Below, in pieces: positions 1 through 62,567 of a stretch of 62,567 bases of DNA (position 1 is its first letter; the number at the start of each line of letters is the position of its first letter). Position numbers and translations under genes: made by a program. This stretch comes from Vermamoeba vermiformis (lineage: Eukaryota), in the NCBI GenBank assembly GCA_045837725.1, contig JBEWZL010000045.1:1-62567 (forward strand). Direction: 5' to 3'. The notes under the pieces were generated by a model. That model was not told the origin of the DNA. It did no database searches and saw only the letters and a program-made list of their open reading frames with translations.

Positions 1-1420
1 GGCTATCTAGAAAAGTGCAACATAATTAGTCAGGTTGCAAGCACTGAAAACTACCTGATCCACTTACTTTCACGCTCCTGTCATCCCGGTGCAATTTTGT
101 GAGGTCTGCAGCAATGCTAGTGAGATAGCTATTGTAGTCCGCTTCAGCAGTCTTGCATTTGAACCAGGCATTCAGGAAGGAGCGATCCACCAAATCAAAA
201 TGATCTGAAGAAAGAGCGGCATCCACCTCAAAGGTTTGCGACGACTTCATCCCGTTTACGAATTTCGTGTAGGCGGCATAATCGATAGAGCAGTCGGAGA
301 GCTTGTCGAGCAGCGCACCAAAGTGATCAACTGCATCAAAAGATTAACAGGGGACTATGACGTATCTATTGACTCGCTTACCCTCAGGAGTTGCTGGTTT
401 TGCTTGCAACTCCTTTGCTGGAAAGATTTTCTGGGGGGCAATATCTCTTTGAGCAGACGGGGGCTTGGCTTTCTGGCTAGTCTCACACTGAACGGCTGGT
501 GACCAATCTTCTTCGTTTCCAGCGTGGTCCTCGACGGTTACCACCTGCGGAGGTGCCTTCTTGAACAATTTGTCCATCATTCCCTGACTCAGCTCAATTG
601 GCAACTCTCCTTCAACCATTGCTGTAGAAATGGGTTGAGCCAGTGCAATGCAGCAAAGTGCCACAAACAAACTCACCGATGAAGAGGTTCTCTTTGTGCT
701 TGAGTGTATCTGCCAAGAAGCCACCGTTGACAAACCTAGCAGTCAGTGCAAAGCCGTTCTTGACAAGGTAGTTGACGCACTTGACTGCCTTGCGAGCTGC
801 TCCTATCAAACATTTGAGTAAAATTGCATGTACCTTCGGCTGCTACTCACTGGACTCTGTAGTATCATCAATACGCTCCTTTAGAGCCTTCTTCTTCTTT
901 CCGGCAGGGGAACAGTCATTGCCTCGACTGTCTCCTGCTTGGTGGCCCATGTCATCCGCTTGGGGGTTCTTCACCTTGCTCCACCAATGCCGTGCCATCA
1001 TTTGGACCGTCCCAGCCATCCAGCTGTCCTTCTGGGTTGTCTGATGCTCTTGCAGGCACATCATCAACATGGTGCTAAGACTCCTCCTCTGCTGATAGAG
1101 ACAGAGCCTCGGCGACCTGCAGTGTGGCAATGCATTAAACAAGCTGCTTTTATTGAAGGCAATGTGATTATTCGATTTACCTTAAACCTCTTGGCCGGTC
1201 TCTCCGAGGACTCTTCATCGTCCTCGAGCACCCTCTTCCGCTTCTTGCCTGCTTGGGCCCAACAGGACTGAGCGTCTGCAAGCTGCTTTTCGGAGTACTC
1301 CAACTCTCCGTAACTAAAATAAATCGGTTCAGATGACGGTTACAACCCCAGTTAAAACACTTACTATTTTTTAATAAGGGCTCTCAAGTCGCTCTCAGAC
1401 CCCCATGTCTCTCCGGCTAC
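1..1420 (-). pseudogene. Degenerate multi-exon gene of unknown function with NLS-like motifs; runs off the left edge, 5' end not resolved
   Basis: GT-AG joins give ...ETWGSESDLRALIKKY|YGELEYSEKQLA...GKKRKR...PAKRFK|VAEALSLSAEEES* and later ...PATPE|VDHFGALLDKLSDCSIDYAAYTKFVNGMKSSQTFEVD...RSVK|gtaagt. The middle has in-frame TAG stops (about 1075, 843) and frame changes. Confidence 0.45.
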
Positions 1421-1926
1421 TAGGGCAAGGTAAAAAATGCACATCCAAAGGCGGGAACTTTTTGTCGGTTGGATTTTTGGATGCGGATTTTTACTCCAAA
1501 GACCGACTCTTCTCCCTATAATTAAATCTATTCTAGGCCCTGAAGCCTTTGACAGCCTCGGCTCAATTAATGAGATTTGAGTGAGAAAAATAACAATTTT
1601 GGATTTTGAATCCTGCGGTCTTGCGTGCTCGGATAAAATTTTATCGACCAAGCCTACATAATTTTCCTTTCGTGTAATTTTATCAGTCATAACTTACTTA
1701 AATCTTTCAAAAGTTGGTGCGTGGTTGTGCGTACTTGATTTTCGGCAAAAATAACGGTACAAAAAAAGCGCGCTACTGGCCATTGGTGGGTAAGCCAAAA
1801 AAGGAAACCCTTGTCTTGGGCAAACATATTGAATATAAACACGACCATTAGAAGGTGGTTTATTTATGCAACGTATTTTAATGCGTTAAACAGAATGCAC
1901 TCAAAGAAAGCATCCAGATCCTTCGT

Positions 1927-2438
1927 TTACCATTCGTGCAGTTGGTCTCCTCGGATTCTTCTGGCCAATTGCATATCCTTTGGCATTATAGTTACTCTCT
2001 TGGCATGGATGGCTGCCAAATTGGAGAGCTCCAGCAGAGTGACGAGAAATTCCTCGGCCGATTCCTGCAAGGCGAGCATTGCATTTTTCTGGAAACGAAG
2101 ATCCGTCTTAAAATCTTGGGTAATCTCTCTGACCAATCTGCAGAAAGGAGCAAAGGGCAACAGCAGGTTATAGGACTTTTGGTACTTTCGGATCTCGCGA
2201 AGAGCAACTAAAGGTAATTATTAAAAAAATTAATTCAAAATATTAGCAAATAAATGATTATAATTAAGTATTAGTTATGCTAAATTATTTTCTTCAATAT
2301 CTTACCAGTCCCGGGTCTAAATCTGTGCGGTTTTTTAGCGGATCCCTTCGGAATTTTACTGCGCTTCTTCGGCGCATTGTTCTTACGTGGAGCCTTGCCT
2401 CCCGTGCTTTTTCTTGTGTGTTGTTTCGTTCGTGCCAT
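1927..2438 (-). CDS. H3: Divergent histone H3 variant, 2 exons (2438-2306, 2207-1927)
   Basis: Spliced product [84 protein letters not shown]...[28 protein letters not shown]. The 98-nt GTAAG...TAG intron keeps the frame. Confidence 0.95.
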
Positions 2439-2491
2439 ATTATTACATGTATTAAACCGAGTTTTTGGTTAGTTTATTTTTTGACCAGATC

Positions 2492-3546
2492 ATGGAACAC
2501 AAAATCAATTTTAGGTAAGCATTAATACAACTTTATTTATTAATAATAATATTTCAATATAATTATTAGACAAGTGGGCAACCCAGATTTATTCGATTAT
2601 TTTTACCTGGATGTGGCCCGGCAAGAATTTTTGCTCACTATCAACGGTGCTGCTAGAATCCTTGGCAAAACTAAGTTTGCATGGATGAAAGCAGCAAAGA
2701 AAGGTAATAAATTTAATTTTTAAAATATTATTTATTTCTGATCTGATCATTAACCAGATCCCGAGTACGCCAGCATTGTAGTCGAAAATGTTGCCATTGA
2801 ATGGTTTGAGGGGGAAAGGGTTGACGGCAATGCTTTGCGTGCCAAGTGGATCAACTTGCAAGGGTTGAACAAACTCGTTCCCCTGTACATACGAAACAAA
2901 AACTTGAATGCAGTGTGCAGTGTGTTGACGTAAGTATTGTTATTCTTTATTTTAACTTATCCACAATTTTTAGTGAGCAACTCTTCACCTTGGGACTTGA
3001 AAATGTTCTCCAAGTCCAAATAGATGCCGAGAGCAATCGAGTAAAGGTAAGTCGTATCATGCATTAAATATCCATTTATTAACTTTTGGACAGTTTGCCC
3101 TGGTTGACGACCTTTCCAAAGCCTATGCTCCCTATCAGAGGCCTCCTACTGAAGTTGAGCTGCTTCCAGATGGAGTGGAAGTGCTCAATTTGGTTGCCAA
3201 ACGCGTTGACGAGCTCACGGATAACTGGCTGGCTGAACAGTACCTAACAGCTGACAATAAAGCTTTGCTGGATAAAGCCCCTGATTTGCCTTTCGATGAT
3301 AGGTGCCGTCAGCGGTTGCGCAATACCATTGCCAACCTCTTTGCCTCCTTCTCTGAGGAGGAACAAAGACTCAGAACCTTGCGAGCAAGCGACACCGAAG
3401 ATGATGAAGAGGATGAGGAATCAGAAGAGGAAGAAGAAGAGGAGGATGATGACGAAGACTACGGTGAGAGCAATGACCATTCCAGCTCCTCGGTGGAGGA
3501 GAAGTCAAACGATGAGTCTTCTGTTGACTCTATGGATATTGATTAA
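2492..3546 (+). CDS. Five-exon protein with Bro-N/P63C-like N-terminal region (tentative) and long Asp/Glu-rich C-terminal tail
   Basis: Four GT-AG introns keep one frame: MEHKINFR|QVGNPDLFDYFYLDVARQEFLLTINGAARILGKTKFAWMKAAKK|DPEY...RAKWINLQGLNKLVPLY...|EQLFTLG...|FALVDD...DTEDDEEDEESEEEEEEEDDDED...MDID*. The domain call is from motif resemblance only. Confidence 0.7.
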
Positions 3547-4961
3547 GTATGAAATATAAAGCGTCTTTTCTTAATTTAGCTTACCGATTATCATCTTGGA
3601 AATGCAACGAACAGCTTGCTTTTGCGAATTGCCACCTGAATAACGCTTTTCAACTTCCGCCACCGATCTTTGCTCATTGTGGGCAATCAATTTAAGATAT
3701 GCTCTTGATATAATTAGTAATGCATATTGGTGAATAGAGAGTTACTTACCAGTTGTTATTCCGCCAAATCCAACGATCCCGTATCTCGAATCGAAAACTT
3801 TTTTGCTTTTACGGCCTTAATTGATGTTTGCTATTAATAAAAGTAATTAAAATATTATAGGGATATATTTTAATACGTCTGCAACTTCAACAATTGCAGA
3901 TTTGACCCGGATCAAAAAATTGATCAGGACCAAAAATTGATAGAAAATCGATATAATTATTTTTTTAACGTGTAATATGTTATTTTTATGCTATTCTAAT
4001 ATAATTTATATGAAATTAATCATTAAAAGACTTACCAGTCGCAAAATCCAAAAAAAAAAATTAAATCTGGCTTGCATTGGAAAAAAAGTTTTTCTAGTCT
4101 CTGCTAGGTTATTTAATCTCGTGGTAAATTACACCCCACGAGATTTTGACCCTTTGTGCCCCTCTGTTGCGGCTGCATTGGATCCCAGGATAGAAATACT
4201 AACGGCCACAGGTGAAAATCCTCCCAAAAACCGCGAGGGAGGATTTTACTGGAACGCACTTTTCTCGGTTCGGCGGTCTCCAGTATTAAAAGTAATTACA
4301 TAGTGATGATCAGCGACGTTTACTCTATAACGTCAATTGCTTTGAGGCCAATTGGTAAGTGTTTTTAATAAATTTTTATTCGGTTGCACAAATTCGTTTC
4401 TAAATCTGGCAACGCTGGATCAAAGATTAAAAACCTTCAAATTTAACGCTTCTTTTCACTTCATTATATTATATTGACAGTAATTAATACTACTATGCTT
4501 CTCCCATCAATATTCATTGCCTACTAACATGTGGGCAATGAAGCAGATCCTGAATCCGAAAATTTTTGGCTTAATAATGACTCAGTACAGTTACTAATAC
4601 GGTGAATATCTATTAAACAGACTGCTTTTTGCATTGGCAACGCGATTATTCATTTTTGCTCGGGCGTACGTACTTTGAACTTTCTCATCCCGAATCTGCA
4701 ACCAAACTCTCTATCAAAAAATTGGTAACACTTCAATATTTATTCACATTGCATTTCTGATCATTATTTTGCATTCAGGCAAGTCTAAAACTTTTGTGCC
4801 CCCAATCCCAAGTTGTAACCACAGGTTTAAAACTTTAAAGTATCAAACAGATAGCTTTCGATGAAAGCAATGCGATTAATGTATTATTTAACTTTGCTCA
4901 ATAGGTCTACACGAGTTTCCAAAGCTTTCATTTTTTGTTTTTCCCAAAACGTAGCAACACA

Positions 4962-5600
4962 ATGGACCGTCGCCTAAAGCTCTTCTCAAATATGTAAGTG
5001 CTTGAATTATCTAATTGTACATTATTTAATGCATAATACAGCCCGCCCAGAGACCCTGGTGCACCTCGCATACTGCTTGGACCCCGCCGTGCATCCACGA
5101 CCGACGATACACCCTCCGCACCCAGCAAGCGCCGCAAGTACGAGCAGGTAGTAGGTGCTCCTCTTTACCCACCTTCTTAACAGATCTTTTCGTAGCCTTT
5201 GTTGCCAATCATTCCAAGCCAGGTAATCCTCCCCAGGATTGCCTTGTTATGGAGTCAGTCGTTTGATTCTTCACCTGGTGGGTGCCAATGGAGCCTTGGA
5301 TCACTAAGACTTGTCAGCCGCAATTGCAAACATATCTGTGATGAATACTTGTTGGATCGAGCTGCTTCGCTGGGATCTGTTGCTGGAATGGTCAAGCTCT
5401 CTGGCCTGCGCTTTCAGCCCACCAACAATACCTGTCGCTTGGCTGCTGCTCAAGGGCACTTGGAATGCTTGGTCTTTGCCTACTGCAACCTTTACATTCC
5501 CTTGGAAGATGCATTGAGCATTGCTCAGTCATCAGGCTTTGTCCACATCCTTGCTTATGCCAAGAAAGCTGCATGGCCAGTACCGAAGAAACTACAATAG
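4962..5600 (+). CDS. Small F-box-like plus ankyrin-repeat protein (giant-virus-type ankyrin), 3 exons
   Basis: MDRRLKLFSNI|PPRDPG...PSKRRKYEQ|PLLPIIPSQVILPRIALLW...SLRLVSRNCKHICD (F-box-like), then LDRAASLG, TCRLAAAQGHLECLVFAY and ALSIAQSSGFVHILAYAK (ankyrin-like). Confidence 0.6.
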
Positions 5601-5761
5601 TCATTATTCTGTTAATGCTTATAGCAGACGTAATGCAGCCAAAATGCAATAAACAGGTTTCTTTCATCGAGTGCAGCCTGTTTGATACACTTTCAGCCCA
5701 CCCAAGCAGCAGGGCATCCTCCAGAGATGATACCTTGTGTATTCACTGGTCCTTGTGGGGG

Positions 5762-5890
5762 AGGGCGTCCGCCATGGAGGACGCCCTATGGTACGTGTTT
5801 GTCTCAGCAGGGGAGGACGCCCTATGTACTTATCCGTGCCGGTCTGAGGGGGGGGAGGGCGTCCTCCATGGAGGACGCCCTATGTACGTG
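5762..5890. repeat. Two copies of a 26-bp GC-rich palindrome plus a half copy
   Basis: AGGGCGTCCTCCATGGAGGACGCCCT is a perfect palindrome at 5856-5881, with a 1-mismatch copy at 5762-5787 and a half copy GGAGGACGCCCTATGTAC at 5812-5829. Confidence 0.9.
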
Positions 5891-6110
5891 CCCAACTGAC
5901 CTCAAAACTCCCAGCCCTAGCCCTATTACCAGTATAATCAAGCACAAAAATAGAAAAATCTAAATAAATTTGCAAATTGATTATTTCGTGCAAATTATGC
6001 TTTTTCCGATACGAGTTGGCTTACCACTTGCTTCTCCGCTCTTTAATAAATTTTTGAGGTATTCTGAAATCATTAATGAAATGTCACGGTCTGATACTCT
6101 TGTCTACTTA

Positions 6111-7219
6111 TCGAAAGGTATTGTAAAAATGCATTTGGGTATATTTGGGGGGCATTGGGAGGATTATTGTTGGAAAATCGATGTTTTGTAAGATTTTAAT
6201 AAAATTTGATGTTGGCCCTTGAAATCACTTGCAAAAATCTGCAAATTTTCAATCATTGCTGCCCCATTCGGAAATCATTAGCAATTTCCAAATTAGGAAG
6301 GTTGCCAGCATAAACAATGCTTTACAGCATGTACATACCATTCCAACTTGTCCCGTCAAATTCTGTCAATTACTAACTGTTTGCCAGAATGCTCCAAGGT
6401 GGTAACAGGCAGTTAGTGTAACTAGCAAATATAACCATATATGGCAAGAGGTTATGGACATCATAAGTGGACCTTTACAAAAAACAATGATTTGAACTTG
6501 CCGCACCAAATTCCGGCAATTACTAACGACTTCCTTGTTGCTCGTAATCCTTGTAAATTCTGTTTTTTAACTGAAATTTCGGGATTTGACAGTAATTACC
6601 AAATTAGGAAATGATGGGGCAGTTGGCATTTGTTGCACCATGGTTACTAAAGTTGAAACTTGTCCCAACAGTTTTTATCAATTACTAACGATTTGCTGAT
6701 CACTTTACTATATTTCTATATTAGGCAAGTAGAAAACTCAGTTTTCAGCTGGGAAGTGCAAGGCATATAAATGATGGAGGGAAACTGTTAGTAATTGCCA
6801 GATCATATGCACACAAGTGCCAAGAGGAGTGTTTTGCAAATGTCTACCTCATGGACCACTGATATGCACCACAAATTTCCTTTTTAGGCTATTCCATGCT
6901 ATATACTTGCTTTTTGCACTGTATTTGCCCTAGGAACACTCAAGTAAGCATCAGACTCCAATTCTTTTGTGTACCATGATCTGGCAACCTTCAAAGCATC
7001 AAATCATGATTACAAACCAGTGAAACACTTCCTAATATGGGCGCCTTAGAGTAAAATGGGGGTTTCCCAGTTGATTTTCAAGAAAACAGGCTGTAACTTC
7101 AGCTCTACGGCATATTTTGATGTGCCGTTTTTTTTGTTCAACTTGCACTTCCATGTACTATGGGTTTTCTGAATAAAAAAATGAAATATACCCAAATGCA
7201 TTTTTACAATACCCTCCGA
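6111..7219. mobile_element. Non-autonomous TIR DNA element (MITE-like), about 1.1 kb, 36-bp TIRs, TACTTA target-site duplication
   Basis: Left end TCGAAAGGTATTGTAAAAATGCATTTGGGTATATTT (6111-6146) matches the reverse complement of the right end (7184-7219) with 2 mismatches. TACTTA flanks both ends (6105-6110, 7220-7225). No credible ORF inside. Confidence 0.85.
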
Positions 7220-7538
7220 TACTTACTAGGAAGGCTCATAGCTCTTGCTTCGAGTATTTATACACTAATTTCCTGGCATTGACTTTCCTTTGTGGTCATA
7301 AGATCGAATTGTCGCCTGAAATTCAAAAATCTAAATTTGAAGTTAAATCGTTATTAGCACGCATCGCGACGCCCAAAGAATTGTATGTCTTACCGTTGCA
7401 TTCTCCAGTATGCAGCGCATTTTCAGATGGTCAAAATTAAAAAATTAACAGAGCAACGCACATTTCGGATCGCGTTGCATTGGCTAAATGATCACACTTC
7501 GGCAATTCAACTTAAAATGAATTTTAATACAACTATAA

Positions 7539-9388
7539 TTACAAATCAGTGTGTGTCGCTGTAGTTGGCACGCTGTTAGTCTTCTTTGAGGTAGACTGGA
7601 ATGATGGTGGTACAGAAAAGGCCAAAATATTGCACAGAGACACAGTGTTGAGAGCTGCGTGACCGAGCCAAATATCGAACATGTAGCCCTCGGGAAACTG
7701 CAACATGAATATAGCAAATGCTGTGGATATCGCTGACAACAACAGACCAAAAGCAGTGAACCCAATACGCAGTGAGATCTAATAACGTTAACGACGATTT
7801 CAAAAATGAAGCTGAACAATCGCTTACTCTTGCCGTGTATCGGTCCTTCATTCGTTGGCTGTTTCGTACTCGCTTCACAACACGAGCAGCAGTGATGACG
7901 TAAAACACACCAATAGACAGACCAACAATAGTGTAAATGATACCATCCACGTACAACATGGTGTTGGTGAGACCGAGGGGCAGACATCGCAGGATATTAA
8001 CGATGACTTCCAACCCGAACAAACAAAAGCTCGTGACTATGAAGGGAATTTTCAGCTTCTTGATGCCTGAATTCACATCAATTTTGTTCGAGGCGAGAAT
8101 CTCGTGCCTAAAATCAAATATTATTAGAACTAGCCCCGCATCACATCCACCTACGAGACCTACCAGAAGAATGTAATCATCAACGAAGGAGTCAAAGTGA
8201 ATGGCACGCTGATTAATAGCATCACAATATTCCCGTTACGATTGTAAAGCCGACGCATGCCACCGATGTCAGGTGCGTATGAGAGACGGACTGATAGACT
8301 TCGAATTAGACCAGTTCAATAAAAGTACGTGCTCTACTTACGCAAGTTCGCGGCCATATCAATTGCGAGACTGATTTGCGGGATGTTAAACGCAAGGCCT
8401 TCATCGCGACGAATAAACGCGCGTAATCTAATAATACCAATGACAATATTCGTGATCTCGAACAGGCCCAACGATATCTGTACTAGGTAGAGCCAGCCAG
8501 ATTCAAATACGGGCTGCCATGGGTTCTCTGAAAATCACAAAATAAATTAAAATTGGAGGAAACTCGGCAAATAATAATAATTATTAAATTCACACTCACG
8601 TTCGAATTGAATTTGCACCGGCATCGTGTCGTACAACTTGATGTTGCTTGTAATAAATTCGTATTGCGTCTCTTCAAGCTCAACAAAGTCTATTTTGATG
8701 TCACTCGCGTCGCCATTGTTAGTGGCATATTGAATAAAACCGGGCACACCTGTCAGAGTGATCGAATAGAAGTTAGCGAACATATGATACAACATGAAAT
8801 GTATTTCATTATATTTGATACCAATATTTCAGTCAAGTATAATAAGGTTATGTAAAGAGCCTTGCAACGCGGTTGAAAACTCGATCAGCGTGCACCAAGT
8901 CTTTAAAAAGTTGCTTACCAGAAAACCCTTGCATGACAACGGCAATGGCACCTTTTTGTTGCATATCTCGTAAGATGTCTTCGGGTGGTACGAACAGATC
9001 CGTCAAAACAATTTTTCCATTCACATCCGGCCATGAAGACCGAAGAGAAGGATCACCAGCATATATTAAGGTACCATTGTAACCCTCAGAAACATTTTTT
9101 CCTGCTGGAAATATGTCAGTAAATAATAATACTACTTCGGTGCACAACGTGCGGATGGAGCACCGACGACAACAGTAAATTTGAAATTTTGGAATATCAA
9201 TTCCGTTTCAAATCGTTTTATACTAATATTTGTTAGCTATATTGCGTTATTCAAGACTTACCAGTCAACAGCAGTTGAGCGGTTTCATAATTTCCTGCTA
9301 CGGCAATTGGCTCGAAAATTACCAGCTGACAGCCAACGCGACAAATTATACAAAGTATAAGGACATTAATAATCTTCAACTGAATCAT
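7539..9388 (-). CDS. Signal peptide + PA (protease-associated) domain + multi-pass (about 7 TM) membrane protein
   Basis: Exon 1 MIQLKIINVLILCIICRVGCQLVIFEP; PA-like DVNGKIVL...DMQQKGAIAVVMQG; then several hydrophobic helices (IPFIVTSFCLFGLEVIVNIL, GIIYTIVGLSIGVFYVITAA) and a Ser/Thr tail. Internal exon boundaries are approximate. Confidence 0.6.
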
Positions 9389-9741
9389 GTTTGGAAACTA
9401 TTAGTCGACCTGAAACGAAGCGTCAGTCTAGATCCCCGAAAATTTTAAATTCGTAATAAACAACAACTTACAATGCATCTATATGAAATACCACGTGTTG
9501 TGGCAGTCTACTCTTCAAGAATTACGTTTAATAGCTTTTTGGAGTCATCTCCAAGTGATGGTTGACACGTGCTTCTTTATTTGGTAAAAATAACGTGACG
9601 GGACCGCGGGGAGAAATGTGACCATAACTCGCACCAGAGGCCTTTCGAACGGTCCATATGGATTGTTTGGTCGTACAATAGCCTTGAATGGCTGCGGTTG
9701 GTGCCTCTTACAGTGAGTTCAACCATCGGATGTAGTGGACC

Positions 9742-10800
9742 TCAACACGAGCCAATGCAAGGATGACCGCACTTCTGTGAGTTTTCCACGGCAATGTTCC
9801 AGTCACGTGGCACCACTCCAAGTGCATTTACATTGGCGGTGCAGTTGCTGACCGACATTCGCTCGTCGTGTCTCCAGTGCACTCGTGAACCGATTAGCCA
9901 TATTCCAAGCGACACCTCTTCAACGGAATAATACGTCAAAAAGTCCTGGCGATGATGTTGCGCGAGTAGCGACACGACATCGTACGAGAGACCAAAGAGT
10001 TCTGGCTGCGGATGAGGAGGAAGCTGGTAGATGTATCGTTCGAGTAATTGAATGTCGATGAGTTCGTGATTGTTCACTGGCTCTTCGTATCGAATAGAGC
10101 CCCAGATCATGCGCGTGCTGTTTGGATCGGCTTTGAGTTGCACAAAGCTGTTCGCTAACTCGTCGGTGCGCAAGAACACTCCGTCCTTCACGCGCAGCAG
10201 TAAATTGAAGCGACAGTTGGTTTGCACCCAATCATATATTACTAGCACCATCACTCCGTCATAAGGCGTCTTAACACTAAATGAAGCGAGTTAGTAACGA
10301 TTAGAAATTATCGATTTAGAGTGAATGAAAGTTTGTTTTATGGCGTCCTAAATTGATATTACTTACCCAGATTTCTTTTTTTGAAAATCTAATACGATTT
10401 CGTCGTCATGGCTCGGAGTGTAGTCATCAGTTTTAGCAATAAAAAATAAAACCTTGATCTTCACGTCCTTTCGGTCCTCCATCCATTTCTTCCAAGTATT
10501 TCGAATTTTTTGACGACCTTCCGAATTTTTGCCGGACGAAATAACCGAAATTACCACATCCACGTCGAACTTCGGATTCCTCGCTGGCTCTGCCATCACA
10601 ACCGAGTCTAACTTTGAGTTGTCTCTATGTTGCGCTACTTTGACTGCTACTATCTGATTTCTCTTTTGAATAAGCGACATCCACGACTGCTGTAAGAAGA
10701 TGGCATTAACTACAAAAATAGCCACTAGCAGCAGAGGAAATCTGTACGAATTAAATAATTGCAAGCAATTAATCCTCGATGAGCGACTCCACGGGCGCAT
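9742..10800 (-). CDS. GT31-family (beta-1,3-galactosyltransferase-like) type II membrane protein, 2 exons
   Basis: N-terminal TM anchor, VISVISS..GRQKIRNTW, IYDWVQTNCRFNLLLRVKDGVF, GLSYDVVSLL, EEVSLGIWL. Confidence 0.7.
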
Positions 10801-11072
10801 GGCTATTGTGTATCACAGATGCGTGGTCAAAATTGGATTTGTTGGAAAGCTGTTCACAAAGCTCTGCTCGCTCTTGTGTGTCCTTCCACGGTTATAATTA
10901 ATAGAATAATATACAAAAAACAACAGGACGTAATCTGAAAACTCCCGAGATTGGTCTTTTTGCGGTCAAATTTCTTTTTGTGTTATTCCGGGCTTTTTTG
11001 TTCTTACTTGCTCGATCGACGAACCACAAAGCTCCGGAACCTCGTCTTTACGACCGTAAACCTTCTATTAGA

Positions 11073-13997
11073 ATGAGCCACGACGTGCCTATTGATGAGC
11101 AACTCAATGAAATGGAGATTAGCGAACAGGAAACTCTTCTCCATAGAGGAAAAAAACGAAAAGCAAATGAAGCTCAACTTGAAGATAGGCACGTGGACCA
11201 TGATGACAATAGCAGTGGTCAATTGAACGAAAAAGATGAAAGGTTCAGCTGCTCATCGGATTCTCAAAACGTACAAGTTCCGTCGCAGCATAAAAAACGA
11301 AAGTTAGGAGACTCCGACGCCCTTTACACTGGATATTCGATACCCGATCATATTTCAAGGTACCCATTCTTAAAATATTCGTATTCAAAATAATTCAAGT
11401 CAGATTCCGAGTTTTTAATTCAAATTAATTCAATTTCGGTTGCTAGTGCTACCAATGGAGATCACCCAGCTGCCATTATTTCCAATACCAATGTTAGAGG
11501 AGAATCCAACCAAAATCTTCCCTTCAGCCCAGCCGAGATCTCAGTTTTCACCGAAATAGTTGCGACATCTCTGGATGCGGCTCGAACTCAACTTCATCCA
11601 TCGCTCCATTCAAATCCTTTTCTCCAATTTATCCCCAGAACGCGTCAAGAGCTGTTAAAATTAATTCAGAACGTTGAAGAAGACGCAAGTGACATTTTCA
11701 CTCGATCGAGCATACGCGAGCAATTAGAACGGATTGCAGTATTACTACGTAAAGAGTAAGTGAACAATATATACAAATTATACCCGCGAAGTTCGGACGA
11801 GTTTAGTGAATGGCCATTGATGAATACGAGAAACGTCAAATCTTTCAGTAATTGAAACAGAATCACTTTTAGCCCTAAGTGCCTTAAACACTCTTTTCCA
11901 CTTACAATTCGATGCTGAAAGCGCAAATGACATTCGTGATGCGTTTCTATCGCTTTTGGGAATTTTTTTAAGTTAGATCATAGTACAACTTTTTAACTTA
12001 TGATAGAAACACACGCTCGCTCGCTTATACCATTTATTTTAGTTATATGTTACTATTTTGTTGCAACAAATTAATTTACATTTTATTGGCGAGTCCACTT
12101 CTTTTTCGGGAAGTTTGGTCTATTTTTGGAACTTCGTAGTGCGTCATGTCATAACTAACAAATTACTTTTAGGTTCTCTTTTACGACTTTTGTGCGCAAT
12201 ATTGCAGTGTTGCGCTGTTTCAACCGATTGTACACGCTCAACAAGCCTTTGATGGTCACAGACCCGTCATTTGATCATCGCCGCACAGTCCGATGGTTAT
12301 TAGACGGGTGTCAAACAGTAAGTTGTGACGATACAAATCAAAAAGATCGTGTTTTCAGAACTTGGAGAAATAATCGAATCACAACTTGCGGTTGAAAATT
12401 AACTCTCGAGAAGTACTAATGATTCTCGTACTTGTCAGACCATTGAAGACGTGTCTGATATCCCTCATCACGAGTACTTGCTTGTGCAGTTTAAAATGCA
12501 AGCCTTGCACATGTTGGGACTGTTGGCTCGTAACGGTAAGCGCGAATTGTTTCCTTGCACGTGAATGTTGAATCTCTCGCCACCCGGCGCATTAACCCGC
12601 AATTTGCGCGTGCTAAATCTACACCTGGACGACTTGTTAACCCTTTCTTTTACAGAAAAGAATCGAGAGCGAATGCTTCGAGAGGGCAGCTTGTCGATCA
12701 TCGTGCACGAGATCAAGTCCTACACTGAGGTGGGAATCTTAGAGCGTGCCTGCTTTGCATTTGGCAACATCATCAATAGCACCATTGAGAACGTCGAGGA
12801 GTTCCACCGCTTCATTCTCGACGAGCAAATCTTGCAAGCTACCTTGCGAGCAATGCGCGCTTTGATGGACAACCCTGAAGTTGTCAAACAAGTCTGCTTC
12901 GTGATCGGTAATATTGCCTTTACTGGTGACTACGAAGAGATTATCAACCAAGAGAGCGGTATTGAGCTCGTGGTTGAAGCCATGCAAAGATACGGAACCC
13001 ATCCGGCCTTGCTTACGGAGGCATGTTTTTTCTTGAAGAACATGTGCTACGGAGAGGCTGGTCGGGTCCGACTTATTGAAGCTGGTGGTGTGCCTGCTGT
13101 GATTAAAGCCATGAACACATTCCCCGAATATGCGGAGCTGCTAGAGCTCGCTTGCAACGTGTTCTACGACTTGTCCTTCACAGCCAACACCGAACAGCTC
13201 GTGATTCAGCACGGCGGTCTTGGTGCCATTCTCCGTGCACTCACGGCTCATTCGACTGATCTTAATGTGCTCAACGAAGCCACACGAACGTTGGGTCGTT
13301 TGTATTCCTTGTGCGGTAAGTCCTGCGAGTTAAACGAACTCACAACGTTCTAACGTGCTCATAGATGATGAGAACAAGTGCATGTTCATCCGTCAAGGAG
13401 CAGTCGAAGCGATCATTTCGGCCATCAAACAGCACCCTAATGAGACCGAATTGCATCAGCGAGCATGTTGGAGCTTCTACCGCTTGTCCAAAGAGAAACT
13501 GAAATACGAAGTAGTAAGTCTCGAGATTGGCTGGAAGAATACCTTTGTCTAACCGCACTCTTGTGCAGAATCGCGTGGCTGAACACTCAACGGTACCGAG
13601 CCTGAGAGAGCTGACGGCACGAGCCATCCACAACACCTGTAACACTAGTAATACTGCCAATCAACCGCACAATCATAGCCATAGCCATATACACAACAAC
13701 TATACCACAATCAATAATGCCCCGACCAACACCAATAATAATAACAATTACAATACCGATGCCATGGACATTGTTCGACCAGATCTCGACTTCACAATCT
13801 TGCCCTTAGAGCTACAAGAGTACCTACAAGTAGCCAAGAAATGCACACACTGCCAAGGCGTATGCTTCAGCGAGTTCTGGGAGCTGATCCGATTCGTCAA
13901 GTTTGAACAGCACGACGACGAACTGCCCGTGTTCATGCGACTATGTTCTTTCGGATGCTTGAACGCTGTAAAAGCTGAGCCTCCTAAAAACGAATAA
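11073..13997 (+). CDS. Armadillo-repeat protein with C-terminal BC-box-like and Cys-rich module resembling the LRRC58 tail
   Basis: ARM repeats (ERACFAFGNI, KQVCFVIGNI, EACFFLKNM, ELACNVFYDL); C-terminus VPSLRELTARAI...LPLELQEYLQVAKKCTHCQGVCF...LPVFMRLCSFGC. Multi-exon. Confidence 0.75.
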
Positions 13998-14156
13998 AAA
14001 TATGGGGCTAATAGCTACCGTAATAATCTATGCACCGTTTGTTCAACAACGTTTTTCCTCGTGGACCAATTTTGGCGATCGTTGTGCGATCTGTCTGTCA
14101 TTCATTATTTTTTTTATTTTGGTGCCGAACAACTCACCTCGTGCCAACGCGGTCAA

Positions 14157-16435
14157 ATGTTGCGAGTAGTAATTACCAAAAGCTTGCGTTCAAAGCAAGG
14201 CCACAAGCTCATCAGCATCCAAAAGGCTAGATTTAGCAGCTCCAAGCTATCCAAAAATACTAGTACAACTTTGAAGGCAACAGCTATTTCCGATGACGCA
14301 AGCTTTGCCGTTGCAGCGGCTCCTTTTGATTATGAAGAGGTGATCGACATCAAGCGTGAATATTTTGGCCGCGCTTTAGAAGAATATAAAAAGAAGGTTG
14401 AAGGACCCCTTATCAATAATTATGTTACACAAGTTACACTAAAGGAGCGAAAAGTAATGAAGCAGGAAATTTTAGAGCTCGCCCAACAAAAAAAATCATT
14501 AAAACGCCAACAGAGGGAAGCCCAATTAAAAGGTAAATTATTTTCGTATATAAATTAATCCGTTTATTATTATTTTATATAATATTATTTTTTGGCCACA
14601 ATACAGTATTTTTAGAAATTTATTTCAGATCGATCCCATCTGCAACATCCAACGACCGACTACTAACCATGTTTAATTAATTTAGAAAAAGAAGCAAAAG
14701 AGCAAATCAAAAGAGATAAAGCTGAGGAGCTCAAGAATATTATGACGAGCCAAATTCCCCCATTATCAGAAGTTTTCAGTTCTGGAGCATTTGAAGACGC
14801 TCTTAGACAAAATGTACGTACATATTATTAATAATGCTCGTGTATTTATAACAATGCATCTTCATACAACGATGATTTCACGAGCGAGTTGATCCAGATC
14901 TAACTCTTATTATTCCAGCCCGATGTTTTGACCAATATTAACGTTGAAGAATATGGAGATGATCCTAAGTTTAGCAAGTCTATTTTTGAAACGTAAGTCC
15001 ACACGAACGACGAGCCAGATCGTGTTGTCAGCACGTACTAATCAGTGCACGTGTGCAGATTTACCACCGCCGAACACCCCCCTGCGTTTATTGTTGCTGC
15101 TCCCCACCGCCAATGGGAATGGGAAATTCACTTGTCTCAACAGGAACGAGTAAGTGTTGCCGCATTTGCAATGGTTCTTGTGCGCTAATTACTAACTGTT
15201 GTAACGAAGATGAAACTCGTCTACAAAGACTTGGTTGCACGTGGCTTTACTCCTAATCCTTTGCCTCGTGGTGTTACTATCGAACAGACTGATGTTGAGA
15301 AGTTGCAAAGTGCTGTGAAAGACTTCTTGAACGGATATGACACGAAGCCCGTTGAAAGCTCTACTGACGCCAAGTCATGTACGTGAAGGCTCTTTATCCT
15401 TAAAAAACCTGACTAATAAACCCGCAGCGGATAAGCCCGCGACCACTGGCGCTGCTGAGAGTGCCGCAGAAGCTGAGGTTGCACCCACCGTCGAGGAAGT
15501 TGCTGAGAACGACGAGTTCTTGCGCAGATTCGTTGACCGACCTGAAGACGAACTCGAACAAGACCTCGATGCCGCGCTGAATCAAAATGCAGTTGTGGCT
15601 GAGATCGCCACCAAAGAGAAGAAGTTCGATCCTTTGGCCAACCCCTTCGATGCCTCCACTCCTATTCTCACATCACCCAAGCCATTGCGCGTTAAGGATC
15701 GCCTGAACGCCGTCCCTCTCGTGACTGACAAAAACCCCTTCGCGTGGGTCACTGTCGACAATCCTATGATTCCCGAGAGCATCAAGAAGACTAAGCTGTT
15801 CAGACGCGCCACATTGTTGGTACGGATCGCGCATGTTAACAAGAGTCGTGTCACGATATTAATAGTTGTGCTTCTTTAGGTGAAAGTGTCTGCCCTTAAG
15901 CTCCCCAAGATGGTTCACAGCCGATTGTTGCAGATCGTTGGTCCTCGATACAACCCCGACTTGGATGTGTTGAAGATCACTAGCACCGATCACCTGGAGT
16001 TCGTGAGTACATTCACAGTGCACGTTAGAGATCCGAACTAACATCGTACAAAAGAGTGAAAACAGAAGGTATTGCTTGAAGCTGTTCCAGGCCGCTATTT
16101 CTGATGCCTGGAAGGCCGATCTGAACTACGTTTCTCCTGCTCAAGAGCCCATCTACCCTCATCAACAAGTACGCGCCAAACAATTACTCTTAAAAATGAC
16201 AGTCGTTAATAGAAACTTTTGACAGATTGTTCGAGAGTTGCACCAAGAGCAGGAACTCCAAAAATTGAAGTCTGAATACGGCGTTGAAGGCGTTAAAAAT
16301 AGAACGAGCCAATACCCTTTCGTTATCTTCCGTTATAACCCTCACACAGTTCCTAGCGATGAGCTCATGCAACAACGTCAAGCATTGCTGATGCGCTTGC
16401 TCCAAGTATTCGGATTCAGCTCAGCACAAAAATAA
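14157..16435 (+). CDS. Mitochondrial small-subunit ribosomal protein mS35 (Rsm24)-like with long N-terminal extension
   Basis: Presequence-like MLRVVITKSLRSKQGHKLISIQKARFSSS; C-terminal VKVSALKLPKMVHSRLLQIVGPRYNPDLDVLKITSTDHLEF|SENRRYCLKLF resembles the mS35 domain. Multi-exon. Confidence 0.65.
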
Positions 16436-16733
16436 TAGAAAAAACAATAATTGCGGGAAATAATTTAAAATGATGAGAATGTTTTAAATAAAAAACAGTA
16501 TTCATGACCGCCACTTTGCTAAATCTGTCAATTGACAGCCGGAATTAATTGAAAACTGGCGCAAACATGATCGTATACCGCCGAATTACCTTATCATATT
16601 CCGTTCAGGTTCGCTTAAAGGCGGTAGAATCACTTTAAGACCGGCACTTAATTAAACGCGTCACCACAAAAATCTTTTTTTTCTGTTTTATCTTTTGTGT
16701 TCGACAACACACGCTTCTCTGATTTGTTTCAAA

Positions 16734-19269
16734 ATGTCTGACAAAGAGCATTCATCTTCCTCTTCGTCTTCATCCTCATCTTCTTCCTCGTCCTCGTCTT
16801 CTTCTTCGTCCAAGCAGAATAACAAAAAGAATGAGCAGATCGAGCAACCAAAAAATACTGAGCCTGTCCCTGCGCCCACTAACGCAACGGCTGGCGAGCA
16901 CTCAGGCTGGTTGAAGAAACAATCCCATGGTGCTATTCAACAATTGCAAAAGCGTTGGTTTGTTTTGACAGGCACCAAGCTCGCTTACTATCACGACGAC
17001 AAATCCAAGAAAAAGGGAGGCCAAGAAATCAATTTAGAAGGCTCCAAAGTTATTGATATGGGACAAAAGAAGAACAGTTTCCGTATCACTCAAAATACCG
17101 AAGGAAAGTACTCAGATTGGCTTTTGTTCGCTGACACTGCCGAAGCAAAAGCTGAATGGTTACAGCGCTTGCAAAAATACGTCGTGCAAGAAGCATCCCC
17201 GGCACCTAAAGAGGAAAAGAAAACAGTCAAGAAGGAGGAATCCTCATCTTCCAGTTCCAGCAGCTCTAGCTCAAGCAAAAAGCCTGCTCAACCCGTAGCG
17301 ACACAACCCACAGCTCCTGTACAAGAAAAGAAAGACGAAGAGTCAAGCTCGTCTTCCTCTTCGAGTTCCAGCAGCTCATCTTCCTCATCCTCGACCAAAT
17401 CAGCTCCCAAGCAAGAGACACCAAAGCCCGTCGAGCCTGCTCCAGTTGTTAAGGACACTAAGGATGAAGAGTCAAGCAGCTCTTCATCTTCTTCAAGCTC
17501 CAGCAGCTCTTCTTCATCCTCGTCAAGCTCATCGGCTCCCAAGCAAGTCGAAGCTCCTCAACCACCTGCACCGACTTTCTCGGTTGATAATGCACCTTCT
17601 CAAGTCCTTGTTAATGCCAGCACTACTTTCGCTGTCAAGTCTAACACTAAGGACGCGATCGAGCACCTCAAATCTGTTGTCACCGGTCCCGAAGATTTCA
17701 AATCAGACGCTTCCGTTGTTGCACACGGAGACGATGCCTACCATGTTACATTTACAGCTCCCAAGCCTGGTTCTTATCAAGTCCAAGTGCACTACAAAGG
17801 TATTTTATTGACTTGACACGCCGAAATTACTTTTAAATTATTAACTTTATTAATTAATGATGTATATATATACAATGAAGAGTGTTACAATTTAATATCA
17901 ACCATCCTAATTACATAATTTTTATGTTTTATTGCTAAGCAAAAAAAACGACTTTTTCAGTGAATCTTTTTCCTCAATTCACCAATATTTTTATAATAGG
18001 TGAGAATGTCACTGGCAGCCCTTTCACCGTCGTAGTTGCATATCCTCCCGTTTCTGCCGCTCACTCTACTCTCAGTGGTGACACCAACTTGAAAGTCAAT
18101 CAACCTGGTCACATGACCGTTGTTACCAACGACCAAAACGGTACTCGCGTGCCCATCGGTGGTGCTACTCTCGCCTTTGTGGTTGTTGGTGATGATAAGG
18201 ACGAGTCTAGCAGCGAGGTAAGTCTTCAATAAGTCTGTAATAACGACAACTAGTCTGACACGTGTCAACAGTCCTCATCCTCTTCCTCTTCCTCTTCCTC
18301 TTCGTCATCCTCATCTTCATCTTCTTCCTCAAAGAAGAAGGCCAATGGTCACTCTCCCGCTATCACTTTCAGCGTAGAAGACAAACAAGACGGTTCTTAT
18401 CACGTCACTGCCACCGCCACCAAGGCTGGAAAATTCCACGTGAACGTGCACGTTAATGGCGCTGATATTCAAGGCAGCCCCATTGAAATCACTGTCACCG
18501 AAGACAAGCCCGCACCTGTTGTTGAGGAGAAGAAACCAGAACCCGTCGTTGAGGTTCCCAAGCAAGAGTCTACTTTGTTGACTCCTCGTGAAGATGCTCC
18601 TGCCTTCCCTCGTTTGTTGCGCATTAGCGGCAAGGGCCAAAACGTCGCCGTGTCACTGGTACCTTTGTCAGGTGCCTCACTCAACTCCTCTGAGGTCTTC
18701 ATTCTCGATCTCGAGCACAAAGTCTTCCAATGGAACGGTGCCACTGCTGGTATTTTCTTGAAGAACAAGGCTAGCACTTTGATTCGTGCCATTGATGACG
18801 AACGCGCCTCAAAGGTTGAGATCCACGTTCACACCGAAGGTAAGAATTAACACGTTCGCCGATTATAAAGCAAGTTATTAATAAATTGGCTATAGGTGAT
18901 ACTGATTTGGGTGAATTCTGGAAGGTGTTGGGCGGTCAAGTGGCTCCCGCCAAGGACAACTCCACCCCTGGTGATTTGCCCGTGTTACTTAAAGTGTCCG
19001 ACGATAGCGGTGGTGTTAAATTGACTGAAGTCGGCAAGGGCACTCAATTGAAGAGAAATTTGTTGTCGACCAATGACACTTTCTTGTTTGACGTTGGCTT
19101 CGAGATTTTTGTCTGGGAAGGCAAGAAGAGCAACAAGACCGAGAAGCAGTTCGCCGCTCAAGCAGTTCGTACTTACCGCGACCAATACAACCGCCCTCAA
19201 AGCATTAAGATCACTCGCTGCATGGAAGGTGGTGAAAACGAGATCTTCGAATACTTCTTGGCTAAATAA
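16734..19269 (+). CDS. Cytoskeletal protein: PH domain, poly-Ser linkers, two filamin repeats, two gelsolin repeats
   Basis: PH: HSGWLKKQSHGAIQQLQKRWFVL...EAKAEWLQRL. Filamin: DDAYHVTFTAPKPGSYQVQVHYKG|ENVTGSPF and DGSYHVTATATKAGKFHVNVHVNGADIQGSP. Gelsolin: SLNSSEVFILD...FQWNG and LLSTNDTFLFDVGFEIFVWEGK. Confidence 0.9.
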
Positions 19270-19503
19270 GCTGCCTTTGGTAGTGGTTCTGATTCCAATT
19301 TTGTATTGACCCCACTTATTTATTGAAAGGATCTATTTATTTGTAATAAACAATCTTTTATCGGAGGCTTAGAACTTAGGTTCGTTGCGTTTAATTGATG
19401 GGATTTTGGACACCAAAAATTCGGTAGAACATTTCAACCCTTCTCCAACGAATAGTCACAACATCTGTATTTATTTATTTATGTAATATATAATTTTAGC
19501 ACG

Positions 19504-21636
19504 ATGGTATCCAAAGAACGAGTTAACGTGATTTTGATGGGCATTGGATTCATGCTTGTATTCACTGCCTACAACACATCCCAAAATTATGCAGGTAATT
19601 ATTTATTTAGTACTTCATTAAATGCAAATAAAAGATCATGCCGAAATAAATTGTCGGTTGTTATCGGATCTGATCACAAAATCAAAAATTTGATTAACCT
19701 ACATCACCTAAAATTCAAATAGTACTATAGTTCGCTCAACTAATATTTGGTTAGTGACATTGCTCGGAGGCAACGCGTATTATGTTCTATCAATTTTGTA
19801 TTGCTTCGCGGCGTTTTCGAACTTCGCTGCATCCACTGTGCTCTCAATATTCGGCAAGAACACTAAAGCAGCATTAACCTCTGCTTCTTTTTGCTACGTT
19901 CAATATTTGGCAGTCATAGCGGCATATTTATACTTCAAAGACATGCAAGATATGTTGCGTTGGGTTCTTTACGGATCCGCTGCTTTGATTGGCTTTGGCG
20001 CGGCCATCTTGTGGACTGCTCAAGGTAAATAATGATGTGATAAGTCCTAGTACTTTGCGCTGACACAAAAGGAAGGTACTTTGTTGGCATTAAACTCGGA
20101 TGAATCAACACGCGGTCTCCACATGGGACTCTTTTGGGCGTTTTTCCAAGTCAGCTTAGTGGCCGGAAATATCATCGCCTATTTTGTATTTGCAAAGGAG
20201 ATCGAGCCATTCCTTTTATTCGCCGCGTTCATTATTGTAGCCTCGTGTGGTGGCTTTTTGTTCTTAACTTTGCGACGAGTCGATGGACCTGCCGTCAATC
20301 CTGTGGACGTTGAGGCACTGAAGCAAGATGCCAACGAGAGCGTAAACAGCACGAGATATGACGTCAAGAAAGAAAACGAATTCGTGGCTACATTGAAGAT
20401 GCTTAAGTCAAGAGAATTGTTGCCGCAACTTCCCATATTTGGAATGATTTCTATGATGACCTCCTACCAATCGGGGACTTTTCCACTCTTGTTCAACGAT
20501 GACAAGTCACGTGTCGGTGCAATCTTCACTGGATTCGGTACAGGCGCTATAACCCCGAAGTCTGGGCAGTCTCTAATCCCTTGATTCTACCAGGTATTTC
20601 AGTAATTGTGTCGGCACTCATTGGTGGCAAAATCAAGGACCGTTTGTCGTCGAAGAAGTTCTTGATCATTACTCTCATCATCGACTTCTTGGCGATTGCT
20701 TGTGGATTCTTGGGCGAATTTATCGATCGCTACACGGAAAAGCCACATTCATTGCTCTATTACTCGATGTACTTCGGCTTTATGATTGTATTTGGCGCTG
20801 CAGACAGCTTCACAAGCGTTTACGTCTATACTTTGCTCGGTGGATTGTTCCCTAATAAGCCCGAATCTACACGGTACGTACCGTATAATAATAGTGAGCT
20901 TATTAGTCTAATTTGTCGTAGATCCATCGCCATGTTCAAATTCGTGCAGTCATTGGGAAGTGCGACGGCGTTTTTCTATGGAAAATTTACAAATGGTAAG
21001 ATTATACCCTTTATTATTATTAATTAATTATTTTACAAGTTATTCACTGTTACAATTAACTTTTGGGGATTATTTCGTAATTTTCTTGGCGGCACTAGAT
21101 CTATTTTTCCCATGTTTTTGCTTTGCTTGTTTGGGTTTAGAAAATCATACTCTCCATTATTTGAAATATTTTTGGTGTATTGTGCTCGTCTTGCAGCTCT
21201 TCCTTTTGGTTTTTTCGGACCGGGTGTAGTTAGCACCTTTGGAGTTTGGTTTTTGACTTTTCCCCATGGCACTAGACCCGAGCGTCTGTGAAGGGAGTAT
21301 ACGTGTACTGTTGACATACTGCGTTCGAATCAGAAATCAAAAAACAGAATTCTGTGTCTTTATTTAATACCGTTCTCGGCAATTTCTCACCCTTGTACAA
21401 TCGAAAGCTCTCCCGGTACCAATGTATTCAGTTCTAACCTTGGTGTTGTAGGTATTGTTCAAAACACCGTCATCTCTTGCCTATTCGTGCTCGGTATGAT
21501 CACCACACTTACTTGGGGTGTAATGCCAGCGGATCCCAAATCAGCGGACGAGAAAATAAAGGAGCAAGATCAAGTCGCGCTGTCGAAGAAGTATGACGAA
21601 ACAACGCCCTTATTTGCTTCGGAACGCGAGAAATAA
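19504..21636 (+). CDS. UNC-93-like / MFSD11-type MFS membrane protein
   Basis: GIGFMLVFTAYNTSQNY, GFGAAILWTAQG, GLFWAFFQVSLVAGN, AMFKFVQSLGSATAFFYG. The last exon (21452-21636) follows a 456-nt intron. Confidence 0.85.
21033..21317 (-). CDS. RPS30: Divergent 40S ribosomal protein eS30-like, intronless, nested antisense in the last intron of the UNC-93-like gene
   Basis: GKVKNQTPKV...KKPKGRAARRAQY matches the eS30 core GKV(R/K)xQTPKV...K(K/P)xGRAxRRxQY. It has an altered N-terminus and a C-terminal extension. Confidence 0.75.
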   Translation of the reverse strand: MSTVHVYSLHRRSGLVPWGKVKNQTPKVLTTPGPKKPKGRAARRAQYTKNISNNGEYDFLNPNKQSKNMGKIDLVPPRKLRNNPQKLIVTVNNL

Positions 21637-21929
21637 ACGAAAATTCCAGAGCTTTCAGGATCAAAAAAGAACAAATTTTCCCTAACACGATCAGTATTTT
21701 ATTTATTTAATAGCACCAAAACGACAAGCAACATAACGATCAAGTAAGTACTCTTAAACAAGCCTCGTTCAAAGCAACGATTGTTACATTGCGAGTTGCA
21801 GAATCGATTTAATTTTTATAATGCGCGCCAGGAATTTTTTGATCCACTGTGATGGAATGCAAATCATACGTACAATGCTAAATAAGAGACAGAATATTTT
21901 TGTAATTATTTGGTAATTTTTTTTGACAG

Positions 21930-22916
21930 ATGAGCCAGCTGAAGCCCGACACTAAAGAATACCTCTTCGCTAAGGGTGTAATGTTGCATCAGTTAATGCG
22001 ATACGAAGAAGCAATAGGTGCTTTCAACGAAGCTCTCAAAATGGATCCGAATTATGCTTTCGCCTATCACAACAAGGGTCTTACATTGCAAGCTATGCGA
22101 AATTTAGATGAAGCCTTGGTATGCTTTGATAAGGCGTTGGAATTGGAGCCTCAAGATGCTTCTTCGTGGACGAACAAGGGCATCACACTGCGCATAATGA
22201 AGCGTTACGATGAGGCCTTAGAATGCTTCAGAAAGGCGCTCGAAATCGATCCGCAGAATATCATGGCAATGAATAATATGGGCAATGTATTGCAGTTTCA
22301 AAATAACGTTAGCGGCGCACTCGAATGGTTCAACAAGTCAATCGAGACCGATGCTGGACAACCCTTCACATGGCATAACAAAGGCAATGCCAACGCTGCT
22401 CTGAAGAACTACGATGAAGCTGCCAAATGTTACAGCGAGGCACTTCGTCTTGACCCCAAGCACCGCGATGCGTGGAACAACAAAGGCAAAGTACTCGTGC
22501 TGTTAAAACAGTTCGACGAAGCGATGACCTGCTTCGATGAGGCATTGAAAATAGATGCCAACTTTGTAGTCTCGCTACAGAACAAGGCTGAATGTCTGCG
22601 CAAAATGGGAAGATATGAAGAAGGATTGAAGATTTGCCAAATAATTTTGCGTCAAGATCCGGCGAACCTGTTAGTACTGAAAGAAGCTGGAATAATGATG
22701 ATTTTCAGCGGAAATGCTGAGCGCGCTGCTATGCTATTCAGCGAAGTCCTCGGTAGCGTGCCCTCAAATGCAGAACTACTGTTTTTGAAAGGAATTGCGC
22801 ACGAGCGAATGAACCAGCAGAGCGTGGCTGAAGAGTATTTCAACAAAGCAAAGGCTATTGACGCCACCATTGAAGAATTACGAGGAGAACTATCGCCAGT
22901 CGGAAATGCATTGTAA
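21930..22916 (+). CDS. Tetratricopeptide-repeat protein (about 9 TPRs), intronless
   Basis: Tandem 34-aa repeats such as AYHNKGLTLQAMRNLDEALVCFDKALELEP and AWNNKGKVLVLLKQFDEAMTCFDEALKID. Confidence 0.92.
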   Translation: MSQLKPDTKEYLFAKGVMLHQLMRYEEAIGAFNEALKMDPNYAFAYHNKGLTLQAMRNLDEALVCFDKALELEPQDASSWTNKGITLRIMKRYDEALECFRKALEIDPQNIMAMNNMGNVLQFQNNVSGALEWFNKSIETDAGQPFTWHNKGNANAALKNYDEAAKCYSEALRLDPKHRDAWNNKGKVLVLLKQFDEAMTCFDEALKIDANFVVSLQNKAECLRKMGRYEEGLKICQIILRQDPANLLVLKEAGIMMIFSGNAERAAMLFSEVLGSVPSNAELLFLKGIAHERMNQQSVAEEYFNKAKAIDATIEELRGELSPVGNAL

Positions 22917-22940
22917 ATATTGGTATAAATAGTATTTATG

Positions 22941-23459
22941 TTACATAAGGGTCGAAAAGTTTGTTGTAGGTTTGGCCTTTGTTTTCGTGTTCTGCAGAAT
23001 CTTCATTAATAAGTCGTTGTCTTGGACTACGCTTTGCTTCTCCCCTTCGAGTTTGTATATTAATTGCTTTAAATGTTGAATCTCCTCTTTCTGTAGCGAG
23101 ATGGTGGCCTCAAATTTCTTGATCTGCTCTTCGTGTTCCCGCCTTAGCGTTTTTATTTTAGATTTTAATTTTTGGTAGTCTTGAGTTTTTGGTTTTGATA
23201 ACTGTTGCGGCTCTTCGTATTTCTGGATCCAACAAAATAATTAATTATTTACGTTGCGCGATCGAGCCTATTACCTCGTCTTTGAACTTCCGAATTGGCA
23301 CGCTAACTGAACGAGGAATCTTCGAACTCGACTTCTGTAAACGTACGTGAGTTGAAACAAAGCGATCGTGCATCTTACCTTGTGTTTTTTTGTTGGCGTC
23401 AGGTAATAATCGAAGACAGACTCGTCCAAATAATTCAAGCTATTTTCTTTGTTGTCCAT
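22941..23459 (-). CDS. Small coiled-coil protein with N-terminal KEN motif, 3 exons
   Basis: MDNKENSL...PTKKHK|KSSSKIPRSVS...DE|KYEEPQ...YQKLKSKIKTLRREHEEQIKKFEATISLQKEEIQHLK...TLM*. Confidence 0.6.
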
Positions 23460-23633
23460 TTGATGCTGTTCACAATTAGAAATGAAGCAACGAAGCGTCG
23501 TTACAGATTTTCCCGCGGTTTTTCAAAAATCAAATTACTAGCCGTTGTAATGGAGATAAAAAGCTTCGGACGAACGACGCTTCATTATTTCATTAATCCA
23601 CTCATAACAACAACAACAAAACCTTAACTTACA

Positions 23634-24062
23634 ATGGCCACTCAAGTTTTGCGTGATATCACCAACCAAATCCAAGAGACCAAGCCTCTCAAGCTTGGCT
23701 GGAAGGGCAAGCGTGTTGCCTTCGACGAAGAAGGAAATGCCGTAGCCCCCAAGGAAGAGGTCGAAACCGTCGCCGTCGTTGGTGAGGGTGTTTTGCCTGT
23801 TTCTAGAATCGAAGATGCCGATGACACCGAATCCGATGAGGACTACGAATCTGCCGAAGAGGAGACTGCCGAAGATCGCAACAAGGCCTTCGACATCTGG
23901 GGCTACCGTGAGCCCAAGAAGGAAGCCGTCTGGTGCGGTAAGCGCATCGTTTTGGACGACTCCGAATCCGAAAGCGAGGAAGAGACCGAAGAAGAGCGCC
24001 CCGAAGTTGCTGACGCAGCCGTTGATGCTCTTGGCGCTCAAATGGATGTCCAAAAGCTCTAA
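23634..24062 (+). CDS. Small acidic protein of unknown function
   Basis: 142-aa ATG-to-TAA ORF with strong C-ending codon bias and an internal repeat (WKGKRVAFDEE / WCGKRIVLDDS); RDITN motif near the start. Confidence 0.65.
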   Translation: MATQVLRDITNQIQETKPLKLGWKGKRVAFDEEGNAVAPKEEVETVAVVGEGVLPVSRIEDADDTESDEDYESAEEETAEDRNKAFDIWGYREPKKEAVWCGKRIVLDDSESESEEETEEERPEVADAAVDALGAQMDVQKL

Positions 24063-24548
24063 AACAGTTTTTATTTATTAACCAAAATTTTGTAATAATA
24101 CACACCATCAAATCATGTACATACACCTGGCTAGCTCGCTGGCCGATCTCCAAATGCGTTAGGGCGTGTTTGGTGATTGCGAAATAAATCCTGCATTTCT
24201 ATTTATTTCTGCTCGTGCACCAGTCTGCACAATCAAAATTGATCAAGCTTCGTATATGACTCCAGGTGTTCTGAATAACACTGGAAGTTGTGGTACGTAG
24301 ATCCAGAAGGATCGGATGACGTTGTCTTTAATTCACATCCGCATAAACCTTTCATAACAACCAAACCAAAATTCTTATTAATCGAAATTAATTTTATAGA
24401 AGCAAGCACGAAGACATGAGAGTGCAACGAGAAATTCTACCTTCGACACTCCCCAACGTCGGTTTTAAATCTAAAACCGCAGCCTCTCGTCCTTTCTTCT
24501 ATGCAGCAGTAACGGACTTAATTTTATTTTCTATATTAATATATATTT

Positions 24549-27500
24549 ATGGCTATGATATCCAGTGTAAGTCTTAACTCACTCAACTTAAGTCGATTTT
24601 TAACTTTTACGTCAGCATTTTTGGCTTCGGCGGCCAATCACGAGCTCGACTTCACCTCAATATCGGACGCAAAGCATGACATTTTGGCTTTTTGCGAAAG
24701 GAACAAATTGACATGTTCAACTACATCATTATTTATTTTACTTGGCGCGATCCGCTCATTCGTTATCGCCGTCCGATCAACAAGACGATTATTCAGCCTT
24801 ATTGGTGCCCTCAATGGCGTCATACGAGCATTTTTCTTTCAAACAACAGTGCCCTTATTATTCTTTTTCTTGGCTGCACTTCCATTATGGCACAGCGTTA
24901 GCGACAATGATTGGCCCTACCGTCTGTTTTCGCCATCGATGTGGCTCGGAAAGTTGAATGAAATTGCAATGTTCTTCGGCACGAACGATTTCACGAGATT
25001 CAAAGCTGACGTTGCAGAGCTCTACCAACGTAACTATTGGACAGTCATGCTCGTGTGCTTGTTCTTGGTCGTGGGTTTTATGCAACGACGCGTGTTGAGT
25101 GCACTCAGCAGACTTGTCGCCTTTGGAATTAGAGTGGGCATGCGATGGTTTGCCATGGTCAAGTTCTTATATAGACGAGTGTTATTACGTCGCGTTGCCG
25201 TGCACTTTATTCCTCTAGCCTTGTTCACAACTGGTACGTCAAGATGATGTCGTCATAACATATTCGGCGTCTAATCAATCAACAGCATCTCTTCATGAAT
25301 TCTATGTGAACGATGCCCCTACTGCAATGGAGATGGCCCACGAAAGAAGCACTACTTTGATCATACTTGCTACTGCACTAGTGGGCTTCTGGTGGATGAA
25401 ATATTGGCTTGGAAGTGCCTCCACTGACTCACGTGTCTTTGTGGATGATATTACCAGGCTGAACAAAACAGCGGTTGACCGCGTGTTCTATGTGAAGACA
25501 GCTGATGATTTGAAGGATATTATTGCAATGGCCCAGGCGAACGGCAAGCAGGTCTCCATCCGCGGACAATCGCACACTATGGGAGGCCAAACAATTGCTT
25601 CAGACGGCTATGTAATCGACATGAAGTACTTCAACAATGTGAGTTACGATGCGGCCACTCAGACAGTCAGAGCAGAGCCAGGCGCAACATGGGGCCAGTT
25701 GATCAAGTACTTGAATGACTTTGGCATGTCACCTTTGATTATGCAGTCCTATTGCTCGTTCTCAGTAGGTGGTACAATCGCTGTCAATGCACATGGTATA
25801 ACCTCTGACTACGGCATGTACGAGTCCGTCGTAAGCTTGGACATAATCGATAGCTCTGGTCAAAGATTGACGTGCAGTCGCACGAACAATCGAGAGCTAT
25901 TCTCGCTTGTGATTGGTGGATATGGCTTGTTTGGATTTATCTGCGAAGTGACTATGAAAGTTGTGCCGAACGTCAAGATCAGCATGGAAAGCGTCAAACT
26001 CGAAAGCGAGGAATTCCCCACTTACTACCAACGAGTGTTAGAAGACCCGTCAGTAGAAGTCAAGTTGGCTCGAATTGACATTACTAGACCTCAAGATATC
26101 TTTTTGTTCATATTCAGAAAAGACAGTGACCAACGCACCGTGTCAGACTTGGATTCTGAGGCACGTGTCATGAAACAAGCGACACAGTTCTTGTACAAAT
26201 GGGCCATGCCATTGCGTATTATCCAGAGGTTCAGATACTTCGTGGAGACTTACGCGAGCAAGCCTTTGGACTGGAGTGGTGAGAACGATCGCAATCTGCT
26301 GATGTACGAGTCTGCTGCACCACTGGCAAGACTTTACACAGGCATCGTGTCGCTTGATCACACCTTCGTATTGCAAGAGTACTTCATTCCTCACGACAAC
26401 TTTGGCAAGTGGATGAAAGCTATCCGAGTGCTGTTGAAGAAGCCGTTTGAGCACGTTACATTGCTCAACATCACGATTCGATACCTCTACAAAGACGACA
26501 ATTCATTCTTGCCCTACGCAACGACGGACATGTTTGCATTCGTCTTCTACTATAGATTGAAGCGCACGACAACAGCGGATCAAGATCTCGAACACATTCA
26601 CAACCGCTTCGTGGAGATTGCGCTCAGTCTTGGCGGAACGTTCTACTTGCCATACAGACACCATTACTCAGACGAACAGCTACGTCAGGCCTATCCTCGT
26701 GTCGAGGCATTTTTCAAGCGAAAAGCTCATTACGATCCAAAGAATGTCTTCTCCAACTTGTGGTACAAGCGCTATGCCCGCTCTGTGATTGACGTGCACA
26801 AGCGACCTTCCACTCAATATAACAAGCACAAGTCACTGGCAGCTCCACACTTTGACCCGTCAATTGTTCCTATCGTCAGCGAACATCGTACCAACTCGTA
26901 TCAAGAAGTGTTCAAATCTCAGGTGCTAAAGAAGAAGCTCGAGACGTTCTTGCGCATAATATTCAACATCGAAAATCCGGCACGCTTGTTCTCGCAAATA
27001 GCGTTAGTTGTTTGGAATCCGAAGAACAACACTGACATGAAAGTTTACAACGAGCTCCAGAGAAGATTGAACGCACGCAAGTTCCAGTCGTACTTCAAGC
27101 TTCGTAATGGCATCAAAACTTTGAAACAAGTGTCAGAACAACGCACTGAACTTGCACAAGAAACGTCTATCAATAGTCACCAAGCTAGGTCTCGTAGGTT
27201 CCTTGCACGATTATGCTTCGATTGGTGACTCGGGCAAGATGATTCTCAGTCTGCGTAGCGCACTTGGAATGAAGGGCACCGCCTATGTAGTCCACGACAG
27301 ACAACGTACTGCCGATATAATTGAACGAGGCAGTTTGTTCCAAGTTGGCAACTTCGTTCCGATCGATTATCACCACGTTGAAGACCTTCCCATTCCATCG
27401 AACAGCGTTGACTTGGTCACCATGAATCAAGGCCTGCATCACTTACATCAGAATCAAATTGTCAACTTCTTGAAGATCGTGTACCGTATTCTACGACCCG

Positions 27501-28603
27501 GTGGAATATTCTTGGTGCGTGAACATGACGCAAGACCGGAGTTGATTCCGATCTTGGACTTGGCGCACAGTATTTTCAACGCGGTGACTGGCGTGTCAAG
27601 CGACGACGAGAAGCACGAGATCAGAGCGTTTAGGCCAATGGCAGAATGGCGCAGAATCATGACTGAAGTTGGTTTTGAAGACATGTACTTGTACGAGATG
27701 CAGCACAACGACCCTACCGAGGACTACATGCTCTGCTTTGCCAAGCCTCCATTCAAAACTCAACGAGCCCAAGACGTGCCATTGACGCAGTCTCAAGAGA
27801 TAATTGCCGAGGCCGATCACCGCGTGAAGAACTTGAGGGTGACATCAGTTCAAGAAGACTCTACGACCAGCTACTATCGCTTGCCTGAATGGGTGCTCGT
27901 GCGTGTCACTCAAATCTACGCCAATTTCCTCAACCACACACCTTGGTATCGATTCCCGTACGTCAAATTCACGCTGCTTTACTGGAAACTGGTCCTATTT
28001 GCGTACTTGAATGCAGCACGATTCAGAGACCCACTGCGCGCTGTGACGAATATTGGTCTGATAATGGACGTGATTATTGGATTCGTATTGACCCTGCTCT
28101 TTGCACAACTGTGGGTGTTGGCCATTCCATTGCGGTTGTTGTATGGAGGGGAAAATCCGTCAGAAGGCGAGAGTGAGCAGCTCTTGGTGACTGTGCCGAG
28201 CCATACTAGTAACGTTGATTGGCCGAGAATTGACCCCCGCATCCAGTGGCAGTCGTTGGGCGTTAAGAACAATAGCGCTCTGTTCTTGCTAACAATTCCG
28301 AAGCACATTCCATTCACAGAGATTCTGCTGAAGATTAACAGTTCCGTCGAAGGCATTCAGCTCATTGAAATTTCAGGGCAACGAGACGACATGCAGATCG
28401 AAGTCACCGTAGATCAAAAAAGCGCCATTAATCCACTCAAACGACTTGCTGGTGCTAGATATTTGTACGACTACCAGTATCCAACGGATCCCTCCACGAC
28501 GTACTGCGCATTGAGTGTTAACATTAACCAGGTGTTTGGCGTGCTCACGGAATTGCAAAACCACAGCCGCGTTAAAGTTTTGCAAATTTATGATTTTTTG
28601 TAA
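24549..28603 (+). CDS. Membrane-anchored FAD-linked oxidase (VAO/PCMH, ALO/DprE1-like) fused to a class I SAM methyltransferase-like domain; apparent +1 frameshift near 27166
   Basis: N-terminal TM segments; FAD motifs RGQSHTMGG, FSVGGTIAVNAHG, LVIGGYGLFG, GGTFYLPY, YDPKNVFSN; methyltransferase-like SIGDSG, DLVTMNQGLHHL, RILRPGGIFLVREHD. ORFs 25306-27228 and 27152-28603 join if one base is removed (AQET-LSIVTK). Confidence 0.8.
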
Positions 28604-28622
28604 ATAGAAAGCAACATAAAGC

Positions 28623-29947
28623 ATGTCTTCGCATTCTGATGTATTTGATTACAATGCTTGCATTGTCAGACCAGTCTCATCTGCCCTGTTTAAAGCCTTG
28701 CGAATGGAAGAGCCAGAAAACCCGATAGACGTCAAAAGGGCCCAAGAACAACATAAAATTTATACAGAGACGTTAAAGCAATTGCTACCGCATGTCTTCG
28801 AGGTAAGATTACGCTTCAGATCATGAAATTAATTAAATAATATTTCGTGGGCTTTATAATAAATAGCCTGAATTAAATTTCGAATTAAATGGCATGTTAC
28901 CGTAGTAATATAATTTAATTCATTTTTTTAGCTTCCAGAGGAGCCAGATCTAGCAGACAGCAATTTCGTCGAAGATACTGCTGTAGTTATCGATGACACA
29001 GCTATTATTCCGATTATGGGTGCTCTAGAGCGACGCCCTGAGACTGCTAAGGTATAATTGCCTTTGCTAAGACCTTCACAAACTCTAACCCGGATGTACC
29101 TTTTCAGATCAAAGAAACTCTGCGTCAATGCGGCAAACACATTGTTGAGATGCACGAGCCTGGAACACTTGACGGCGGAGACGTACTTTTCACTGGCCAT
29201 CGTAAGCAACCCCGTAGCACGCCTGTTTATGAATTCAAACTTACCTTACATACAGACATTTTCGTTGGTCTGTCACGACGTACAAATCAAAGCGGCGTCG
29301 ATCAATTGGCTGCTGCATTCCCCAAGTACAAAGGTATGACTTGCGCCATTCGTTGATAGTACGGCGAGAATTCATCAGTTTTTTTTTGTGCATTCTAGTG
29401 CACGCCATTCCAGTGAGTGCTGGCCTTCATCTCAAGTCAGTTATGAGCTGCTTTGACGACAAAACTATTTTAATAGCCGACACTGAATACGGAAGGTAGT
29501 TCTGCGCATTTTTAACAGCCATTACGGATCTAATTACTTACTCGTAGAAAAGCCGCAGCTGCGATTGAACACGCTGTTGGCCACGGTACTTACAAGATAG
29601 TATTTGTTTCTGACGTTGCTGCCTCGAACATTTTGAGGTGAGAATCAACCCGGTACCAACAAGTGATACGTGCGGTACGTGTGATTTAGAGCGGAGATTA
29701 ATTTTTGCTACCGAATAGAATTAAGCACACAGTGGTAGTTCAAGATCATTTACCCAACAGCATTGGCATTATTAACAAATTAGCTGAAGCGAAGCAGGTT
29801 AATGGTACGTAGTAATGCGATCCCATTTTTTACGTGGTTTGCTAAACAATATTTTGCGTCGCTATAGTCAAACTTACAGATTCGTCTGAATTGTGGAAAG
29901 TCGATGGATTGTTGACGTGTTGTAGCATTTTATTTAAAGTAAAGTGA
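28623..29947 (+). CDS. DDAH: Dimethylarginine dimethylaminohydrolase (amidinotransferase superfamily), multi-exon
   Basis: AQEQHKIY, DSNFVEDTAVV, ERRPET, TLDGGDVLFTG, VGLSRRTN, LHLKS, KVDGLLTCCSIL. Confidence 0.9.
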
Positions 29948-30608
29948 ATTGCTAGTTCATCGAAAGAGAAGTGTTAGACGAATCCAAAACGAAAATTCTC
30001 TTGTGGACTGATGTAAGTCAACGAAACAGTTTTATATTCGTAATACGATACTTTATGCATAGCACTTTAATCGGTGAATTTGCACTGGAATTCTGACGTT
30101 GAACGATGACATCTGGATGCGACACGATCGGACTTCTCAAAGGATTATCGGCGCCACAAAGTCCGTATCTTTGACACTACGCACGCGGCACCACACAAAA
30201 TGTTCTCAAGAACATTTCAGCGGTTTAAGTTTATTACGAGCGAAACGACTGGAAACTGAAATAGCAAGCATTGCTCGTGGGAACGATTATTATACAGGTA
30301 TGAAATAGTGACTATAACAATCGGATATGAGTTAATGAGTGTACTTTAGGGCGGTGGATTACATGACGCAAATTGCGAGTGCCTCAGATTTGTTTTAGTC
30401 TCCAGACAAGATCCTGAACTGTGAATACAAGGGTCTCAAACTAGGACGAAAATAATTCCGAAGACAGCTACAAAAATGACAAAATGATCGGTCATTTTCA
30501 TTCAGCTTATCTTGAGACACCACAAGAGAAAAGATAAAACGGTGAGTATTTTCTGAAACTTGATCCAACAAACTGGAAACATTACTAACTGTCTTTCAAG
30601 GTACAATC

Positions 30609-33085
30609 ATGAAACCAGTACTATTAATACTAGTTGTTGCCTTGCTTGCTAATGTCGTGCGCTTGCAAGTAATTTCAAGCGCGGATGTGGCAATGGACAG
30701 CTGCCTTTCAGTTAGTGCCATGCCCACCGTAACGACAGCACTTCAATCCAACGACACTCTCCTCAATTTATTACATGACGCTACTACTCTGGATCAAGTT
30801 GTTGCAGGCGTGCAACAGCTGTATAGAATCGTGGCAGATCTGACGCCGGTAAAGAACGGTTACGTGACCACTGCTTATGTTGGCTTTGGTAATGACAACA
30901 TTTACGGACTTCGCGACTGCTCTCTTCCCGAGAACTGCTCCCTTGGCTGGCTGCAATGTTGACAGATCCCATTGGATCGCGCTCATCCGCAACGAGGTCG
31001 TATTTTCGGATCAAGCCAGACATCGCTTTGGCATCAACAGCAATGGTCAAGTTGGTCTCGATCGAATGTGGAACGACACAAATCCTTTCTTGACGACTCA
31101 AAGACCGTGGTACACGACTCAAGGCTGGCAATTCTTTCAAGTAAGTCAACGGACCCACATCCGATCCGGAAATTAATTTTCTTCCGAATTATCAGCAATC
31201 CGTTGCCACTGGTTTATCGACGTACGCATTCTCTGCTTTGGCATCTCCTGGTATCGTGGTGGCTGCTGACCGCTCGTGGCGCGAACCTTGCAATGCTTGT
31301 TTGACGAACTCTTTTGCCGAATCCGCTGTTGACCGATTATTGGACAGCTTCAATGTGCCTAGCACCGTTGACGACTTCCCAGTCACTCTAACCTCGATGT
31401 TGGGCGTGCTTATCGAAACAAACAGCCCTTCAGCTTTGCAAATCCAGGTTGGCCTCAACAACGGCGATCTGTTCCTCGTTAAGGATTGCTTACAATTTGA
31501 ACTCCGCGACTCAATCCCTGCCTGTGCGGTAAGTAACATCAATGCCGTTACGTATTGTCTAACCTTTTCGCAGGACAATGACCGTTACCTTGGTCTCGTT
31601 GTGCACCACTTGCTGGACACCCCTCGTGCTTATCGTTTGTCTCTTGCTGGCGTTGTTTCTTCCAGCGTCGCACCGTCAGTCTCAAATGCTACTATTCAGC
31701 CCTGGTTCACTGTCGCTTCCGAACAGCGCAAGGGTTTCACCAAGCCACTTCCGACTGCTTCAGCGGCAGTGACTGCTCGCTCTTACTCGTCAAAATTTGA
31801 CAACGGTGTTGTGTCCGTCGAGCTATCGGAGGGAGAGTGCTTTGCCACGCCTTCAGATACCCAAGAACTCGTCACTAATGCCGACAGCGACGAGTGTTTG
31901 AGCAGATCTGCCGTGGACGATGTGTTGAACGACATTTTGAATTCTCTTCCTGCACTCAGCACAGTCACCACGTTGAGCGAACTCGTCACTTCTGTCAAGG
32001 ACTTGGCTGCTTTTGTCGCTAACGTGACAGTCGTCAATGGTCTTGTGACAGCTATTCACTTTGGCTCGAACAACGGCGACTACTACAGTCTCAGAGCGTG
32101 CTATTTGCCCGAGAATCGTGTCCAAGCCGGTTGTGATGGCGTAGCTTACTTCGCGTTGTACACTTCGAGTGCTAATATCCTTGGTGATGCACTTCTTCGA
32201 GTTTTCCCCGTCACTGTCAATGGCGTTGTCAACACGTCAGTCTCAATCATGGCTTCGACTACTCCGTTCAATTTGACCAGCTGGCTCTGGTACTCTCAAG
32301 CTTCAAGTGGCGTGTGGACGCAGCGCGGTGGATTCTACCCCTGCTACACTTACTCAGCACCTGTCAACGGCGGTGTTTGGGCACTTGATCGCAGCTACCG
32401 CGAGCCGTGCAACCAATGCTTGACCGACTCAGTGAGCAGCGACATTGCAAATCAATTGGCTTTGTTCGCTAATGGCCGTCAAATCGTCAATGTCTCGCAA
32501 GATTCATTCAACGATATTATTCAACACATTTACCAGACTCTGAATGCTCACGGCGATGTTGGCATTCAAGCTTATTACGGATTGTGGGACGGAAGCTTCC
32601 TCATGGTAAAGGTAAACCCTTTCTATTCCTTTTAGGGTCTTTTTTTAATCCGTTGATTGTAGCGTTGCAGCGCTGAAGAATTCAACCACGAAGCACCTTG
32701 CTCGAGTTCAGCACCGTTTACTGCGTGGATCTTGCGACGAGATGTCTTTGGAGATTTCAAGCGACACGTGTTCAATCTCGACAACAACGGAGCATTGACG
32801 CAAAGTGAAATCTACACCAGCGGCGATTACTTCCCTACTTCTCGTACTTGGTACCAAATTGGTCGTACAGCGCAGTATGGCTGGTCAGGTGTATTCGCGC
32901 ATCAATCGTCGTCTATGTACGGCAGAACTTTTGCCCAACAATTCAATGCAGGAGTGATCGGAGTTGATTTTACCACTCGCGAGTGCGAACCTCGAACTCC
33001 TAGTGTAACATCAGGCACGCCTACTGGCAGTGAAATCCACACTGCAGTTGGTATCTTCGGAGCAATCGGTGCCTTTTTGGTTTAA
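30609..33085 (+). CDS. Secreted or GPI-anchored protein of four tandem Cache-like repeats; apparent +1 frameshift near 30942
   Basis: Signal peptide MKPVLLILVVALLANVVRLQ; four repeats with YVGFGND/QVGLNNGD/HFGSNNGD/YYGLWDGS, TQRPWY/IQPWF/SWLWY/SRTWY and GIVVAAD/GVVSVE/GVWALD/GVIGVD; hydrophobic C-terminus. Confidence 0.7.
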
Positions 33086-33164
33086 ACCAATTTCAATAAA
33101 CAAATATTTTGTTACGAATTAATTTTCGTCGACCACAATATATAATTAATTTGTGTTTGAAATA

Positions 33165-36100
33165 ATGGATATACTGCCCCAAGAGTGCCTGGATAACGTC
33201 GTATCATTGCTGGATGTCGTTAGCTTGGTCCGCTTCTCGGCCACTGGTCATTACATTCGCAGGCAAGTAATTCTGTAATTCTGTAATTACTATTATTATC
33301 TACATCCTTCATTGAACATCATAATTAATGGGACCATAGTACCGATCCAATTATAATTAATTAAAAATTAATTTTTAGTTTCGTCCTATCCCCTCGTTAC
33401 TGGCAAATAGTAGACTTATCAAACAATGTGCATACCATAGATCATCTATTTTGGAATTATCTTGCTAATCGTTTTGGTGACACCGTCAAAACTATTAACC
33501 AAAGAAATTCAGCATTTCAGGATCTCAAACCTTTCAGTAAGTCATATGACCACAATATTGTTATTTATTTTATTAAGCATCGAACAGTTAAGAACTTTTC
33601 GTCACTGGAGCGAATTATTTGTGATGTTGAGGATCGCGAGTTAAACGAGCACGTGGTAATTAACCGAATGGTCCAAAAGGCGAAGAAAATCCTAAATACA
33701 ATTAAAGTAAATCAAGAAGATAAAATGTCAGCACTATTGGAGGATTTACATGGTAAGAGAGGACTCAACAAGCTTCAGATCGGTAATGCATTTCGTAGTC
33801 CGCCAAGCTCGAGCATTATTATGGGACGCACTGTGGATTGTTTTAGCGAACAAACATGGAGAAGAGTTCGTTCTAGATGACGAAAAATATTTTGAGGGTA
33901 AGTCAGATGTTTTTTTCAACCAATAGATGATCTCTGAACCCTATTTAAGACATTTATCATGACGCTGAGTGGTCTGCTTCACTCATTTCATTGCTTCTTG
34001 AGACCGAAAAGCAAATGTACCAACCCGACTTGCAATTGTTTCCTAGATCTATCATGTAAGCAAAACCTTCATTTTCGGCGAAATTCGATCTTATTATTTG
34101 TAATATAGAGCACCTGAAAAGATAGAAGCGATGGCATTTATAACAGATCCGAGAACCCACCACAGCTACCTCGCGCTAGGAATAGAACGAAGAATTTTAT
34201 TATGGGACATGCACTCACGTCAATGCATCAAAACATTTGATACGATATTGACTATGAATAAGGAGTCATACGAGCTTATGGACCCGAGTGAATGGACTTC
34301 CATAATTGCCAATTTTGATCGTGAAGAACAGCCGATTATTCTCGGTGGCTCAAATTCTCGATCTTTTTGTTGGAATTTTGACACCTCAGCGCTGATTTAC
34401 GAACAAAAGTCGAACGAAAGCTTACCTTCCAAATGTGCATTTTCTAAGAATGAATGGGGCTCAGTACGTAGTATTTAACTTTATGCATTAAAACTAATTT
34501 ATTCTTCCACACAGACTGTCTTATTAAAACAAAACAATTATTTGGGCTGCAAAGTGATAGATCCCTACACCGGTCAGATAATGCAGGAAATGCCTAACAT
34601 TCGTAAACGTAAGGCCTATACAAGCGTGACAGCCAATGGAAAATTCATCGCGGTTAAAAAATCGACAAAAAATGATAATGGCACCCTCACTTTAACGATA
34701 AGAAATATTTTTACCAATAAGAAAGAAGTATTTCGGCTAAATGGAGAATTGAAGTCTCGTAATGCAAAATTCGCGTGCCATTCATTTGGCGATGAATTGA
34801 TCGCCGTAAATGGCGGCGATAGGAAGTTGAAAATATACCGCCGTGTTGAGAAAAATAACGGTAATTAAAAATCTATCCTCAAATATTCTTCAATTATGAG
34901 AATTAAAATAACCCTATCCCTCAGAAATTGCCTACGAAGAGGTCAGATCTAATATTCGATCAGCAAGGTTTATAAGGATTCTATCAAGAGGTTTTGTTCT
35001 TGCTGACGATGATATTTGCGATATAATTCTTGGTTCGTAATAATAGCAATTGCCATGATGGATATATTAATTTCGTTTCAGGTACCCGGCGTTGTAGTGT
35101 CGAAGTAGATCCTTACAGTCTAGAACCGCTGCCATTTGCGTTCTTAGAACAAACAGGACTATTTGCCAGAGCTTATGGTAGACACGTAGCGTTACTGTGT
35201 GATGTGAATACATGTCAGAATGAGTTCGTTAGTTCATCACGGACTCGTATTCTGCCGAACAAGTTTACACGTAGCTAAGGACACTTTAGTATTTCATGAA
35301 ACTTACAGACAGTACGATGAAAGTCGTTCTTATGTGACAAGTAAGTCAACTTTGTTAGCCTTAAAACAATCTGACCTTGACTTTTTAGTGAAAATCTACG
35401 AGAAGATGATGGACCAACAAGATCAAATGCCATTTGACATCACATTTCAGGACTTTGTTACCAACAAAGAGGGTATATTGATCGATGTAACGCAAGACAA
35501 GTACGCTTTGGTGTCAATTCAAAGCGATAAGCCTCGTCAAGAGACATTCCGAGTGATTGACATGGACACTCAGAAAGCGATGTGGGAACACGTCGTTGAA
35601 CCCCGAAGAGTGCTACGTAATGGACGAATGCAAACTGAGTACACGAGCGGCGCATTGTTCGTGCCACAATCTAGTCACGTCTTCGTGAGCATTCCAGGAG
35701 GTATGATTTTCGTTAGTATTTGTTTGATTATTGAATGAATTACTTAGGCGGGTTCATCCTTTTTGATTGGAAGGAAAACAAATCGATTGAAACTCTTGAA
35801 AACCGCAAGTTTGGTGCTCCACTTAAGCTCAGTCAAAGTACGGTACAAAAGCTACATTAGCAGTTACAAGCTAACCTATTATTATACTAGGCGGGCGCTA
35901 TTATGTCGTGAGTACATCGGTCGGGTACACTCGCACCTTAGTCTATAATCGGGCCCAAAAGTCACTGCTGCTACTCAACACGCACGTAAATGACAGTGAA
36001 GCCATTGACTTCAATCCAGCAAATGAAGACCAACTGGCTGTTGCTGGGTGCGGTGTGAGAATATTTGATCTCAAAAACAGAGTGCAAGTTAAAACATTGA

Positions 36101-36615
36101 CGAGATTCGTGGACGGACAAGTCAAAGTGCTGCGCGAAAGCGAGGAAGTATGAAACTGAAACAAAATTCTCGGTTTTATTAGTATCTTAAATCGATTTAA
36201 TCAATCTTTAGATCCCCGTAGTGAAGTACTCACCGAGCGGAAAACATCTCGCCGTCATTGAGCGTCCGTCAAGAAAACCTTGGGGCTTGAACATTGTAAG
36301 TCAATTCAGTAAGTATTCAATACCATATTAATTTTATTTAAGGCCCCAAGTATTCTCCGTGTGTACGAGACAAACAAATGGACTATGATCACTAGCCTCG
36401 ATCTCGGCGAGGCAGTAGAAGCGCTTTGTTGGCTCGACGAAGAACACGCGGTGATCGGATCCACCGACGGAAAGATAAACCAAATGAGAATAGTGGTGCC
36501 TGAATTTGCTCACCTGTTCAAATACATTATTCCACCAGATCAAGGCAAAGAAATTTCACTACGCGACGTTTCGGACTGGTTCCGCAACGACGATCCGCAA
36601 ATCGAAGACTACTAA
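33165..36615 (+). CDS. F-box protein with C-terminal WD40-like beta-propeller repeats, multi-exon
   Basis: MDILPQECLDNVVSLLDVVSLVRFSATGHYIR (F-box); ILLWDMHSRQCIKTF, AIDFNPANEDQLAVAGCGVRIFDL, ALCWLDEEHAVIGSTDGKI. Confidence 0.7.
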
Positions 36616-36677
36616 GACCCGTTGTTGCGAAATGAGTTTGATTTATTTTTATATAGATACACGAATATTAAAAGGTT

Positions 36678-39051
36678 TTACCATAAATCGGAGAATTCAT
36701 GTCGCACTGCCTTCTCTAAAGCCTCTCGGTGCATCGGATGTGCGATCTTGATCAACTCTTTCGCCCGTTGATGCAAGTTCTTGCCGTATAAATATGCAAT
36801 ACCATATTCGGTGACTACGTAGTGGACATGAGCACGAGTTGTTACGACACCACCGCCCTGAGAATAAAATTTTAACATTTGTACTGGATCCGATCTATAG
36901 TTACCGAGAGAAAACCGCTTTAAACTTCACTAATATGGCTGATTATACTTACTTGCTTAAGGAATGGTACTATTCTGCTAACGCCCTTGGAAGTAGTGCT
37001 CGGTAAAGCGATAATTGGCTTGCCTCCGTCTGACAACGCAGCGCCTCTCATAACTATTGGATTTAAAGTTAAATTAAGCTTTAAAAACATATTACTCTTA
37101 TATTTAAATCACTTACAGTCCATTTGACCTCCAACTCCGGAATAAATCTTGTTGCCGATCGAATCTGCGACAACTTGACCAGTCAGATCCACTTCAATCG
37201 CACTATTGATAGCAATAACCTAATATTGATATGAATATATGGCTATTAATAAGTGTATTGTACTTACCTTAGGATTTTGCTTTACAACAGCCGGGTCATT
37301 AATATTTTCAATGCGCAAGAAATGTACGAGCGGATTGTCATCGATAAAATCGTATAATTTCTTAGTGCCCATGCAAAAGCCGACAATCATAAGGTTTTTG
37401 TATAACTATGATAGCACAGGTTAGATTAAGAACGATAATTAAGTCAAAAAAACTTAATATAGGATCCAGTACGCGGATCTTGAAACTTACTTTCTTCTCT
37501 TCGTTGGTGATCACGCCTCGCTCCACTAAGTCGATTACACCGTCTGAAAACATTTCAGTATGAATTCCGAGTCTTTTGTGGCCCTTCAACTCGCTCAGTA
37601 CTGCATCTGGAATGGATCCAATGCCCATTTGAAGCGTGGCACCTAAGTTGCAAAGTCACTAATAAAGTCATCTAAATATGGCTGTAGTGTTGAATTACCA
37701 TCAGGAACAAGACTAGCAACCAATTTTCCAATCTTTTGCTCGATCTCGTCTGGAATTTCTCTTTCTCGAACAAAGATCGGTTCATTGACTTCGACCAACG
37801 AATCTAAGATAGTGGTTAGACATTATATACTGTATTTTTATAACGTACCAATGCAAGAGACGTGAATGAGACCATCACCGTGCGTTCTCGGCATCTGTGG
37901 ATTTACTTGCGCGATGACTGTCTTAGCACATTCAACCGCAGTAACTGCTACGTCGACTGAAGTGCCTAATCACAATAATAAAATTAATAAAACTGATCCA
38001 CCAATGGCCTCTCGTCAATTTTCGATCGTTTGTAAGATCGCTACAAAAACTCTCAGAATTCATGAAAGAATTTGAAAATCACGTGACATCGCTATTTCCT
38101 TATATAGAAATCGATATTTGTACTTACCCAACGAGCAGTAACCGTGCTTGTCAGGAGGTGAGACGTGGATCAGTGCTGCATCTAGCGGCAAAATGTCTCG
38201 TTTGAACAATAGTGGCACTTCACTTAAGAACACTGGTATATAGCCCGCACGACCTTCTTGCACCGCTGAACGGAGATTGGCACCCGTGAACAAGTTGTTC
38301 ACTTTGAAAATGCCCGTGTACTTGGGATCTGCGTACTCGGCTTTGCCCTAAAAATAGAAACAATTTAATATCGAAAAAAAATCGCCATTATCTACAGTAG
38401 TATTAGTATTAGTTTAATTATCGGCTTACTTCGGTGTGCAAATGAACGATCTCGACATTTTTCAGTTCTTTGTGTCTGTTCGTCATGGCCTATAAATTTT
38501 TATAAATTTGTGTTTATTCTAATAATTATATTCCTTGTTTAATTATACCGGCTTAGCAAGCAAATAACCACGCAATTGGAAAACAAAAGTAAATTTAAAA
38601 AAATCTCGCCTGTGGTCATGATGCTGTACAGCGATATTCCCTATTGTATTTAATTTACCTTAATTAATTGTTGTGGCGCAGCAGCTACACCGTGAATGAA
38701 CACGCGGTCATTGGACTTGATACATTGCACGGCTTGTTCAGCTGTCACGATTTTGGGCAGAGGTCCACTCGGCACGGTGACTAAAAATTAGGTCATTAAT
38801 AAGGTAACGTGGGGAAGGCATTTGTTGTCGCGTAACGAAAATTTCAAAATAAATAATGAAAAATCAACAAAAATATTTGCAATAATTACTACCATCAAAT
38901 AAATAGCGAGGATCTGCAGAAAAACGATAACTGGTGCGTAAAGCATCGAGCAAATATTTTACTTACGTTTGTGCAAGCTGAAGTGTCTGACGGATCTGCC
39001 TCCGAGCTTAGTGGACTGCTTAATGACAGTCTGCGCTACTTTAGCGAACAT
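36678..39051 (-). CDS. Acetate:succinate CoA-transferase (subfamily 1B-like) / acetyl-CoA hydrolase-transferase with mitochondrial-type presequence
   Basis: MFAKVAQTVIKQSTKLGGRSVRHFSLH...; VTAEQAV, IPVFLSEVP, VSPPDKHGYCSLG, TLQMGIGSIPDAV, LGIHTEMFSDG, NSAIEVDLTGQV, GVGGQMD, VVTEYG, LIKIAHP. Many exons. Confidence 0.92.
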
Positions 39052-39389
39052 TGAGCTGTGTGCTACTTAATGGTTAGAAATTTACAACTGATTTAGCGAC
39101 GGTTGAAAGACGAAAAATCCGTTTCAGAAACACCTTTCATGAAAATTCAGTCGAAAGCAAAAAAGCAGATCTTGCAATTTAGACAGCTGGAGACCACACT
39201 ACGAAATTTATTTATTCTCAAGTAGCACGCCGATCATGCATGGCCAGAGGAAATTCATTTCTGCGAAATTCTTGCTTGATTTAAAAATCTTATTTGGCGC
39301 CTTTTTGGGCTGATTATTTCAATATTCATAATAGAAGAGCACATTAGATGGAACAAATAACAAAATAATTATTTGTGGAGGTGTGGAAG

Positions 39390-40675
39390 ATGTATTTCAA
39401 CGTAGATGCAGACATTAATGTTCACGGTCCTGGCTCTTCAGCTGAGCGCACTGAATATTGCAAAACATGGTAATTATATTTTTAAAATATCGTTTAGCTA
39501 TTTATGAATGCGAAATACGCTCCTATTCGCCCTACAAAGATATCCTTAATTTTTGGATCTTCGTTCTGGGCTTACCTTAATAGTGCACATAAAATTTATT
39601 GGTACTAACAGCTATTTACTTATTTTAAGGCAAGAAAAAGAGCGAGACAAACAATATTACAAGCAGCGCCTTGAAAAATGGGAAAAACAACAATCCACGA
39701 CTGAGGTACGCAAGAATTTATTAATTTAATACTTTATTAGCGTATTCAAAACTCTTAATTAACCCTGGAACCATAGCTGAAATCAGAAACGTTCAAAGGA
39801 GTGACGGTCTGGATCTCAGGGTACACCGATAAGTCGTCAGATCTACAGCTCAAAACATTAGTCGCACAACATGGTGGACAAATATCGTAAGTCACTTCGT
39901 TGTGAGACTGGCGGGATTAATTACTATATATAGTAAATCGGCCAATAATACTAACGGTCTCTTTTACGCAGGTGGTTTTTTTCGGCTACTCGCACGACTC
40001 ACATTATTTGCACCAATCTCGCAGCTGCAAAGATTGATCGAATGTTAAAACGGGTGGGAGCTAAGAAATTTATCCCGGTGGTGCATCCAGACTGGATTTT
40101 AAATTCAGTGAAACAACGGAAGCTATTGCCCGAACACGACTTCCGCGTCATTCAACCGACCAATCAGCATCAAATAGACCAATTCTTTACGAGAAAAGCA
40201 GACAGCACTAGTGATTTAGACGATGAGGACAGTGTTAGCGACAGTACTGCGGAGGATACTAACAAACCCAAAGTTATTCCGCGACCCATTTATAGTCCGA
40301 AGAAGACCTTACACGACGCCACTAAAACTTAGTCCAAAAAAGGAAAAGAAACAAGATGCAAATGAACCGAAAACGATCGATGATGCTGGTAAAAATAATG
40401 GCAATGATATCATGAAGAATTCTGAAAAAGACAAAGAAAATTTTGAGCCAGTACTGATTGACGCGGCACAAGACGCTAACAACAATAAGAAAGAAAAGGT
40501 ATTGAAGAATATTGACATTAGAACGGGCAAAGTGATCAAAACTTCAACGACGAGTGCAGTCCAAGTCAAAAAATCATCGAACAAACCACCACTCGCTAAA
40601 CTTTCGTTGTTGTCCAACGGCCAGTTCAAAAATATTCCTAATGTCGCTAAGAAATCAGGACCAGTCAAAAAATAA
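39390..40675 (+). CDS. Stand-alone Rev1-type BRCT protein with Lys-rich tail; possible +1 frameshift near 40306, otherwise ends at 40332
   Basis: FKGVTVWISGYTD...LKTLVAQHGG|...TTHIICTNLAAAKI...PVVHPDWILNSVKQRKLLP. Confidence 0.75.
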
Positions 40676-40926
40676 ATGACACTTGTATTGTACTAACTTT
40701 TTTGTCCCACAAATTCTCGCCCTTTTTTTGCCTTACTTATTAGGGCACATTTCTCTTTCAACTAAAATAACCATACATACAAAATAATAGATTAGAATAG
40801 ATCTCCCCCACAGGAGATTACGAACGATAATGAAATTTCTTGCAAGATTTAGTTTTTGGCCTATGGTTTCCTTCAACATTTTCGTGTCAGAGTCATTTTG
40901 CGAAAACATATTATAGCGATAACAAC

Positions 40927-41935
40927 ATGAGCAGCAGTATTAAAGATTCAAAAGTTAAAGTCGCTGCGTGCGAGCTCCGAACAGAAAATGAAGCAGATTT
41001 CGAACTAGATTGGAATAATTTAAAGAAAACTCTATCAGAATGTCCTGTCGATATATTATTGTTACCTGAAATGCCTTTCTACGAGTGGATTTGCCGACAT
41101 CCGGAGAAGAACCAAGATCTATGGAATTTATCGGTTAAAAAGCAACGCGAATTTTTAAATCGATTACCGGTATGAAAACGATATACCTGGTTGTTATTGA
41201 TATTTTCTATAATATTAATGCCTTTTTAAAAATTAAAGGAGCTGAAAACTAGATTCGTTGCAACAACAATTCCAACCACAAAGAACGGAGAAAACCGAAA
41301 CACAGCGATTATTGTAGACAATACTAGCGGGTATAAATTTATAAGAGTTAACGATTCAATTCAAATTCCTAATTCGACTCTAGGTCGATCCTCTATGAGC
41401 ACGATAAAGCATACTTACCAAACGAGGATGGAGTGTGGGAGAGCACGTGGTATAATCGAGGTGATAAAGAGTTCACACCATTTGCAATAGAACTCGGCAA
41501 CAACAAGCGAGTGTTGTGTAGCTTCCAAATCTGCTCGGAGTTATGGTTTATGGAGCACGGCAGAACTTCAGGGCAACAAGGTGCTCATATCATCTTTTCG
41601 CCTCGTGCTACTGGTCCTAAATCTCTCGCTAAATGGACCGCTGGAGGTAAGTCAGATGGCTCCTTTACATACACAACTCAATCCGTTACACGATGTCTAG
41701 TACGTTGCTAATTCTACGTTGATTAGGACAAGCGCTAGCTGTAGTATCAGGGTGCTATAGTATCTCCTCAAATAGAGTTGCTGAAGATCGTTTCGGAGGC
41801 AAAGGCTGGATCATTTCGCCTGATGGAGATCTGCTTGACTTTACAACGAGTGACAAGCCTGTAGTCATTGCTGATATCGATATTGATGTTGCTAATGAGG
41901 CCAAGAAGACATACCCGAGAAACATCGTCATGTAG
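40927..41935 (+). CDS. Carbon-nitrogen hydrolase (nitrilase superfamily), 4 exons
   Basis: Catalytic E-K-C context: LLLPEMPF, HDKAYLPNEDGVWESTWY, QICSELWF; then SSNR, GKGWIISPDG, AKKTYPR. Confidence 0.9.
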
Positions 41936-42171
41936 AGAACCTCTTGTAGCCAGTCAGATTCGTCGATCCCCAAATGAACCCGTGTTTTCCAATTGCTCCA
42001 TAATCTGCCCTGCTTTGGTCTCTTCAATAGCGTGTACAACTTATTAAATAGGTTGATATTTCAGCTGACGCGTGATGCCCAGAAATTTTCATGAAACAAA
42101 CGGAACAACCTTTCACCCAAAAAACAAAATTTGTTTTTGTTTGAGATAGAAGATCGTCGTATTGATCACAA

Positions 42172-44847
42172 ATGTTAGGACGATTGGTTAATTTAACGCG
42201 ATCAATCAAGATTGCAAGCAGATCCCTTGCAACAAAACAGATTGCAAGAAAATACGCAGTGGATCCTTTAGGACCTCACACAGACCAAGATAAAAAGCCT
42301 CAAGTCACGTTAAAAGTAGACGGAAAATCAGTATCAGTGCCAGTCAATAGCACAATTTTAGATGCATGCAAGAAAGCCAAAAGTTACGTACCAACGCTGT
42401 GCTATCACCCAATGCTACGTATAGTCGGTCAATGTCGAGTATGCTTAGTCGAGATTGCCACTAGAAAAAATAAATTAGTTCCAGCATGCGCAACAAAAGT
42501 TGAGCCAGGTATGGAGATCAACACGGATTCAGAACAGATCCAAAAATCAGGTAAATATGAATTAATCATGATTTTAATAATTATTAATTTAATGAATAAT
42601 TGTAGTCGTGCAAAACCTTCAATTTTTGCGCTGTCGACATCCAAACGAATGCATGACGTGCGAAGCTGACGGGCAGTAAGTTCCTGAAATACTAATATTA
42701 AAGAAAATTGTTAATTAATCACTGTTCTAAGTGCTTGGATTTATTTACCTAACGAAGCTAAAAGATTTCGTGAACCAATTTTAATAGGCTATTTTTAGCT
42801 GCGAGTTCCAAAGCTTAGTTTATCGCTACGGCGTCGAAGAAATTCTTCCAAAAATGCACCACGATCGATCAGATATTCGCGACACTTCTTCAAATGCTTT
42901 GGTACGCGACATGAACAAATGTATTTTATGCAGCCGTTGCATTCGCGCTTGTTCTGATGTTCAAGGAATGGTAAGTAGTAATAGCCATTGCAAAGCCATA
43001 ATATCGATCTTAATGGTCTAATTTAGAATATTCTCGGCATGATTGGTCGTGGCAATACAGAACACGTTTCAACTGTTGGAGAAGTTCCGATAAATCAAAC
43101 ACGTACGAACAACTTCTTTTCTTTGCAATAATTTATCGATATTAACACGTACCGAATATAGCGTGCATTAGTTGCGGTCAATGTACTGCCGTTTGCCCTG
43201 TTGGCGCGTTGATTGAAAAGCCTCATATTCATCCAGTACAAAAAGGACTCATGCACAAAAGTGGCAAAATATACGTGGCACATATCGCACCAGCTGTTCG
43301 TGTCGCAGTGTCGGAACAATTTGGTCTTAAACCAGGCACTATTAGCACGAACAGATTAGTCACCGCATTGAAAGAATTAGGATTCGATTACGTGTTTGAC
43401 ACAAACTTTGGAGGTATGCAGCTTGCCCCTAAAAATAGACCTATGAGACTAACGTTAATATTTTCAGCGGATTTGACCATTATGGAAGAAGCCACGGAGT
43501 TCACTCGTCGTGTCAAAGAAGGTGGACCATTCCCTATGTTCACTTCGTGCTGCCCTGGCTGGATTAATCTAATCGAGAAATCTTATCCCGAAATGGAACC
43601 GCACTTGTCGAGCTGCAAGAGGTAAGAACAGAATTCTTGCAAAGATTACCGGATCTAACTTATTGCTCGTAGTCCTCAAGGCATGATGGGCGCGCTCATT
43701 AAACGCCTAATTGCTCAACGATTGAATGTGGCACCAGACCAAATAGTAAACGTCTCTATTATGCCGTGCGTTGCGAAGAAAGATGAAATTGCACGACCAC
43801 AGCTGTCGTTGGAAATGACCGACAAAGACGGCAACAAGAAAGTCATTCCTGAGACCGACTATGTCCTGACAACTCGTGAGATTGGTCGTTTGATAGAAAC
43901 AGAACGAGTAAGTCAAAAATACCTCTTTTTTTATCGCTTCAAGTTGCAGCAACTTACTTTTGACCGAATAGATCCCGTTCGCGTCACTTCCTGAAACAGA
44001 CTTTGACAATCCTCTCGGCGAGACAACAGGTGCAGCAGCGCTATTCGGAGCTACAGGCGGTGTTCTAGAAGCAGCTCTTCGCACAGCATACTCGATGATC
44101 ACCGGTCAAGAGCTCACTAAAGAGCAAGTTGATTTCCACAGCGTGAGAGGGTAAGACCAATGGCGTACTATCGATTATACTTTCATTGCTAAGCCCTATT
44201 GAATAGTGCCGCTAGTGTTCGTGAAGCGACCATTCCAGTGGCTGGAACTCCGGTCAATGTTGCGGTCATTCACGGTACGGCGAACATCAGAAAAGTCGTC
44301 GAGAGCGTTAGAGATGGTGGCAAATATAAGGACTTCCATCTCATCGAAGTCATGGTAGGTTAAATTGTGCGTGGCAAATTTTAGCACCATCACTGATCGA
44401 TTTTTGCTAAGGCTTGTCCTGGTGGATGCGTCGGAGGTGGCGGTGAACCGAAAACGGGCACTATCGATCCAAACATTGTTAAAGAACGCATTGCAGCTAT
44501 TTACGGTAAGACTTACGCTTCCTCGAGCTCCGAAAGTGGTCTAATCTGCTTCTACAGAAATCGATAAAAATAAGCCTCTTCGCAAGTCCCATGAGAACCC
44601 AGCGATTAAACAATTGTACGCCGATTATTTTGGTGAACCTGCTTCGCACAAGGCGCACGAGATTCTCCACACGCACTACACTGATCGGTAAGATCTGTTC
44701 ATGAAACATTGCATAGCTGGAAATCTTACCTTGCTTGACAGACGCGGCGAAGTTAAAGCCAGAAGCGATGTTCCTTTCGGTGCACCACCTGTCGTTGAGC
44801 TCAAGCACCCAGAAGAGGACGTCGAACACATCCGAACCAAAATCTGA
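42172..44847 (+). CDS. hydA: Long-form (CpI/M3-type) [FeFe]-hydrogenase with mitochondrial-type presequence, multi-exon
   Basis: H-cluster motifs FTSCCPGW, MPCVAKKDE and EVM|ACPGGCVGGGGEP; N-terminal 2Fe-2S (LCYHP..GQCRVC..AC), His-ligated 4Fe-4S (HPNECMTCEADGHC), two 4Fe-4S (CILCSRCIRAC, CISCGQCTAVCP); small-subunit region RKSHENP..AHEILHTHY. Confidence 0.96.
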
Positions 44848-45030
44848 TCACAAAATAATTGGATCCGGCAAATAAAAGCAAAAAAATTGTAAATAATTAC
44901 CTTGTTATTAGTACTGACCAATAAGACCATAGACGAGACGACAGCCATTATTTTTTAATTTTTGTTTTATTTCCCTATTGAATATTCACGATACAATCGC
45001 AATCGAGTGGAAGTTCATTTACAAATAAAC

Positions 45031-46224
45031 TTATCCACCACCACCGCTACCGTAGGTCTTGCCGAAGAAGAGCATTTGCAACTTGTCGTAACCGGCCAAG
45101 ACACCAGCACCAGCGACGGCTCTCAAAATGTTGGCACCAGCGCCCTTGAAGAGAGACTTGGTACCTTCCTTCTTGGTGATTTCAACAAAGGCGTGCATAG
45201 AGCTCTTGTACTTGACAGCTTCACCAGAAGTCATCATCATACGTCTGCGGACAGTATCGATGGGGTAAGAAGCGAGACCAGCACCGATGGTGACACCCCA
45301 ACCCAAGAAGAAGGAGGCGATGAAGGAGTCCTTCATGTTGCCAGTCAAGAGGACGGGCTTCAAGGAATCGAACATACCGAAGTACAAACCACGGTAGACG
45401 ATGATACCAACGCAAGAAATGACGAAACCACGGTACAATCCAGCAACACCGTCAGAAGCGAGGGTCTTCTTGTAGACGTCGACGAGACCGTTGAATTGAC
45501 GAGTACCACCCTTCTTGGCAGACTTGTTGTCGTTAGCCAAACGAGTACGGGCGTAGTCCAAAGAGTAGACGAAGGCCAAAGAAGCAGCACCAGCAGCACC
45601 ACCAGAAGCCAAGTTACCGGCGAACCACTTCCAGTAGCCGTCCTTGTCCTTGGTGTAGCCGAACATTTTCTTGAAGTAGTCCTTGAAGGCGAAGTTCAAG
45701 GCTTGAGTAGGGAAATAACGCAAGACGTTGGCAGTGTTTCCTCTCCACAACGAGGCAACTCCTTCTTCCTTGATGACACGGGAGAAGCAGTCGTTGATAC
45801 CCTTGTAAGGCTCAGAGAGACGACCAGACTTGAGCATTTCATCCTAAATCGCGCAAAAAAAACTATTTAGCAAAAATCCCAAAAATAAATTGTCGGTTAT
45901 TTATCGTGCTTTCGAGAACACATGTTATTTGAGCTGCTTGACTTATTTTTATCATTAAATAATATCTTTGCTCAACGAATCAAATCTGAATCTTTTCAGA
46001 CCGAGCTCAATTCGTTGGATCTTTGGATGTTTTCGCTAAGATATATGATATGCACGACAAAAAACAACTAAACTCCACAAAACACTTACTTGATTTTGAA
46101 TCAAGAGCTTAACACGCTCGATGGGGGCGGCAGCAGTCTTGGAGACAGCAGCAGAAACACCACCCATCATAAAGTCGATGAGGAAAGCGGTAACGCCTCC
46201 CTTTTCACCCTTCTTGTCAGACAT
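45031..46224 (-). CDS. AAC: Mitochondrial ADP/ATP carrier, 2 exons
   Basis: [25 protein letters not shown]|, [18 protein letters not shown], signature RRRMMM. Confidence 0.97.
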
Positions 46225-46553
46225 CGTTGTTGTGTAAGTGTGAGGAAAGAACAAAAAGAAAAATAAATCGGGCCAACAAAATTGGCCGTGAGTTCATTCT
46301 GCCTCCCTGTTTATTGCCTCCCGGGAGGCACTTTTATTAGCCGTTGCCTAGCTCCCATTATCCTCAATTAAACATGAACGGCCTCTAATACGTACCAGTA
46401 CACCGATTTTATCAAAATTTGTCGATATTTAGTTATCTCCGAAAACGTTGTGGCAGATCCAGCGATTTTTAAGCTTGTGGGAGCTCGTGTGACCATTCAA
46501 GGTGACAATTTAATCGCAAATTTATCCATATATTTAATAAATAATCTGTACAT

Positions 46554-48363
46554 TTATTTGGCGAGCACGATAGCGCTGTTATCGTCTGCAGTTTTGTCAG
46601 TATCCGCCGTGTTATTATTAGGCGCGTTTGTATTATTATTATTATTGCCACGTGGCGTGTTAGCGGGCGTTGACGTGACGCTCTTCTTTTTCTCTTTTTC
46701 TTCCTCCTTGCGCTGCTTCTTCAATTTTTTGGCGGCTTTTTTGTACGTGGATCCGATCGTTTTGACGGCCTTTACTCGCTTTGATCTAATCTTCTTATCG
46801 ACTTCTTTATTACCGAGGACCTCTTCGCATACTTGTCGTACCACTCCATTAATCTACAGATATTGTTAACAATCTCGATCGCGATCCGATCAAATCCCGT
46901 GTCATACCTCCAACTTTCCAATCTTCCACATCGTGTTAAGACCATGGTCTGTAACTTTTTGTTGCATTTGTTGCAGCTGCTCTTCGGTTTCAATTTGGCC
47001 CTCTTCGAGCTTGCGTTCCATGTCAATTTGGGCTTGCTCGTAATTTACGACAGATCTGTGGTGCACCAAAAAAATCATTAGGACTTCCCCAAAGGTGATG
47101 GAAGCGCAGATGTATTACCCGACAGCTGAAAATGCCTGACTCATCAATTGCGTCTTCTCTTTGATCTCTGCAAAGAACCCAAGAAATCTGTGCGTGACAC
47201 GAGGTTAGGCCATTTAGTATAAGATTATATAGCAAGCCTAGGAGACCAGACGTTAACACTTACTTGTTGCCGTGTTGTGTAGCTTCTTGGTCATAAATCT
47301 CTCCAACGTAAGCAACAAGTGACAGGCCACCAGGGGCGTCAATCTTAGCTTCGACATCCGCTTGAATGAGTGCCTCGAAATCTGTTGGAATATATTAGAC
47401 ATGATTATATTACATTAATATGATTAGGTATCGCAATGGGCTGCAATTATAGATTCTCTAACAATAGAAATGTCGTACCTTTTTGATTTCCTGCTTCTGC
47501 GAGTTTGATTTTTTCAACGAGCGCAGCTTTCAAATTGTTAATTCGTTCGTCTTGTTTGGCTTTCATTTTTTCCATCAGTTCATCTTCATTGATAATTCCG
47601 CTCATCTATGCAAATGAATAAGAAAGGAAATTACATTTCGGATCCGTGGATCAGCGCTTGTCTGATTATTGAAACTAGGGCTTACTTGAAGTTCAATTAT
47701 AGTAGCAAAGCTCATTTCGCCGAAACAATCGTCAAATTTACCGCCACCAAACAACATGCTGAACAATTCTCGTGGATCCATTCCGTCACCTCCTGCACCA
47801 CCAGATCCAACACGTTCGAGACCAGCCTACGGATTATTATTGCATTATTATTGGATATAATGATAATTATAGTTAAACAAAGAAATAATTCGTGCGTAAA
47901 ATTACAATGTTCGATCTGTGAATTAAAGGGCGGCGGGACTTACTTTTCCGTGTTTATCATAAATAGCGCGCTTCTCATCATCGCTTAATACTTGATAGGC
48001 TTCGCTAATTTTTTTGAACTTGAATAAAATAAGAATTAGAAATACAACGCAAAATCAGCTCAAACAATTCAGAGCGAATTTATTTAAATTAATGTTTACC
48101 ATAGTCTCGGCATTAGGATCGTCGGGGTTTTTATCCGGGTGATAGATTTTGGCCTGTAAAATAAGGAAATTAATATTTCATTTTGGATCCGAGTATCTTT
48201 TCGATATTTTAATTACAGGTCAATAGCGCGCGTAATTATTAACGCCACGTATAGTTACCTTAAGAAAATAGGCTTTTTTGATTTCACCCTTTGTGGCTTC
48301 TTTGGTGACCTCAAGCACCTCGTAGTACTCCAGATCTACTTTTTCAACGTCTGGTTTTTCCAT
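46554..48363 (-). CDS. DnaJ-domain protein with DnaJ-X region (Caj1/Djp1-like), multi-exon
   Basis: [17 protein letters not shown]|..[38 protein letters not shown]-terminal VRQVCEEVL...RVKAVKTIG. Confidence 0.9.
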
Positions 48364-48597
48364 TGTTAATTGTATTATTTACAAATGTATAATGTTATTG
48401 AATACAATAAATAAACAAATAATGATTTTGCAACGAGAGCGAGGGAATTTGATTCACCGGCTAAAAATAAGTAGTCTGAAAATTGAACCCTTTTTGTCGA
48501 ACAGTGAATAAGGCACGAGCACTATACTCAGTATATTATTATTGTACGCCTATTTCCGTTAAATCAGAACGCAAATTCAGATTCTGCAAGTTCAGCA

Positions 48598-50571
<1,974 letters not shown>

Positions 50572-50687
50572 ATATTGCTACAATTATTCTAGAAAGACGC
50601 AGCAATTTCATCATTCGCTTGCAAAAATTCAACAGTAATTTAATTGGATTATTACAAGTAAGGCTAATTAGTACACTAATAGATCTA

Positions 50688-52074
50688 TTAAAACAGCTCG
50701 AGATCTTCGATTACAGTAAGGTCACGCTTATTGGTCGGACAAGCAGTTCCGTAACCACCCAATCTGCGCATCAATGGTTAATTCGCCGTTCATGAACCGC
50801 ATAGTAAAAAAGGTACCTTTTGCATTCAGAGTAACATTTGCAGGGACATACTGCAGGAGTACCAGTAGCACCACATCCGACTAACGAGGCACACTCTTGA
50901 CAGATGGCGATGAAATATCTACCAAAATGACCGTTATTACCATATAAGGAAATAAGTCTGACAAATTGTGTTCTTACTTTCCGTAGTAATCAGTGAAAGA
51001 GACTTGACGGTAAACAGTCCAAGTAGTAATTGTACTGGCGTCAGCAGGTACACTAGAACCAATATTACTCATCCATAATTTACCGTTCTCCATCTTGAAG
51101 CGGAAATAATTCTTCTAAAAAGTGGATCTGCGTTAGAACTACTCTTTCGTATCCAAGAGAATTATTCAAACTCACCTGGTTGACGGTGTAGTCGCTGTAA
51201 TTATCAGCTTTTTTGGGGTGAGCGCAGCTCCAAGACTCAGTTTTAGTGTAGTTGACAAGATCTCCAGTAATGACAAATGGTCCCTAATAAAGGCGTTAAC
51301 GACCGAGCTGTAGGTTAGCGTGGATCCATCGGATTCCAATCAAAAAAAGTCAACTCCGTCAGTACCGCTGATACTTACTCTGTCGTTGAAATCAGAAGAG
51401 GTCTTAACATTAGTTCTCGTTTCCATGACCGAGTCGGTAAAGAAAGCAGCCTTCTTAATCCCGTTAGCAGTGCACAAAATACCTAGAAAACTGAGTAAAT
51501 AAAACAGCTCTCGTTGTAAAGCTTGATAGCGTACCTTGAGGGCAACCTGGCCACTGTCCAGTACACAAACTCGAGTCGTTAAATGCAGTAGTCAATTGGC
51601 CGTTAGTGTAGACTGCCTCAGCCAACCAGTAGCCGATCACTTCATTAGGAAAAGTTAGATCCGCGGAACATTAGGAAATTTAGAGTTTGTCTTACATCCT
51701 TCAGCACCAGGAGGAACATAGGACGAAGGGCCTATTAATAAAAAGAACCGTTAGCACTGAGTTGATTTTTTGAAGCAGATGCGGTACGTACTCGCAGTGC
51801 AGTAGAGGTAAAAGTTACTGCATTCAGGTCTGCCTTGAAATACACTAATAGTAAAGTTGAAAGTGGAGGGTGTATCAAGAGGAATAACAATGTTGACGTC
51901 CGCTCGGAGTTGAGAAAGATCCGCTTGAGTTGAGGAAAGGCTAATTCCAAAGGCAGCAACGAGAGCCAGTATAATAGTACTACGAGATGAGCCGCTATAA
52001 TCGGATAAAACAGCGCTTAGATAAAGTTCTATTTTTGGGTTCGGATGTGGTGGCGTGTTGCGCATTTACCTCAT
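50688..52074 (-). CDS. Secreted Cys-containing protein of unknown function, multi-exon
   Basis: MS|GSSRSTIILALVAAFGISLSSTQA signal peptide; many small GT-AG exons; Cys-rich end CQECASLVGCGATGTPAVCPCKCYSEC...GYGTACPTNKRDLTVIEDLELF*. Confidence 0.55.
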
Positions 52075-52780
52075 TTTAGGCGAGAAATAAATTCCAGTAA
52101 GTGAAGTAAACATAGCAATAAAAGATACGCTCATCAATGCATTGGCAGTCGAAGCTTTGATCTGATCGGGCGGGTTCATTGACGAATCCTAAGGCCATGT
52201 TATCAGTACAAAATACTATAATGACACGAATTACTTACAACAGTGACTACGTAATTTGATCCGGAGTCGCCCGTAGTTACGGTAACCGAATCTGCTTGCG
52301 CTTGATCTCCTGCTGTTACCGAAGTAGTAATCACCGCACTCTTTAGAGTACCGGTCATATCGGTGTCGATGAATACATTACCCTGAATATCAATGGTTAA
52401 ATCGATTCCTAAATCGGCAATAATACTAAAGATTTTCTCGATCTGAACTTACGCGCAGCCTGTTATAGACTAGTACTTGTTTAGTGGTGTCAGTCCAGTC
52501 AGCATTGTTCGTGAGGGTCTTCTTCACTATTATCGTCGTTAAATTCTGCGTCAGAAAGCCGAACACAATTGTCGAGAAATTGGTTGTCATTTGGATGCAG
52601 TTAAAATGAATCAAAGCGAATTACATTATTTTTCGCGACAGATATTCTTAGGGAAAATATTGTGTATAAATAAATTACAGCGAAAATACATGGGTAGGAC
52701 CAGTAGTTGGACTTACCTTGACCTAGCGCAATCTGCGCGCTGAACAGCACGATTGAAACAATTAAAATCTGCTTATTCAT
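52066..52780 (-). CDS. Small secreted Thr-rich protein with hydrophobic (GPI-signal-like) C-terminus, multi-exon
   Basis: MNKQILIVSIVLFSAQIALGQ|...TNFSTIVFGF...|GNVFIDTD...|DSSMNPPDQIKASTANALMSVSFIAMFTSLTGIYFSPKMR*. Confidence 0.5.
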
Positions 52781-53438
52781 ATTGAGGCTGTTGCGGTTGT
52801 GGTATTCTTGCTCCAAGTTGAAAATATCAGACTTAGGGGTATCGGGAAAATCCCATGGCATTGGTCCATTACTAAAAATAGTCGACCAATCATTTCGTTG
52901 CAGAATCAGAAAAAAACAAAGTCGAACACGAATTTATTACATACATCGTATTTTGCTTAAACCAACAGCACAAATATTTATTTGTGGTTTATGTTTATTT
53001 TCCGTGAGTTCATGTATTTAAAAGCATAGTTTTCACATTCTTGGTTTGATTCGCCGGATTTAGGTAAAAATATTAATTATTTCCATACCACTTGATTCGA
53101 ATTTGACACAAGGGTTACGTGACCGGTCCACAAACGTCAAATTCGAATCACATTATGGATTAGGCTTCTCTTCAATATTGAAACAAATTTCATCATGGTG
53201 CATAAAATATAATATAACCATTATATACTCGGAGCGAGATAAACTAGAGTTTATTAACACGAAGAAGGATCCATCTTTCCTCACCCACGAATTTAAGAGA
53301 TACGAAGGACTAAGTATATTATAATATCGTATAGCATCTTTAGTAATACAGTTGGTGCATACAATGGTTTGGAAAAACTTCACGTCGTTAGCTGGATCCA
53401 ACTTTAAGTTCAATTTGAGTCGCATCAAAATTTTGGAT

Positions 53439-56132
<2,694 letters not shown>

Positions 56133-56272
56133 ATTTAATATTTATAAGCAATAAAATCTTTTGTGGTGCAATGTTTTGTTAGATGCTAAAAATAAACATT
56201 CAATTTTGTGCCTCCGTTGAAGATACCAGAAGGCAATAGCTCTAGAAACTTAAAATTAAATTAAATTCAGCC

Positions 56273-58884
56273 ATGGAATCACAATTAATTGGAGCGAAAA
56301 GAAAAGGAGAAGATCTCGAGCAAGATCAACCGCAAAAAAAATCAAAAATCTCGGTAATTAATTTATTATTTATCATAATTTAAAGAGGGTTGGAGTATTT
56401 AAATTTTTACGGGAGAAAATATGGGCCAACTGTGGAAATATCGCGAGTACAGGGGGGTTTTGCGCATGTGGGAGCCGGTGCCCCTGCATAATATAAGAGG
56501 AGAATCCGAGGAGCTACCGTAGAGGGCGATTATGGGAAGAATATGGATGATTGAGCCACCTTAATTTAGGATACCCTGCCTTAATTGTACATTATTTATA
56601 CTCCTACCCTCTTTTTAACTTTATTTCGACAAAATAGTTAATCCAATGATCTTACTATGAATTTAAATTTCTAGGTAAACCTAACTCATGATCCTTATGT
56701 CCCTAATTTGTCTCAATTGATTGATCTCCCCGAAGATTGCTGGAGAGCTATTTCCGAATATTTAACGCTCGATACTGCTTCGGGATTGTATTACGCGTCA
56801 AAATCTTTTCGGCAAGTTCACGGTCGACTTGTAGCGCACTATTACAATCGGTTTTACGGTATGATGCCCCGTATTATTATTATTATTATTATTATAAGCT
56901 ATGAGTGCTAATTGCTGCGTTATCAGGTTTACCAATGGATTTAGCGCCACTTTTGCCCACATCCGTAACAAAACGAACTTCCAGGCTTGGTAGGCGCGTT
57001 AATTTTGATAGTTGAAATTATAATAATTATATGTATATAGATATCATTTTTTTATTCGAGCAAGCGATAGCATTGGCCGAAGCACAGGATTATTCGGATT
57101 TAGCTAAAGTCTTAAAGAGGATCAAACTTCGAGCTGAAATGATACAAACAGTGTTTATAGTCTTAAACACTATGCCTAAAAATTTGATAGACGAAAGGCA
57201 TTTGAAGTCAGTCTTCTATTCAGGTAGAGTACTACGTGGTTTAATGATTTTGAAAATGCTCGCAAAACTAATTTAGTTGCAGATTTTTATCGTAATTTAC
57301 AAGAGCTTCCTGAACACGAAGATAGTGATGAAACCGCCGATGTATCTCGTAAGTACTTTAATTTTAATATGTCATTTGTTAATTCTTGCCGATCCAGTAA
57401 GGGATCCATTTTTCATCGACCAAAGCACATTCTATGACAATATAATTTGTTATACTTATTTAAAATAGGTTACTCTAATTTTTTGCCGTAAATATTCAGA
57501 AAAATCAGCGTTCATTTGGATCGGAAAAGATCGCCGTTACATCGACGTCAAGTGCGAGTACCACGATTTATATTTACGTAGTTATGGAAAAGGATGGCTA
57601 GAATTTAATATTACAGTCGTATTAAAACAATTAGGAGTCGAGAATACTGGCGAAACAATCCTCTTCAGATTCAAGAAAGATCCAGCAGATTTTACCGAAA
57701 GTCATACAATCGAACAGTGTATATTTACAAATGATTCTTATGAAAAAGAAAAATTCTTCAATGACGAAGATGTTCGTAAAATAATGGATTGGTTGAAAGT
57801 GGATCTGATCGGCAATGAAAACTCGCCAAAGGCGTTCATGAACGTATTACTAAATTTGGCAGTCAATCAACAAATTCACATTATTCGAGATGAAGAAAGA
57901 CAAGCACTAGAATATGAGAACATTAAATTTGACGAATATGATACTTATCGCATGGAAGATGTAGAGCTAGAAGAATTGACGGAGAAATATAACGAGGAGA
58001 TTAAAGAGTTTAACGGCGATATAGTGAAGGAAATTTCACATTTAATGCGATATTTTTTGAGCGGAGCAAAAAATTGGATTGAAAAGGCACAATTCGTCGT
58101 GAAAAGATTGCTGCTAAAATTAGACTTTATCCGTGTTATAAAGGAGGTACGAAATAGATTATTTAATAATTATTAAATTAGCGACTAATACTTTGTTAGG
58201 CGAATATAAGCTCAGAAGAAGCGAAAAATGAATTAATTGATTTATTTGCACGAGCAACGCTAGATTGTAAGTTATCACAAGGCACTTGACTCGCTTTATT
58301 TTATTAATTTTATTAATAATTTTAAATATTGAAAGGTTGTCAATCTCATACTGCGGATTATTTCGTACAAGCAACTCGCAATTCATGGGCTTCGTTTGTC
58401 TCGTACATAGAGACAGAATTACGATTCAATTTGCAGCCAAAAGGTACGGTCCAAAAGATTTAACTTGAAATTTAACATTACAGACTTATTTAATCTGTCT
58501 TTGCTTGAACGCATTGTTACAACGTTTTACTTATGACTTTGTTGTGGTAATCTTAGGTTTTTTTAGATGAATCTACGTTCAGCTTTGGCACAACAATTTT
58601 TTACGAAAAAAGTCCGAGAACGGTTTATTCGAGCTATAGTATAGAAATGCGATTCGATAGGCACGCCTCAGAGCTACGATTCGAGTATCGCGAGGAATTA
58701 AAGCAAAAGTTTGACCGTACTGGCTTTTATGATAACATGCTTAGCAAAATGAATCTGAAGCACGTGACTTCAAAAGATTGGTATGAATTCTTCTTGCAGT
58801 TTACGAACCCGCCCAATGCAGGTGAATTAGATTAGGAAGAGTCTGTAAGATGAAGACGAAGAGAATATGAATGAAGATAATTAG
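56273..58884 (+). CDS. F-box-like protein of unknown function, multi-exon
   Basis: MESQLIGAKRK...KKSKIS|...LIDLPEDCWRAISEYLTLDTASGLYYASKSFR (F-box-like); further exons end in acidic DEDEENMNEDN*. Internal structure approximate. Confidence 0.55.
56382..56614. mobile_element. Candidate small MITE inside intron 1 of the F-box-like gene
   Basis: AAAGAGGGTTGGAGTAT (56382-56398) is inverted to ATACTCCTACCCTCTTT (56598-56614) with 1 mismatch. The interior is GC-richer and the intron unusually long. No clean TSD. Confidence 0.45.
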
Positions 58885-59139
58885 CGGTTCAATTAATTGT
58901 AAAATTTTGTATAGGCTTTGCTAAATATGCATGCAGATCTGAAACATCAATTTAATTTTTGCACCATTTATTCGAAATAACACAAATCGTTTGCGAAGAC
59001 AACGCGGCGAATGTATAGAGTTGAAAAAAAATTGCCCAGAACTGTACTTGGTTCGTTGGTTAAAGGCGATATCGCGGCTTGGTCTCGCGAGACTCATAGA
59101 TTATTCGCTCAGTTAAATAAAGTAAGTGCGTTCATTTTT

Positions 59140-59943
59140 TTATAGAATAGTACAATCACCGCCGCAATCACAATCACAATCGCAATCGCAGTCACAGTCA
59201 CACTCACAATCGCAGCTGCCGCATGAATTGGCATCGGCATCAATATTTCCATCGCCTCCAAGATCTCCGTGAGAGCCGCCAATATCACCGCCAGTCTGCC
59301 CGCTTGCGTTACCGCCAGATACGCCATCGATTACATTTGGCAAGCTAACGCTGACGCTTACGCTTACTGAGCTCATTGATATAGATTCGGCCTCAGAAGG
59401 CGAAGATTCGCTGGGCTCCTGCGTTGTTCGTCAACAATTTGGAATTAATTTTCCGATTATTCAATTACCTGACATTTAACTCCAAAGCGTAATGAGCCGC
59501 GTGCTAGTTTCTCTTCGTAAATGCATTCTTGCTTGTCGCCAGGATTGAAACGAACTTTTAAATTTCCGATCCGTTGCTTGACATTCTATAAATAAATAAA
59601 TCATAAGGATCCGTAGATATTAAATGACACGTATGCTTGTAAGCGGATAAACATTTTACTCACATAAACGCGTATCTTAATTGTTTTTTTCTTCTTGTCC
59701 AGTTTGAACGTGGCAGATTGGTTCCAGATTGGACTGTATTCATTTTCAATGCGCATTGTTGCCTTTTTGGATCCGTTGTATATTATAACGACGTAGCAAC
59801 TGTTAAAGTAAGTCATTAACCCCTGCAAGTTGGATGGTTTTGTAATTCCATTGTATTACATGTGAGCGTTTTTACCTTGAGGCTGCCACATCCGGCTGCA
59901 CGATCTCCTTTCCTTGAATAATTCGCACGACTAGCTGACTCAT
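59140..59943 (-). CDS. C2-domain protein with Gly/Asp linker, (Cys-Asp)n tract and CaaX box, 4 exons
   Basis: MSQLVVRIIQGKEIVQPDVAAS|SCYVVIIYN...YSPIWNQSATFKL..IKIRVY|NVKQRIGNLKV...LRFGVKCQ|...SCGSCDCECDCDCDCDCDCGGDCTIL*. Confidence 0.75.
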
Positions 59944-60131
59944 TGGCGTTGGAACGAACTAAAAATGACGATCCAAATGCCGTAATATACTTGTAAAACG
60001 GAAAAACGAAACCTCCAGAGTTGAGGTCCGAGTCCACTCACTTCGCCGTTTACAGTCCTCTCGACTTAAAAATTCCGGAGCAGTGAGTAATAATTACAAT
60101 CGGCAAACGGACAAGTTACCAGAAGTCTTTA

Positions 60132-60658
60132 TCAAGCCAGTAATATGATTACTGTAGTAAGAACTGCAAAATAAATTTTCTCGTTGATTGTAACAGATGC
60201 GGTTGGCGATCGGTTTGAAGGAGAAGCCGGCGATATAGAACCTAATGGTGCCGAGTACGGTGCTTCAGGAACATCAGATCCATAAGACCCTTCTAAGACA
60301 CCCTTCACTTTCGACATCAACAGATCCATGTTAACACCCACATCCGTGCCATCAGTTCCATTGTTTTTGAAGGGACTATCGTCACTCAGCTTAAAATTAG
60401 ATAGATAATCGATAAACCCAATATCTTCTAGCTTCGGGAAGTAAAAACGAGGAGGATAAGATCCCGATCCGATCACCTCATCCGTGAACAAGACATTCGC
60501 TTGCCATCTAAACTCAAATCATAAGATTAATATTTTAGCGAAAATATCAATATTTAAGAGCGAAGGGTTCTTACCTGCCATTAACCGTTTCAGCGGGTCC
60601 GGAATAATATTCAATCGCTGGTGTTCCCCCTCCATAGCCATCACCAGTAACTCCGTAT
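60132..60658 (-). CDS. 3' exons of a surface protein resembling the C-terminal cap of bacterial beta-helix proteins, with Ser/Pro linker and GPI-like tail; 5' part lies beyond the transposon
   Basis: YGVTGDGYGGGTPAIEYYSG..NGR|WQANVLF..SYPPRFYFP..IGFIDYLSNFKLSDDSPFKNNGTDGTDVGVNMD...KIYFAVLTTVIILLA*. Confidence 0.6.
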
Positions 60659-60780
60659 CTACGAGAAATCAATTACTCTCGATTTACGGAAACGTACAAA
60701 AATATTAAATTTAGTCTAAAATTTAGGGTTATCAAATTAAATTTAAAATCTTCGCGCCGAGATTAATTACCGTTTTTAAA

Positions 60781-61772
60781 ATGAACTCAGTACTACACGA
60801 GAGTGTACGGCGATTTTATCGTGAAGTGGGCAGTATTAACAGTACTGCTAATCACTTCCGCATTAATTGGCGAACTGCGAAGAAGATCATTTTCAACGTG
60901 CCTCGAAAGAAACGCACAACGATTTACACTGCCCAAGATATTGGTGAAATTGAGAAAATAGTAAGAGAAAATCCTAATTTATACCTTGATGAGATTCGCG
61001 ATGAGCTTCTTCTTCGCAGATTCGTTTTTTTAGGTACATCCACCGTTTGGAAAATTATGAACACCATCAATATTACTAGAAAGGTCGCGTCCTACCCTGC
61101 AATGGAGCGATTTACCCCAATGGCACTAGAGCTGAGAGCAAGATATTTAGGACAAGTAAGTTCTGTCCCGATCTCGTCTCTTTATTTCATTGATGAGACC
61201 GGTGTGGACTTTAAGACCTGTAGGCGCCGATTCGGACGAGCCCGACGTGGTGTACGACCTACTAAGCCTAGCAAGTATGTAAAAAACACTTCGTTTACCA
61301 TGCTCTCAGCGATAAGTACATCCGGGTTCGTGAGTTTCCACACAATTACGCAAAGTGCAGCGACTATTGATTTTAGTATTTTTATCACAGAGAAGGTACT
61401 TCCATTTATACCAGAAGGCTCAGTGCTGATTATAGACAATGCCTCTATCCACAAAGATCCAGCGTTAGAAGCAATTGTGCAGCTCTCGGGAAACAAATTT
61501 CTATTTTTACCACCCTATAGTCCCGACCTCAATCCGATTGAGATATCGTATGCCTATATTAAGAAGAAGCTACAGGTACAACGGCTAATTTAATCTCCCG
61601 CACAATCACAAAATTAAATTTTAAATTCTAGCGCCGAGGCACAGTTCGCGATGAAGACGTGGTTGCAGATCTATCGAATATAATGCGAAATATTCAGTCC
61701 AAACACATTAAGGCATGGGCAGAGAAATGTGGCTACATTGAACTCGGATCAGATTTTAATTTAGCAAAATAA
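60781..61772 (+). CDS. DD34E transposase (IS630/Tc1 family), 2 exons (60781-61575, 61632-61772)
   Basis: HTH region (ENPNLYLDEIRDEL..STVWKIM..ITRK), FIDETG, IIDNASIHK and LPPYSPDLNPIE with 34 residues between D2 and E. Splicing gives KKKLQ|RRGTVRDED...IKAWAEKCGY...LAK*. Confidence 0.93.
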
Positions 61773-61774
61773 AT

Positions 61775-62416
61775 TTATTTCTTCTCATTGGTGTTAGATT
61801 CAATCGCCTGTGGTGTTTCCACCTTGTCATTGTTCTTTTTAATGCTCTCTAAGAGTGCGTGGTCTGCAATTGGAGCGGGAGATGGAAGGCGTAAGTCTTC
61901 CACCGAAACCGATCTGCGCGAATCACAAGCTTTTGCGACTAGTTGAACCACTCTGTGAACTGCATATCCCAGGCGATATGCTCCATCAATACCTTCCTTA
62001 TCAGAGAACCAAGGATGTTTTGTGGCGACCCACTGTTGAAAACTTTTGATGAACTCTGTCGCCTCCTCGATCTGCTCAAGTCGTTTTAGACTGTTTTGCG
62101 ATGCTGTTACTGCTGCCTCGTCTGGGCTTAATTCACTAATTTTTCGCTTTTTGTTTGGTTGGCTCTTCATGGTGATTTCAGAATGGTGAGCTGGCGAACC
62201 ACACTTGGATGCGTCTTCGCACTTCACCTGAGAGCACTTGTGCTTAACCTTGATCTCATGACATATTGTGCAGCGCTGAGGAGCTCGTGGAGTACTCACT
62301 TTTGGTTTTGTTGCAGCGGGAGTGATAGGTACTGCACCATTATCGGCCGATTTTGTACCACATTCAGTACAAAAAAGTCCAGCGAGCTGAGAGCCACAAT
62401 TCGAGCAGAACGGCAT
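61775..62416 (-). CDS. Transposon-borne zinc-finger protein, 213 aa, intronless
   Basis: Zinc ribbon CSNC-x8-CTEC, second cluster CTICHEIKVKHKC..CEDASKC..HH, NLS-like PNKKRK, helical C-terminal region. Lies between the TIRs. Confidence 0.8.
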   Translation of the reverse strand: MPFCSNCGSQLAGLFCTECGTKSADNGAVPITPAATKPKVSTPRAPQRCTICHEIKVKHKCSQVKCEDASKCGSPAHHSEITMKSQPNKKRKISELSPDEAAVTASQNSLKRLEQIEEATEFIKSFQQWVATKHPWFSDKEGIDGAYRLGYAVHRVVQLVAKACDSRRSVSVEDLRLPSPAPIADHALLESIKKNNDKVETPQAIESNTNEKK

Positions 62417-62567
62417 TGTGGTACTTGTGCGAAGTTAAAATTTAATAACGGAAACTAAATTTAGCCCTAAATTTAGCATAATTTGTCACTAACGTTTCAA
62501 TGCGGGAATTTAATTTTGACTAAAATTATTAAATTTTAAGTTGTGTATGGTTCGATAAATCGAGAGT

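Follow-up and report, generated by a model that had tools for sequence, protein, structure and literature searches.

The known transposons specific to chromosome tips target telomere repeats and use one of two enzymes, a Helitron transposase or, as in Terminons, HeT-A/TART and MoTeR, a reverse transcriptase (RT). Tip-restricted, polarised repeats are also represented by yeast Y' and fungal MoTeR, MoTeR and FoTeR being retrotransposons, and Starships are large elements that carry cargo. In bdelloid rotifers, the Terminons/Athena are large, multi-gene, EN-deficient Penelope-like elements located at chromosome ends (PMC6431247, PMC8557442). The telomeric Helitrons of Paramecium aurelia encode their transposase in an ORF of 9-10 kb; they have a defined left terminus, are flanked by telomere repeats on either side and contain no captured genes (PMC13085455). 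A Helentron of Culex has captured histone fragments (PMC4067079).

In this study, we report that positions 1-5938 of a 62,567-nt window of Vermamoeba vermiformis (contig JBEWZL010000045.1, here C45) are the inner end of family A, a gene-carrying element located at chromosome tips. The original prediction, made from the letters alone, had described a single accessory island at 1-7219; the island is real, but two unrelated repeats had been merged in it, the family A end (1-5938) and a TIR element (6110-7220). The fixed terminus, the chromosome-tip location and the one-ended joining described here are features beyond that prediction.

Family A and the adjoining TIR element

The features identified were as follows.

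1..5938, no strand: inner 5.9 kb of family A; six copies with identical right end and unrelated flanks
1..1444, minus strand: orphan NLS-rich gene, exons 1-6 of 8 (spliced model)
1927..2438, minus strand: divergent histone H3, 137 aa (Pfam PF00125, E 5e-33)
2492..3546, plus strand: orphan 284-aa gene with 4 introns and an acidic tail, earlier called Bro-N-like (spliced model)
3547..4931, minus strand: AT-rich region that shows intron-like signals by eye and may hold another gene
4962..5600, plus strand: orphan 181-aa gene with 2 introns; F-box-like and ankyrin-like stretches by eye only
5757..5884, no strand: array of a GC-rich 26-bp palindrome; unit number differs among copies (fold computed)
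5910..5938, plus strand: fixed inner terminus, two telomere-like units followed by TATAAT; its final 1-2 bases also belong to the target
5939..6109, no strand: unique flank between family A and the TIR element; the final 4 bases are the left TSD
6110..7220, no strand: non-autonomous TIR element, 1111 bp; 4-bp TSD at 6106-6109 and 7221-7224

A search of its own genome for copy number, as had been suggested, identified six copies of the recently multiplied family A at 96-99% identity. All six end less than 20 kb from a contig end in one polarity and share one terminus (CCCTAGCCCTA...TATAAT), and the six flanks are unrelated. The longest known form is about 8.75 kb; contig C45 starts inside the element and itself has no telomere array. 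The proposed leftward extension recovered the left part of the element in C267, C302 and C251 but identified no transposase. Three copies with different inner flanks stop at one outer point inside the core gene; two of these three ends are contig starts. The element is also present in an independent aquifer metagenome, X3; JGI metagenomes, from which near-identical records may have been withheld, gave no match for the core exon or the terminus pattern, and Atlas searches gave no match.

Each of the four modelled family A genes contains 1-7 canonical introns; genes lie on both strands, and those on the plus strand retain 4 and 2. With six copies, introns in its genes and an intact H3, the element agrees with the prediction of a multicopy, intron-containing mobile element with chromatin cargo. 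The NLS-rich gene, previously described as decayed, is broken in the window copy by an in-frame stop near 1075-1077 and one extra base near 962, but is open (533 aa, 8 exons) in C267, C302 and C251, all the other copies holding the whole gene. The extra base is missing from two read-derived sets. The last exon of this gene has a 35% match in the tip element of C221.

The predicted divergent H3 was confirmed by the Pfam Histone model and is intact; its gene is open in all five copies that hold it. The single intron, of 98 nt (2208-2305), lies in the V46 codon, a position unlike that in the host variants. The protein is identical to canonical host H3 at 95 of 137 positions, and stands no nearer to giant-virus H3s (best 75%) than to host H3 (74%); a viral origin was set aside, the 64-row tree giving no resolution. 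K4 and K9 are kept, and residues facing H3 and chaperones are altered. CenH3 (CENP-A) is recognised by a longer loop 1, a divergent N-tail and loss of Q68; this identity was rejected, the element H3 being gap-free against host H3 with a canonical tail start and Q68 alone replaced. No RNA data set was listed as containing the element; the source strain of the two RNA runs is mostly 90-95% alike (821/902 and 1427/1549 reads), and the H3 reads in both are short matches from other H3 genes.

The 284-aa gene is open in three of the five copies holding it whole, the window copy included, and the 181-aa gene in all six. The Bro-N label of the former was not confirmed: PF02498 gave no candidate in the genome at E<=10, a test limited by exons below 60 aa, with a control positive in 5 of 14 genomes. 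Scanning both genes exon by exon against Pfam and PHROG likewise gave no match, short exons limiting the sensitivity. The F-box/ankyrin label of the latter reduces to resemblance by eye; Pfam, protein and viral-contig searches were all without match. Searches with longer proteins were blank. The 284-aa gene had also seemed to resemble an ORF next to recombinase-like genes, a reading discarded after a one-exon BLASTP (E 0.36). The stretch at 3547-4931 has a 69% relative at C76.

The hairpins and palindromes were confirmed at 5757-5884, as was the TIR pair at 6109-6146 and 7184-7221. The TIR element has at least 11 other near-full copies of 98-100% in the genome, and a 4-bp TSD flanks seven of the eight having both flanks. 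It had been considered nested in the island; it was found instead outside the fixed end with a 4-bp TSD of its own, 171 bp beyond family A, in sequence (5939-6109) with no second match in the own-genome search.

The earlier CpG counts were reproduced (30 at 421-1320, 11 at 6200-7200 and 13 per 120 bp at 15421-15540). Depletion holds overall, with an o/e of 0.71 at 1-7219 against 1.17 in the remaining window, but is patchy rather than uniform: values fall to 0.36 in the TIR element and to 0.51-0.67 in genes of higher GC and at the end, and reach 0.98-1.12 in H3 and the AT-rich parts. Between copies, a transition was found at 87 of 444 CpG positions versus 31 of 2123 other C/G positions (p 6e-44). 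Mutation at CpG sites is about 13-fold faster than at the remaining C sites, which points to methylation and supports the predicted methylation signature. From this spectrum we propose that the host may mark tip elements by CpG methylation.

Stacked elements at contig tips

Contig tips were found to be stacks of many families with the same terminus type. The terminus pattern, which was drawn up after examples had been seen and misses the window's own end, occurs in tip DNA 41 times facing inward and twice outward, with no occurrence in 55 kb of host DNA. Among curated termini, 46 end in AAT and six in AGT (AA or AG before T); one family ends in CTRR and family A in ATAA, and a hairpin lies about 57 nt upstream of the terminus end.

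Empty-site copies were compared for 18 junctions, and in 14 of these the sequence across the joining point was AT (background 0.081, p about 1e-12), the A^T target being scored on one side only because the outer side is lost. The joining sites lie inside older tip DNA. The outer half of the target is missing in 14 of 15 junctions, and in six of six where the contig reaches the telomere array; the exception is C158, where the upstream target sequence is present distally, within a multicopy repeat. Telomere repeats follow the terminus in none of the 52 hand-curated inner joins. Outer ends either bear a telomere cap or are truncated by the element that follows; family B has copies of many lengths capped directly by (CCCTAA)n. 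Small duplications occur at joins in C184, C264 and C243, and 2-3 nt are shared with the target. All junction data come from one assembly with incomplete tips.

Additional H3-like genes, as well as SET and JmjC, are present in other tip elements, and several cargo types of the tips (His-Me nuclease, ankyrin, SET, BTB, H3) are also known from giant viruses. The outermost gene of family A belongs to an orphan core family common to three other tips (four tip families), with natural copies in C260, C32 and C221, whose protein has conserved DxD, KxY and YxxRxE motifs. It is cut short in the known family A copies, which would therefore be non-autonomous. The architecture is thus one of a fixed inner terminus, one polarity, an A^T join, a missing outer target half, capped or cut outer ends and introns on two strands, and we hold this description with high confidence.

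Proposed mechanism and alternatives

We tentatively favour, at a little under an even chance, that family A and many tip families spread by one-ended, DNA-level replacement of chromosome tips. A trans-acting enzyme would recognise the terminus (hairpins and CCCTA...TATAA), cut a subtelomeric A^T site and join the terminus there with a Helitron-like (HUH-type) geometry. The donor tip would then be copied or moved out to its telomere, replacing the old tip, and the outer end would be set by erosion and telomerase. The H3, SET and JmjC cargo might, speculatively, aid escape from silencing or shape it. The single outer end point of three family A copies would follow from copying of a whole donor tip, plus-strand genes keep their introns, and Helitrons are likewise characterised by an A^T target, 3' termini ending in RR and hairpins near the end (PMC13085455), which supports a mechanism at the DNA level. 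Counter to it, no transposase or Helitron left terminus was found, the hairpin stands about 57 nt from the end, two of the three common outer ends are contig starts, C45 has no telomere array, C158 has target sequence distally, and the small duplications also fit priming by RT.

The orphan core gene of the four tip families is the candidate enzyme. As its protein gave no match in Pfam families, PDB sequences or folds, an enzyme role is a guess. The first model had a pLDDT of 42 and a domain model one of 80; the latter gave no Foldseek match at E<=0.001 in PDB or BFVD (best Z 6.0). A Rep_trans-like reading of the motifs, which may still hold, found no support. No helicase, CRE-type RT or captain gene was found in family A, and no Helitron left terminus or 5' TC end was seen. 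Helitron_like_N (PF14214) gave no candidate in the genome, its control being equally silent, and three PF05970 (PIF1) matches are intron-split and resemble host PIF1. In the window repeat scan the terminus did not recur in inverted orientation; possibly the outer end has been lost. GIY-YIG at C307 was rejected, being a lone 227-aa ORF adjoining a kinase with no RT in the 1.8 kb seen. DIRS/Ngaro, LINE and Ty3 were rejected as partners, no link being shown; one terminus-like match lay in the LINE loci read and three in the Ty3 loci.

Polarity, stacks, variable outer truncation and telomere capping are also what an EN-deficient element of the Penelope/Terminon type would produce, its RT priming on the chromosome end and copying unspliced plus-strand RNA into 5'-truncated head-to-tail stacks. 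The telomere-like units in the terminus, the 2-3 nt target overlap and the small join duplications favour it as well, and Terminons share the layout (PMC6431247). Yet all 52 inner joins are without telomere repeats, genes on both strands retain introns, and three copies have one outer end. No Penelope RT was found in the known 8.75 kb of family A, nor among the 25 of 55 RVT_1 matches that were read (Ty3, LINE, DIRS/Ngaro, TERT), the other 30 being judged by size only; sensitivity was fair, since a TERT exon was detected. Hammerheads were absent at E<=1 from six loci including a full A copy (C267 blank), and a minimal motif scan was blank. We consider this origin unlikely, if a serious contender.

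Decaying giant-virus or captured-gene islands moved by passive subtelomeric recombination, as in Acanthamoeba, would account for DNA that is subtelomeric, methylated and orphan-rich with cargo types known in giant viruses, and such islands are described in PMC12210455. Passive recombination would not, however, yield one sharp terminus type and an A^T target across many unrelated families. Every modelled gene has introns, and the capsid model gave no match, weak evidence given a silent control. The endogenised virus of the original prediction was likewise not supported, with no hallmark among 92 tip ORFs scanned, spliceosomal introns in all genes modelled and an H3 no closer to viral H3s than to host H3. 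We regard this explanation as quite improbable. The cargo could still be anciently virus-derived.

Slightly less probable again is the exchange of tips by a tyrosine recombinase that acts on the terminus and on a short AT core. At six places, some adjoining telomeres, there are recombinase-like genes that contain introns and have chromo-like tails, but the label comes from motifs by eye and one weak Pfam match (E 0.049). None lies in family A, no second end with a direct repeat was found, and the core common to terminus and target is 1-3 nt; tyrosine-recombinase elements such as Crypton and Starship have the recombinase gene at the element end and a short direct repeat at either end. The apparent terminus beside two of them (C16/C231) is an intron, and two others sit in elements with a different end bearing telomere repeats.

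An assembly artefact, suggested by copies sitting at contig ends and by the extra base absent from two read-derived sets, is very improbable, as divergence among the copies is about 0.8-3% and biased towards CpG, empty-site sequences occur elsewhere and metagenome X3 independently contains the element.

Comparison with known systems

Whole tips are apparently replaced at ordinary A^T sites by many families, neither an RT nor a Helitron transposase being visible, and the cell also has a telomerase gene. Should this hold, the orphan core protein becomes a candidate for a new transposase or replicase, and elements would drive the turnover of subtelomeres in this lineage. An intact element H3 in a methylated element also makes the question of transposon histones against silencing directly testable. 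It is conceivable, though we think it rather unlikely, that these tips represent a new class of mobile element, its unit the chromosome tip with one defined end and the telomere as the other, mobilised by the orphan core protein, which would then represent a new enzyme family, and bearing its own histones and chromatin modifiers against host methylation. No one-ended or tip-replacing element was found in the largely open-access literature searched.

Terminons/Athena and the tip elements alike stand in head-to-tail arrays, with a 3' end fixed on the inner side, 5' ends truncated by telomere repeats and telomere-like sequence near the end. Family A differs from them in that its inner join is at an A^T site that is internal and free of telomere repeats, that no RT or hammerhead was found, and that it carries H3 and orphan genes, encoded on both strands. 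With the telomeric Helitrons of Paramecium aurelia they share the absolute inward polarity of a hairpin-bearing 3' terminus, repeats near the end and abundant non-autonomous copies at chromosome ends (PMC13085455), but the tip elements here are one-ended, with no such ORF, left terminus or inner-join repeats seen. Canonical Helitrons (HLE1) have in common with them an A^T target without TSD, an RR-ending terminus, subterminal hairpins and gene cargo (PMC13085455), whereas here no Rep/Hel or 5'-TC end was seen and insertion is one-ended and confined to tips. In contrast to Helentrons/DINE-1 (HLE2), neither a T^T target nor inverted repeats near the end were seen (PMC4067079), and the family A histone is intact, that of the Culex Helentron being a broken fragment. 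The giant-virus islands of Acanthamoeba are likewise subtelomeric, multicopy, methylated and orphan-rich (PMC12210455), but have few introns and no recognisable borders, whereas family A has many introns, a sharp terminus and no hallmark found. Family A fits none of the telomere transposon families compared.

Two repeats at the start of the contig

The window starts contig C45 of a eukaryotic assembly of 43.3 Mb in 309 contigs, several of which end in (CCCTAA)n arrays; the C45 end itself is without one. This single fragmented assembly was sampled over less than 1 Mb, with tips picked by similarity rather than by whole survey. The CpG poverty claimed for the first 7.2 kb was confirmed (o/e 0.71 for 1-7219 versus 1.17 for the rest of the window), and a recount at the three places for which CpG counts had been given yielded 30, 11 and 13. 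The original prediction took this region for one island; its repeats are real, but own-genome search split it into two separate repeats (window coordinates):

1-5938, inner end of family A, a multicopy chromosome-tip element; matches at 96-99% in at least five other places (C267, C302, C264, C251, C184)
5910-5938, inner terminus of family A
6110-7220, TIR element of 1111 bp flanked by a 4-bp target duplication; at least 11 other near-full copies at 98-100%

The expected palindromes and TIR pair are both present, with the TIR element located in unique flank instead of nested in the island. Its 4-bp duplication was also found in seven of the eight other copies having both flanks (11 loci examined; two without terminus, one without flank), and a variable 4-bp duplication would fit the Sola group. 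Termini of this element were also seen paired about 6 kb apart (C239:612763-618831, C145:62207-68383, C69:36682-42750), and these longer units are probably the autonomous partners of the 1.1-kb form.

In all six family A copies the element stops at one identical base of CCCTAGCCCTATTACCAGTATAAT, and the six flanks beyond it are unrelated. Every inner end is within 2.6-19.8 kb of a contig end and faces the chromosome interior. Leftward, family A extends to about 8.75 kb; the C251 copy starts with 2-3 telomere repeats, the C267 and C302 copies start within 10 bases of the same outer point, and the C264 copy is truncated near window position 1261, where the end of a different element adjoins it. 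Family A also occurs in an independent aquifer metagenome (X3), with a summed depth, which is not copy number, of 2.8-7.8 over 1-6050 versus mostly below 2 over host sequence. Family A is a real, recently active and unusual tip element. A separate 4.4-kb element with 71-bp TIRs is inserted in one copy (C251:10968-15422, L038). RNA runs labelled with the species of the best-matching DNA dataset were mostly only 90-95% alike to the genome (window 7151-16500), possibly reflecting cryptic species.

Between family A copies, transitions affected 87 of 444 majority-CpG positions, compared with 31 of 2123 among other C/G positions and 57 of 3393 among A/T positions. Deamination of 5mC would leave such a CpG excess, which suggests methylation, as judged from sequence comparison. 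An AT-rich repeat family seen at dozens of contig ends (for example L037:1-6550) contrasts with the CpG-poor tip elements in being CpG-rich (o/e up to 1.8); within it, at L037:2564-5184, lies a Ginger-like TIR element encoding an rve integrase (Pfam E 6e-16).

Predicted genes of family A

Gene structures are predicted spliced models built from genomic DNA alone. The H3 gene reported in the island is present, with 137 aa, an open frame in all five copies that contain it and 95/137 residues identical to an intronless host H3; the tail start is conserved, and the K27 region and several fold residues are altered. Its intron sits in the V46 codon, whereas in the host two H3 variants carry theirs in the G44 codon, a third carries one at roughly that place and others lack one there; given this difference in position, the gene was not recently copied from the host H3 genes seen. 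As to viral origin, a tree including 55 giant-virus H3 rows gave no resolution. Two further H3-like lineages occur near contig ends (L189:7971-8453, L211, L212, C258:14095-14379, C221:9185-9391), one having long charged N-termini and forming a supported clade of three. The NLS gene described as decayed is broken in the window, but is 533 aa long and open in three copies. A 284-aa gene is open in 3/5 copies and a 181-aa gene in 6/6. Profile and sequence searches, limited in power by short exons, gave no support for the Bro-N and ankyrin labels.

The outermost family A gene, outside the window, runs into telomere repeats and matches the profile of an orphan family common to four tip families (E 1e-11). 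Longer members at the C260, C32 and C221 tips are all oriented toward the telomere. Among database proteins, 12 unnamed ones are relatives of this core protein, at 34-61% when set against the nearest tip copy. Fold searches with its predicted domain model (pLDDT 80) gave no match to any known fold. The core protein may be the enzyme of tip joining. A telomere-capped 48-kb tip (C260:1-47949; L174-L177, L164), with many genes pointing outward, carries a core gene, JmjC and, by eye, LRR-like, ParB-like and dioxygenase-like ORFs; it is the best candidate for a near-complete element.

Termini and joining of the tips

Further tips belong to families unrelated in sequence but share the terminus type. 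A terminus pattern, which was derived from examples and which the window's own end escapes, had 41 inward versus 2 outward matches in tip DNA, and 55 kb of host DNA contained none. With a looser pattern there were 71 candidates, 47 of them supported by another copy with the same end point; among 52 curated termini from this set, 46 end in AAT and 6 in AGT, and none is directly followed by telomere repeats. Family B, another tip family, ranges from about 24 bp to more than 1 kb, several members being directly capped by telomere arrays.

Uninterrupted target copies placed AT at the join in 14/18 junctions (GT 1, AC 1, ambiguous 2; AT background 0.081, p about 1e-12). The outer half of the target was found distal to the terminus in one of 15 junctions, that one within a multicopy repeat, and in none of the six where the contig reaches the telomere. 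Joining is one-ended and site-selective.

Genes carried by other tips include additional H3-like ones, SET, BTB, ankyrin, His-Me nuclease and JmjC. In a second class of tip element (L037:6540-6570; C124, C117, C183), telomere repeats adjoin a TATAA end without a gap, and the members at C117 and C183 contain a gene that is recombinase-like and has a chromo-like tail. An 808-aa ORF with Ulp1-like and DUF7869 domains (L203:3-2426) is cut by the end of a tip element.

Routes of joining and known systems

We tentatively favour a DNA-level route, because introns are retained on both strands, three independent insertions have one common outer end, and target and terminus resemble the Helitron geometry described in PMC13085455. 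Copying of a whole telomere-capped donor tip would explain the common outer end. Counting against this route, genome profile searches found no Rep/helicase transposase: Helitron_like_N gave no candidate, its control being silent too, and three PIF1 matches look like host PIF1.

Copying by a retroelement appears unlikely. The layout fits that of Terminons (PMC6431247), but the 25 RVT_1 matches read, of 55, included no Penelope RT although a TERT exon was detected, six loci searched showed no hammerhead at E<=1 and inner joins are without telomere repeat. The host telomerase RT exon lies at L272 (C282:351400-352000), and several DIRS/Ngaro-type retrotransposon families (L151-L158) contain ORFs for gag, RT-RNase H and recombinase, many retaining long open frames. 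A further reading, in which subtelomeric viral islands like those of Acanthamoeba (PMC12210455) spread passively, fits less well and is improbable, and recombinase-driven exchange of tips, also a poorer fit, is slightly less probable still.

An endogenised virus, one of the origins first proposed, was not supported. Family A fails defining tests for endogenous giant viruses, with introns in every modelled gene; no viral hallmark showed among the 92 tip ORFs scanned. A literature search, with subscription journals mostly outside its scope, found no described one-ended or tip-replacing element. The comparison also took in Y', MoTeR and Starship elements, CenH3 criteria and Rep_trans motifs, and Helentrons/DINE-1 as described in PMC4067079. 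In position and polarity family A resembles both telomeric Helitrons (PMC13085455) and Terminons (PMC6431247 and PMC8557442), but some defining tests of each system set it apart.
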